Translations under genes and position numbers: made by a program
The notes under the pieces: generated by a model
What the model saw: the letters and a program-made list of their open reading frames with translations, nothing else
Database searches by the model: none
Told to the model about the DNA's origin: nothing
Source: a virus
Lineage: Duplodnaviria; Heunggongvirae; Uroviricota; Caudoviricetes
Direction: 5' to 3' (one strand)
Length of the DNA stretch: 35,472 nt
IMG/VR virus record: IMGVR_UViG_3300023181_000027
Span: 1-35,472 of that record
Shown: piece by piece, positions 1 to 35,472 of the stretch
How the letters are laid out: each line of letters starts with the position of its first letter
Position numbering within the stretch: position 1 is the first letter of the stretch

Positions 1-769
1 CATTGAATGTTTCTTCTAATGCCATTAATAATTTCTGTAGATCCCCCATGTAAAAACCAGCGCAATTAACACAGTTGATCTCTACAATTCTCCAGCCATC
101 TGGTGTCAAGCAAATATCCATCACAAAAGCAGGCGCCACTTGATACAAGCTGACCATCTGTTTTGCAAAGTCCAATCCTTCTTGGCTAACCTCAGGTTCA
201 AATACGTAGTTGTTATGGAATTGGTAGTAAGAATGTGTAACTATCTTACCATTAACGATCCATATCCTAGCCTCCTTGTAGATTTTCTTCTTCTCGCCAA
301 CTTGAATCGTGCCACTAGCATCAACATGAGATTGCTCCATGTATTTTAATACACTAGTTTGTGTGTCCTCCCATTTAACTTGAGAGAACAACTGACCATT
401 GAACAATTTGCTATCCTTTGTTGGACGAATGAATTTAACTTCATTTGGCTGCCATTCTAAAATGTCAGAGATATTGTGAATCTTACAATCACCATTAAGT
501 AAGTTGTCTTTGTAATACTGTCTATAAACTTCAAAGTCGTGTGCGCCGCCATAAAAGCTGCCTGGCTTAAAGCTTTCTCTTGCAGCTAATCTTGCCATCT
601 TAACACTACCAAAGCAGAAGACATCCTTTCTTTGAGTGTTGAATGCGAGCTCAGTTGTGAAAGGTGGACACTGAATCACTTCATAATCCAACCCTAACTT
701 ATCCAGACTATTCATTAATGTCATTTCGTTAACTTCACGGAATACACTTTGTTCAATTAGGTAAAACAT
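1..769 (-). CDS. ATP-grasp domain protein (R2K/DUF4343-like), 3' end runs off the window
   Basis: Translated by hand (absent from the ORF track): MFYLIEQSVFRE...FIRPTKDSKLFNG...EARIWIVNGKIVTHSYY...AFVMDICLTPDGWRIVEINCVNCAGFY, which matches phage ATP-grasp motifs. Confidence 0.78.
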   Translation of the reverse strand, partial: MFYLIEQSVFREVNEMTLMNSLDKLGLDYEVIQCPPFTTELAFNTQRKDVFCFGSVKMARLAARESFKPGSFYGGAHDFEVYRQYYKDNLLNGDCKIHNISDILEWQPNEVKFIRPTKDSKLFNGQLFSQVKWEDTQTSVLKYMEQSHVDASGTIQVGEKKKIYKEARIWIVNGKIVTHSYYQFHNNYVFEPEVSQEGLDFAKQMVSLYQVAPAFVMDICLTPDGWRIVEINCVNCAGFYMGDLQKLLMALEETFN

Positions 770-772
770 AAT

Positions 773-1549
773 TTAAAATCTTTCATTAAACGCTTTCAGT
801 ACGTATAGCATATCTGGAGTAATCATGTGTTCTACATAACCAGCCATTTTACTATCCATACCACCTCTATGTGCATTAGCCAACTCTGCCGCCATGCTAG
901 CAACTGTATCGCAATCTCCGCCTATACTAACAGCATTACGAATTGCTCCTTCAATATCATCGCTATCTAAGAAACAACGAGCTGCCTGAGGGACTGTATA
1001 ATCACAGCTCACTTTAAACTTATCGTACCTAGTTAATTGCCAAGGGAATAATAGACCATACCAAGCTCTACAGAAGCGTTCGTACTCTTCTTTGTCTTTC
1101 ATTTCGTTCAATGCGCCAATACTACTTACAATAAACTTTGCAGCTTTAATAGCTTGTGGGTTATCGTGAGAGGATTTGGCAGATAGTGTAGCTTCGTCTT
1201 GAGCATAACCGACGTCATAAATAGCATAACCAATAGGTGATACCCGCATGGCAGCGCCATTACCAAAGCTATCGTTGCTGGTAAAATCTGGTCTATGAAG
1301 CCACTCTTTAAATAACTTACCATAGTAGTCACCAAAGTGCTTCATGCCCCAGTACTTATACTCGACTGTGTAATTAGAATTGTTTAGGAGTTTTGACATC
1401 GTAGCGATTGTCATGATGGTATCATCAGTGAAGTGTTCGTCCTTGTTAAAGAACTTGAAATTCTTCGTGTAGATTGGGTTCATTTCGTAAGGGGAACCAA
1501 TTATGTCGCCGAGGATGGCTCCATACCCTTTGTGTTTGTTCTTTTCCAT
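773..1549 (-). CDS. ADP-ribosylglycohydrolase (DraG/ARH family)
   Basis: Motifs GAILGDIIG, FTDDT, SFGNGAAMRVSP, GGDCDT. Confidence 0.9.
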   Translation of the reverse strand: MEKNKHKGYGAILGDIIGSPYEMNPIYTKNFKFFNKDEHFTDDTIMTIATMSKLLNNSNYTVEYKYWGMKHFGDYYGKLFKEWLHRPDFTSNDSFGNGAAMRVSPIGYAIYDVGYAQDEATLSAKSSHDNPQAIKAAKFIVSSIGALNEMKDKEEYERFCRAWYGLLFPWQLTRYDKFKVSCDYTVPQAARCFLDSDDIEGAIRNAVSIGGDCDTVASMAAELANAHRGGMDSKMAGYVEHMITPDMLYVLKAFNERF

Positions 1550-1592
1550 TATTCTAGCGAGTACATAACTCTCTGTCTTTGTTGTAAATCTG

Positions 1593-2015
1593 TCATTTTA
1601 AAAATGTTAACTTGTAAATAGTACCATCTAAAGCAGTTATAACATTGTCTAGTTCATTATGAACATTACTCATCTCTTTCGAAATGATATCATATCTACT
1701 ATCTATGATCATCTTTCTCAAACCTTTAAGGTATTCTAATGGTTTAAGTGTTAAACCATAGCTCATTGCTGAAGAATCATAATTAACGATCTTCTCTGTA
1801 GCTCCTTGATAAGTTTCTATAACACTATCAGCTAACTCTGGAAGCTCTTTATATAAACCATCAAGCGCTATGTGCTGGGCAAAAGAAGATTCGCCTGTAG
1901 TTTGTAGATGTTTAATATGAGTCATAGCTGAAGCTGTTATGAGTAGTGTGAAAAAGTAAGGAGCTTTCACTTTATCCAATTTTGGTTTAGGTATTGGTAC
2001 CAACGGTGTTGCCAT
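1593..2015 (-). CDS. ferritin-like phage protein (DUF5856-like)
   Basis: H-x2-HL..S.AQH.AL..LY..L..LAD..IE.YQG pattern; start moved to MATPLV because the upstream extension of the tracked ORF is tRNA-Ser. Confidence 0.6.
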   Translation of the reverse strand: MATPLVPIPKPKLDKVKAPYFFTLLITASAMTHIKHLQTTGESSFAQHIALDGLYKELPELADSVIETYQGATEKIVNYDSSAMSYGLTLKPLEYLKGLRKMIIDSRYDIISKEMSNVHNELDNVITALDGTIYKLTFLK

Positions 2016-2029
2016 ATTATTAAATTTAG

Positions 2030-2116
2030 AGGAAGATGAGGGGATCGAACCCTCGCACCGCATTTCAGCGATGTACGGTTTAGCAAACCGCTGACTTACC
2101 ACTCGCCCAATCTTCC
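2030..2116 (-). tRNA. tRNA-Ser(GCT)
   Basis: Acceptor GGAAGAT/ATCTTCC, anticodon arm GCGGT-TT-GCT-AA-ACCGT, long variable arm, TTCGA T-loop. Confidence 0.92.
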
Positions 2117-2149
2117 TATATTAATCATCATTTTTTAAGTTTACACTAT

Positions 2150-2368
2150 GTCCGACTTTTCAGTTATATACGTTGTTATGCTAATGACCTCTTTTCCGAG
2201 CGGGCCACAGGGACTTCGTTCCCTCAGTAACAGGCTAGTGAGACCTGATGCATTACGTACTACTATTCGTCAATTGTTATGGGTTGTATAGGCTAAATCT
2301 TGTAAGTTGCTCCGCGTGAGGACCTTCCTCACTTCAGTACTACGTTCAACGTCCTCCTATAAGAACGT
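2150..2368 (-). ncRNA. candidate multi-domain structured ncRNA between two tRNA-Ser genes
   Basis: No ORF; helices ACGTTG/CAACGT, ACGTAGTACT/AGTAGTACGT, GTGAGG/CCTCAC, CAGG/CCTG, AGGGA/TCCCT, TGGCC/GGTCA. Confidence 0.45.
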
Positions 2369-2372
2369 TTAG

Positions 2373-2465
2373 AGGTGGGTGTGAGATTCGAACTCACGAG
2401 AGCTAGTCACCTAGCCCTGACAGTTTTCAAGACTGTTCCGATAAACCAGACTCCGGCAACCCACC
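2373..2465 (-). tRNA. tRNA-Ser(TGA)
   Basis: GGTGGGT/ACCCACC, ACAGT-CT-TGA-AA-ACTGT, long variable arm. Confidence 0.92.
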
Positions 2466-2843
2466 TTTTCTATGACTCCTTGCAGAGTTTTTGTTTTTAG
2501 ATTTATAAGTCTCTAATTGCGAGTCACAATTATGACAGATTAACCTTAAATTACTTCTCACATTGTTTGCAGCATTCCCATCAATATGATCTAATATGAA
2601 ATTAAGTGGCTTATTATTCCACTCTCTATCTACACTACAAATTGCACAGCTATTATTTTGAGATTCATACAAATATGCTCTTATAGGTCCTCTTAAGGTA
2701 GTAGAAGTACCACAAGAAGTGTCTCCGGTATTCAACCATTTATCTACTTTTAATTTATCTTCATTATCACGGTAACACTTTTGGCATAAACCAGATATGT
2801 TACCGTGAGATACCTTCTTAGAACATACTTTACATTGTTTCAT
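2427..2843 (-). CDS. HNH endonuclease (free-standing, homing-type)
   Basis: CAIC...LDHIDGN..NN...NLRLICHNC motif; N-terminal CxxC; C-terminus runs into tRNA-Ser(TGA). Confidence 0.82.
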   Translation of the reverse strand: MKQCKVCSKKVSHGNISGLCQKCYRDNEDKLKVDKWLNTGDTSCGTSTTLRGPIRAYLYESQNNSCAICSVDREWNNKPLNFILDHIDGNAANNVRSNLRLICHNCDSQLETYKSKNKNSARSHRKGGLPESGLSEQS

Positions 2844-2885
2844 TTTTACTTTCTCCGCACTATCTGCGGTGAATAAGTGTTGTAT

Positions 2886-3398
2886 TTACCGCAGTAATTC
2901 TTCTAACCTAGTACTATCACTAATGATAGTAATCAAAGCTAATTCTTTTTCTCTCATCATACCTTCCACTGCACGGTAAATAGGTCTCCAGTGATCTCCC
3001 ACAAGTATTAACTTTGGTGGGTTCTTTAACTTCCTAATCACATCTAATACAGTGAACACCTCTGATAATGTACCAATTCCACCTCTACAGGCAATGTAAA
3101 CATCAACACCTTCAATCAGATAACGTAGACGATCGTAGATGTCATCAGCTGCAATACAGGTGGTAAGATATTCATTACCTTCAATAGAGGGAAACGTTTT
3201 ACAAGTGTAACCTATAGCGGTACTTTCTTTGTTAGCTCCTTTACTTACTGCTTCCATAATACCACGGTATCCACCGTTAACTACTATGTACTTATTTCTA
3301 CCCAGTATTTCACCGATCTTAACTGCATCGATATACTCTGGTGTTGTTGTGTCATTAATTGCGCCTCCGAATACAGAAGCAAACTTTCCTTTTAACAT
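2886..3398 (-). CDS. LOG/SLOG family nucleotide phosphoribohydrolase
   Basis: VFGG...VVNGGYRGIMEAVSKGA...GGIGTLSE motifs. Confidence 0.85.
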   Translation of the reverse strand: MLKGKFASVFGGAINDTTTPEYIDAVKIGEILGRNKYIVVNGGYRGIMEAVSKGANKESTAIGYTCKTFPSIEGNEYLTTCIAADDIYDRLRYLIEGVDVYIACRGGIGTLSEVFTVLDVIRKLKNPPKLILVGDHWRPIYRAVEGMMREKELALITIISDSTRLEELLR

Positions 3399-3414
3399 AG
3401 ATCTAATTTTTAAG

Positions 3415-3552
3415 CTGTGTAGGCAGGATTCGAACCTGCATATAGCACTTGTCGGTCTTTGTATTATGCAATTAAACTCACACTTTACTCTCGACTTGCT
3501 TCCCTACGTCTATTTTTATTTAGATGTGTCTGCACCATTCCACCACTACACA
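3415..3552 (-). ncRNA. tRNA-like RNA B with about 70-nt structured insertion
   Basis: Acceptor TGTGTAG/CTACACA plus G73-C, D-arm GTG/CAC, T-arm GCAGG-TTCGAAT-CCTGC; 8-nt loop instead of an anticodon loop; insert with AGCA/TGCT and GTCG/CGAC stems. Confidence 0.65.
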
Positions 3553-3555
3553 GTG

Positions 3556-3662
3556 CTCACAAGGATAGATTCGAACTACCATTCCATTTTCCCGAGACAG
3601 GTAGTTAATGGATAACTATCACCATTACTGATGGGTTGCGTTTGCCGTTTCGCCACATGTGA
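3556..3662 (-). ncRNA. tRNA-like RNA A with non-canonical anticodon arm and expanded variable region
   Basis: Acceptor TCACATG/CTTGTGA plus G73-C, Leu/Ser-type D-arm GGCGAAACGGCAAACGC, T-arm GGTAG-TTCGAAT-CTATC. Confidence 0.62.
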
Positions 3663-3683
3663 GTATTAGAGGGCATTTCACCC

Positions 3684-3770
3684 TTAAAGTTCTTTCTCTT
3701 CTCGTTTAGATTCACGGTAACCATATATAGCCATGATTACACCACCTATAAATAATAATATTGCAGCCAT
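3684..3770 (-). CDS. small membrane protein (28 aa)
   Basis: MAAILLFIGGVIMAIYGYRESKREEKEL; start overlaps the stop of the upstream ORF. Confidence 0.5.
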   Translation of the reverse strand: MAAILLFIGGVIMAIYGYRESKREEKEL

Positions 3771-4084
3771 TACTTGTTGAACCAAACCACATGTGTGTAC
3801 ATTGGATCTACTTCATCAAGATTGTATAGATCAGCATACTCTCTACTCATAAATGTTGCTGTGGCTAGATATCCGTGACCATCATCGTCTATGAAACCAC
3901 CACTTTCTACACACTCTTTGAATTCTTCTATTGGCATGTGATCACCGTAATCTGGTATATTACGTACCGTTTTTGATTGTACTTTAGTGTAGGCTCTATC
4001 AGCCTCTTCGTAATGCTTCTTTGCTAACTGCAAATTGATTCTTGCTTGCTCTCTTTTATTTGCAGCTTGTTCTAACTCATCCAT
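3770..4084 (-). CDS. hypothetical phage protein
   Basis: ORF in co-oriented, tightly packed gene run. Confidence 0.7.
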   Translation of the reverse strand: MDELEQAANKREQARINLQLAKKHYEEADRAYTKVQSKTVRNIPDYGDHMPIEEFKECVESGGFIDDDGHGYLATATFMSREYADLYNLDEVDPMYTHVVWFNK

Positions 4085-4087
4085 ATA

Positions 4088-4480
4088 TCATTCAATTATA
4101 AAATCCAACTTGACTCTCGAGACATTCTGTTTATAAGTGTAGTCTTCTGCGTATCCGATTCGTTTAAGAAAGCGCCAGTAATCACCACCCTTATAACGTG
4201 AGCTTACTTTGTCTTTATACCAGCAGATACACTCATCAACACTATCAAACTTCATTAACTTACCTTTTCTCCTCAATCCTAAGTAGTTGTTTTTACGGAT
4301 TGCGGGTTTGTACTTAAAGTTTGTACTTTCGTGTACTGCCTGTTGCAGTACGATCTTAGGATGCGGGATACCCGCTTTAACGATTTTATCATAAACCTGT
4401 TTCTGATTTACACGCTTGTTTTGTCCAATACACACAATGCTTAGCATCAGGAGTATTGTTAGTACCAATGTTTTCTTCAT
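4088..4480 (-). CDS. GH73/glucosaminidase-like peptidoglycan hydrolase with N-terminal signal peptide
   Basis: MKKTLVLTILLMLSIVCIG signal; QAVHES catalytic Glu, NNYLGL, GYAED..Y motifs. Confidence 0.75.
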   Translation of the reverse strand: MKKTLVLTILLMLSIVCIGQNKRVNQKQVYDKIVKAGIPHPKIVLQQAVHESTNFKYKPAIRKNNYLGLRRKGKLMKFDSVDECICWYKDKVSSRYKGGDYWRFLKRIGYAEDYTYKQNVSRVKLDFIIE

Positions 4481-4513
4481 TAATTACTTTTATGTTTACA
4501 TTCTGTTAATTAG

Positions 4514-4598
4514 TGGACGCGCGAGGAGTCGAACCTCGCATTATTCATATTTCAATTGAACTTCACAGTTCAATTCCCTCAGCCAGAGCGCCACGCCC
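4514..4598 (-). ncRNA. tRNA-like RNA G: Ala-identity acceptor with GNRA-capped helix instead of anticodon arm
   Basis: GGGCGTG/CGCGTCC with G3-U70, A73; T-arm CGAGG-TTCGACT-CCTCG; perfect AATTGAACT-GTGA-AGTTCAATT hairpin. Confidence 0.7.
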
Positions 4599-4652
4599 AT
4601 TAGGCTTTTAAGCCAGTACGCCTATACAGGTTTGGAAGCTGCATTTCGATTG

Positions 4653-4764
4653 TAAGTAAAAAGAGATTCGAACTCTCAATTTCAGCTATTCTCCTATCAC
4701 CCAGGTCTCTGATATTCACTGATGGCCCCTTATAGGCTGTATTTACCGATTCTACTATTTACTC
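4653..4764 (-). ncRNA. tRNA-like RNA F with long irregular helix replacing anticodon arm
   Basis: GAGTAAA/TTTACTT plus A73-C, D-arm GTA/TAC, T-arm GAGAG-TTCGAAT-CTCTT; central CAGC/GCTG and CCTAT/ATAGG. Confidence 0.62.
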
Positions 4765-4765
4765 G

Positions 4766-4885
4766 CGGAAGTGATCGGAATCGAACCGACACAGTACCAG
4801 GGACTTACATGGTCTACCAAAGTTATATCCGATTCGAACGGAGCCTCTCGCCAACAAGTAACTTCTACCATTAATGTACACTTCC
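4766..4885 (-). ncRNA. tRNA-like RNA E with a nested second T-arm module
   Basis: GGAAGTG/CACTTCC plus G73-C, terminal T-arm GTCGG-TTCGATT-CCGAT; internal AAGTTA/TAACTT stem enclosing TCCG-TTCGAAT-CGGA. Confidence 0.65.
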
Positions 4886-4889
4886 ATTG

Positions 4890-4962
4890 GGGTGAAGAGA
4901 GGATTCGAACCTCTGCCAATCATATCTTATACTACTGCACAACCAGCCATGCTCCATCACCC
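4890..4962 (-). ncRNA. tRNA-like RNA D: His-type G-1:C73 acceptor, degenerate anticodon arm
   Basis: G-GGTGATG/CTTCACC-C, D-arm GCAT/GTGC, T-arm AGAGG-TTCGAAT-CCTCT; anticodon stem poorly paired. Confidence 0.55.
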
Positions 4963-4968
4963 ATATAG

Positions 4969-5025
4969 TTGCAAGGGAAGGAATCGAACCTCCGCACATC
5001 CGAACTACCACTATTCTACCTTGCT
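4969..5025 (-). ncRNA. mini tRNA-like RNA C lacking the anticodon arm
   Basis: GCAAGG/CCTTGC, D-arm GAA-TAGTGGTAG-TTC, 8-nt linker, T-arm GGAGG-TTCGATT-CCTTC; 57 nt total. Confidence 0.68.
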
Positions 5026-5051
5026 ATTTGAGCTTTTACACTCAAACTTCT

Positions 5052-5240
5052 TTAACAAGACCAATCACAACTAGTCTGACCATAGGATGCGTATTCACAA
5101 CATCTACCATCAAATTCGTTTAGTTTTACTTGTCGTTCTTTCTTTTGTAAGCGTTTAACTTTACGTTTATACCTTCTCACTTGTATTCTACGTAAACCTT
5201 CAAGCTTGTACAAAGCTTCTATTTCTTTATTCTTTGCCAT
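5052..5240 (-). CDS. hypothetical basic protein
   Basis: ORF only. Confidence 0.5.
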   Translation of the reverse strand: MAKNKEIEALYKLEGLRRIQVRRYKRKVKRLQKKERQVKLNEFDGRCCEYASYGQTSCDWSC

Positions 5241-5428
5241 TTCAAGTCTTTCATTTTTAATGTTTCCAACATGTGTGTAATAGCCGCTTGGTTACAACCT
5301 CTCCAAACACCATCTTTACAAAGATACGTAAATTCTAATTGGATCTTACCATCTTTTCTGCTTTCTGTGTCTACTTCTACGGAAGATATGTCCTCGTTCA
5401 TATGGGTATCTTTCTTTAAATTGTGCAA
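5219..5428 (-). CDS. hypothetical protein
   Basis: ORF only; ends in TAG. Confidence 0.45.
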   Translation of the reverse strand: MHNLKKDTHMNEDISSVEVDTESRKDGKIQLEFTYLCKDGVWRGCNQAAITHMLETLKMKDLKWQRIKK

Positions 5429-5561
5429 ATGTTAATATAGCAGCACCTCTTTTAATTGATCTATCAAAGTTAGGTTCCCATCTGGGCGTAAACCAGTGAG
5501 AATCGTCATAAGAAGACTTCTCAACTACTCCTAACTCTTGCTCACTAATTGGAACTTTCAT
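5346..5561 (-). CDS. hypothetical protein
   Basis: ORF only; overlaps the next ORF by about 80 nt. Confidence 0.45.
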   Translation of the reverse strand: MKVPISEQELGVVEKSSYDDSHWFTPRWEPNFDRSIKRGAAILTFAQFKERYPYERGHIFRRSRHRKQKRW

Positions 5562-5598
5562 AATGTATTTGTGTTATGCTCCAACACTACATTGTGTG

Positions 5599-5672
5599 TA
5601 CCCCTAGTCGGATTCGAACCGACACTTTTACGCTTCTAAGGCGTATGCGTCTACCAGTTGCGCCATAGGGGC
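5599..5672 (-). tRNA. tRNA-Leu(TAG), short variable loop
   Basis: GCCCCTA/TAGGGGT, TACGC-CT-TAG-AA-GCGTA, variable region only AAAGT. Confidence 0.88.
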
Positions 5673-5687
5673 GTATACCAGCTGATA

Positions 5688-6008
5688 TTATTCACTATAA
5701 CAACATTCAGCAGTTTCTATTTTAGGTGGACAATAACTAGCCCACTTTGCTAACTTTTTATTTAACACTTCAAGGATATCCATCCTTTCAACTTCAGGAT
5801 TGTCAACGAAGATTAAGTCTAATGCTGTAATAATAACATCCACGCACTCTCCTGTTACTCCATCTTTACCGGGTTGTCTACGTTGATAGCCTTCTTTAAT
5901 GCCAACCTCTTGAGCTAGCTCACCAACTTCTTCCATCATCTTAGAAAGTACATCATACCTAGTTCTAAATGGAGCAATCTTACTAACCTTTAATACTTCC
6001 TTTATCAT
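5688..6008 (-). CDS. MazG-like nucleotide pyrophosphohydrolase
   Basis: KMMEEVGELAQEV...GECVDVII motif (EExGE...ExxD). Confidence 0.82.
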   Translation of the reverse strand: MIKEVLKVSKIAPFRTRYDVLSKMMEEVGELAQEVGIKEGYQRRQPGKDGVTGECVDVIITALDLIFVDNPEVERMDILEVLNKKLAKWASYCPPKIETAECCYSE

Positions 6009-6009
6009 C

Positions 6010-6135
6010 TTACCTACCTTTTATCAGATCCACAATTCTCATGAATCCTTCCATTACCAAAGCTATAAGTGCACTAAAGCTACCTACAGCAATCCCAATT
6101 AGCCCTAAGACTAATAACAATACTAACGCTATCAT
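6010..6135 (-). CDS. small membrane protein (41 aa)
   Basis: MIALVLLLVLGLIGIAVGSFSALIALVMEGFMRIVDLIKGR. Confidence 0.55.
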   Translation of the reverse strand: MIALVLLLVLGLIGIAVGSFSALIALVMEGFMRIVDLIKGR

Positions 6136-6155
6136 TTTCTCTCTCCTTTTGTTTG

Positions 6156-6228
6156 TGGGGAACCCCGGTTATGATCCGGGTCCTCCAGTTTTTCAGACTG
6201 GCGCTTCTACCAAGTTAGCTTGCTCCCC
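6156..6228 (-). tRNA. tRNA-Phe(GAA)
   Basis: CCAGT-CT-GAA-AA-ACTGG; variant T-loop ATCATAA. Confidence 0.88.
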
Positions 6229-6240
6229 TTGTAAAGAACC

Positions 6241-6423
6241 CTACTTTAAGGGTTCTATATATTCTCTACACATTCTTACTTCAACATAGCTGTCATCCTC
6301 ATAGAATGTATAAGCTGGTCTACCAGTGATTGGATGTATAATTTCACTCTTCACTGTATTCACTTTGAAGGTACTTTTAAAGGGCTTACCTGTATCCTTC
6401 TTAACTTTTAAACCGTCGATCAT
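6241..6423 (-). CDS. hypothetical phage protein
   Basis: ORF, coupled to upstream gene. Confidence 0.65.
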   Translation of the reverse strand: MIDGLKVKKDTGKPFKSTFKVNTVKSEIIHPITGRPAYTFYEDDSYVEVRMCREYIEPLK

Positions 6424-6884
6424 TTCAGTTGTTTTAACACTTCTTCAAAACTTGTTTCTATAGTACCACCTGTATACTCAATTGCATGTACAATCATTAG
6501 ATTACGAGGAAGATCAAATTGTTCCACTATTGGAAATTGCTTACCAGCTCCGTATGATTTAGTAAGATTGTATAAGGTAGTCTCCTTAGTTGGTGTATAA
6601 CCATATATCCTTTTGTCTTTGGCATAAGCGTAGCCAATCTCAAATGCTGTGCCATCATCAACATTAGGACCTCTAAATGGCTCAATGTTAGCAATTAAGA
6701 TATCACACTTATCAATGAGTTTTGTATTAGCGTAGAAGATGTCTTCTGAACTAGTACTTTCATTATCAAAAGGTGAGATTGCACTATAACCATACTTAGC
6801 GCACAACACTTTTAGTTTTTCAAGATGCTCTTTGGCATCAACTCTGAACACATCTGGCCCAGCTAAATAAATTTTATCTTTCAT
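6420..6884 (-). CDS. nucleoside 2-deoxyribosyltransferase family protein
   Basis: KIYLAGP.VF, D..IANIEPFRG, D.GTAFEIGYAYA motifs. Confidence 0.9.
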   Translation of the reverse strand: MKDKIYLAGPDVFRVDAKEHLEKLKVLCAKYGYSAISPFDNESTSSEDIFYANTKLIDKCDILIANIEPFRGPNVDDGTAFEIGYAYAKDKRIYGYTPTKETTLYNLTKSYGAGKQFPIVEQFDLPRNLMIVHAIEYTGGTIETSFEEVLKQLK

Positions 6885-7315
6885 ACTCCTTCAAACTTCA
6901 TTTTAAATGTAGATACAACAGTTCTAACTCTTTCTTTATATTCTTCTGGTGTCACTGATAAATACGAGAGATCCCAAAGTTTATGTGCTGTAAAGAACTC
7001 TGCATACTTAGTCGATACTAAATGTAAGCCACAATGATATTGTGAATGGTGAGAGCCATCCATAGTTACAAAGTCTAGTTGTTCGTCATTCTCCCAGTGA
7101 GAGAATTGTACTGGTTCCATTCGACAAGTGAAAAGCCAATCACCCTTTGTCGGTATTCTCTTTATAGGTATATACCTCACGGTGTCTTCACTCAAACGCC
7201 TACGACGTCCGTCAGTTTTACGTTTAACGCGGTGAGTTAGCCAGGTCTCTCCGGTTTTGGTACGGATAGTCACCATACCTTTATTTCTGTTTAGTATTGT
7301 TAACTGTCTACTCAT
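6881..7315 (-). CDS. hypothetical protein
   Basis: 144-aa ORF with ATGA overlap. Confidence 0.7.
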   Translation of the reverse strand: MSRQLTILNRNKGMVTIRTKTGETWLTHRVKRKTDGRRRRLSEDTVRYIPIKRIPTKGDWLFTCRMEPVQFSHWENDEQLDFVTMDGSHHSQYHCGLHLVSTKYAEFFTAHKLWDLSYLSVTPEEYKERVRTVVSTFKMKFEGV

Positions 7316-7330
7316 ATCATCTTTTAATTG

Positions 7331-7410
7331 TGACCCTAACAGGACTCGAACCTGTAACCACTAGGGAACGGAGTTTAAGTCCGCAGCGTTTGCCTTTTCG
7401 CCATAGGGCC
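7331..7410 (-). tRNA. tRNA-Leu(TAA)
   Basis: GGCCCTA/TAGGGTC, GCGGA-CT-TAA-AC-TCCGT. Confidence 0.9.
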
Positions 7411-7433
7411 AATTAGGGCCGAAGCCCTTTTAT

Positions 7434-7649
7434 TTAGTCTTTAATCCAGAAGCGACCATCGCTTTCAGATGCACCGTAGTTTAGACCGTCTTGCTCTAAG
7501 CGTTCTTTCATAGCTTCGAATACAGGGCGAGTGTCTTCACTGATGCTGTCTCTTACAGAACTTACGTTTACTGCTTTTGTAGTTTTAATTGTCTCCATCA
7601 TTGTATCAACCCTACGGGATACTGTTTCATTTACATTTGTCATAATCAT
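7434..7649 (-). CDS. hypothetical protein
   Basis: ORF between tRNAs. Confidence 0.6.
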   Translation of the reverse strand: MIMTNVNETVSRRVDTMMETIKTTKAVNVSSVRDSISEDTRPVFEAMKERLEQDGLNYGASESDGRFWIKD

Positions 7650-7662
7650 TGTTTTTAAATTG

Positions 7663-7737
7663 TGGTGCGCCTGGACAGATTCGAACTGTCGATTTATCGG
7701 TTAAGAGCCGATTGCTTTACCACTCAGCTACAAGCGC
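7663..7737 (-). tRNA. tRNA-Lys(CTT)
   Basis: ATCGG-CT-CTT-AA-CCGAT, encoded CCA. Confidence 0.93.
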
Positions 7738-7743
7738 AAACTG

Positions 7744-7815
7744 TGTGCCCACTTGGACTCGAACCAAGAACCTACAGGGTAAAAACCTGTTGCTCTACCA
7801 TTAAGCTATGAGCAC
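7744..7815 (-). tRNA. tRNA-Lys(TTT)
   Basis: ACAGG-TT-TTT-AC-CCTGT. Confidence 0.92.
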
Positions 7816-7827
7816 ATTTGGCTACAG

Positions 7828-7956
7828 TTAATCTTCTGTAGCACTTTCTTCTATTTTTTCTTCTTGTTCAACATCTTTTCTCTGTTGATATGTGAAATTG
7901 CAACATGGCATCATGTGCATTATTCCCGGATTATCGTGGCAGTCACAGCTGCACAT
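7828..7956 (-). CDS. small Cys/His-rich protein (42 aa)
   Basis: MCSCDCHDNPGIMHMMPCC... fills the gap between an ORF and a tRNA. Confidence 0.5.
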   Translation of the reverse strand: MCSCDCHDNPGIMHMMPCCNFTYQQRKDVEQEEKIEESATED

Positions 7957-7966
7957 TTTTGTTTCA

Positions 7967-8251
7967 TCATTCATCTTCTACTTTCTTTAAACCACTAATA
8001 AAATCACCATAAGCTTGACCAGTCCAGGAGTTCTTACGTGAACCTTTCTTTTCGTGTGATTGTGCAACTAATGTCTTCTTTTCCCCATCTATTTTAAGTA
8101 TATACATTCTATACTTATTCTCCCCATCATCAGTACTCCAATGAGCGCCTTTAACTTTAGGTGTTGAGATCTCAATCTCCCATCCGTGTTTTAATCCGTA
8201 TACCCCTTTAACATAAGCTCCCATGAAGTCACAAAAGTCACTGTACTTCAT
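7967..8251 (-). CDS. hypothetical protein
   Basis: ORF only. Confidence 0.65.
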   Translation of the reverse strand: MKYSDFCDFMGAYVKGVYGLKHGWEIEISTPKVKGAHWSTDDGENKYRMYILKIDGEKKTLVAQSHEKKGSRKNSWTGQAYGDFISGLKKVEDE

Positions 8252-8252
8252 T

Positions 8253-8327
8253 TGGTTGGGAGAGAGGGAATTGAACCCTCGACCTACGCCTTATCAGAGC
8301 GTTGCTCTACCTCTGAGCTACCTCCCA
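8253..8327 (-). tRNA. tRNA-Ile(GAT)
   Basis: ACGCT-CT-GAT-AA-GGCGT, encoded CCA. Confidence 0.93.
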
Positions 8328-8332
8328 ATCTG

Positions 8333-8539
8333 TTATTCCTCTAACCAATGTGTTACCCTTTGATTTCTAACTTCCCAACTAGCATATGGTTGAAATGTAT
8401 CTGGATCCTTATGGATAGTTACACTAGATTCCATTCTAGCTGTTAGTTTATGTTTGGGCATCATTGGGTGAGGACGTTCTGTCTTTACGATATACTTACC
8501 AGTCTTAGGTAAGCGTTCATCAATGTCAATCCATTTCAT
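8333..8539 (-). CDS. DUF551-like phage protein
   Basis: MKWIDIDERLP...VTHW pattern. Confidence 0.65.
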   Translation of the reverse strand: MKWIDIDERLPKTGKYIVKTERPHPMMPKHKLTARMESSVTIHKDPDTFQPYASWEVRNQRVTHWLEE

Positions 8540-8552
8540 ATATCTTTTATTA

Positions 8553-8646
8553 TGGGGTGTTAGGTGGGCGACGACCCCACGTTGTCTCTAAAGCGTTTCT
8601 CCAGTTTCACAGACTGGCCCCGAACACCTCCACGGGTTGCTAACAC
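8553..8646 (-). tRNA. atypical tRNA-His(GTG)
   Basis: CCAGT-CT-GTG-AA-ACTGG, C73-CCA; 20-nt variable region, T-loop GTCGTCG, no encoded G-1. Confidence 0.75.
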
Positions 8647-8648
8647 AG

Positions 8649-8721
8649 TTGAGAGCAAGAGACTCGAACTCTTGATAACTGGTATGTAAAACCAGCGCTT
8701 TAGCCACTAAGCTAGCCCTCA
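8649..8721 (-). tRNA. tRNA-Val(TAC)
   Basis: CTGGT-TT-TAC-AT-ACCAG. Confidence 0.9.
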
Positions 8722-8726
8722 ATATG

Positions 8727-8798
8727 TCGCGAACGTACGACTCGAACGTCAACTCCTAGATCCAAACTAGGTATGTTACCAATTACAACACGCTCGCG
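8727..8798 (-). tRNA. tRNA-Pro(TGG)
   Basis: C1-G72, A73, CCTAG-TT-TGG-AT-CTAGG; bulged T-stem. Confidence 0.82.
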
Positions 8799-8799
8799 A

Positions 8800-9231
8800 T
8801 TATTTTAAATCTTTGTACCAATTGAACTGCTTTGCAGTTCTTAATCGATGACAGTTGGCACATCTGATATCGCATTTATCTATTTCATTTTGAATACTCT
8901 CTATTGATCTATGAGTGGCATTGGATATATTAAACGATTTTACTATACTATCTTTATGATCAAACTCTAATACTATGGGATTAGTTTCACCACAATCTAT
9001 ACAGGGATTTAATTTGAGATAGTCATAAATGTACTGTCTTGCTTGAATACGTCTTAATTTAATCCCGATCAGTTTACCTTCTTTAGAAGCATTAGTTACC
9101 TTCTCCCAATATTTCTTATCGTAACTTCTCTGACATTCTCTACATCTAGCCTGTAATCCATCAGGACGATTCTTATTCTTATTAAAATCGGAGTAGTCCT
9201 TTTCTTCTTTACAATGATTGCATACTTTCAT
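8800..9231 (-). CDS. HNH endonuclease with N-terminal Zn-ribbon
   Basis: CNHC...RCREC; CIDCGE...LEFDH...CDIRCANCHR. Confidence 0.85.
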   Translation of the reverse strand: MKVCNHCKEEKDYSDFNKNKNRPDGLQARCRECQRSYDKKYWEKVTNASKEGKLIGIKLRRIQARQYIYDYLKLNPCIDCGETNPIVLEFDHKDSIVKSFNISNATHRSIESIQNEIDKCDIRCANCHRLRTAKQFNWYKDLK

Positions 9232-9235
9232 AATA

Positions 9236-9243
9236 CAAAGATA
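9236..9243 (-). promoter_or_regulatory. Bacteroidota-type -7 promoter box
   Basis: TATCTTTG a few nt before the HNH start codon; no clear -33 TTTG. Confidence 0.55.
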
Positions 9244-9280
9244 AGTAAAAAAAGTCGAATTAACTAACTACTCCGATTCC

Positions 9281-10561
9281 TTATAAGTCTCCTATTTCTT
9301 TCATTTCTTCTTCATCGAACATTTCTTCTTCTGGATCTTCACCATCTCTCTTTTTAAGAGCGGCAATGATTTCAGCTTTACTGTTCTTTAATTTATCCCG
9401 CATTATTTGCTTAACCACCCATCTAAACGCCTCACCAATCGCTTGTTCTCTGTAACCTAAGTCCATCATATCAAACGAATCAACAGCTAACTCTTTCAAG
9501 GTTTTAGGATATAAACCGGCATTAAACTGGTTTACCACGCCACTTCTTAATTTAGAATAATGATCATGTATGTCCGTATGTTTAAAGAATGGAGATGTAA
9601 GCATCTCAGGATAAAGTCTAAGATTCTCGAACAATTTCACCCTAGCTACCCAAGGGGACCATACATTAATAGCTTGTAGTGCTTTTAATCTTCTAGTAGT
9701 AGTACTATCAACTTTCAATTGCTCAGCGATATGCTTACCTTGCCAGTAAGCTCCACGAGTAGCAACCCAAATAAGTTGAGCAAAATCATCAATAGGTGGT
9801 TGCTTTTTTAGTTGCTCTACAGTGATGTGTGAACCGTAACCGTTATCATATCTGAACACTGGCGTCCACATATCCATTCTGATTATTAACTCCAAGCCTC
9901 TGTTAGCTACACCTTTATCCACCATCTTCTGTAACTCAATAGTAACCCTCTCAGCAGAGATCTTCTCCAGTTTAGCTTTATGCTTTCTAATGAGGGCAAT
10001 CATTGGTGTATCGATAGTAAAATCAAAGCGGGCAGCAAATTGTACAGCTCTCAATATACGTAATGGATCATCAACGAAGGCCGCATCACTCACACTCTTT
10101 ATAAGCCTAGACTTTATATCAGCTTGCCCTTTGAAGGGATCGTGAATAATTATTCCACCAAACCAAGGAATCTCAACAGCAATAGCGTTCATGGTAAAAT
10201 CCCTTCTTGCAAGATCTTCTTTGATGCTCATAAATGGATCCACTATTATTTCAAAGTCAGTGTGCTTACCACCTTCTTTCTTCACGTCTTTACGAGGGAT
10301 TGCGATATCAATCTCTTCCCCTCCTTTAGCTTTAAACTTTATTATACCAAACGATTTACCAACTTGATCAACTTTACCAAAGTTACTAAGTAATGTAATT
10401 AACTTATCTAGTTCAATGTTTGCTATCAAGATATCCAAATCTTTAGATTCCTCCCCTAGGAAGTGATCCCTTACAGCGCCACCAACACAGTATACTTTAG
10501 CTTTTTCAACTTGTAAACTGTCGAAGAATGGCAGCCCTCTTACTTTTTCTATACACTTCAT
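9281..10561 (-). CDS. cca: CCA-adding tRNA nucleotidyltransferase (class II)
   Basis: VGGAVRD..DLDI, DLARRDFTMNAIA, DDPLRILRA..FAARF, ERV..EL motifs; start set at MKCIEK. Confidence 0.92.
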   Translation of the reverse strand: MKCIEKVRGLPFFDSLQVEKAKVYCVGGAVRDHFLGEESKDLDILIANIELDKLITLLSNFGKVDQVGKSFGIIKFKAKGGEEIDIAIPRKDVKKEGGKHTDFEIIVDPFMSIKEDLARRDFTMNAIAVEIPWFGGIIIHDPFKGQADIKSRLIKSVSDAAFVDDPLRILRAVQFAARFDFTIDTPMIALIRKHKAKLEKISAERVTIELQKMVDKGVANRGLELIIRMDMWTPVFRYDNGYGSHITVEQLKKQPPIDDFAQLIWVATRGAYWQGKHIAEQLKVDSTTTRRLKALQAINVWSPWVARVKLFENLRLYPEMLTSPFFKHTDIHDHYSKLRSGVVNQFNAGLYPKTLKELAVDSFDMMDLGYREQAIGEAFRWVVKQIMRDKLKNSKAEIIAALKKRDGEDPEEEMFDEEEMKEIGDL

Positions 10562-10764
10562 TTGCAATGACAATCTGTTATGCTGTAACCACAGTAACCA
10601 AAACATCTAAATGGACGATGACAGAATAAACTCTCGCCTTCACCGTCATGATTCACATGTTCTTGTCCAGTGGTTAGCCAGCGTTTAAATATTAACCTTC
10701 TATTAAAATAGACGAACAGTTGATTATGTACTATCTCCTTTGTGATCATGACATTAATCTCCAA
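10558..10764 (-). CDS. hypothetical protein
   Basis: ORF only. Confidence 0.55.
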   Translation of the reverse strand: MEINVMITKEIVHNQLFVYFNRRLIFKRWLTTGQEHVNHDGEGESLFCHRPFRCFGYCGYSITDCHCK

Positions 10765-10827
10765 ATATCTCTAAAATACAAACTAAAAGTTCACCTATAA
10801 ACTCTATGATGTCTCCGACATACTCTT

Positions 10828-11052
10828 TTAATCTTTCCATTGTGTTTTTCTATTATGTTTCCACGTTCTGTAACTTCTTCTTTGATAAGGGTACAAGCCT
10901 TTACGTTTGTAGTATCCTACAAAGCCTCTACGAGCAGTGTTGATTAAGAAGTGACAACTATCATCCCATGGATCAACCCATTTCATCCCGCGTGTGTACT
11001 CTCTTCTATCTGTCGTTATTAATAAGTTTCTACTGTGCTTTCCTGTTTTCAT
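10828..11052 (-). CDS. hypothetical basic protein
   Basis: ORF ending RSYRTWKHNRKTQWK. Confidence 0.6.
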   Translation of the reverse strand: MKTGKHSRNLLITTDRREYTRGMKWVDPWDDSCHFLINTARRGFVGYYKRKGLYPYQRRSYRTWKHNRKTQWKD

Positions 11053-11068
11053 TATGTTGTGTGTTTAT

Positions 11069-11350
11069 TCACAACATATCATTTCCCTTTTTCATTTGTT
11101 TATAGATTTTGATTTCTTGTTCGACAAAACTCCGCATCTTATCAAACCTCCATCCAGTGGGATGCATCGCCCAATAGTTTGATTTAAGTACAACAGCTGA
11201 TGGTGTGATATGATGGTATTCATCTACACACTTATGTGTATACCATTTAACAGCATCTTCAGTCCACTTAAAGCGCTTCTCAGTGTCTGACCACTCATAA
11301 CTATTTAAGTTGTTGGCTGATAACAACATATCTCTTACTCTTTCATTCAT
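11069..11350 (-). CDS. hypothetical protein
   Basis: Start moved to MNERV because the upstream extension is tRNA-Gly. Confidence 0.6.
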   Translation of the reverse strand: MNERVRDMLLSANNLNSYEWSDTEKRFKWTEDAVKWYTHKCVDEYHHITPSAVVLKSNYWAMHPTGWRFDKMRSFVEQEIKIYKQMKKGNDML

Positions 11351-11352
11351 AG

Positions 11353-11424
11353 AGCGCACGGAGAATTTCGAAATCTCGACCCGATGTTTGGAAAACACCT
11401 ACTCTGCCTCTGAGCTACGCACGC
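11353..11424 (-). tRNA. tRNA-Gly(TCC)
   Basis: GGTGT-TT-TCC-AA-ACATC, U73; T-stem with a mismatch. Confidence 0.8.
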
Positions 11425-11439
11425 TTATAGTTTTTATTG

Positions 11440-11511
11440 AGCAGGTAGAGAGAATCGAACTCTCATCTCAGACTTGGCAAGCCCGTGCACTAACCGTTGT
11501 GCTATACCTGC
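11440..11511 (-). tRNA. tRNA-Gly(GCC)
   Basis: CGGGC-TT-GCC-AA-GTCTG, U73. Confidence 0.92.
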
Positions 11512-11516
11512 TTGTG

Positions 11517-11588
11517 AGGGGTAGCCTGGACTCGAACCAGGAACCGACACGTTAACAGCGTGTTACTCTACCATTGAGCTAATACCCC
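11517..11588 (-). tRNA. tRNA-Asn(GTT)
   Basis: ACACG-CT-GTT-AA-CGTGT. Confidence 0.9.
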
Positions 11589-11809
11589 TTATCTTTTTTC
11601 TTTTTAGTTTTCCTATCTGCTGACCACATAAGGTATGCTGCTGTAGCAATTAAGCCGATCACACCGAATATATAGGTCATATGTACCACCGTATCGAGTA
11701 AATGTTGTATCATAGGTGTTTCATCATACAAACCTATAGGGAAGGTTACACCTATTGCAGCTATGTAATAACATAATCCTCCTAGCACTCTTTTTTGTAT
11801 CTTAGTCAT
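11579..11809 (-). CDS. small two-TM membrane protein
   Basis: Two hydrophobic segments; TAG stop lies inside the tRNA-Asn 5' end. Confidence 0.6.
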   Translation of the reverse strand: MTKIQKRVLGGLCYYIAAIGVTFPIGLYDETPMIQHLLDTVVHMTYIFGVIGLIATAAYLMWSADRKTKKKKDKGY

Positions 11810-11893
11810 TTTCTTTATTTTAATCTTCCACGCCTTCAAACACAGGCTTCTTTACTTCTTGTTCGTCGTCTGGTTCGTTGTCCCACATAATAG

Positions 11894-11925
11894 AAAAGGC
11901 GCAGTACTGTTTAAGTATGCGCCTT
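11894..11925 (-). terminator. intrinsic terminator
   Basis: AGGCGCA-TACT..AGTA-C-TGCGCCT followed by TTT. Confidence 0.65.
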
Positions 11926-11966
11926 ATAGTATAAATTAAAAATAGTGAGCCTGGTCCATGATAGAC

Positions 11967-12179
11967 TTACTCGGTAGGTACAATCGTTCGATTTCCCACG
12001 TACACCATTTGACCATTAACAACTTCGAAGTTATATAGACATACCGGTGCATTACTATTCTCAGCTTTTATACTGTAGTACGCATATAAGGGGCCGTTGC
12101 TATTAAAGCTCAACCCACTATGGCCGACGCTAATCGACACATTCTTAAGTGATCCCGGTTTGTTAATATTCTTATTCAT
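11967..12179 (-). CDS. hypothetical protein
   Basis: Likely start MNKNINK overlapping the PTH2-like stop. Confidence 0.45.
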   Translation of the reverse strand: MNKNINKPGSLKNVSISVGHSGLSFNSNGPLYAYYSIKAENSNAPVCLYNFEVVNGQMVYVGNRTIVPTE

Positions 12180-12522
12180 TGTCTTTGTCTTTTGTACCAA
12201 CAACTCTGTTGGCAAGTGGTAATTCTTTTGTCAATTGATCCGCTAATTTATGCGGTTGGATAGCTATTGCAGTCACTTCTTTCACATCCTCTTCGTAAAA
12301 ACTGGCAAACTTGACACCTAAATTATCCAGGGCTTTCATCAGCCCCTCAAGCGAGTCCTTGTCGGTAGTTGCGAGTGATATCAAATATCTTCCAAACAAT
12401 CTCCATTTGATGAAGCGGATGGGATATCGAATTGCAAAATCAGCAACTGCATGTGCTGTTTGTACTGTTTGATAACCAGAAGATAAATCTTGTCTAGTTA
12501 CTGTTATTAATCGTTTTGACAT
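12172..12522 (-). CDS. peptidyl-tRNA hydrolase PTH2-like protein
   Basis: RQDLSSGYQTVQTAHAVADF...F.EED...TAIAI.P pattern. Confidence 0.68.
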   Translation of the reverse strand: MSKRLITVTRQDLSSGYQTVQTAHAVADFAIRYPIRFIKWRLFGRYLISLATTDKDSLEGLMKALDNLGVKFASFYEEDVKEVTAIAIQPHKLADQLTKELPLANRVVGTKDKDNE

Positions 12523-12797
12523 GTGTTTTCAATCTTATAGAGTTCTACTATTTGTTCGACCACTCTCATGTCAATCGGAGTGTGTGGGTTTTGTTCTACA
12601 ACTTCTGGTTCAATTCCTCTTATAAGAGCATATGCCATGTTTAAATTGCGGAGAGTCTCCCTGTTCATTTTGTGTGTTCTACGTGCTTCTTGTGGCGTAA
12701 GAGTTCTTGTGCCAGTATAGTAAATAGTTTTACGTTGTAGCTTTATGCCTAACTGCTTAGAAGCTAAGTCTTTGATTTTGTCTTTTAAAGTATTCAT
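12507..12797 (-). CDS. hypothetical phage protein preceding the PTH2-like gene
   Basis: KIK.LA..Q..IK.QRKT...LNMAYALIRG pattern. Confidence 0.7.
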   Translation of the reverse strand: MNTLKDKIKDLASKQLGIKLQRKTIYYTGTRTLTPQEARRTHKMNRETLRNLNMAYALIRGIEPEVVEQNPHTPIDMRVVEQIVELYKIENTCQND

Positions 12798-12847
12798 TGG
12801 GTGTAGTATTTAATAATGTGCATCTCATATTCTGTTTTGCTCCATCA

Positions 12848-12946
12848 TTAAGGTGACCCTCTTACTCTAATCTAACCAAATACAGGTAATCCTCTTGTAG
12901 GACAACCACTGGAGCCTACTCCAAGTAACATAATGTCTTTTCTCAT
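12848..12946 (-). promoter_or_regulatory. leader uORF with in-frame TAG
   Basis: MRKDIMLLGVGSSGCPTRGLPVFG-TAG-IRVRGSP-TAA, followed by two overlapping mini-ORFs leading to the 12797 start. Confidence 0.35.
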
Positions 12947-12957
12947 TGTTTTCGTTT

Positions 12958-13098
12958 TTACGGTTCGTAAATAATTGATCTTCTTATGTCATGTTCATCG
13001 ATAAACTTATCGAACTCATCTTTGAGCCATTGTCTATGCTCTTCATCGCCATGTTCTACGCTTTTAAATAGTAGATCGAACATTTCTTCGACACTCAT
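12958..13098 (-). CDS. small hypothetical protein (46 aa)
   Basis: MSVEEMFDLLFKSVEHGDEEHRQWLK... Confidence 0.55.
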   Translation of the reverse strand: MSVEEMFDLLFKSVEHGDEEHRQWLKDEFDKFIDEHDIRRSIIYEP

Positions 13099-13220
13099 AA
13101 CATCTTTATTAAATGCTGCATTTGTTCTTCAGCTTTTTCACGTGTTGCAAAGGTAATATTCTGATTTGACAATATCAAATTTAAAACATTAAGCGCTGCA
13201 ATAATTTGGTTTTTATCCAT
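13095..13220 (-). CDS. small hypothetical protein (41 aa)
   Basis: MDKNQIIAALNVLNL..., ATGA-coupled to the next ORF. Confidence 0.5.
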   Translation of the reverse strand: MDKNQIIAALNVLNLILSNQNITFATREKAEEQMQHLIKML

Positions 13221-13222
13221 TG

Positions 13223-13296
13223 AGCATTCAAACGGCCTCGAACCGATAACCTCCGCGTTACAAAGGCGGTGCTCTACCTACTTGAGCTATGAATGC
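13223..13296 (-). tRNA. tRNA-Thr(TGT)
   Basis: CCGCC-TT-TGT-AA-CGCGG. Confidence 0.9.
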
Positions 13297-13356
13297 GGGA
13301 GGAGCCTATAGTTTAACGTCTTGGCTCCGTAAATGGACGTTCCGTTTCCGAACAGA

Positions 13357-13629
13357 TTAATCTTTATAAGTTAGGTTACTAAATGTTTTCCCATCACTAG
13401 TCATGATGTAATTGCCTTGTCCCTTATATAAAGGAATTATACAGCTACCGGCTTCATAAATGACAAAACAATAAACCTTTGGTTTAACATCGTCATCATA
13501 ATCTCTTATCAAATGATCCCAACCCTCGTTGTGTTCAGTGACAGTAGAGTATTCACTTCCAATAATTTCATTGTGCTCTGAATACTGATTCTTCTCGTGC
13601 TCTTTAAAGAGCTTTCTCAAAATAAACAT
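13357..13629 (-). CDS. hypothetical protein
   Basis: ORF only. Confidence 0.65.
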   Translation of the reverse strand: MFILRKLFKEHEKNQYSEHNEIIGSEYSTVTEHNEGWDHLIRDYDDDVKPKVYCFVIYEAGSCIIPLYKGQGNYIMTSDGKTFSNLTYKD

Positions 13630-13724
13630 GTGTGTATGTGTATATTACAGCTACATTGCTGTAGTCGAACACTGGATCATGAATCCGCACAACACTTCCT
13701 AGTTAGTTTGTGGTGCTCGATATG

Positions 13725-13797
13725 TCGCGTATGGCAGGATCGAACTGCCGTCTCTACCTTATGAGAGTAGCGTACTAGCCGACTATACGAATACGCA
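13725..13797 (-). tRNA. tRNA with CAT anticodon (elongator Met or Ile2)
   Basis: CTACT-CT-CAT-AA-GGTAG; identity cannot be resolved by eye. Confidence 0.85.
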
Positions 13798-13909
13798 TTG
13801 ATTTAAGCCGCTGCAGCGGCACCTTCATTTATTGTAATCCTCTATCCTGTAACAGTTGGACATATGCCTTTACGGTCTGCCCTGGAGCAATAGATTCTTA
13901 GAAGGTTAG

Positions 13910-13982
13910 AAGCGGATGCAAGATTCGAACTTGCGACCTGAAGCTTATGAAACTTCCGAGCTGACCTCTGCTCTAATCCGCA
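13910..13982 (-). tRNA. tRNA-fMet(CAT)-like
   Basis: 1:72 mismatch, A11-U24 D-stem GAGC/GCTC, GAAGT-TT-CAT-AA-GCTTC. Confidence 0.82.
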
Positions 13983-14470
13983 TTATATTTTACGATATGA
14001 TAACCATGATTAGTTAAAACTAGTTTACAGTGTTCAATATATTCATCCAACGTCATAGATGACTTTGATTGATTTGCTATTACTGTAGTGATACCTAAAT
14101 TACCTATAGCATTATCTCCACCTTGAGAGACTGGATTAATGTGATCAAAATGATAAACATCATTCACTAAATCTATTTCGACTCCTGTCAAATAACATTT
14201 AGTTTTCAATTCGGGATATTTAGTCTTTAGACTTTCAGTAGTAATGTTATCTACAACATATCCTCCCCGTTTATTGAAACGCTTTATTTTACCATAAAGT
14301 CGTTTATACTTTAAAGTATCACCTTCACTATGCGTCTTTTTAAGATTCTCTCGTATCTTCTCACTGGTATGATAAAGAACTCCAGACTTAGATAAGCCTG
14401 TAATGTTCATTATCTCCTTTATACTTTTACCATCTTGTTTCAGTTTGCTTATGATTTCTGTCTTACTCAT
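13973..14470 (-). CDS. HNH endonuclease with N-terminal HTH
   Basis: KSIKEI..ITGLSKS.V.YH HTH; CYLTG...HFDHI.P.S.GG.N...NL.......NQSK. Confidence 0.85.
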   Translation of the reverse strand: MSKTEIISKLKQDGKSIKEIMNITGLSKSGVLYHTSEKIRENLKKTHSEGDTLKYKRLYGKIKRFNKRGGYVVDNITTESLKTKYPELKTKCYLTGVEIDLVNDVYHFDHINPVSQGGDNAIGNLGITTVIANQSKSSMTLDEYIEHCKLVLTNHGYHIVKYNAD

Positions 14471-14473
14471 AAG

Positions 14474-14505
14474 CAAATATACAGAATAATAATGAATAAG
14501 TCAAA
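14474..14505 (-). promoter_or_regulatory. Bacteroidota sigma70-type promoter
   Basis: TTTG-20 nt-TATATTTG, 3 nt before the HNH ATG. Confidence 0.75.
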
Positions 14506-14510
14506 TTTAG

Positions 14511-14582
14511 AGCGCCTTCGTGGATTCGAACCACATATCCTTACCGTTGCAGGGTAATAACTTACCATCCGTCCCAAGGCGC
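14511..14582 (-). tRNA. tRNA-Cys(GCA)
   Basis: TTACC-CT-GCA-AC-GGTAA, U73. Confidence 0.88.
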
Positions 14583-14588
14583 TTATTG

Positions 14589-14670
14589 AGCAACTAAAAG
14601 GATTTGAACCCCTACTCCGTGAGGAACACGATTGCACTCGTGCGCGTCTGCTCTGTTCCGCCATAGTTGC
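14589..14670 (-). tRNA. atypical class II tRNA with non-7-nt anticodon loop (GTGCAA)
   Basis: GCAACTA/TAGTTGC, Leu/Ser-type D-arm, CACGA/TCGTG stem with 6-nt loop, variable arm TCC/GGA. Confidence 0.65.
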
Positions 14671-14685
14671 TTGTAAAAGGTGGAA

Positions 14686-14910
14686 TCACACCACCTTAAT
14701 GTCTTTGTATTCTTCTTTGTCGAATTGTTGTGCATGCTCATTATATAAAGCTTCAATCCATTGACCGTGTTGTTTAAACTTAATTGTTACAAACCCTGGT
14801 AATATAACGTGAGTTACAATACCTCTATAATGACAAGAAACATCATCTCTACCACTACATTTGATTTTTGGCTGTACCAATTTCATTTTTACTTTTTGAT
14901 TAATTGTCAT
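14686..14910 (-). CDS. hypothetical protein
   Basis: Likely start MTINQ. Confidence 0.55.
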   Translation of the reverse strand: MTINQKVKMKLVQPKIKCSGRDDVSCHYRGIVTHVILPGFVTIKFKQHGQWIEALYNEHAQQFDKEEYKDIKVV

Positions 14911-15250
14911 TGTCTTCGAATTCCTCAATCATTTGTTTTATTTGTGCTTCACTTTCTATTAAAGCCTCACGTGTCTCAATTCCATTTGTCGTAAACACAT
15001 TGATAGTGATACAACCTCTAAACTGTAGGCTACCTTGAGTGTGCTCATTGTCTGGTGTCTCTTTAGTCGAAAAGCCAACTGTACTATTCACGTGGTTTAC
15101 ATAATAGGTTTTACCTTTATGTTTAATCACCCACATTGGAATACTCTTATCCTTGAGGTGCGCTTTGTTAAAGTGAAATACTATACGATCTTCTTTAATC
15201 GTACATAATTCTGTTGTCATCATTGTCATCATTGTCATATTCATTTCCAT
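14900..15250 (-). CDS. hypothetical phage protein
   Basis: FHFNK.H...WVIKH.GKTYYV.HV...FSTKETPDN.HT.GS; Met-rich N-terminus. Confidence 0.7.
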   Translation of the reverse strand: MEMNMTMMTMMTTELCTIKEDRIVFHFNKAHLKDKSIPMWVIKHKGKTYYVNHVNSTVGFSTKETPDNEHTQGSLQFRGCITINVFTTNGIETREALIESEAQIKQMIEEFEDNDN

Positions 15251-15254
15251 TTTG

Positions 15255-15327
15255 CGGGGCTGTAGAGGTTCGAACTCTAGTTCACGGTGTTAGAGACCGC
15301 TGCCTTAACCAATTAGACGACAGCCCC
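15255..15327 (-). tRNA. amber suppressor tRNA (anticodon CTA)
   Basis: Perfect GGGGCTG/CAGCCCC, G73, GCGGT-CT-CTA-AC-ACCGT, TAGAG-TTCGAAC-CTCTA. Confidence 0.9.
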
Positions 15328-15406
15328 AAGTTAGCCGTTGGGCATTATTTACAAGTAGACACGGCTAAACATCTACACCCTGTAAACCTCGGGAGAAAGG
15401 AAACTC

Positions 15407-15718
15407 TTATCGCTCAACTGAGAACTCATATCTTGCACCGTAGGTTTCGCTATAACCTGGTTTGTCATAATATACAGTCCAACCTTCTTTACGGTAAATA
15501 GGCTCAAAGTCAAGCATGTGTTGATCAAATATAGTTTGTCTTGGTATTGTTGACACTTTCATAAAAGCCTCTAACAATTCATCCTGTTTAATAGTAACGG
15601 TATTTCCACCATTAAAACGCTTAGTCAGGAAATCATTTACCACTTGAATCATTTCTGGTGGTATTACATTGATTTTATTTGCCAGTGCATCAGCTGGACT
15701 TATTGGTTTTACTTCCAT
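15407..15718 (-). CDS. hypothetical phage protein
   Basis: Start moved to MEVKPISP; ends GW.V.YDKPGY.E.Y. Confidence 0.7.
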   Translation of the reverse strand: MEVKPISPADALANKINVIPPEMIQVVNDFLTKRFNGGNTVTIKQDELLEAFMKVSTIPRQTIFDQHMLDFEPIYRKEGWTVYYDKPGYSETYGARYEFSVER

Positions 15719-15736
15719 GTTATTGATTATTAACAG

Positions 15737-15843
15737 TGGACCCAAGAGGAATCGAACCTCTGATTCTAGTTGTTAGTCTTGAGGGAAAGGGGCTACCCAA
15801 TATATCGAAGACATCTAGCGTGCTACCTCTACACTATAGGTCC
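15737..15843 (-). ncRNA. tRNA-like RNA H with about 45-nt insertion in the anticodon arm
   Basis: GGACCTA/TGGGTCC plus A73, D-arm GTGT/GCAC, CTAG/CTAG stem extended by GTCTT/AAGAC, T-arm AGAGG-TTCGATT-CCTCT. Confidence 0.68.
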
Positions 15844-15910
15844 TATTGCGTGTATAGCAAAGATTTGCGCTACACTTAATCCTCTCACAATTCTCTTCGA
15901 GAGGCACTTG

Positions 15911-15980
15911 TGGACACAGTCGGAATCGAACCGAATCATTCTCATTGCAAAAGAGACGCCCTGCCTTCGGGATCAGGCCC
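15911..15980 (-). tRNA. tRNA-Ala(TGC), weakly paired
   Basis: G3-U70, A73, TCTC(T)-TT-TGC-AA-(T)GAGA. Confidence 0.75.
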
Positions 15981-15987
15981 ATTTATG

Positions 15988-16075
15988 TGGGGAACAGTGG
16001 AATCGAACCACCATAGCCAATCTGGCGCCGAGTAACACCCCAGTGGAAATCACCAATTCTTTCCTTTGATACCCC
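15988..16075 (-). ncRNA. tRNA-like RNA I without a recognisable anticodon loop
   Basis: GGGGTAT/GTTCCCC plus A73, 5-bp D-stem GGAAA/TTTCC, T-arm GGTGG-TTCGATT-CCACT. Confidence 0.58.
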
Positions 16076-16163
16076 ATTTAATTCTCAAAATGCTACTGCC
16101 ATCGTGGTCCTATGTTCACGGCTTAAGAGTAAAGTACATCTCACTGTCACCCAGAGAATTATA

Positions 16164-16544
16164 TTAAACAAAGTACTTATGCTCAAACTCATTGCCAAGT
16201 ACTGTACGCTCATCACCATTACCTCTAATATCTTGTATTACAAAAGCAAAGGTATTCACCCAAGCTGCACTGTCATAGTGGGCGGGGCAGGAGCATGAGG
16301 CGTAATTTCTCCACTCACTAAGTGAAATATCTTTAGCTATCAATAGAAACTGATTATAGTACCTAATATTCACTCTGAAACAGGAGTCAGGATTAAGATT
16401 ATCAACTTCGACCACAAATATCCAACCCAGATACTCAAGTATCTTACGTGTACGCATTAGATTAACTATTATTTCTTCCTCTTTCTTTCCTAAGTCATCT
16501 ACACCGATGAAATCAGCTACTATTTTACTATTCTTCTTATTCAT
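16164..16544 (-). CDS. hypothetical protein
   Basis: ORF only. Confidence 0.6.
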   Translation of the reverse strand: MNKKNSKIVADFIGVDDLGKKEEEIIVNLMRTRKILEYLGWIFVVEVDNLNPDSCFRVNIRYYNQFLLIAKDISLSEWRNYASCSCPAHYDSAAWVNTFAFVIQDIRGNGDERTVLGNEFEHKYFV

Positions 16545-16731
16545 TAAATCCTTGATATTTTATATGCGTGAGTTTCTCACTAAGAACTTCATACTCTTCT
16601 CTTGTCATAAAGGTTTTTCCATTATCGTTATAATGATCAACCCAACATTGATATTGGTCATCTCTTACTAGCTTTCTATACTCCTCTTCAGGAAGGTTTT
16701 CAGAGTTGACGTAATACTTTAATACAAACAT
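16537..16731 (-). CDS. hypothetical protein
   Basis: ORF only. Confidence 0.6.
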   Translation of the reverse strand: MFVLKYYVNSENLPEEEYRKLVRDDQYQCWVDHYNDNGKTFMTREEYEVLSEKLTHIKYQGFNE

Positions 16732-16733
16732 AG

Positions 16734-16806
16734 CAGTGTATACGGGAGTCGAACCCGCTCCGTGCGCGCTGACAACGCGACATCTTAACCATTTGACCTA
16801 TACACT
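16734..16806 (-). tRNA. tRNA-Asp(GTC)
   Basis: CGCG-TT-GTC-AG-CGCG, G73. Confidence 0.9.
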
Positions 16807-16882
16807 ATATTAAACCCACTACCTTTTGTGATACATTTTCGATTGCTTCGTTATTTTATGTATTCTAAGTGGGTTTGTGTTA

Positions 16883-16890
16883 CAAAGATA
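16883..16890 (-). promoter_or_regulatory. Bacteroidota-type -7 promoter box
   Basis: TATCTTTG in an AT-rich intergenic region upstream of tRNA-Asp. Confidence 0.6.
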
Positions 16891-16917
16891 ACATTTTTAT
16901 ATTAGTAATACTAATTA

Positions 16918-17376
16918 TTACACAAATACTTCTTCTGCTGTTGCAACAGTCTGTAAATCAACCTCATGTATTTTACAAAGTACATCATACACATTCCGCA
17001 AACCTTTTAATCCTTTAGGATCAGCCGCTCTTAATGCGTCCATAGAAGCTATTGGCGCCTCCTCATTTTCTTCTGGTCTGCCTGGATAGTTCTCGAAAGC
17101 GTGTTCAATTAGTACTATTTCATCCATGGTGTAACCAGTGTTAGCGACTTGTAGTTGACCTTCAAGTATTTTGATTTGAGAACAATAACTTTTATTATTG
17201 GTTATATGCGCCCTCATAGCCACCCACCAACTTGTACTTTCAAGGTTAGGTGCACATTTATAATTAACTAGATTACCAACAGCACACGCGCAACTAGAAC
17301 TGTGCTTTAATTTACCTTCTTCGTAGGCTTCTACTAATCTACTTACTGTTCTTTCAAACAATTCTTCATTTTTCAT
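16918..17376 (-). CDS. hypothetical phage protein
   Basis: 152-aa ORF, CACAVGNL motif. Confidence 0.7.
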   Translation of the reverse strand: MKNEELFERTVSRLVEAYEEGKLKHSSSCACAVGNLVNYKCAPNLESTSWWVAMRAHITNNKSYCSQIKILEGQLQVANTGYTMDEIVLIEHAFENYPGRPEENEEAPIASMDALRAADPKGLKGLRNVYDVLCKIHEVDLQTVATAEEVFV

Positions 17377-17386
17377 GTTTCAACTT

Positions 17387-17881
17387 TTAAACTGTTACTC
17401 GATCAACAATACTCTTTAAGTCTTGCTCCTCCCAGTGGATACTCTTTAGCACCTTCTTATCAGCTTCTCTCTTAATCAACCAAAGGTTCTCACCAGTGAT
17501 CTGACTCTTAATTGGTGACTGCTCAATATAGGTGGGTACACCAATCTTAGTGTAGCTCTCTTGCGTGAGTCTAGCACTCTCAATAGTATCGCACGCTTTC
17601 TGCATGTTACTTGCATGCACTGCTTCAAATGCTTCTTGTGCAATTCCTTGCATACCGAATGCTAATATTGCGCCTTCCAGAACATAACGTATGTCTGTGA
17701 AAGCATCTAACACAGCAACAAGATCTCCTTGTTCAACTGCTTCCGCCAATTCTTTGACTTCTTCTTCTAGAAGAGATACTCTTAATGCTGCGATCTTAGA
17801 TGAAGGCATTTCTACTTTAGCTTTCACTTCCTGACCAAATAAGGTCATAAACTCTTCTACTTGCTTTATTTGTTTTTCCAT
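17387..17881 (-). CDS. NTP pyrophosphohydrolase (PRA-PH/MazG-like superfamily)
   Basis: V.EF...F....LR..LL.EE..EL.EA...DA..DI.YV...VH.SNM.K; start set at MEKQI. Confidence 0.85.
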   Translation of the reverse strand: MEKQIKQVEEFMTLFGQEVKAKVEMPSSKIAALRVSLLEEEVKELAEAVEQGDLVAVLDAFTDIRYVLEGAILAFGMQGIAQEAFEAVHASNMQKACDTIESARLTQESYTKIGVPTYIEQSPIKSQITGENLWLIKREADKKVLKSIHWEEQDLKSIVDRVTV

Positions 17882-17882
17882 A

Positions 17883-18584
17883 TTATTGATAACCAGGAGC
17901 CATTCTCCCATCACTCACTCTGTTAACTAGTGAACCAATTGGTTCACTCACCTCACTCTTTAAAAGTTCATCGACATTCTTCACTGCCACCTTACTTAAT
18001 TCTTGCACTTCAGCATCATTATTACTCGCCCTCCTCAACAGCTTATAAGCTAAAACTGCATCCTTAATCTGCCTCACACAATCCGCCTCAGCATCATGAA
18101 GATCTTTTCCCGCTGGAGCTAATTTAAACTCTTTAGGGAAGAGAAGTTTGGCAAGATCAGTTAGAGTACGGCAACAACGTTTAGCTCGGTAGAAGAACGG
18201 AAATACCTCTTGTTCGAACAATGCTTCTACAGCTAATTTATCGAATGCTGTATCCCAGATCCTATACTCTTTAAAAGTTTGCTCAACCTGAACAATATAA
18301 TCTAAAAGTAGTTTTCTAAATTCAGCTAACATTGTAACACCGCTCCATGTTGTAAGTCTAACCTTTGGGTCTTGCTTAGACCACCAATCTAGTGTATCTT
18401 TATCAACATGATAACCAAGTGCTATCTGCTCTCCAGCATTTAGCTGACATCGAAAAGTAAATTCCTTTTTCTCCTCACTTGTTAACTCTTTACCGTTTAT
18501 ATGAAACGGTACTATAGCGACATCAAGTACTACCACACCTGGTTTTTTACCAATGGTCTCAATATCTAACATTAAATCTATCAT
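17883..18584 (-). CDS. DEDDh 3'-5' exonuclease (Rv2179c/ExoVIII-like)
   Basis: LMLDIET...WW.KQ...RTL...H.A..DC..Q. Confidence 0.82.
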   Translation of the reverse strand: MIDLMLDIETIGKKPGVVVLDVAIVPFHINGKELTSEEKKEFTFRCQLNAGEQIALGYHVDKDTLDWWSKQDPKVRLTTWSGVTMLAEFRKLLLDYIVQVEQTFKEYRIWDTAFDKLAVEALFEQEVFPFFYRAKRCCRTLTDLAKLLFPKEFKLAPAGKDLHDAEADCVRQIKDAVLAYKLLRRASNNDAEVQELSKVAVKNVDELLKSEVSEPIGSLVNRVSDGRMAPGYQ

Positions 18585-18907
18585 ACTCTTTCTGTCTTTT
18601 GCTTTAAGATTCCAATGGCCTCTCTTAATGTTTCGTGCATACCTCTAACCGGAGCAAACCGCTTGGAAGAACACCATCTTACATCGTTAATTACTTCATA
18701 ACAACTACCACAATCACAAGTCACAAAGCTTGTACTGGGATCACGAATACCAACATCAACCAACTGATGTCCACATTTACATGGCATACTGTTCTGTATG
18801 TGATAATCTTTATTCAACACCAATGGTGGCAACTCCAGTTTCTTTGTATGTGACATTGGGCCTACGTTTATACACACCACCCATTCTCCAACTTTCAATT
18901 CGCTCAT
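18581..18907 (-). CDS. hypothetical Cys-rich protein
   Basis: CKCG and CDCG motifs. Confidence 0.6.
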   Translation of the reverse strand: MSELKVGEWVVCINVGPMSHTKKLELPPLVLNKDYHIQNSMPCKCGHQLVDVGIRDPSTSFVTCDCGSCYEVINDVRWCSSKRFAPVRGMHETLREAIGILKQKTERV

Positions 18908-19119
18908 CTTACTATCTCGTCTGTTATTAATTCAATATTCTTCACTTTTAACTTCTCCTTCACTCTTAAAGAGTTGTCTTCATCCAATATAGATTGAGTG
19001 GCTTGCTTATGCTCCCAGAAAGCTTCAGCTTTTGTTATTGCTTCTGTCCAGCTTTCAGCTAACACATGAGTGACCTCACTATATTTACTTCCAAAACTTA
19101 CACCATACAACTTCTCCAT
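18904..19119 (-). CDS. hypothetical protein
   Basis: Start moved to MEKLY (upstream extension is tRNA-Cys). Confidence 0.6.
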   Translation of the reverse strand: MEKLYGVSFGSKYSEVTHVLAESWTEAITKAEAFWEHKQATQSILDEDNSLRVKEKLKVKNIELITDEIVR

Positions 19120-19121
19120 AG

Positions 19122-19192
19122 AGGCGGTAGTCAGATTCGAACTGACGTACACAGTTTTGCAGACCGCGACCTGACCACTCGGTTATACCGCC
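19122..19192 (-). tRNA. tRNA-Cys(GCA), second copy
   Basis: GCGGT-CT-GCA-AA-ACTGT, U73. Confidence 0.92.
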
Positions 19193-19198
19193 TTATTT

Positions 19199-19495
19199 TT
19201 ACCCTTCGGTTTTAAATGAAGAATGGGTTGTTACTAGATATCTAATCGCCGATAGAACACTCTCATGCATACCTTCTGCGTCTTTATCGTTAGTAAAACC
19301 CACCATTTTAAACTCAGCATTCCTATCAAAGAATGCTGCACTACCATTATTAATTACAATGTTGAAGCCTTTAGCTTGTAAACAGTCGATGAACTCATGT
19401 GTTCTATTCCAGTCGATTTCTGGACTCTCACATTCTTTACCGTACCACCAAGCATTGATATCATCAACCATCTTTTGCTTTTTCTTCCGCTTCAT
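19199..19495 (-). CDS. hypothetical protein
   Basis: ORF only. Confidence 0.6.
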   Translation of the reverse strand: MKRKKKQKMVDDINAWWYGKECESPEIDWNRTHEFIDCLQAKGFNIVINNGSAAFFDRNAEFKMVGFTNDKDAEGMHESVLSAIRYLVTTHSSFKTEG

Positions 19496-19511
19496 CTATT
19501 TAAAAGTTTAG

Positions 19512-19582
19512 ATACCCCACCAGGACTCGAACCTGATTTATCTCCGTCAAAGGGAGATGTAATACCCATATACCATAGGGCA
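19512..19582 (-). tRNA. tRNA-Gln(TTG)
   Basis: U1-A72, TCTCC-CT-TTG-AC-GGAGA. Confidence 0.9.
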
Positions 19583-19592
19583 GTGTAGGTGA

Positions 19593-20036
19593 TTATTCGT
19601 CACCTAATAGTTTCTTTTCGATTGCTAACCAATCTGGATAATCCATACCACCAAACAACATCTGTTCACCTTTAAAGTAGGGCCAAGGTATATCATCAAT
19701 TAAGATATCGCCAATACATTTACTTTTATCAGGTGAGAATATTGTTCTGTTAAGTTGGTCTTCACCAAGCCATTTTACCACCCAGTCTGCCTTTTCTGTA
19801 TAACAGAGTCTGTTTAGAATTGAAGGACGTGTTAAGATCCACATTTCATAGCGTGCATCCTCTCTTAATAGATTAAACACTCTAATAGCGTTGGGGAGAG
19901 GTTGTAAATCACGGAAGAAGTTGTGTTGTGATTGAGGCCATTGAATGCCTGGACACGCAATGATATCTCTTGCTGCTGCTCCAAAGAAGTCACATAAGGT
20001 ATCATCCATATCAACATATATTAACTTCTTCCTCAT
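19593..20036 (-). CDS. HAD 5'(3')-deoxyribonucleotidase
   Basis: IYVDMDDTL.DF, ILIDD; start set at MRKKL. Confidence 0.88.
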   Translation of the reverse strand: MRKKLIYVDMDDTLCDFFGAAARDIIACPGIQWPQSQHNFFRDLQPLPNAIRVFNLLREDARYEMWILTRPSILNRLCYTEKADWVVKWLGEDQLNRTIFSPDKSKCIGDILIDDIPWPYFKGEQMLFGGMDYPDWLAIEKKLLGDE

Positions 20037-20137
20037 TTCTTGACCCATAAATGATACGCTGACCATATCATCATTAACAATCCTATACCAATACATACGC
20101 CACTTACAACACCAGCTACTACTACGCTCATAATCAT
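20033..20137 (-). CDS. small membrane protein (34 aa)
   Basis: MIMSVVVAGVVSGVCIGIGLLMMIWSAYHLWVKK, ATGA-coupled. Confidence 0.5.
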   Translation of the reverse strand: MIMSVVVAGVVSGVCIGIGLLMMIWSAYHLWVKK

Positions 20138-20152
20138 TTACATTTTAAGTTA

Positions 20153-20299
20153 TTAACTTGTGGGATCCTTTTCTTTGTTCTTTTGGCGATCCTCTTCTTC
20201 CTTTTTATATCGTTGTTCTAAACGATCATTCCAATGCTTAATGTCTGCTGCGACACAGAGACTAAGTGCCAATAAGGCAACTATTACGAATGTAAGCAT
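20153..20299 (-). CDS. small membrane-anchored protein
   Basis: MLTFVIVALLALSLCVAA...; upstream extension is tRNA-Tyr. Confidence 0.55.
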   Translation of the reverse strand: MLTFVIVALLALSLCVAADIKHWNDRLEQRYKKEEEDRQKNKEKDPTS

Positions 20300-20316
20300 A
20301 ATCAATATTAAATTAG

Positions 20317-20398
20317 TGGGCCTAGTAGGACTCGAACCTACGAACCTGTTAGGGAGGGGATTTACAGTCCCCAGCAATTGCCGCTATGCGATAGACCC
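20317..20398 (-). tRNA. tRNA-Tyr(GTA)
   Basis: GGGGA-CT-GTA-AA-TCCCC, long variable arm. Confidence 0.93.
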
Positions 20399-20412
20399 GT
20401 ATTGTTGTCTTG

Positions 20413-20444
20413 CAAATATAATAAAATTATACAAGCAAGACAAC
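20413..20444 (-). promoter_or_regulatory. Bacteroidota-type promoter at the head of the tRNA region
   Basis: GTTG-20 nt-TATATTTG upstream of tRNA-Tyr. Confidence 0.65.
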
Positions 20445-20449
20445 TTATT

Positions 20450-20722
20450 TTACTTTTTATTGATGTGAGCTTTGAATTGCTGACTGAAGGTGTCACCCTT
20501 CATTACTTTTCTCCGCATCTTACGTGGCATTCTCTTAAAGAACTCACTGACCTTCATTTGGTCTAATGCTGGATCACCATACTTTGCTTGCTGCTCTTTA
20601 TGGAATTCTTCCATTAAAGCAACAAATTCTGGATCCTCATCTGCTTTTCTATTTTGTTCTTGTTGTTCTGGAGTAAGATTGCTTAGTAGCTCCTCCAAGT
20701 TTACTTCGTTATTCATAATCAC
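20450..20722 (-). CDS. hypothetical protein
   Basis: ORF only. Confidence 0.6.
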   Translation of the reverse strand: MIMNNEVNLEELLSNLTPEQQEQNRKADEDPEFVALMEEFHKEQQAKYGDPALDQMKVSEFFKRMPRKMRRKVMKGDTFSQQFKAHINKK

Positions 20723-21917
20723 GTATTACTGTTGCAACCGGTAGAAATGGTATTCCATCCGGAGTAAGGTTAAAATACTTAACTGTAACCATCTTACCAA
20801 TAAGAGTTTCAATGCTATTTGCATAACCAATCTTCAACTCTCTTGGGCCAATAGGTTTAGCCTCAAATTCTTTATCTTCTTTGGTAATACATCTGAAACA
20901 CATGTCTTCAGCACCACGTAAACCTTCTTTCATACCAATGATCTCGAACTCCGCATCTTGGAACTCTTTAATCTTGATCATCCGATCGTCTCTAGTGCCG
21001 TAACCATAAAGAGCGCTAGCATCTCTACAGATAGCACCTTCGAAGCCGTCACCAACATAAACATCATGTACACTCTTAATGCCCGCATAACTACTTAATT
21101 TAACTTGTGAATTAATTTTAATCTTATCTGTTTCGTCAAAGCTGGAAGCCAAACTATTTAGTAAGATTGCCCTCTCTTCTGCAGTTGAAGTATCATCAGC
21201 GTAATCGAAGATCCAAAACTCTAGATCATCGTGTCTATCCGGTGTGTACTCTTTAAGTGCAGCTTTACCAGCAAGTGTTTGTAAGCTGATACCATGTATG
21301 TAAAGTTCACCATCGATCATTTTATCATTACCAATCTTCTTGAACAGCCAAGCGAGCTTAGCCGATTCAAAGATCTTACTAAATGCAATGTCGAGTGATT
21401 TACCCGTACGTGAAATTGCTGAGAAGCCAGTTTCTAACTTAGCCACACCAGCCCGTATTCCATCCAGTTTTCTACTCACCCACCAGTCTTTACTCCAGCC
21501 CAATGGATTTATAGTACCATCCTTGTTGTAATACTTACTGACCCCTTTAGGATCTTTAGCAAGCATCACCTTCTTCACTGATGAAGCATACGTTTTACCC
21601 AACGGTAACCTTCCCGCAATTGCAGCATGGTCCATAGGATCAGGTACATCACTGTCATCAGGAAACAACTCATTAAGTAATTTATAGCCTTTATCACGTT
21701 GTTTGTTTATTATACTGCGTAGTTCAAGTTCAACTTGCTCGAGTACTGTCCTTTTCACTTTACCGGCTTTAACAGTTTTCACTGGCCCGTCTGTAAGTTT
21801 ACCATCAAGTAAACCACTTTTCCTTCTTATCTCGTAATAGTCTTCTACCTTGAACATCGAAATAATGAGTACTCTCACTTTATCTTTCGAGTCGCGGCTA
21901 TATAGGTATTGCGCCAT
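20709..21917 (-). CDS. lig: ATP-dependent DNA ligase
   Basis: KLDGIR, DGELY, F.IFD, EGAICR, KIKEF.DAEF, OB-fold TVKYF..T.DG.P. Confidence 0.92.
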   Translation of the reverse strand: MAQYLYSRDSKDKVRVLIISMFKVEDYYEIRRKSGLLDGKLTDGPVKTVKAGKVKRTVLEQVELELRSIINKQRDKGYKLLNELFPDDSDVPDPMDHAAIAGRLPLGKTYASSVKKVMLAKDPKGVSKYYNKDGTINPLGWSKDWWVSRKLDGIRAGVAKLETGFSAISRTGKSLDIAFSKIFESAKLAWLFKKIGNDKMIDGELYIHGISLQTLAGKAALKEYTPDRHDDLEFWIFDYADDTSTAEERAILLNSLASSFDETDKIKINSQVKLSSYAGIKSVHDVYVGDGFEGAICRDASALYGYGTRDDRMIKIKEFQDAEFEIIGMKEGLRGAEDMCFRCITKEDKEFEAKPIGPRELKIGYANSIETLIGKMVTVKYFNLTPDGIPFLPVATVIRDYE

Positions 21918-22166
21918 TTAAAATGTTATTCTCCAACTCTCTTTCGAATCTCTCTGATCGCTTGGAATTTTAGTTAATTTGTACCCTAAATTAGTGAAGT
22001 AATTGTACACACTATTATTTATGGTAACATAAGCTATTGTAGAATATTGACAGCTAGCTATAGCTCGATGAATCGCAGTGCTAACCTCTTCTATAAGCTT
22101 CTTGTTTGTAGCATTAGTTAAGTCATCAACTCTTGCTCTTGCTTCTTCTGCTTTTATCATCACCAA
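21918..22166 (-). CDS. hypothetical protein
   Basis: ORF; MIKAEEAR N-terminus resembles the neighbouring ORF. Confidence 0.65.
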   Translation of the reverse strand: MVMIKAEEARARVDDLTNATNKKLIEEVSTAIHRAIASCQYSTIAYVTINNSVYNYFTNLGYKLTKIPSDQRDSKESWRITF

Positions 22167-22411
22167 CTTATTTCGTAATCGTAACCAGCCAGACTATCAT
22201 AATAATCTACACTTTCAACTTTATATCCGCGCTCTTTAAGCGCAGCTATTGTCGCCGCATATAGAGTGCCAGCAGCTACACTCCTACATCCCCTTTCTGC
22301 AGCATTTTTAATTGCCTCTGAGTAAGCTGCTATTTGTTTATTACTCTTTTCTTCGTTTTGCTTGGCTAACACCGCTTCAGCGATCTTAGCTGCCTCTTTT
22401 GCTTGTATCAT
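22160..22411 (-). CDS. hypothetical protein, possible paralog of 21918-22166
   Basis: MIQAKEAA...I..A...G...L...GYKV...ISW pattern shared. Confidence 0.65.
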   Translation of the reverse strand: MIQAKEAAKIAEAVLAKQNEEKSNKQIAAYSEAIKNAAERGCRSVAAGTLYAATIAALKERGYKVESVDYYDSLAGYDYEISW

Positions 22412-22779
22412 TTTACCAACAGTTTATAAGTTAAAAACAGCTGCATGTAGTGTAATATTTGATCAAACCCAATGCTCACAAAGAAGTTATGTGTATCACC
22501 CTTCTTCCACAGATAACTATTCAATCTACTTGTGTAATAGTCAGTTATAGTGTGGGAGATGAAAGTAATAATACAAAAGTATAAAAGATACACTGCAGAG
22601 GATGCAGTCAACACAGCATACACAAAGCCACACACGAACCAAGTAAGAGTATAAGAAGTAGTATGAGAAAGTAAATGCCCCATATTACTAGATTTTCCTT
22701 TCGCATCCTTGTCTGTCTGAAATATGAAATCTGCCACCCAGTGGATTACTAGGAAGCAGAATATTGTTAATATTGTCAT
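22408..22779 (-). CDS. DUF3307-like membrane protein
   Basis: HWVADFIFQT, LLSH, H...D, IGFDQ.LH. Confidence 0.78.
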   Translation of the reverse strand: MTILTIFCFLVIHWVADFIFQTDKDAKGKSSNMGHLLSHTTSYTLTWFVCGFVYAVLTASSAVYLLYFCIITFISHTITDYYTSRLNSYLWKKGDTHNFFVSIGFDQILHYMQLFLTYKLLVK

Positions 22780-22780
22780 C

Positions 22781-24091
22781 TTAATTGGATAATGGATAGT
22801 CGACCTTGCCTGCACTTTCGTAGTTTTCAATTATGAAAGTATCAATGTCAAACTCTTCTATCTTTCTGTAAATCTTGTCTGTTTTAAAGGATAACGTAGG
22901 TAACTTGAATGTTTCATTCAACATCTGCTCGCCTATGAAAGGCACCTGATCAGTGTAAATGTGTGTATCACCTAAGTATCCAATTAAATCTCCAGTCTTC
23001 ATATTAACTATCTTAGCCAATAGTTCCAATAAGAAACCATAGCTAGCGATGTTAAAAGGTAAGCCAAGAGGTGTATCAACACTACGCTGATTCCAAGAAA
23101 GAGATAGCTCTCTTCGTGGTACGTTAAGTTGATCAAATATGCTATGCGCAATGTCAGAGCTGATGTGATAGTTTGTAATGAAGTTGAGTGGAGTTGGATC
23201 CCCTAACACCTCACTTCTCTCTTCCAACGACAACTCTCTAGTATAACATTGAAAACCGTAATGACATGGCGGCAACACTGAATTAGGTACATCAGTTGGA
23301 TTCCAAGCAGTTACCATTAACCTTCTGGAATCTGGATTAACTTGTAAATCATGTATTAATTGATTCACTTGATTCAGACCGCCGACATTAATTCGTTGAC
23401 CAGTATCAACGCTAACCTCACAAGCTCCTTCAGCCACAGCTTCGTGGAGTTCATCAAGTGTGGTAACAGGTGTGCAGAGTTGATCCGTTGTTACACGTAT
23501 ATATTCATCTTCACCCCATGAACACCACTGCTTGCCGTAGATTGGACCTAAATCACCCCATTCTTGAGCAAACCAATTACTCTCTTGTATTCTAGTAATG
23601 AACATCTCTCTAGTAAGAGGCCCATTATTGATCTCGTGTGGAGTAAGACGAGGTGAGGGAATTGATTGTACGTTGTAGTTGGTAGGATTGTCAGCGGACC
23701 ACCAGCGTTTCATATATTCGGGAAACTCCCTAACATAACGTTTATAGGCATCACCGACCCAAATATAACATTTGTTATCAACAAGGTACTTAATGTTAGT
23801 TCTACCTAAATGCTTATATTCCTCATCAATCATATGGACACCAAGAAACCATAACAGTTCTGTTATTATCCCTTTAGCGTACATCTTCTTTGATGTTAAT
23901 AGTGGAAAGCCATCAGACATTTTATGCCTAAACATCCTACCAAACACGCTACGTGTGCCAGTACCAGTACGATCTTCCTTCTTCGTCCCATTAGCCATAA
24001 TATCAGCAAGTAATTGCTTATACCAATGATCTAATTCATTCTTATGTGGTGGTACTGAAGTACCATTCACTTTTGTTATTTCCTCTACCAT
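22781..24091 (-). CDS. thyA: thymidylate synthase with insertions
   Basis: RTGTGT, FPLLT.KK, GPIYG.QW, SRR..V.AWNP, LPPCH, QRSVD..LGLPFN, GDTHIY. Confidence 0.93.
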   Translation of the reverse strand: MVEEITKVNGTSVPPHKNELDHWYKQLLADIMANGTKKEDRTGTGTRSVFGRMFRHKMSDGFPLLTSKKMYAKGIITELLWFLGVHMIDEEYKHLGRTNIKYLVDNKCYIWVGDAYKRYVREFPEYMKRWWSADNPTNYNVQSIPSPRLTPHEINNGPLTREMFITRIQESNWFAQEWGDLGPIYGKQWCSWGEDEYIRVTTDQLCTPVTTLDELHEAVAEGACEVSVDTGQRINVGGLNQVNQLIHDLQVNPDSRRLMVTAWNPTDVPNSVLPPCHYGFQCYTRELSLEERSEVLGDPTPLNFITNYHISSDIAHSIFDQLNVPRRELSLSWNQRSVDTPLGLPFNIASYGFLLELLAKIVNMKTGDLIGYLGDTHIYTDQVPFIGEQMLNETFKLPTLSFKTDKIYRKIEEFDIDTFIIENYESAGKVDYPLSN

Positions 24092-24549
24092 CCCATGTAC
24101 TTTATTGTGTTCTTAAATACACTGATCAACTGACCACTTAATTTAAACTTCTTCTTGTTATCATCTATTGATTTGCATAAGTTGCCATTATTCTGTCTCT
24201 CACTAGCAGCCTTCCAATCGAAGAACATCTCCATGAGATCGAATAGGTTCATTCCGTTAACGCCATTAGCGTAATGTTCCGGGTGATGAGGGTTGTTGGC
24301 ATAGTGATGATCTAATGCAGGTTTCAAAGCAGTTAAGAAGGTTTCATACTCTTCACTACCATACTCACATGCAGCGAGCTTAGGTGTTAAGAGATCAAAC
24401 AGCTCTTTCTCTGGTGAATGAAACTTACTTGCATCGTGTACTGCAGCTCTCCGCATTAATATACGACAAGCTTTCATTAGCAACTCATTGACTCTCTTAA
24501 CATGTAAGAGAGTCTGAGCAGTGCTATCGTATTGTTGTTCTGTTTCCAT
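24085..24549 (-). CDS. DUF5662-like HD-type protein
   Basis: H...V...HD.SK...HHY.NN.HHPEH...EM..DW. Confidence 0.75.
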   Translation of the reverse strand: METEQQYDSTAQTLLHVKRVNELLMKACRILMRRAAVHDASKFHSPEKELFDLLTPKLAACEYGSEEYETFLTALKPALDHHYANNPHHPEHYANGVNGMNLFDLMEMFFDWKAASERQNNGNLCKSIDDNKKKFKLSGQLISVFKNTIKYMGW

Positions 24550-24551
24550 TT

Positions 24552-25505
24552 TTAAAAGTTACCGTACTCAACCTGAAGACATTTCAGGCCAAGTTCTTCT
24601 CTCCACATGTTCACCACTTGATCGCGATCATCAAATACAGCCTCAATGTAATATTTGTCTTTGATATGCTGATGATAGATCTCTTTTTTAATGATGTTGT
24701 CCTTCCTGAAGTCATTTGTCGGTCTCATTAGAAGTTGTTCATATTCTTGGCCATAGTATACACCCAACCAAGCTTCTGTTTTCTTCCTCGCTGAACCATC
24801 TCTACCAGAGAGGAATATCACTTTATAAAAGAGTGATAGTGTACGTACAATGTTAAGTACGTTCTCATCCGGATCGTCAAGATCAACCTTCAACCAATCA
24901 TATGGACCACGGTGATCACCCATGTGTGCAACTGTACCGTCAATATCAACGATAATCGCTTTCGGGAGATTAGGATTTTGTTCGCCAACCACAATTGTAC
25001 CTTTAGGTGTCGCTGTTTCTGTTATAAGTTTAAGCAGGTCTGCTTTCGCTGTAAGGACACTCTTAAAACCTTTGTACATTTTATCAATTACATCTTCTGG
25101 TACAACCTTATCGCGTTGTAAATTTTGAGCTTTGATCTCTTTAATAGAGAGCTCTGCTCCAATAACTTTAAGTACAATCCGAGCATCTTTACCAAACTTA
25201 GTAATAGTCTCTTTAAGTGTCTTTAAGTTACAGTGTGTATTGTCAAGCAAGACATTGTAACCGTGACGAAGAGCTGCAAAAGTTGCAGCATCGATATTCG
25301 CGCTTACTAGATCTTCTATTTCCTCACCAGGATACCACTTGTCTGCTAACATGTGGCGGAATTCATCTCTGGATAATTTCACATATCCAGGGTTTGATTT
25401 TAGAAACTGACGTGCAAAGGTAGATTTTCCACTACCTGGTACACCTATCAATATCATTATTTCGTTACTCTGCGGTATCAGAGTTTTCTTCTTCTTGTTG
25501 GGCAT
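24552..25505 (-). CDS. polynucleotide 5'-kinase/3'-phosphatase (T4 PseT-like)
   Basis: GVPGSGKST P-loop, RDEFR, DNTH; C-terminal HAD DIDGT, FDDR; true start may be 25457. Confidence 0.92.
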   Translation of the reverse strand: MPNKKKKTLIPQSNEIMILIGVPGSGKSTFARQFLKSNPGYVKLSRDEFRHMLADKWYPGEEIEDLVSANIDAATFAALRHGYNVLLDNTHCNLKTLKETITKFGKDARIVLKVIGAELSIKEIKAQNLQRDKVVPEDVIDKMYKGFKSVLTAKADLLKLITETATPKGTIVVGEQNPNLPKAIIVDIDGTVAHMGDHRGPYDWLKVDLDDPDENVLNIVRTLSLFYKVIFLSGRDGSARKKTEAWLGVYYGQEYEQLLMRPTNDFRKDNIIKKEIYHQHIKDKYYIEAVFDDRDQVVNMWREELGLKCLQVEYGNF

Positions 25506-26823
25506 CTTCTATGTTTTCCTCTCCTTTGTCTAACTCTTTAGTTTCATGCTCTAAGAATCTAAACGATTTTAATTTAAGTGCTTCTGGGTTACTGTAACCT
25601 TCTATACGTAGAACAATACCTTCTGCTGGCACTTTATTCGCACAGAACTGACAGTCTTGATCGTACACATAAGCTGACTTAAGTGCCTCTAAATACTGTT
25701 CTCTCCACTCTTCAAGTGTAAGTACAGTGTTACCATGTTCGTCTGCTGCATCGAACCAACCATTAGCTGGTCCAAAGTAAATCAGTGGACAAGTTTCTAC
25801 ACCTAACTGCTCCGCCCTTTCCTGCACCATGAAATATGGGAGGTCGATGACTTTCCCTTGTGTGGAAGTTTGGGTGATACGGTAGACGTAGATTTTGTAT
25901 TCATTCTCTTTGCAGCCATAGTCATATCCTTTTTGGATATACCCACCGTCCTTGGTGAAGCCCACGCACTCGCCATAGATAGTTTCGCCATCGAGCAGAT
26001 TATCTTTGAAGTGTTCGTTAATATCCTTCCAAAGATCATACTTGTAGTAATGCTCCGGATTCGTGTTAATATCTTCATTCTTAATTACTTTTCTGCTAGA
26101 GTAGATATTGTCATATTGAGTAGTTGACACCCCGACTCCGAGCCATTTTGCAAACTTTTCATACCATTTGAGTGGTCGTTTACATAGTACTTTAGAGGAA
26201 ACGAAACTTGTGCCGTGGAGTTTCCATGAGATCGAAATGATATTGTCTGGTTGCAGTCTATGCAGATTCTTACCGAGTTGTGCCGTGTCATAATGAAGTC
26301 TAAATTGATTATCAATAATTTTCGATTCCCGAACTTTTTTATTGTGTTGTGTGGTAAGTGAACCAGTTCCTTGTTTCTTTACCACATACTTTTTAACGAT
26401 TTCCTCCCCGTTAACAGTGTCAAATTCTTCACCTACTAAAGAGGTAAGGTCACTTACTTTATCGCCTAAGATGTAAGCTAAAGTGTCAATAGGGGCAACA
26501 TAACCCATGGATTTGTTACCTCTCAATCGAACTGCCTTCACTCTACCTTTCTCCTCGAAGAAGCCTGGTTTAGCATTAATGTCAGCATTTAACTCTTTAG
26601 TCTTAAACTCGTTATTTGCTTTTAAATAGCTGGCAGAAATCTGACACTCAAGTGGAAAGTAGATACCAATAGTACCTTCCTTCGTTTGATTACTTGTGAT
26701 GATCTCATTACCATCCACATTAAATACTAATAAGAAGTCTGAGTTATGTGCTGGTCTCAGATTCTTTATTTGAATTATCTTTGCCAGATAATTCGGGTTG
26801 TGTTTTGTTGATTTGCTTAACAT
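25465..26823 (-). CDS. RNA ligase (DRB0094/Rnl5-like, N-terminal OB domain)
   Basis: KLHGT, IYGE..G, EGIVLR, LKLKS..F; N-terminal tRNA-binding-like region. Confidence 0.85.
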   Translation of the reverse strand: MLSKSTKHNPNYLAKIIQIKNLRPAHNSDFLLVFNVDGNEIITSNQTKEGTIGIYFPLECQISASYLKANNEFKTKELNADINAKPGFFEEKGRVKAVRLRGNKSMGYVAPIDTLAYILGDKVSDLTSLVGEEFDTVNGEEIVKKYVVKKQGTGSLTTQHNKKVRESKIIDNQFRLHYDTAQLGKNLHRLQPDNIISISWKLHGTSFVSSKVLCKRPLKWYEKFAKWLGVGVSTTQYDNIYSSRKVIKNEDINTNPEHYYKYDLWKDINEHFKDNLLDGETIYGECVGFTKDGGYIQKGYDYGCKENEYKIYVYRITQTSTQGKVIDLPYFMVQERAEQLGVETCPLIYFGPANGWFDAADEHGNTVLTLEEWREQYLEALKSAYVYDQDCQFCANKVPAEGIVLRIEGYSNPEALKLKSFRFLEHETKELDKGEENIEDAQQEEENSDTAE

Positions 26824-27178
26824 CTTTCTCTTTTTCTCCCTCTCTAAATCTTTTCGTTATTATTACCGCACCAAGTCTATTTAAGGTACGTTGCAATGTC
26901 AAATACCGCGCACGGTCTTCGATCATTCGGTTCACACGTAAGCGCACTTCTCTCTGATCCCGTTCATTACTATCGTAATTATATGGGACTCCACGAGAAA
27001 GTACAATCTCACTTATGTAGTCACGTTCAGTGAAAGACATCTTCTGCCAAGGCCATATAGGTTTCTTGACTCTTATATTGACTCTCTTCTCGTAACTCTT
27101 TAAAAGGTAAATCTCCCCAGATACATCTAGTAGTAGATTGCCAGTTAGTTTAATCAGCGCTTTTTGTAACTCTTCCAT
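26744..27178 (-). CDS. hypothetical protein
   Basis: Likely start MEELQK. Confidence 0.55.
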   Translation of the reverse strand: MEELQKALIKLTGNLLLDVSGEIYLLKSYEKRVNIRVKKPIWPWQKMSFTERDYISEIVLSRGVPYNYDSNERDQREVRLRVNRMIEDRARYLTLQRTLNRLGAVIITKRFREGEKEKDVKQINKTQPELSGKDNSNKESETST

Positions 27179-27626
27179 TGGGCTCGAAATAATAATGAAA
27201 CACCTCACCTCTATAATCACTTGGCAAGTCAAAAGTTGTATCGCCAGGTGTGTCGTCGTTTATATGCGACCAGTGTACTTCCTCACATAAAGGAAGCAAC
27301 TGCCTATAGATTTGTGATCCACCAATCACCCAAATGTTCTGCTCGCCATCAAAGAGCCTTGCGTCTTCAAAAGCTTCTTTTACCATCTCTAATAATGAAC
27401 CACTGACTACGTTATCATTCTCTTCGAAGCTGGCATTGCTTACCACATAATGCCATCTACCCGGTAATGGTTTACTACCAAAGCTTCGATAAGTATTGCC
27501 ACCGAGAATTACCAATCCACCAATGGTGAGCTTCTTGAAATGCTGCATATCTTCCTTGCACTTCCAAGGTATTTGTCCATCTTTACCTATAACCCCTAGG
27601 TTATTTGTTGCTACGATTAGCTTCAT
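27150..27626 (-). CDS. folA: dihydrofolate reductase
   Basis: IG..G.IPW...EDM.HFK.LT, PLPGR, VIGG.QIY, GDT.F. Confidence 0.9.
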   Translation of the reverse strand: MKLIVATNNLGVIGKDGQIPWKCKEDMQHFKKLTIGGLVILGGNTYRSFGSKPLPGRWHYVVSNASFEENDNVVSGSLLEMVKEAFEDARLFDGEQNIWVIGGSQIYRQLLPLCEEVHWSHINDDTPGDTTFDLPSDYRGEVFHYYFEPNGRVTKSAD

Positions 27627-27639
27627 AATTGTACAAATT

Positions 27640-27671
27640 AAAAAAAGGGTAACTATTGCTAGTTACCCTTT
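27640..27671 (-). terminator. intrinsic terminator
   Basis: AAGGGTAACTA-GCAA-TAGTTACCCTT plus T-run. Confidence 0.85.
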
Positions 27672-27674
27672 AGG

Positions 27675-28013
27675 TTAGTTATTCACACGACACCACACGG
27701 CGCCGGCAACCTGATTAGCGATTTCACCATGCACATTAAATAATGTTAATGGCTGCACACCAGTATAAAGAAGCGTACGTAAATCTCGCCCGTCTACTAA
27801 TTTTAAGCAAGGATCACCTTCTAAGAAGCTATCCAAGCTTTTGTAGTATTCCAACAATACGTAGTATTTAACTTTGCCAAGAAGTTCAGTGAAACTGGTT
27901 TTATCAATCGTAATCACCTCTTCACTTTTAATACCAATCACTATTGCTATACTAGTAGGCTGTTCAACATTACCCCAACACCTCAACGGTTGGTTTATTT
28001 TTAAATACCTCAT
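27675..28013 (-). CDS. hypothetical protein
   Basis: ORF only. Confidence 0.6.
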   Translation of the reverse strand: MRYLKINQPLRCWGNVEQPTSIAIVIGIKSEEVITIDKTSFTELLGKVKYYVLLEYYKSLDSFLEGDPCLKLVDGRDLRTLLYTGVQPLTLFNVHGEIANQVAGAVWCRVNN

Positions 28014-28794
28014 TCTTGTGTTCTCTTTGTTCTTTTCTTTCTACAACTTTCTCTTGCAGATACTTCATGATTTGAATTGCTAAAGGATGTCTAAAGTTCT
28101 CTAGCAGCTCTACTACGGCTACACCAGGGAACTTAGCATGTATGTCTTGTACGAAGTTTGCAGCTGAACTATGTTTGTCGTGTAAATCAATCTGATTTAG
28201 ATCACTGGTGAATACCATCCATGAGTTCGGACAAATCCTAGTAACCAGCGCAATCATGTCATCAACCGTCATGTTTTGACTCTCATCAATAACGACGAAG
28301 ACATTCTTAAAGTTCTTACCGCGCACAAACTGTACTGGCAATACTTCAATCTTACCTGCTTCGATCATATCATCGATTTCCTTCTTCGATCTTAAATCAT
28401 ACATCGTATCTAACAAGGGTGAGATGTAAGGCGCCATTTTTCCCTCGGTGGCTGAATTACCAACTCCGGGTAGGAACCCCATATCCTTACCTACAACCTC
28501 AATAGGTCTGGTTAGAATGATTTTGTCAACGTGGCCCTTAATCAGTCGATCAAGTGCAGCATGGCATGCTATCGTAGACTTCGCTGTACCAGGTTCACCT
28601 TTTAAAAAGGTGACTACATTCTCTAAAACCGTAGCCTTAGCTAATTTCTGTTCAGCTGTTAGGCGGATATGGAAAGTAACTGGACCTTCTTTAATCTTCC
28701 TAACTTTTTCCACCTTATCCACCTCACGGTCATTGATAAGGGAGTCTAGCACGCTTGGAAGGCTTACCGCCTCTGCTTGTTTTTTCTTACTCAT
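27970..28794 (-). CDS. phoH: PhoH-like ATPase
   Basis: G.PGT.KS, TRP, GFLPG, RG, IDESQN, D..QIDL, RHP. Confidence 0.92.
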   Translation of the reverse strand: MSKKKQAEAVSLPSVLDSLINDREVDKVEKVRKIKEGPVTFHIRLTAEQKLAKATVLENVVTFLKGEPGTAKSTIACHAALDRLIKGHVDKIILTRPIEVVGKDMGFLPGVGNSATEGKMAPYISPLLDTMYDLRSKKEIDDMIEAGKIEVLPVQFVRGKNFKNVFVVIDESQNMTVDDMIALVTRICPNSWMVFTSDLNQIDLHDKHSSAANFVQDIHAKFPGVAVVELLENFRHPLAIQIMKYLQEKVVERKEQREHKNEVFKNKPTVEVLG

Positions 28795-28826
28795 GTGTGT
28801 TTAGTTTAAGTCTGCAATATACGAAA

Positions 28827-29123
28827 TTAATCTTTAGACTCAGAACTATCTTCCACTTTAGGTTTAGAGCTCTTTACTTTCTTACTCTTATGTGTCTCAT
28901 CCTTAACCACTTGCTCCACGTGTTTTACGTCACCTTTGAGTTGAGTGATTGTTTCTTCCGGAACTTCCACTTTAAGCTGTAAAGCTTTCACCTCATTAAG
29001 TAAGGCTATTCTATTGTTATAAGTGTACCAATCTAAGGTGTGTTCAGGTGAACCATCTCTAAGTTCAGTTTCACGAGTAAGTAGTTCCTCAAACTTATGT
29101 TGAGGTATGTTAATCAGTACCAT
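28827..29123 (-). CDS. hypothetical protein
   Basis: ORF only. Confidence 0.6.
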   Translation of the reverse strand: MVLINIPQHKFEELLTRETELRDGSPEHTLDWYTYNNRIALLNEVKALQLKVEVPEETITQLKGDVKHVEQVVKDETHKSKKVKSSKPKVEDSSESKD

Positions 29124-29400
29124 TTAGCTTTTGTTTTATGACTTCTGCAGTAGCTGCACCTTCTTCGTAATAGTGTGCAGCATATATATCCTCTTCATCT
29201 TTGAATAGTAACAGTGGAATGTTAGTTGTTGCAAACTGCATCAAATAACTCTTACCTGTTCTACGCTCTACGAACTTAGTGGATTCGATGTTATACTCCT
29301 CCAACTCAAACTCTGTATCTTTCTTTACCTCATCAAGAACCTTCGAGAGGTCTTGACAAGGCTGACAATTTGATTTATATACTTTGATTACTGTTTTCAT
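29110..29400 (-). CDS. thioredoxin/glutaredoxin-like protein
   Basis: CQPC active site, cis-Pro IP, adjacent to nrdA. Confidence 0.8.
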   Translation of the reverse strand: MKTVIKVYKSNCQPCQDLSKVLDEVKKDTEFELEEYNIESTKFVERRTGKSYLMQFATTNIPLLLFKDEEDIYAAHYYEEGAATAEVIKQKLNGTD

Positions 29401-31139
29401 TATCCCTCACATACTAAACATTCACTATACAGATCCCGTTGTAGGGCTTTATCAGCTTTCAACTTACTTTCACTCTTTAAGTAGTACAAGCTCTTCAATC
29501 CAACCTCATATGCTTCCATATGAACTTTATTGATGAACTTTGCTTCAGCATCCTGATAGAAGAATAAATTTACACTCTGACCTTGATCAAGGAATGTCTG
29601 TCTAATACCTGCTTGTCTCACAACTTCGAGCTGATTGATTTCGCGGGCTGTACGGAACACTTCTTTCTCGTCTTTGGTCAAACCCTTAACGTTACGAACA
29701 CTTCCACCATCGGCTTCTATTTGATCCCAGATAGATTCTATGTTCATGAGTTTAGCTTCTAAATAGTCGACTAACACTGGACACCTTTTCACATGTAAAC
29801 CTTTTGCCGTATCATCAATAAATTGATTTGCGGTATCGGCCTCCGTTGACTGACTTATACCACCTGCTAACGAAGCGCTACTTCTATTAGGGGCAATAGC
29901 CATATTTGTTAGGTTACGAGTACCTTGGCCCTCGCACCATTCTGGTTCTCCATACTTAACGGCCATATCAGCGCTTGCACGCTTACTCTCTTTCTGAATG
30001 TGACCAAATATGATTCTGGTCCAAGAGTTGGCTTGTATTCCAGTGAATGGAATCATTTTGCTCTTTAAGAATGAATGCCATCCTAATGCACCTAACCCTA
30101 AGGCACGTGATTTAATGGCAAATCTCCGAGCGTCTTCAATACCCTTAATGTCAGCACTCTTCTCAATGAACTCTGACATAACAGCGTCAAGGAACATAGT
30201 GGCTAAATATACTGCATCAGTGTCTTTCCATTCATCCCACTTGAATAGGTTCATAGAAGACAGGCAACATACTAGTGTGTGATTTTCATCAGTTGGTAAG
30301 AAGATTTCCGCACACAGATTACTGTGACGGACTACCAGATTCTTCAATTTCCACCATTCTGGTAAGTTACGGTTTACGTTGTCAGTGAAGAAGATATAAG
30401 GTTCACCAGTTTTTACTCTAGTCTTTAGAGTGGCAAGCCATAGCTCCCTCTCCACACCTTTTTTCTCTATCACCTGTTGCATAAACGCATCGTCGAATTT
30501 AGCTCCTTGGTGAATGATATGACATTGTCTGTTCAACTCACCCTCTCCAGTACGTAAACGTAGGAACTCTGGATATTCTTTATGTGATGCATCGAGATAT
30601 ATCGCTACAGCTCCTCTGCGGGTACTTCCTTGCTTAGATGCTAATATGGTACTGTCGAACGACTTAATAAACGGCACAATACCGTCACTACTACCATTCT
30701 TACCACCTTGAATAGGAGAACCAATTGCCCTGACTCCAGAGAAGTCATAAGCGGTACCACCACCATGTTTAGATAACATCGCCATTTCAAGATTCTTACG
30801 GTAGATGTCATACATATCATCACCCACAACACCTGAGAAACATGATATTGGCAACCCTCTTGTAGTCCCCATATTACACATTACCGGCGTGGATGGAATA
30901 AGCCAACCATTCCATAGAATCTTATAGAATCTATCTTCCAATTCTTTATCTTGTAAATAGTGCGCTGCTGTGCGCGATAATCTGCGGTATGCCACTGAAG
31001 GTACTTCATCCTTTAATAGATAAGCACCCTGAATAGTTGTCAGATAATGGGAGTTATTACCCCATACAGGGTAATCTTCTCCTACAATCCAACCTTTCTT
31101 CGCGGCTAACGGGTGTGTGGTAACTTTTTTGTCGCTCAT
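29400..31139 (-). CDS. nrdA: ribonucleotide reductase class Ia alpha subunit
   Basis: STP, SCF, GGG, SNLCAEI, CCL, APN, KSLYY, C-terminal CxxC. Confidence 0.95.
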   Translation of the reverse strand: MSDKKVTTHPLAAKKGWIVGEDYPVWGNNSHYLTTIQGAYLLKDEVPSVAYRRLSRTAAHYLQDKELEDRFYKILWNGWLIPSTPVMCNMGTTRGLPISCFSGVVGDDMYDIYRKNLEMAMLSKHGGGTAYDFSGVRAIGSPIQGGKNGSSDGIVPFIKSFDSTILASKQGSTRRGAVAIYLDASHKEYPEFLRLRTGEGELNRQCHIIHQGAKFDDAFMQQVIEKKGVERELWLATLKTRVKTGEPYIFFTDNVNRNLPEWWKLKNLVVRHSNLCAEIFLPTDENHTLVCCLSSMNLFKWDEWKDTDAVYLATMFLDAVMSEFIEKSADIKGIEDARRFAIKSRALGLGALGWHSFLKSKMIPFTGIQANSWTRIIFGHIQKESKRASADMAVKYGEPEWCEGQGTRNLTNMAIAPNRSSASLAGGISQSTEADTANQFIDDTAKGLHVKRCPVLVDYLEAKLMNIESIWDQIEADGGSVRNVKGLTKDEKEVFRTAREINQLEVVRQAGIRQTFLDQGQSVNLFFYQDAEAKFINKVHMEAYEVGLKSLYYLKSESKLKADKALQRDLYSECLVCEG

Positions 31140-32194
31140 TAAAATATATCGTCATCATTCCAATCCTCATTTGGCTCGGAATAGTTTGTTTCGTGATTAT
31201 CAAAGAAATCACCATTAATGGTTCCACCAACAAGTTGATAAAACCATTTCATCTCACCTAACAATTGTTCGTCTACTGTATACTGAGCGGTGAGCCCAAG
31301 CTCTACTAACTTTCTATTGGCTCTATCGAACATGAAGTTCTTCAATTGCTTTCTAGTAATCGTAGTAAGATCACCCATTTCAAAGATCTTATCGATGTAC
31401 TTAAACTCTAAGTCCAACGATAGAGCAATACCTTCTCTCACAGACTCTTTAAAAGCTGAAGTCCAGATCGATGGATTCTCTTCAATTAGTGTACGAAACA
31501 ATTTACATCCACTCTCCGAATGGAGAGATTCATCACGAATTGAATAAATCATCTGCTGACTTATTCCCTTCATCCTATTAGATGGCCTAAACGATAACAT
31601 TACTGCAAAGCTACTAAATAACTGTATTCCTTCTGCACAAGCAGAAAACAGTCCAATACTTCTCGCAATATCAGATAACTCAACACCATTATCCCATTTA
31701 CTCTCAGCCCACTTTTTAATTGGTCCAGAGAAAGGAATCCAGTCAGGTATATCTTTAAGGATACTTACCCAGTCATTAGAACTATTAACTGCCATGAGAA
31801 GTTCTAGTTTGTTCATTGTCGCTTCATCTTGCAAGAAAGCTTCAAAGTCATTTAATCCTAGGGTCTCGTTTAAATAAGAATACGCCTCACTATGAATAGT
31901 TTCAGCGTCTGCAAAGGCGATAGCCATCTTCCTGATTTCTGGAACAGGGAACCATTTTGTGACGTAGGTAGACCAGTAATCTTCCACTTCAAGCTCTGTT
32001 TGAGCGAAGCCTTTTAGGATATTACCAATAACATTCTTCTCTTTCTCATCTAAGTTTTCATTCCAATCTCTTATATCAGATTGCATCGGTATTTTGTGAT
32101 GCATCCAATGAGCACTATGTTGTGCAAACCAAGCGTCAAAAGCCCATTGATATTCAAATGGCTTGTATGCTATTCTTTTGTCTCTTAAACCCAT
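31139..32194 (-). CDS. nrdB: ribonucleotide reductase class Ia beta subunit
   Basis: ETIH..AY, EGI.LFSSF, RDESLH. Confidence 0.95.
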   Translation of the reverse strand: MGLRDKRIAYKPFEYQWAFDAWFAQHSAHWMHHKIPMQSDIRDWNENLDEKEKNVIGNILKGFAQTELEVEDYWSTYVTKWFPVPEIRKMAIAFADAETIHSEAYSYLNETLGLNDFEAFLQDEATMNKLELLMAVNSSNDWVSILKDIPDWIPFSGPIKKWAESKWDNGVELSDIARSIGLFSACAEGIQLFSSFAVMLSFRPSNRMKGISQQMIYSIRDESLHSESGCKLFRTLIEENPSIWTSAFKESVREGIALSLDLEFKYIDKIFEMGDLTTITRKQLKNFMFDRANRKLVELGLTAQYTVDEQLLGEMKWFYQLVGGTINGDFFDNHETNYSEPNEDWNDDDIF

Positions 32195-32670
32195 TATTTG
32201 TAATATTCTGTATGGACACTCCTGTTGTCACCACAAGCAGTGCAGGTAAGTCTGCCTGAGAAGGAGTCCATTAGGGACACGATTTTATAACTTCCTTGAC
32301 AGTTGTTTACTATACAATCATTGCCCTCATCTAACATGAAAGGTGTAGGACCGTCTTCAACCAACATTTCACCTTCATCGTAGTCTTCATCTTCAAACTC
32401 TTCGTCTTCACCACTAATGTAATCTAATGGATTATAACCAGTAGTGAGATCATGTTTGAGAAATAAGTTTACGAAAGCGGGTTCATCAGTTACGAAAGTA
32501 ACATGCTCTTCTTCCAGCATACCATGAACTTCAGAGTGTTTACCAAGGATCTCACCAAAGTAAACATAGCTGCCAATAGCGTTGGCAACTTCCTCTTCTG
32601 TGGCGACAAATACTGAGGTAACCTCACCAGCTCTACCACAATCCCATTTAAACTTAAATATTGCTTGCAT
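32194..32670 (-). CDS. hypothetical protein with acidic tract and C-terminal Cys motif
   Basis: ORF only. Confidence 0.65.
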   Translation of the reverse strand: MQAIFKFKWDCGRAGEVTSVFVATEEEVANAIGSYVYFGEILGKHSEVHGMLEEEHVTFVTDEPAFVNLFLKHDLTTGYNPLDYISGEDEEFEDEDYDEGEMLVEDGPTPFMLDEGNDCIVNNCQGSYKIVSLMDSFSGRLTCTACGDNRSVHTEYYK

Positions 32671-33428
32671 TATTTTACAGATAACAATGTGTTGACCATC
32701 ATTGTCTTTTCGAAGCGATTCATAATGTCCTTAGTATCATCAGTGATCACTTGCGTGAACGCATTGTACACTTCATACATGCTCGCTTCCCTAGACGAAG
32801 GTACGAAATAATTAGAACTTTCATCAATAAAAAGTGACTTATACGCCTCTACAGCTACATTAGGTGATATCTTTACATTTTGCATACCATTATAGTAGTT
32901 CTGACGTAAAGAAGCATCTACCCAGCTGCCTAAGCGCTCAGTGACTTTCTCTTGTGCAAGAAACTCGCCTTTAAGCTTCTTAAGTGTTTGCTCAAATCCT
33001 GAAGATAATTCCAGCATCTTCTTGGTGTCAAGAGGAATACTCTCTCCAGGTTTAACTTCATTGACTACAAGCCATTTTGGGTCAAAGACAGTAAGGTTGG
33101 TACAAGCAGAGTTCAGGAAGCCACGATATAGTTTAGTGATTGGCTTGCGGACATCTAACCCGTATAAGAAACCTACCACTTCTTGGTGGCCATCGACGTT
33201 GTATTCTTTCGGAAGAACGGCTTCAATCAACACTCTATTATAAGTGATGTTCTCAGCATCGTCAATTTTAGTAATTTGATCAGGCAATTTAACTTTCACC
33301 CTAAAGTCTTTAGTAATACCACTCATCTTGTCGATGAAAGGTTGAACATAATCCTTAGTAGCTAAGTATTCTTTATTTTTAATCATGGTCGCTTGGCCAT
33401 TCAGTAATTCGCTTAGTGTAATTTCCAT
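32670..33428 (-). CDS. DUF932-like protein (crAss-like phage type)
   Basis: LL.G.AT.IK.KEYL.T..YV.PF...ACTNL pattern, recalled from crAss-like phages. Confidence 0.55.
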   Translation of the reverse strand: MEITLSELLNGQATMIKNKEYLATKDYVQPFIDKMSGITKDFRVKVKLPDQITKIDDAENITYNRVLIEAVLPKEYNVDGHQEVVGFLYGLDVRKPITKLYRGFLNSACTNLTVFDPKWLVVNEVKPGESIPLDTKKMLELSSGFEQTLKKLKGEFLAQEKVTERLGSWVDASLRQNYYNGMQNVKISPNVAVEAYKSLFIDESSNYFVPSSREASMYEVYNAFTQVITDDTKDIMNRFEKTMMVNTLLSVK

Positions 33429-34342
33429 TATATGATAAGTTTGTGTGTTTCACCTTTTGCATTTACGAAATATTGGAAGTTAATACGTTTAAAGAAGTCT
33501 TTAAAGCATTCATCTTTGAGACGAAGCGAATCTTCAAACCTATAGAACTTCTCCTCCGTTGAGGAGATGTCGTCCAACAATACTATAAATTTATTATCTT
33601 TTATGTATTTTTCATATCTTGCTTTGGTGTTACCGTCAACTTTTTCACCTATACATAGTATGGAGCCGGCCTCAATCGTAAACGTTTGTCTACCTTTCAC
33701 TCGTTCTATCGAGAAATTACTCTTTCCTGTCTTCACATAATCGTACGTGAATTCAGTTGGATGCTCTTTCAATGCGAAGTCTGTTCTACTTTCACCGAAG
33801 ATATAGTCGAGTACGCAATTAACGATCTTATCAGACCATTTTAGCACACTACTATCTTCTGGATCATAACTCTTACAACATGATGGTACAGTTGCGTTAT
33901 GTAGAACTACATTCTTACTACGTTTGAAATGGAGATAAAGAGCATTCTCCAGATTACTTGCATCACTTTCGTTAAAGCCGTTGTCAGCTAAGGTGATAAT
34001 AACAGCACTGGTCAAACAGTCCTTCTTAGAATTATCTGCATGCTCAGTCTGTCGTCTAGCTAAATCTCTCGACTTGCCTACATACACTTCAAGTATACGT
34101 GACTTGGAATAGTATTTATATAGGACATAGACACCTTGTGTATTATCTAGTTTTGGTAAATCTTCCACCCTAGAGTAGAAGACAAGTTTTAGCGTTTTAT
34201 TTAAAAGCCTAACTGTTTTACCACCATTCAACTTCTTCTGCTCAAAGGCAATTGGAGCGAATGGCTGACTAACATGTCCATTAAGTGCATTTGGAATGAT
34301 TAAAAGCTCAGTTCCTCTTGCTGGATCAATTATAAAACTCAT
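33428..34342 (-). CDS. GIY-YIG nuclease-domain protein
   Basis: GVYVL...VYVGKS.DL.RR..EH...LE..L. Confidence 0.78.
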   Translation of the reverse strand: MSFIIDPARGTELLIIPNALNGHVSQPFAPIAFEQKKLNGGKTVRLLNKTLKLVFYSRVEDLPKLDNTQGVYVLYKYYSKSRILEVYVGKSRDLARRQTEHADNSKKDCLTSAVIITLADNGFNESDASNLENALYLHFKRSKNVVLHNATVPSCCKSYDPEDSSVLKWSDKIVNCVLDYIFGESRTDFALKEHPTEFTYDYVKTGKSNFSIERVKGRQTFTIEAGSILCIGEKVDGNTKARYEKYIKDNKFIVLLDDISSTEEKFYRFEDSLRLKDECFKDFFKRINFQYFVNAKGETHKLII

Positions 34343-34348
34343 ATAACG

Positions 34349-34377
34349 AAAAAAGGGAATGTATTGCTACATTCCCT
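34349..34377 (-). terminator. intrinsic terminator
   Basis: AGGGAATGTA-GCAA-TACATTCCCT plus T-run. Confidence 0.85.
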
Positions 34378-34394
34378 GTGTCTTTTTGATTTTT

Positions 34395-34982
34395 TTACTC
34401 GGCAACGATACCGAAGAAGGTGTAAGTACCTTCAGTTGTGTTAACTGAAGGAGTGTAATCAACAACCATTGCAACAGATTGTGCAGGTCCTGGTTTCACA
34501 GTCTCTCCTTCTTTAACTTTAGATCCGGTCACCTCTTTTCCAAGACGTACGACAACCTTCACCTTATTGTCAGTCACATAAACCTTTGCTGCTTCTTCAG
34601 CATCACCTTTAGTGTCTTTGGTTAGAACCAAAGTACCACCTAAGCCGGTCTTTTCATCAGCACCTACGAAACCCTGATAAACAGTTTTCCACGTACGTGC
34701 TCCTTCGGTAACTATATTGGTAACCTTATAAGGTCTTTCTCTTGAATCGGCAACGCCTGACTCATTGGTGATAGAGAAACCGATCCCAGCGGCGCCTTTT
34801 ACTTTTTTCTCGATATACTCGCTTGCGAATGCGTCTAGGTGACGTCCTTCAGGTTTTCCATCTTTTTTGAATGCTGTAGTGGCTTCGAATTTCAAAGCTA
34901 CACCGTTCTTAGCTAATTCAGTTTTAGCAAATGCTTCATCGCGTGAGAAACCTTTAACGGTCTCAATTTTAATTTTTCCCAT
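34395..34982 (-). CDS. conserved hypothetical protein (crAss-like phage type)
   Basis: ESGVAD.RERPYKV.N....G.R..KTVYQ...YTPS.....G.Y.FFG pattern; own promoter and terminator. Confidence 0.65.
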   Translation of the reverse strand: MGKIKIETVKGFSRDEAFAKTELAKNGVALKFEATTAFKKDGKPEGRHLDAFASEYIEKKVKGAAGIGFSITNESGVADSRERPYKVTNIVTEGARTWKTVYQGFVGADEKTGLGGTLVLTKDTKGDAEEAAKVYVTDNKVKVVVRLGKEVTGSKVKEGETVKPGPAQSVAMVVDYTPSVNTTEGTYTFFGIVAE

Positions 34983-35027
34983 GTTTTCTATTATTACTTT
35001 TATTTGTTATTATTTCCTTTTGTTACA

Positions 35028-35059
35028 CAAAGATAACGAAACTTTATTGATCTACCAAA
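35028..35059 (-). promoter_or_regulatory. Bacteroidota sigma70-type promoter
   Basis: TTTG-20 nt-TATCTTTG. Confidence 0.78.
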
Positions 35060-35064
35060 TCTTT

Positions 35065-35472
35065 TTAATCTTTCTGACCCATATTGAAGCCAACAGTTTT
35101 TGCTTTACCCTTAGGTTTATGGAAAGTGGTGTTTTCTATAGTATCCGCCTGATCCTTGATCTTTGACTTAGCTTTTTTATAATCGAGATCCAACAGAATT
35201 ACGCTGATAAATAACTCTTTTAACTCAGCCAATGAATAACCATTCGTGTCCTTAGCCCACTTCACTGCCTCCGCTTCTTCCAATCCTTTGTTTATAAGGT
35301 AAGACTTCCTCACCTCAAGGTCCGGTTTCTCCACTTCAATAGCATAATCAAACCTCGATGGACGTAACAGTAAGTCGTTTAACTCATCAAAACGGTTAGT
35401 AGTAGCAATGACCACATTGTGATTTATACTATCATCACCATCTAGGAAGTTAAGTAGTGCTGATTCAAGACC
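35065..35472 (-). CDS. AAA+ ATPase, C-terminal part (5' end outside the window)
   Basis: LLNFLDG...VIATTN...LLRPSRFD second region of homology. Confidence 0.88.
   Translation of the reverse strand, partial: GLESALLNFLDGDDSINHNVVIATTNRFDELNDLLLRPSRFDYAIEVEKPDLEVRKSYLINKGLEEAEAVKWAKDTNGYSLAELKELFISVILLDLDYKKAKSKIKDQADTIENTTFHKPKGKAKTVGFNMGQKD

Follow-up and report, generated by a model that had tools for sequence, protein, structure and literature searches.

The nearest precedents for the RNAs described here are RNAC and RNAD (species 1 and 2) of bacteriophage T4, which have tRNA-like ends and are matured by the tRNA-processing enzymes; we know of no protein partner for either of them. In tmRNA, SmpB stands in for the anticodon arm, and the smpB gene adjoins ssrA in many bacteria. 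In tRNA punctuation, as in mitochondrial transcripts and with the mascRNA of MALAT1, a non-decoding tRNA shape lets RNase P and RNase Z set the ends of neighbouring RNAs. The two T4 RNAs are small, stable and non-decoding, are co-transcribed within the phage tRNA cluster and have a role that is unexplained (PMC3014915). YrlA-type Y RNAs and Ro60 (Rsr) combine a tRNA-mimicking module with a dedicated protein (PMC4201824), and Ro60/Y RNA pairs are also found in some large phages (PMC7824862). Finally, tRNA-Leu can do without its anticodon stem-loop at a cost of only 2.5-fold in affinity for the Aquifex LeuRS, the key elements of such a minimalist tRNA-Leu being A73 and a core of U8-A14, G18-U55 and G19-C56 (PMC2377443).

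The DNA analysed here, called the window in the following, has 35,472 nt and makes up the opening 35 kb of an IMG/VR phage record that measures 105 kb, has a G+C content of 39% and is estimated at about 50% completeness. On the minus strand of positions 4513-5025 it holds five tandem tRNA-shaped units, C, D, E, F and G (Table 1). Their number, strand and location, given already in the initial annotation, were confirmed by strand reading and by a scan for T arms with adjoining acceptor closure, and so were the short spacers with a single long one between F and G (6, 4, 1 and 54 nt, counted from N73). Acceptor pairing reaches 6/7 in C and D and 7/7 in E, F and G, the T stem is complete (5/5) in all five units, and the T loop is TTCGAnT throughout. 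The N73-C74 signature, which had been described as shared with genuine tRNAs, is indeed present in 5/5 units and in 25/25 of the tRNA genes and tRNA-like matches checked in the window. A U stands at -1, or at -2 before G-1, in four of the five units, and the U8-A14 pair is missing in D and G. Among the structural features of the Rfam tRNA family (RF00005), acceptor, T stem and T loop are kept in every unit. C lacks the anticodon arm with its 5-bp stem, 7-nt loop and usable anticodon, E, F and G have other structures in its place, and in D it is defective; not one normal arm was found in the five units, and each deviates in its own manner, just as the annotation had it. Standard tools classify the array only in part: C (36.0 bits) and D (34.8 bits) exceed the RF00005 gathering score of 29 bits, G (19.5 bits) stays below it, E and F are not reported, and ARAGORN calls just G, as tRNA-???. 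No promoter-like or terminator-like site was found on the minus strand between the units.

Table 1. Location and main characteristics of the array and of associated features in the window.
Feature	Position	Strand	Characteristics	Evidence or conservation
Glucosaminidase-domain protein gene	4088..4480	-	130 aa	Pfam PF01832, E = 9.7e-9; syntenic in L003, L006, L007
Conserved leader	4481..4513	-	CUAAUUAACAGA..., from position 74 of unit G to the glucosaminidase ATG	Four-phage alignment
Unit G	4513..4598	-	G3.U70, A73; 8-9 bp helix with GUGA cap for anticodon arm	ARAGORN tRNA-???
Small hairpin in F-G spacer	4603..4614	-	GGCU-UAAA-AGCC	Same hairpin in L003
Unit F	4652..4764	-	7/7 acceptor, 3-bp D stem with GG loop, 5/5 T arm	T-arm/acceptor scan
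Unit E	4765..4885	-	7/7 acceptor closure around two T arms; inner minihelix 4820-4864	T-arm/acceptor scan
Unit D	4889..4962	-	G-1:C73, G8/G14 for U8/A14, weak anticodon stem, loop AUAAGAU	Rfam tRNA 34.8 bits
Unit C	4968..5025	-	Arm-less tRNA-like RNA; acceptor, D arm, 8-nt linker, T arm, A73, C74	Rfam, R1, covariation
Hairpin between small-protein stop codon and unit C	5027..5046	-	UUUGAG-UGUAAAAG-CUCAAA	Folding z -4.9 vs shuffles
Small basic protein gene	5052..5240	-	62 aa	Conserved upstream partner of unit C; homologues before arm-less RNA
CCA-adding enzyme (phage) gene	9281..10606	-		Pfam PolyA_pol + PolyA_pol_RNAbd; PHROG tRNA nucleotidyltransferase 3.5e-56

The array is placed between the small basic protein gene and the glucosaminidase-domain gene, and 24 tRNA genes, all on the minus strand, lie on either side of it (2.0-20.4 kb, ARAGORN). 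Like T4 RNAC and RNAD, units C-G are thus non-decoding RNA genes inside a phage tRNA cluster; unlike in T4, where there are two single RNAs, five of them stand in tandem, and the 56-nt arm-less layout of C is different. As a further difference, a blastn search of the phage collection gave no sequence match. The phage CCA enzyme, by which the initial annotation had the units matured, is encoded among the tRNA genes, 4 kb from the array; the presence of the gene is a fact, and the units would be its putative substrates. Two further public assemblies, ERZ27228488 and SRR7968062, have exactly the same sequence over the array and 3-6 kb of its surroundings; the array is hence no assembly artefact. 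The identity over the compared region also means that these two assemblies offer no variation for testing covariation in D-G. Distant blastn of positions 4300-5300 against the phage collection yielded no match at the DNA level, nor did IMG/VR searches with single flanking proteins yield usable relatives. Relatives were reached via the CCA enzyme in the protein database (L003/L004, L006, L007 and L008; 39-52% protein identity), the CCA enzyme of the closest one being 52% identical. Common to them is the gene order ligase, tRNAs, CCA enzyme, glucosaminidase, HD_4 hydrolase. Their syntenic region further codes for a HisRS-like fragment (205 aa), a PTH2 peptidyl-tRNA hydrolase, an HD_4 hydrolase of the RelA/SpoT type, an RNA ligase and RlaP (tRNA-related genes at L003 7931-8548, L006 8757-9137 and L003 14586-15167) and is a dense tRNA maintenance island.

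Judged by its sequence relatives, unit C is a member of a real and conserved RNA family and not a decayed tRNA. Its body has 56 nt: an acceptor of 6 bp plus an A.A opposition at 1:72, a D arm GAAU/GUUC with the loop AGUGGUA, a linker of 8 nt in the position of the anticodon arm, and a perfect T arm (5/5). A strict search pattern, in which only D loop, linker end and T loop were fixed and the acceptor stem was left free, matched 4 IMG/VR records and 11 metagenome contigs and had 0 matches in 185,579 cellular genomes (one per bacterial or archaeal species). In these scans the family is confined to phage and metagenome contigs, of which about 20 carry a member. A looser arm-less pattern gave more than 120 matches in cellular genomes; most of those inspected were ordinary tRNA-Leu(GAG) genes, because their anticodon stem and long variable arm together fit the pattern, and no arm-less unit was among the inspected ones. 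The copy in L007 also has 56 nt; its 46-nt core is 98% identical to unit C, and its acceptor reads GCGGGG/CCCCGC versus GCAAGG/CCUUGC in C, which amounts to two compensatory pairs. Further arm-less copies were found in L006 and L008.

From 17 distinct sequences and 16 pairs a family alignment was made. In it, 97.1% of the pair cells form standard pairs, compared to 41-59% when the 3' partners were slid. Changes on both sides occur in 11/16 pairs, the observed covariation score was matched by 0/500 shuffles, and all six core acceptor pairs covary, though they had been free in the search pattern. Position 1:72 is unpaired in 8/17 sequences, position 73 is A in 16/17 and position 74 is C in 17/17. 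Across the alignment no variation is seen at U8, A14, G15 with C48, G18G19 and in the T loop; for the D-loop and T-loop positions this is partly by construction, since the search pattern had fixed them. A covariance model, R1, gives family members 54-81 bits and ordinary tRNAs at most 42. In the genome studied here unit C scores 75.3 bits and ordinary tRNAs at most 40.4. C has the complete layout of the model, that is acceptor, 4-bp D stem with AGUGGUA loop, linker of 7-10 nt ending in GC, T arm and A73-C74. R1 also found one copy each in three IMG/VR genomes of 107, 360 and 434 kb, which are 97-100% complete. Because the family is conserved and covarying, simple pseudogene decay is excluded for unit C. 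In two related huge phages a conserved non-coding stretch of about 130 nt lies downstream of the arm-less RNA (L037 ~2050-2200, L039 ~2070-2200), which has no Rfam match. A literature search with most subscription journals outside its reach turned up neither an arm-less tRNA-like RNA from phages nor the small protein, and the family is apparently undescribed.

The arm-less family resembles the minimalist tRNA-Leu in having acceptor, D arm, T arm and A73, and it keeps all of the key core elements; unlike unit C, the minimalist molecule is a synthetic class II derivative with a long variable arm. A73 and an intact elbow would fit the needs of LeuRS after deletion of the arm, from which follows a concrete charging prediction for the arm-less family.

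When the open reading frames around the arm-less RNAs were clustered, one shared neighbour emerged, located on the same strand and ending just upstream of the RNA. This gene, or its C-terminal part, is found upstream of the arm-less RNA at every locus with enough upstream DNA; in L020 the reading frame is interrupted upstream and the C-terminal part alone is intact. Counted from the stop codon, the RNA begins after 4-10 nt at most loci and after 26 nt at unit C. The association also holds in reverse: three out of three proteins chosen by profile search alone have an R1 match 5-10 nt past their stop codon, and two of these three RNAs lie outside the original DNA pattern. Unit C is in this manner genetically tied to the small protein gene; this gene lies outside the coordinates covered by the initial annotation, and the link had been missed there. 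The protein has an N-terminal helix with the pattern MAKxK..YKxEGxRRMxxRKxKR and a Cys-rich C-terminus that comes in several flavours across the homologues. Among 1.84 billion representatives, a profile search retrieved 82 clusters, all of 33-130 aa except for a repeat protein of 2580 aa with a weak partial match. Neither a Pfam family, SmpB included, nor a PHROG family matched the protein, and a few members show scattered weak zinc-ribbon matches. An AF2 model consists of a helix (residues 5-47) and a beta hairpin (mean pLDDT 83). A search of the ESM Atlas gave no usable match, and what Foldseek retrieved from the PDB were all spurious matches to long helices (E at least 4).

Unit C and the gene for this protein, predicted to combine a basic helix with a Cys-knuckle, would form a conserved two-gene module, with the RNA within a few bases of the gene. 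The arm-less RNA would then be either the RNA partner of the protein or a tRNA-like 3' appendage of its mRNA. As with tmRNA and SmpB, a small basic protein goes together with a tRNA-like top half that lacks the anticodon arm, and the small protein might accordingly bind the arm-less RNA and replace its anticodon arm. The resulting hybrid tRNA would be CCA-tailed, charged independently of an anticodon through A73 and the elbow in a LeuRS-like manner, and would work on the ribosome or pass on its amino acid. We regard this scheme as improbable; the analogy is attractive and rests on resemblance. Different from tmRNA, there is neither an mRNA-like reading frame nor are there pseudoknots, and unit C retains a full D arm, which the tRNA-like domain of tmRNA does not have. 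Should the scheme be correct, the hybrid would represent a new kind of particle, minimal, specific to phages and directed at translation. The combination of a tRNA-mimicking module and a dedicated protein is likewise reminiscent of YrlA and Ro60; unlike YrlA, the RNA of units C-G ends at the acceptor stem and has no Ro-binding helix. An identity with the Ro60/Y RNA system was considered and dismissed, as no TROVE gene (PF05731) is present in the 105-kb record (itself about 50% complete) and Rfam gave no YrlA match at E <=10.

At the other end of the array, unit G borders on the leader of the glucosaminidase gene. This leader is largely invariant among four phages (36 invariant columns overall), and in 4/4 of them it starts at position 74, right after the discriminator base of a tRNA-like unit. 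In all four phages the unit in this slot pairs well in acceptor and T arm, and its anticodon defect differs from phage to phage: a GNRA hairpin in the window, a 6-nt loop UAGACG in L003, a two-T-arm unit in L006 and a 15-nt linker in L007. In unit G, the helix is followed by an A/U-rich linker of 16 nt. The small hairpin in the F-G spacer (GGCUGAAAAGCC) also precedes the slot unit in L003. The UAGACG loop occurs at L003 11120-11192 and L006 14088-14159, identical in two diverged phages and with otherwise normal arms; the stem beneath it differs between the two yet still pairs, and the L006 copy is at another position.

A tRNA-shaped element at a fixed place before a conserved leader, whatever the state of its anticodon, points to transcript punctuation of the tRNA type. 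The 3' edge of unit G coincides with the start of the glucosaminidase mRNA leader, G would mark the processing site at which the 5' end of this mRNA is made, and it probably marks that end. Punctuation would suit the positions of both units, G preceding the conserved leader and C following a stop codon within a few bases. The precedents for these are eukaryotic or organellar, and punctuation alone leaves the sequence constancy of C unexplained. With the mascRNA model of Rfam, G gave a weak 18.7 bits, far under the threshold of 42.5. As in tmRNA, G carries the Ala identity pair G3.U70 together with A73, being the sole unit of the five with both; it reaches 8.1 bits with the Rfam tmRNA model versus a threshold of 47, and ARAGORN finds no tmRNA.

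Units D, E and F lie between these two points. Unit D has G-1 opposite C73 and an acceptor with 6/7 pairs, and its anticodon stem is paired at 4/5 positions, with two Watson-Crick pairs, two G.U pairs and one mismatch. As a possible working decoder with an odd anticodon arm, D scores above the Rfam tRNA threshold, has U33 and A37 in a 7-nt loop and might read CUU through AAG. For G, ARAGORN parses a 4-base anticodon, 'gtga', by which an 8-nt loop would read four bases. We find such decoding hardly credible. The anticodon stem of D is as irregular as just described and is combined with G8/G14, a His-type G-1:C73 goes along with a Leu anticodon whose A34 is of a kind rare in bacteria, the putative 8-nt loop of G closes to a GNRA tetraloop, and C, E and F offer no candidate loop at all.

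Unit F has an irregular helix of about 55 nt in the position of the anticodon arm. The two-T-arm layout of E directly follows the arm-less RNA also in L006 (14454-14548) and in L037 (1572-1662), the latter being, with L011, an IMG/VR phage. A spacing-limited two-T-arm pattern hit at least 120 IMG/VR stretches, and among 73 IMG/VR two-T-arm sites with both stems intact the outer closure was 7/7 in 27, compared to 8/73 in reversed or shuffled controls. R1 found zero arm-less members at 80 IMG/VR two-T-arm loci; therefore, the two classes are not generally linked.

It is here that the loss of function has to be considered. D, E and F, perhaps also G, could be dead tRNA genes or products of T-arm recombination in a dense tRNA cluster, kept only because a processable top half leaves the maturation of the long transcript undisturbed. 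For C this reading does not apply. In a local blastn-short comparison of D, E, F and G to all relatives and to their own genome, T-loop words alone matched, so that covariation, which the initial annotation had proposed to test in homologous loci, was obtained for C (11/16 pairs) and the other four are without a sequence homologue in the relatives. This absence is what one would expect of dead genes, and the same can be said of the cores of D and G, which deviate from tRNA, of the variability of the region from the module to the glucosaminidase gene among the relatives, and of E, which looks like one tRNA-like piece inserted into another. Moreover, D, E and F have no folding signal (z versus shuffles +0.6, 0.0 and +0.1, respectively): the anticodon-arm replacements had been called designed-looking, and for these three this found no support, as they fold no better than shuffled sequence. 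Neutral decay would, however, be oddly uneven if it left 12/12 acceptor and T pairs in E, F and G and 11/12 in D next to a wholly replaced anticodon region. A perfect GNRA hairpin of 8-9 bp in G (z = -3.65) is not expected from it either, nor are the recurrence of the two-T-arm layout behind the arm-less RNA in two phages and the excess of closed sites over controls. Taken together, we consider the dead-gene reading of D-F and perhaps G possible but rather doubtful. The argument against simple pseudogene decay that had been put forward for all five units thus stands for C, with its conserved and covarying family, and in part for G, of which the slot is conserved in four relatives with different anticodon defects.

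Several other odd tRNA-like genes were observed. Just upstream of an amber-suppressor tRNA(CUA) lie two of them (window 15738-15843 and 15989-16075), a pair that is conserved in L003 (4407-4517 and 4314-4401). The first, of 106-111 nt, has a long helix where the anticodon arm would be, and the second has 87 nt and a D stem of 5-6 bp with compensatory differences between phages (CGCGAA/UUCGCG versus GGAAA/UUUCC). A tRNA with the anticodon CUA (window 15254-15327; ARAGORN label Pyl) is conserved in L003, L006 and L007, and this phage group may recode TAG or read through it. Three tRNA-framed genes of 109-113 nt that lie outside the window (G000:C1 73827-73937, 74753-74865 and 79593-79701) have in common a hairpin inserted after the D arm (AGUGAnnnnnUCACUUA), one of them also having an Ala-type loop UUUGCAC, and additional long tRNA-framed units are located at G000:C1 75574-75708 and 84962-85045. 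A tRNA-His(GUG) of 94 nt (window 8553-8646) has a long extra region, the unusual T loop GUCGUCG and an encoded CCA, and was reported neither by ARAGORN nor by Rfam. Downstream of the glucosaminidase operon, two tRNA-framed units of 137 and 106 nt stand in tandem (window 3416-3552 and 3557-3662; units A and B of the initial annotation).

Considering all units together, we lean towards the view that they are five tRNA-framed, non-decoding RNAs that are processed like tRNAs, C belonging to a protein module, G serving as a mark and D-F being accessory or debris. The units would be transcribed along with the flanking genes in a long minus-strand transcript of the tRNA region and released by RNase P at the 5' end and by RNase Z or exonucleases after N73, to be completed by the phage CCA-adding enzyme. 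Selection would keep the acceptor/T helix and the elbow of D loop and T loop, and no anticodon, as it does in C and, we infer, in the rest. Since all five share the part of a tRNA that RNase P, RNase Z and the CCA enzyme recognise, tRNA-like maturation with the value residing in the top half is the most economical account; we infer processing, stability, CCA addition and protein binding of the units from their nucleotide sequence. D, E and F would be lineage-specific occupants of a variable region between the fixed points C and G, and may represent either accessory mimics of tRNA or leftovers of recombination that are tolerated on account of their continued processing; the observations fit working mimics and tolerated debris alike. 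Nothing tRNA-like follows the module of protein gene and arm-less RNA in most of the other contigs, and thus the five-unit array as such is not conserved.

An intact top half without an anticodon would also suit a decoy. Mature, CCA-tailed RNAs could soak up defence enzymes or factors that read the acceptor end or the elbow, for instance tail-cleaving or tail-modifying toxins, synthetases or EF-Tu, and so shield the real tRNAs. Acceptor identity marks that need no anticodon are present (G3.U70 with A73 in G, G-1:C73 in D, A73 in C and F), genes for tRNA repair or against toxins are near in this phage and its relatives (CCA enzyme, PTH2, RNA ligase, HD_4 hydrolase, RlaP), and tRNA tails are known targets of immunity (PMC12851939). 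Nevertheless, we hold decoys to be unlikely: the make-up of the array differs in every relative, a stoichiometric decoy would face competition from the real tRNAs, and the strict link of C to the small protein is not expected of a general sponge.

Maturation along the tRNA route, with distinct tasks for C and G, is thus the reading we favour. The record of non-decoding, tRNA-shaped RNAs inside clusters of phage tRNA genes goes back to T4 RNAC and RNAD, with their role unexplained, and the locus described here provides a sharper handle on them. The RNA family to which unit C belongs is a compact, strongly covarying tRNA core minus the anticodon arm, and through its pairing with a small protein, what was a vague 'tRNA-like RNA' becomes a two-component system open to cloning, pull-down and assay.

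Follow-up and report, generated by a model that had tools for sequence, protein, structure and literature searches.

What is an RNA for that has the acceptor end of an alanine tRNA and lacks a canonical anticodon loop? An 85-nt tRNA-shaped gene of this description lies at positions 4514..4598 on the minus strand of the window, by which we mean the whole 35,472-nt stretch of DNA analysed here. This stretch opens a linear virus record of 105,231 bp, itself a fragment. A sequence-only reading had taken the RNA for a mini-tmRNA with the layout of the tmRNA TLD, and had suggested that it could titrate SmpB or block trans-translation, or else act as an alanine donor or decoy. Here we weigh these roles, and others, against its structure, its genome and its relatives.

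Anatomy and predicted fold

The element is real, and all of its described features are present on the minus strand, read from 4598 to 4514. The 7-bp acceptor stem is formed by the 5′ strand GGGCGUG (4592..4598) and the 3′ strand CGCGUCC (4521-4515), which together with the discriminator A73 at 4514 occupies 4514..4521. It contains G1-C72, G2-C71, the wobble G3·U70 (G3 at 4596, U70 at 4517), C4-G69 and a second wobble, U6·G67. The T arm (4522..4538) is fully paired (5/5 bp) and its loop, UUCGACU, fits the UUCRANY loop of the tmRNA TLD. In place of the anticodon arm stands a perfect 9-bp AU-rich helix with a GUGA (GNRA) cap (4554..4575), for which the alternative is a 7-bp stem with an 8-nt loop; the two pairs closing the cap have probabilities of 1.0 and 0.98. 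The acceptor with its wobble and A73, the T loop and the capped helix had all been read correctly beforehand, as had the lack of a tag ORF, none being possible inside a helix that is closed after 4 nt. What had been called a weak D region does exist, and its description needs revising: it is predicted as a shrunken tRNA-type D arm (GCUC / UGGCU / GAGG, 4577..4589), with the stem CUC/GAG around UGGCU at a pair probability of 0.82. In such a fold the GG of this arm could dock on the T loop. Missing from the earlier description was an unpaired AU-rich linker of 15 nt (4539..4553), which lies between the 9-bp helix and the T arm and ends in AUG.

The acceptor and T arm are thus fully paired and G-C rich, and the middle is AU-rich and aberrant. 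The tertiary core bases of a canonical tRNA (U8, A9 or R9, A14 and the C48 of G15-C48) are missing; the RNA has instead G8, C9, a 5-nt D loop and a G before the T stem. With a folding energy of −32.8 kcal/mol (z −3.77), the RNA folds better than every one of 200 shuffles. A 7/7 acceptor combined with a T arm was observed three times in the region, compared with once in 3000 shuffles of the region. ARAGORN at its default settings calls the RNA tRNA-???(gtga), and the ARAGORN search for a tmRNA that had been proposed as a check returns none at this position. The Rfam tRNA model (RF00005) gives it 19.5 bits against a cut-off of 29, and no Rfam Y RNA family (YrlA-type) matched at E values up to 5-10.

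The gene does not encode CCA, and the same holds for most tRNAs of the surrounding cluster. Since A73 is followed by a CUA tail, CCA must come post-transcriptionally, and the likely maturing enzyme would be the phage's own tRNA nucleotidyltransferase (CCA-adding enzyme; 9281..10606, minus strand).

Phage and genomic setting

A 134,778-bp ENA contig is identical to the record, indicating that the genome is longer than 105,231 bp; with 100% identity over 8.3 kb, this contig (L245) represents the phage itself and no independent relative. The terminase (27-29% identity) and DNA polymerase (37-38%) match those of crAss-like phages and the ribonucleotide reductase is 63.5% identical to that of Cellulophaga phage phi14:2. 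On account of these matches we place the phage as a putative distant crAss-like virus, with a host that is probably a member of the Bacteroidota. The single sequencing run that contains the region is a leaf-litter metagenome DNA run, possibly the source sample itself, in which no variants appear; no RNA sequencing run is listed as containing the region, and a promoter scan of it stayed at chance level.

The minus strand carries, at 2-20 kb, a cluster of more than 20 tRNA genes together with the CCA-adding enzyme. The RNA probably would be co-transcribed with this cluster and excised like its neighbours. Downstream of it lies a glucosaminidase-family gene (PF01832; 4088..4480, minus strand), our anchor for synteny, whose start codon is 33 nt past A73; an ATP-grasp gene is also near. 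Long ORFs follow the standard code, with TAG a rare stop among them (4/74), despite which the window holds an amber suppressor-type tRNA(CUA) at 15254-15327 (minus strand), as does the related phage locus L228. Other tRNA-type genes of the phage are unusual in their own ways. One at 14588-14670 (minus strand), adjoining a normal tRNA-Cys, combines U73 with a long variable arm and carries GCA in a 6-nt loop, and a short hairpin insert in the anticodon arm (AGUGA..UCACUUA motif) is common to five tRNA-type genes at G000:C1:73825-86947 (minus strand). In related phages a short class II synthetase-like protein (PF13393/PF00587, 205-221 aa) is encoded in or near the tRNA region (L123:1471-2136, L228:7931-8548).

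Alanine identity

Alanine identity in bacteria is set by A73, G2-C71, G3·U70, G4-C69 and G20, with G3·U70 as the major determinant (PMC9976931). The RNA has the first three of these. At position 4 it has C4-G69, not the G4-C69 of E. coli, and so do the phage's own tmRNA and tRNA-Ala. Among the phage loci that we fetched, G3·U70 and A73 occur together in 15/15 tRNA-Ala genes called by ARAGORN, compared with G3·U70 in 10/448 non-Ala calls; seven of these ten had been fetched by a G3·U70 pattern and one is the RNA itself, which leaves ~2/440 unselected. The rarity of G3·U70/A73 in non-alanine phage tRNAs makes an alanine identity credible, and from the identity elements we reasonably infer that AlaRS would charge the RNA. 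The idea of an alanylatable RNA without a normal anticodon, possibly a decoy, is to this extent supported. The GUGA cap has a second possible reading, as part of an 8-nt loop resembling an anticodon loop.

With bacterial and phage tRNA-Ala the RNA shares G1-C72, G2-C71, G3·U70, A73, the T arm and a GCUC...GAG D stem in the tRNA register. Its 5′ acceptor strand is identical to that of the phage tRNA-Ala(UGC) genes L006, L038, L053 and L239, and the acceptor as a whole nearly matches theirs. It differs from the canonical tRNA-Ala in having a GUGA cap or 8-nt loop where that tRNA has a 5-bp anticodon stem, a 7-nt loop and an NGC anticodon, and in its 5-nt D loop, long unpaired linker and missing U8, A9, A14 and C48.

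When IMG/VR was searched with an acceptor pattern that included G3·U70, 3/101 matches were tRNA-Ala and 90/101 gave no tRNA call, most of them being anticodon-less TLD-like RNAs, whereas the control pattern with G3-C70 gave an ordinary ARAGORN tRNA call in 36/40 distinct matches. Loci from other phages (L376, L381, L387, L394) hold RNAs that combine G3·U70 with a D arm and a non-standard anticodon arm.

Comparison with tmRNA

An RNA with G3·U70, A73 and no anticodon invites the view that it is a tag-less, TLD-only tmRNA, like that of mycobacteriophage DS6A, which binds SmpB and inhibits trans-translation. TLD-only (CDS-less) tmRNAs have been described in DS6A (tmID 11587; PMC4131195) and in the mitochondria of jakobids and the plastids of Mallomonadaceae (PMC11915505), and both papers report them as inhibitors of tmRNA. 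Using one acceptor pattern alone, we retrieved ~90 distinct TLD-only RNAs from IMG/VR (L002-L120), with very variable central helices. A large unannotated phage family of such RNAs exists, extending the published case of DS6A. Some contigs carry two of them (L059, L106), and in one subfamily (L010, L017, L025, L034, L096, L114) a D hairpin replaces the open D loop.

The RNA resembles this family in several respects. G3·U70 and A73 sit on a 7-bp acceptor nearly identical to that of the phage family, the 5-bp T arm is intact with its UUCRANY loop, a closed helix stands in for the anticodon arm, there is no tag ORF, and the family is likewise phage-encoded and ~75-100 nt long. A covariance model of the family (R1) finds in the RNA its best match in the window, at 36.4 bits, and the Rfam model tmRNA_permuted (RF04321) matches it weakly (20.3 bits against a cut-off of 47), over the T arm and 3′ acceptor only. 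However, R1 gives ordinary tRNA-Ala genes 34.5-45 bits and held-out family members mostly 53-62, and the model is circular for the acceptor, by which its training sequences had been selected; its middle helix was positioned manually in an alignment of the sequences. Because of this circularity we relied instead on an acceptor-free profile of the D loop and linker. On this profile the RNA scores −15.3 bits, below 88/88 members (leave-one-out minimum −1.6, median 14.2); 80% of its own shuffles reach that score and the ordinary tRNAs of the genome exceed it, whereas the phage's own tmRNA scores +7.8. For the D-loop block alone the values are −4.3 bits for the RNA and +6.5 for the tmRNA.

The underlying features point the same way. 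A TLD has an unpaired D loop without a D stem, in which GG is followed by a UUYGAC/UUAG-like motif (the SmpB site), and a short linker of ~3 nt that ends in AC directly after helix P2; the RNA has neither. In 87/97 TLD-only members GG stands 2-5 nt after the acceptor, compared with 7 nt, inside a D hairpin, in the RNA. A single helix separates acceptor and T arm in 78/97 members and two do so here; the linker, typically 3 nt, ends in AC in 92/97, against 15 nt ending in AUG. Imposing a fold of the TLD type on the RNA carries a penalty of at least 10 kcal/mol. SmpB contacts the D and variable loops, at A15, U17, G19 and A334 (PMC8363625), and since these are exactly the parts that differ, binding of SmpB to the RNA would not be expected. 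Judged by these features the RNA is not a TLD, and the layout first proposed for it fails.

The phage moreover encodes a full-length tmRNA of 500 nt (G000:C1:88150-88649, minus strand; L231:1501-2000), which scores 78.8 bits with RF00023 (cut-off 47). It is a separate gene outside the window, ~84 kb from the RNA, and is missed by ARAGORN at default settings; the RNA is not among the RF00023 matches in the genome. This tmRNA has a textbook TLD and a predicted 29-residue tag that ends in AYELV rather than in the usual ALAA type, and which may re-route or stabilise rescued proteins. Full-length phage tmRNAs (RF00023), as in mycobacteriophage Bxz1 and Bacillus phage G (PMC4131195), have the same alanine-type acceptor and T arm as the RNA, which lacks their message part. 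Unlike the TLD-only tmRNAs, then, the RNA belongs to a phage that additionally carries a full tmRNA. A gene for SmpB was not found in the 105-kb record, a fragment, and because the phage's tmRNA needs SmpB, titration of the host's SmpB by the RNA would probably cripple it. We found no support for SmpB titration or for a block of trans-translation, and regard a tag-less mini-tmRNA as decidedly unlikely. The RNA would rather work like an alanine-accepting tRNA mimic that belongs with neither the TLD-only tmRNAs nor the canonical tRNA-Ala.

Other alanine-type genes and the histidine-type loop

The RNA does not fill a gap in the phage's own set. A divergent tRNA-Ala(UGC) with G3·U70 and A73 lies at 15911..15980 (minus strand); it has several mismatched stems, scores 23.1 bits with the Rfam tRNA model and is missed by default ARAGORN. 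With this tRNA-Ala and the tmRNA already encoded, neither role is vacant. A tRNA-His(GUG) at ~8556-8641 (minus strand) has a degenerate T loop (GUCGUCG), an odd D arm, a long variable region and an encoded CCA; the related locus L122 holds a similar tRNA-His with T loop AUCGUCA. We therefore rejected the RNA as a missing tRNA-Ala or tRNA-His, the phage having both genes. A further G3·U70/A73 RNA, tRNA-shaped and 136 nt long (G000:C1:75573-75708, minus strand), carries a large insert and has a GAC linker, and its D arm is normal. One genome holds four such RNAs: the tRNA-Ala, the full tmRNA, the insert-bearing RNA and the RNA studied here. At 15988-16075 (minus strand) there is also an odd tRNA-like RNA of 88 nt, with G3-C70 and A73 and no canonical anticodon arm.

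Read as an open 8-nt loop, CU-GUGA-AG, the tip of the capped helix has a peculiarity: its first 7 nt (4568-4562) are identical to the anticodon loop of tRNA-His as encoded by the phage. That such a loop would contain one or other of the 24 anticodon loops of this phage has a chance of ~0.4%, compared with ~4% for the GNRA cap, both calculated post hoc. ARAGORN also reads the loop as ?(His|Ser)(gtga), and a neighbouring RNA at 4890-4961 conversely has a His-like end. The RNA might on these grounds be a chimaera of alanine acceptor and histidine loop, which opens to decode (alanine at histidine codons, or a four-base +1 slip) or to bait an anticodon nuclease or HisRS aimed at tRNA-His. The pairs closing GUGA are nevertheless predicted to form almost always, and a core without U8, A9, A14 and C48, joined to a 15-nt linker, makes decoding on the ribosome doubtful; as a quadruplet or +1 suppressor the RNA would have a possible 8-nt loop that is predicted closed, and an abnormal body. 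The flanking stem is unlike that of the tRNA-His, and the loops of the syntenic RNAs are unrelated. A genome scan for His-linked +1 frameshift sites gave six weak candidates, five of them behind ORFs of 5-9 codons, and none convincing. We regard such a chimaera as unlikely; the His-type loop may record only the origin of the anticodon arm.

Alanine identity without decoding also matches the design of non-proteinogenic tRNAs, of which the staphylococcal tRNA-Gly for FemXAB is an example. The RNA could accordingly be a dedicated alanine donor for a non-ribosomal transferase in cell-wall, lipid or protein alanylation, and the ATP-grasp and glucosaminidase genes are close by. Against this, no aminoacyl-tRNA-dependent transferase was seen in a non-exhaustive scan of the proteins, the normal tRNA-Ala already serves such enzymes, and the RNAs adjoining this one are not alanine-type. 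A donor role is the least probable of those considered here, and very unlikely.

The array and related loci

The RNA is the last unit of a tandem array of five anticodon-defective tRNA look-alikes on the minus strand (4514..5025; units 4969-5025, 4890-4961, 4766-4885, 4652-4764 and 4514-4598). All five keep acceptor and T arm and are without a normal anticodon arm, and G3·U70 is found only in the last. The His-like end of unit 4890-4961 consists of G-1:C73; unit 4766-4885 has a Ser-like end (GGAAGUG acceptor, G73) and an internal extra T-loop hairpin. In the leaf-litter metagenome run, a 427-nt contig of depth 3.4 joins a piece like 4766-4885 directly to the 3′ trailer, a weak hint. A low-threshold ARAGORN call of a split or permuted tmRNA across the array was dismissed as noise, such thresholds giving calls all along the genome.

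Searches of IMG/VR, JGI metagenomes and GenBank phages yielded no homologue of the RNA. An exact 26-mer of the T arm and acceptor had none in IMG/VR, and a pattern of the T loop and 3′ trailer had none in metagenomes and IMG/VR; a D-stem-aware pattern found only a tRNA-Ala and a tRNA-Lys-like gene, and a U6·G67 variant brought up tRNA-Ala genes, TLD-only RNAs and further odd RNAs, whose middle parts all differ from that of the RNA. Comparison with GenBank phages by blastn gave chance matches, and a 16-mer scan of bacterial genomes stayed at chance level, with no match extending beyond 20 nt. A literature search found no paper on the RNA or its array.

Related phages, with protein identities of 52-65%, were reached through the neighbouring glucosaminidase and CCA enzyme; one related-locus lookup with these two queries gave nothing useful. 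Between similar flanks, L228 has a different RNA in the same slot, with A3-U70, G73 and a 6-nt loop (non-alanine). L122 has an 81-nt RNA one small ORF upstream of the glucosaminidase (z −2.84) with G3·U70 and A73. Its D hairpin is tiny, its linker is long and it has a helix capped by a tetraloop (4 nt); its acceptor sequence is different and lacks G2-C71. The two RNAs appear similar in design, a likeness that falls short of provable orthology. The slot of L125 holds an unrelated long tRNA-like RNA, and L123, L241 and L242 hold none within the bases covered. These differences show that the slot turns over. The positional stand-ins are mixed as to G3·U70, absent in L228 and on a different stem in L122, and would neither establish nor cleanly refute its conservation. 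The 3′ trailer shared with L228 was considered as part of the RNA gene and rejected: in L122 and L241, where no RNA adjoins it, a similar sequence stands ahead of the glucosaminidase gene, identifying the trailer as the leader of that gene. Elsewhere in L228, two otherwise canonical tRNA bodies have non-standard anticodon arms (11120-11192, 7458-7531; a 6-nt loop and an ATT call).

These comparisons bear on the main rival explanation, that the RNA is a young pseudogene. On this view a gene of the tRNA-Ala type, either duplicated or acquired, has undergone decay or recombination in its core and anticodon arm and persists passively, with no selected function, in a part of the cluster that turns over fast. 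The lack of homologues, the variable slot, the loss of universal core bases and an acceptor near-identical to those of the phage tRNA-Ala(UGC) genes L006, L038, L053 and L239 would all be consistent with this. By contrast, the odd RNA at 15988-16075 is strongly conserved at L228:4315-4403, more so than the RNA studied here, with apparent compensatory changes. Decay, however, is expected to break stems randomly, and here the acceptor (7/7), the T stem (5/5) and the perfect 9-bp replacement helix are intact. Five consecutive units keep both ends and lose the anticodon arm only, and with relatives as distant as those sampled the missing homologues may reflect sampling. We consider a pseudogene somewhat unlikely, and the most serious of the rivals.

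A proposed non-decoding decoy

Our tentative preference is for an alanine-chargeable, non-decoding, tRNA-derived top-half decoy in an interchangeable array. We infer its expression, processing and alanylation, and its target is conjecture. Once provided with CCA, the RNA would be charged with alanine by the host AlaRS through G3·U70/A73, and its GNRA-capped arm and missing core bases should keep it from decoding. As one interchangeable unit of five look-alikes with differing acceptor identities, it would present its acceptor stem and T elbow, with no normal anticodon loop, to host proteins that read tRNAs, such as EF-Tu or the tRNA nucleases or sensors of anti-phage defence. What the analysis itself establishes is the predicted structure, the identity elements, the array context, the failure of the TLD features and the lack of homologues. 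The decoy reading is favoured by the four neighbours, in which the ends are likewise kept and the anticodon arms broken, by the odd-anticodon RNAs upstream of the same glucosaminidase gene in the syntenic L228 and L122, and by a phage-encoded CCA enzyme. Against it count the non-alanine RNA in the slot of L228 and the departure of C4-G69 from the G4-C69 of E. coli; and as no homologue was found, neither covariation nor conservation supports selection on the RNA.

In a bolder version of the decoy reading, which we think improbable, the whole array has been selected as a modular set of tRNA decoys that differ in acceptor identity, and the RNA is a deliberate chimaera, with an alanine-charged top and an openable histidine-type loop, that serves as bait against a host anti-phage system reading or cleaving tRNAs, or as a conditional four-base or mistranslating decoder.

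Parallels are offered by RNAs C and D of phage T4 and the small RNAs of T5, non-decoding stable RNAs of phage tRNA clusters. They too combine tRNA-like ends with a place in a phage tRNA cluster and no decodable anticodon. They are longer than the RNA and are not known to be of alanine type, and blastn against GenBank phages gave no sequence match to them.

As an orphan with no conservation support, the RNA on its own is a modest lead. It does make clear that a G3·U70 pair in an RNA lacking an anticodon is not enough to identify a mini-tmRNA. Alanine-type RNAs with no anticodon turn up repeatedly among phages, in several architectures. The four G3·U70/A73 RNAs of this one genome form an internally controlled set for asking what SmpB, EF-Tu and defence nucleases bind. 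If the array is truly a decoy panel, it would represent an RNA-based strategy of counter-defence.

Follow-up and report, generated by a model that had tools for sequence, protein, structure and literature searches.

A probable divergent relative of phage T5 RNA2, with a predicted double-elbow fold, among the clustered tRNA genes of a leaf-litter phage

What kind of RNA is encoded where a single tRNA-like acceptor stem encloses two T-psi-C arms? The question is raised by a minus-strand element at positions 4766 to 4885 of a viral DNA stretch of 35,472 nucleotides, here termed the window, which makes up the initial third of a virus record of 105 kb that is about 50% complete and whose probable source sample is a leaf-litter metagenome. 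ARAGORN called 24 minus-strand tRNAs in the window and the element lies near the distal end of this cluster; it was itself called neither by ARAGORN, even at a relaxed score, nor by Rfam, RF00005 included. A preliminary description made from the sequence had recorded an outer acceptor stem, two T-arms, two TGGTAG motifs (at 4870 and 4819) and an inner AAGTTA/TAACTT complement, all of which we found in place on the minus strand. A plus-strand reading was rejected, since the T-arms occur on the minus strand only; a 65-aa plus-strand ORF overlaps the element.

A second T-arm within the body arose in a fraction of 0.0006 of 300,000 shuffles and is therefore not due to chance, and the 5-bp anticodon stem with a 7-nt loop that characterises decoding tRNAs is absent. 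Judged from its sequence and that of its relatives, the element is very probably a functional non-coding RNA. Its parts are assigned as follows.

4766-4885, minus strand: whole RNA gene, a putative T5 RNA2-like double-elbow tRNA mimic of about 120 nt plus discriminator
4879-4885, minus strand: acceptor stem, 5' strand, with 7 of 7 Watson-Crick pairs to 4767-4773 and a compensatory change of G-C to A-U in the orthologue L130
4864-4878, minus strand: outer D-arm-like segment, with TGG at 4870-4868 (predicted partner of the outer T-loop) in the canonical position after UA and kept in L130
4855-4863, minus strand: anticodon-stem equivalent, 5' strand, pairing with 4793-4800 with one bulge and one U.U mismatch
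4850-4852, minus strand: GGC strand (GG-Y) of the conserved family helix, pairing with 4804-4802
4828-4842, minus strand: inner T-arm with a 4-bp stem, outside which lies a C.U mismatch, and a 7-nt T-loop at 4838-4832; C-G becomes U-A in L130
4817-4819, minus strand: TGG of the putative inner D-loop mimic (predicted partner of the inner T-loop)
4801-4807, minus strand: TAAGTCC family signature, comprising the UAA bulge and the 3' strand of the GG-Y helix
4793-4800, minus strand: anticodon-stem equivalent, 3' strand, pairing with the 5' strand
4774-4790, minus strand: outer T-arm with a 5-bp stem including one G-U pair and a loop at 4785-4779; compensatory change of U-A to C-G in L130
4766-4773, minus strand: acceptor stem, 3' strand, and discriminator G at 4766, with no encoded CCA

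This architecture is also seen in RNA2 of coliphage T5 (gene rna2, T5s06; NC_005859, 32959-33083; annotated also in AY692264 and AJ604531), which carries the GenBank label 'tRNA-like stable RNA with unknown functions' and the sequence of which shows two T-arms, TGG after the first of them and TAAGTCC. Matches extending over at least 80% of its length were found in 418 cultured-phage records, together with weaker partial matches in Acinetobacter phages, and literature searches, in which the original T5 papers were outside the range covered, gave no description of a double-elbow fold. In Acinetobacter phage AB1I1M-1 (L625, 1136-1249) a short 'hypothetical protein', probably spurious, lies over the RNA2 homologue, and the same is seen in several T5-like records.

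T5 RNA2, of about 124-125 nt, and the element, of about 120-123 nt, share one acceptor stem around two T-arms, a GG-C/UAA-G-UCC helix, a candidate anticodon-like stem and a location in a phage tRNA cluster, and neither has an Rfam family. They differ in that blastn detects no similarity between them, the helices of the element are weaker and its variable loop is of 2 nt, and T5 is a coliphage whereas the phage of the element derives from leaf litter; moreover, the loop of the core family is GAGGGY/TCCGCA while that of the element is GTTGGC/TCCCTG. The stable RNAs RNAC and RNAD of T4 (species 1 and 2), also of unknown function (PMC9697503), are comparable in that they do not decode and are encoded where a phage tRNA cluster ends, but they carry at most one T-arm and the best score in their region with the family model described below was 22.7 bits.

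The family alignment and model were based on 29 relatives, with the window element and its two subfamily members, L130 and L175, left out. Most of the relatives had been collected with a pattern containing TAARTCC, such that the conservation of this motif (0.93 per column) is inflated, but not the covariation of its partner. Mutual information, computed with no assumed structure, recovered both T-stems, the anticodon-like stem and two further pairs: one, U-A/C-G, links GG-Y with UAA-R-UCC, and the other, G-C/A-U, is adjacent to it. The first of these, the Y-R pair, occurs as U-A in 19 and C-G in 8 of the 29 sequences. All four pairs of the anticodon-like helix, which is 80% paired, covary, and the inner T-stem is 98.9% paired with changes on both sides. 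Overall, 83.5% of structure cells are paired, compared with 59.1% after shuffling, where 0 of 500 shuffles attained the observed level, and slid controls gave 32-54%. RNAalifold, applied to a MAFFT alignment, recovered the two T-stems and nothing else. Conservation is concentrated in the inner module (0.84-0.98) as against the acceptor stem (0.34-0.41), the T-loops being conserved too, and the discriminator is A in 15, G in 5, C in 5 and U in 4 members. This variability of acceptor and discriminator argues against a single charging identity. A same-strand tRNA lies within 1 kb in 24 of 31 members.

With this model L130 scored 58.7 bits, L175 49.9 and the window element, matched from end to end, 54.8, compared with 35.7 bits for the best tRNA in the window and at most 39 for ordinary tRNAs in a wider search; two double-T elements that lack the signature also reached 52-53 bits, so that by itself the score identifies the class and no more, and the assignment to the family rests on the signature. 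In the element, as in the family, one acceptor stem encloses two T-psi-C arms within about 115-130 nt, the GG-Y/UAA-R-UCC helix is present with a matching Y-R pair (chance of the motif pair here, 0.003), and GG follows the inner T-stem at 9 nt, which is the spacing in T5 RNA2 and within the 8-10 nt of most members. The element departs from the family at the covarying G-C/A-U pair beside the loop, where it carries a U.U mismatch, and after UCC, where it has CTG and not GCA or ATA. The U.U site is also unpaired in two of the 29 core members, and thus it marks a divergent subfamily and not exclusion. We consider the element to be a likely, though divergent, member of the T5 RNA2 family, sharing its predicted double-elbow fold. 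Such a placement of an RNA from an unrelated soil phage would mean that the design has been kept across distant phages, and it yields a structural model, with two elbows and an invariant internal loop, that is testable in T5 and Escherichia coli. The stable non-tRNA RNAs of T5 are annotated with no assigned function, and the contribution of the element is a single further, divergent member.

The subfamily is defined by three sequences only, the window element, L130 and L175. L130 is a clear orthologue; its phage was reached via a nearby ADP-ribosylglycohydrolase gene and it sits just upstream of the same glucosaminidase gene, with compensatory changes in the acceptor and both T-stems. L175 came from a motif scan and carries both T-arms and GTTGGC, neither of which was part of the query, and it alone was retained from the TAAGTCCCTG scans, which were biased by their own pattern. 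The inner T-arm is kept in both, the G-C, G-U and C-G pairs of the GG-Y helix are identical in all three sequences, and the pair beside the UAA bulge is A-U in the window, G-C in L130 and U-A in L175. In the anticodon-stem equivalent, an A-U pair is replaced by G-C in L130 and the U.U mismatch is restored to A-U in L175. The second TTCGA, to which the preliminary description had attached particular weight, holds up well: it is conserved as a TTCRA loop, with compensatory stem changes, in the orthologues and in the 29-member family.

Further searches were less productive. When cultured phages were searched by blastn with the element and with L130, the only matches were short ones to T-arms, exact nested patterns found no match in viral or metagenome contigs, and searches for related loci via neighbouring proteins yielded one distant locus or none. 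The relatives L118 and L123-L127 lack this element; the odd tRNA-like units that they contain are different ones. A scan of bacterial genomes provided no convincing family member among the 120 matches listed. In several Flavobacteriaceae genomes (L517, L521, L529, L547, L566, L567 and L578), T-arms lie in close pairs that have the AGCTAAGTCCGGT spacer in common, and no acceptor stem encloses them. A conserved tRNA-like phage RNA with a single T-arm was also encountered (L187, L206, L211, L225, L239, L252, L255, L257, L260-L262 and L265), in which AGGG...TAAGTCCCT replaces the normal anticodon and variable region.

The fold of the element rests on comparison and not on energy, the folding z-score of the RNA strand being only 0.27. 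By nearest-neighbour energies the family fold is at -13.6 kcal/mol compared with -23.3 kcal/mol for the fold of the preliminary description with its two hairpins. The anticodon-like stem would have 7 pairs, interrupted by a bulge and a mismatch, and is supported by L130 and L175, while a rival helix, ACTTGT/GTAAGT, forms 6 of 6 pairs in the window and L130 and 3 of 6 in L175; three subfamily sequences do not suffice to assign the anticodon-like stem to one register. A separate candidate, an ACCA/TGGT hairpin around TAAGTCC, was rejected with 2 of 5 and 3 of 5 in-register pairs in the orthologues.

The preliminary description had further nested an inner acceptor stem, AAGTTA/TAACTT, within the outer one and suggested that the unit at 4819-4865 might be excised as a 47-nt mini-RNA. 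Six Watson-Crick pairs are available in the window sequence (4864-4859 with 4825-4820), at roughly tRNA-like spacing from the inner T-loop, but a complement of this kind is found in 5.9% of shuffles and its ensemble pair probability is 0.01, so that it is present but not significant. Only 3 of the 6 pairs remain in L130 and 3 in L175, or at most 4 if the register is shifted; the earlier reading had been made to depend on this stem and, in the comparative data, the stem fails. Among 31 double-T elements, helices of this inner-acceptor class are depleted relative to shuffles (1.75 versus 2.92 pairs, above the shuffle in 6 of 31, p=0.001), the longest having a median of 3 bp in the family, and T5 RNA2 is annotated as a single RNA of 125 nt. 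The poor conservation in the orthologues, together with the depletion of the class, led us to reject the mini-RNA precursor, which is extremely improbable. Another suggestion, of a bivalent tRNA mimic, was right in outline; the second T-loop is conserved with compensatory stems and GG follows at a near-fixed distance, whereas the nested acceptor was wrong.

Insight into the inner module came from the broader class of double-T RNAs. Pattern scans revealed many phage contigs with one acceptor stem around two T-arms and, of 19 elements from a scan whose query had no TGG motif, 13 have a TGG no more than 12 nt beyond the inner T-arm (mean in shuffles 5.3, maximum 12). A complete permuted body, consisting of T-arm, closed acceptor hairpin and D-arm, is present in L025 and L073, a reduced hairpin in L026, and none in most. 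Given the TGG and these complete or reduced bodies, the inner T-arm and GG are best read as a putative circularly permuted elbow from which the acceptor has been removed. Contacts between D-loop and T-loop in both elbows would then follow by analogy with tRNA. No class of helix was enriched when the mixed double-T elements were folded under constraints. In addition, L033 (1080-1213) has three T-loops in one acceptor stem, and a shorter subclass of about 95 nt is represented by L331 (2487-2581; Limnohabitans phage DC31, PQ492658), L030, L047 and L081, with a covarying helix of 3-4 bp beside the outer T-arm; it is unannotated in the cultured phage.

The genomic setting bears on how such an RNA might be made and used. 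The relevant features are given below.

4511-5025, minus strand: five atypical tRNA-like units arranged head to tail, the element being the third
9281-10606, minus strand: phage tRNA nucleotidyltransferase (CCA-adding enzyme; PHROG 2244, E 3.5e-56), a probable 3' maturation factor whose role for the element is presumptive
24552-26823, minus strand: polynucleotide kinase (PNK) and RNA ligase
773-1549, minus strand: ADP-ribosylglycohydrolase

The window also encodes nucleotide-metabolism genes. PNK, RNA ligase and the CCA-adding enzyme constitute a tRNA-repair set which, taken together with the ADP-ribosylglycohydrolase, suggests conflict with tRNA-damaging defences.

The element would probably be transcribed together with the tRNA cluster, cut out at its outer acceptor by host RNase P, possibly aided by the 1-nt spacer that separates it from the next tRNA-like unit, which begins at 4764, and supplied with CCA by the phage nucleotidyltransferase. 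Its outer half would fold like the body of an ordinary tRNA. Where a tRNA has its anticodon loop, a helix supported by the family covariation would instead run through the GG-Y/UAA-R-UCC internal loop, and this extended arm would be capped by the second, permuted elbow in which the T-arm precedes a short GG D-loop mimic. As the likeliest role, though at less than even odds, we tentatively conjecture that the product is a nuclease-proof tRNA decoy. It would bind some widely conserved factor of the host for which the shape of a tRNA is the cue, for instance a defence nuclease or sensor directed against tRNAs, with the sequence-conserved inner module as a docking surface, and would offer no anticodon loop to cut. 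If true, this would be a new kind of RNA-only counter-defence. Extending the conjecture to T5 RNA2 and its relatives, as a widespread and undescribed class of uncleavable mimics that would use the permuted elbow and UAA loop to capture a defence or surveillance protein directed at tRNAs, and of which the element would represent a distinct soil-phage subfamily, is more doubtful. The deletion of T5Mos (30661-38625) spans RNA2 and the phage still forms plaques on cells lacking PARIS (PMC11464382). RNA2 is thus not essential, as expected of a conditional function, and T5-123, which keeps RNA2, is nevertheless sensitive to PARIS, so RNA2 is not sufficient against that system.

The same fold could also serve translation, the RNA being charged or bound by EF-Tu and docking on the ribosome, in the A/E site or at the L1 stalk, so as to tune stalling or the stringent response during infection. 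The intact acceptor, T-arm and D-arm agree with this role, as does the occurrence of such RNAs in phages of distant hosts (E. coli, Salmonella and Acinetobacter), which indicates a universal target, and UAAGUCC-GCA (4801-4807 and the family consensus) shows what we take to be a resemblance to 16S rRNA near position 1090. Since the discriminator and acceptor identity are unconserved, and the extended arm is far longer than an anticodon arm, we regard a translational role as fairly unlikely. The preliminary description had also raised interdigitated T-loops forming a platform for other tRNA elbows, in the style of T-box leaders, RNase P and the L1 stalk. Two conserved T-loops in one RNA provide the likeness, but each belongs to a full tRNA-type T-psi-C arm with its own D-loop-like GG at a fitting distance, and three covarying helices would hold the loops at opposite ends of a long arm; to our knowledge, the loops of the T-box and RNase P platforms are not T-arms of this type with D-loop partners. 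No Rfam match of the element to such platforms was obtained and we judge this reading very improbable.

A scaffold for a ribonucleoprotein with a phage or host protein, in which the elbows confer stability and the UAA loop binds the partner, would find its precedent in the YrlA Y RNAs of bacteria and phages, where a T-arm before a D-arm forms a permuted tRNA-like domain on a long stem (Chen et al. 2014, PMC4201824). The inner T-then-D order of the element follows this topology, and a sequence-conserved loop is suited to protein binding. In YrlA, however, an acceptor hairpin separates T from D within a single elbow, and the RNA is accompanied by Ro60, whereas the element has an 8-nt unpaired linker with no inner acceptor hairpin and its stem is borne by a second complete tRNA body. 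No YrlA match to the element was found in Rfam at E up to 1, nor a Ro60/TROVE gene in the record (about 50% complete), and in the orthologue and at the loci of T5 and Acinetobacter phages the RNA is flanked by tRNA genes and by small, unrelated genes, which leaves the scaffold unlikely. Finally, weak predicted stability, several odd neighbours in the array and the dispensability of RNA2 in laboratory strains of T5 might be taken to indicate that tRNA fragments were duplicated in tandem and have since decayed, without a function. Against decay speak the compensatory changes, a spacing that is fixed and a non-tRNA motif that does not vary among unrelated phages; this reading is largely refuted by the covariation and exceedingly improbable.

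Additional tRNA-like RNAs occur in the same genome. In the window, atypical units within 4511-5025 (minus strand), and at 3553-3662 and 3412-3552, include one of 57 nt without an anticodon arm, one of 72 nt whose D-arm is degenerate and others in which the anticodon arm carries long inserts. At 15736-15980 (minus strand) a permuted tmRNA was called by ARAGORN at a relaxed score, overlapping an Ala-like tRNA shape at 15908-15979. A tRNA with a CUA anticodon, of the amber suppressor type, at 15254-15327 (minus strand) is also present in the relatives L123 and L128; a rough check of coding density showed nothing that points specifically to TAG recoding. Beyond the window, another element with two T-arms lies at 74871-74993 (G000:C1, minus strand), scoring 40.8 bits with the family model and lacking the TAARTCC signature. 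A second set of tRNA-like RNAs with anticodon-arm inserts is located on the minus strand of G000:C1 at about 73800-75600, 79589-79701, 84958-85045, 88170 and 90380, and a short AGTGA...TCACTT hairpin is common to several of them.
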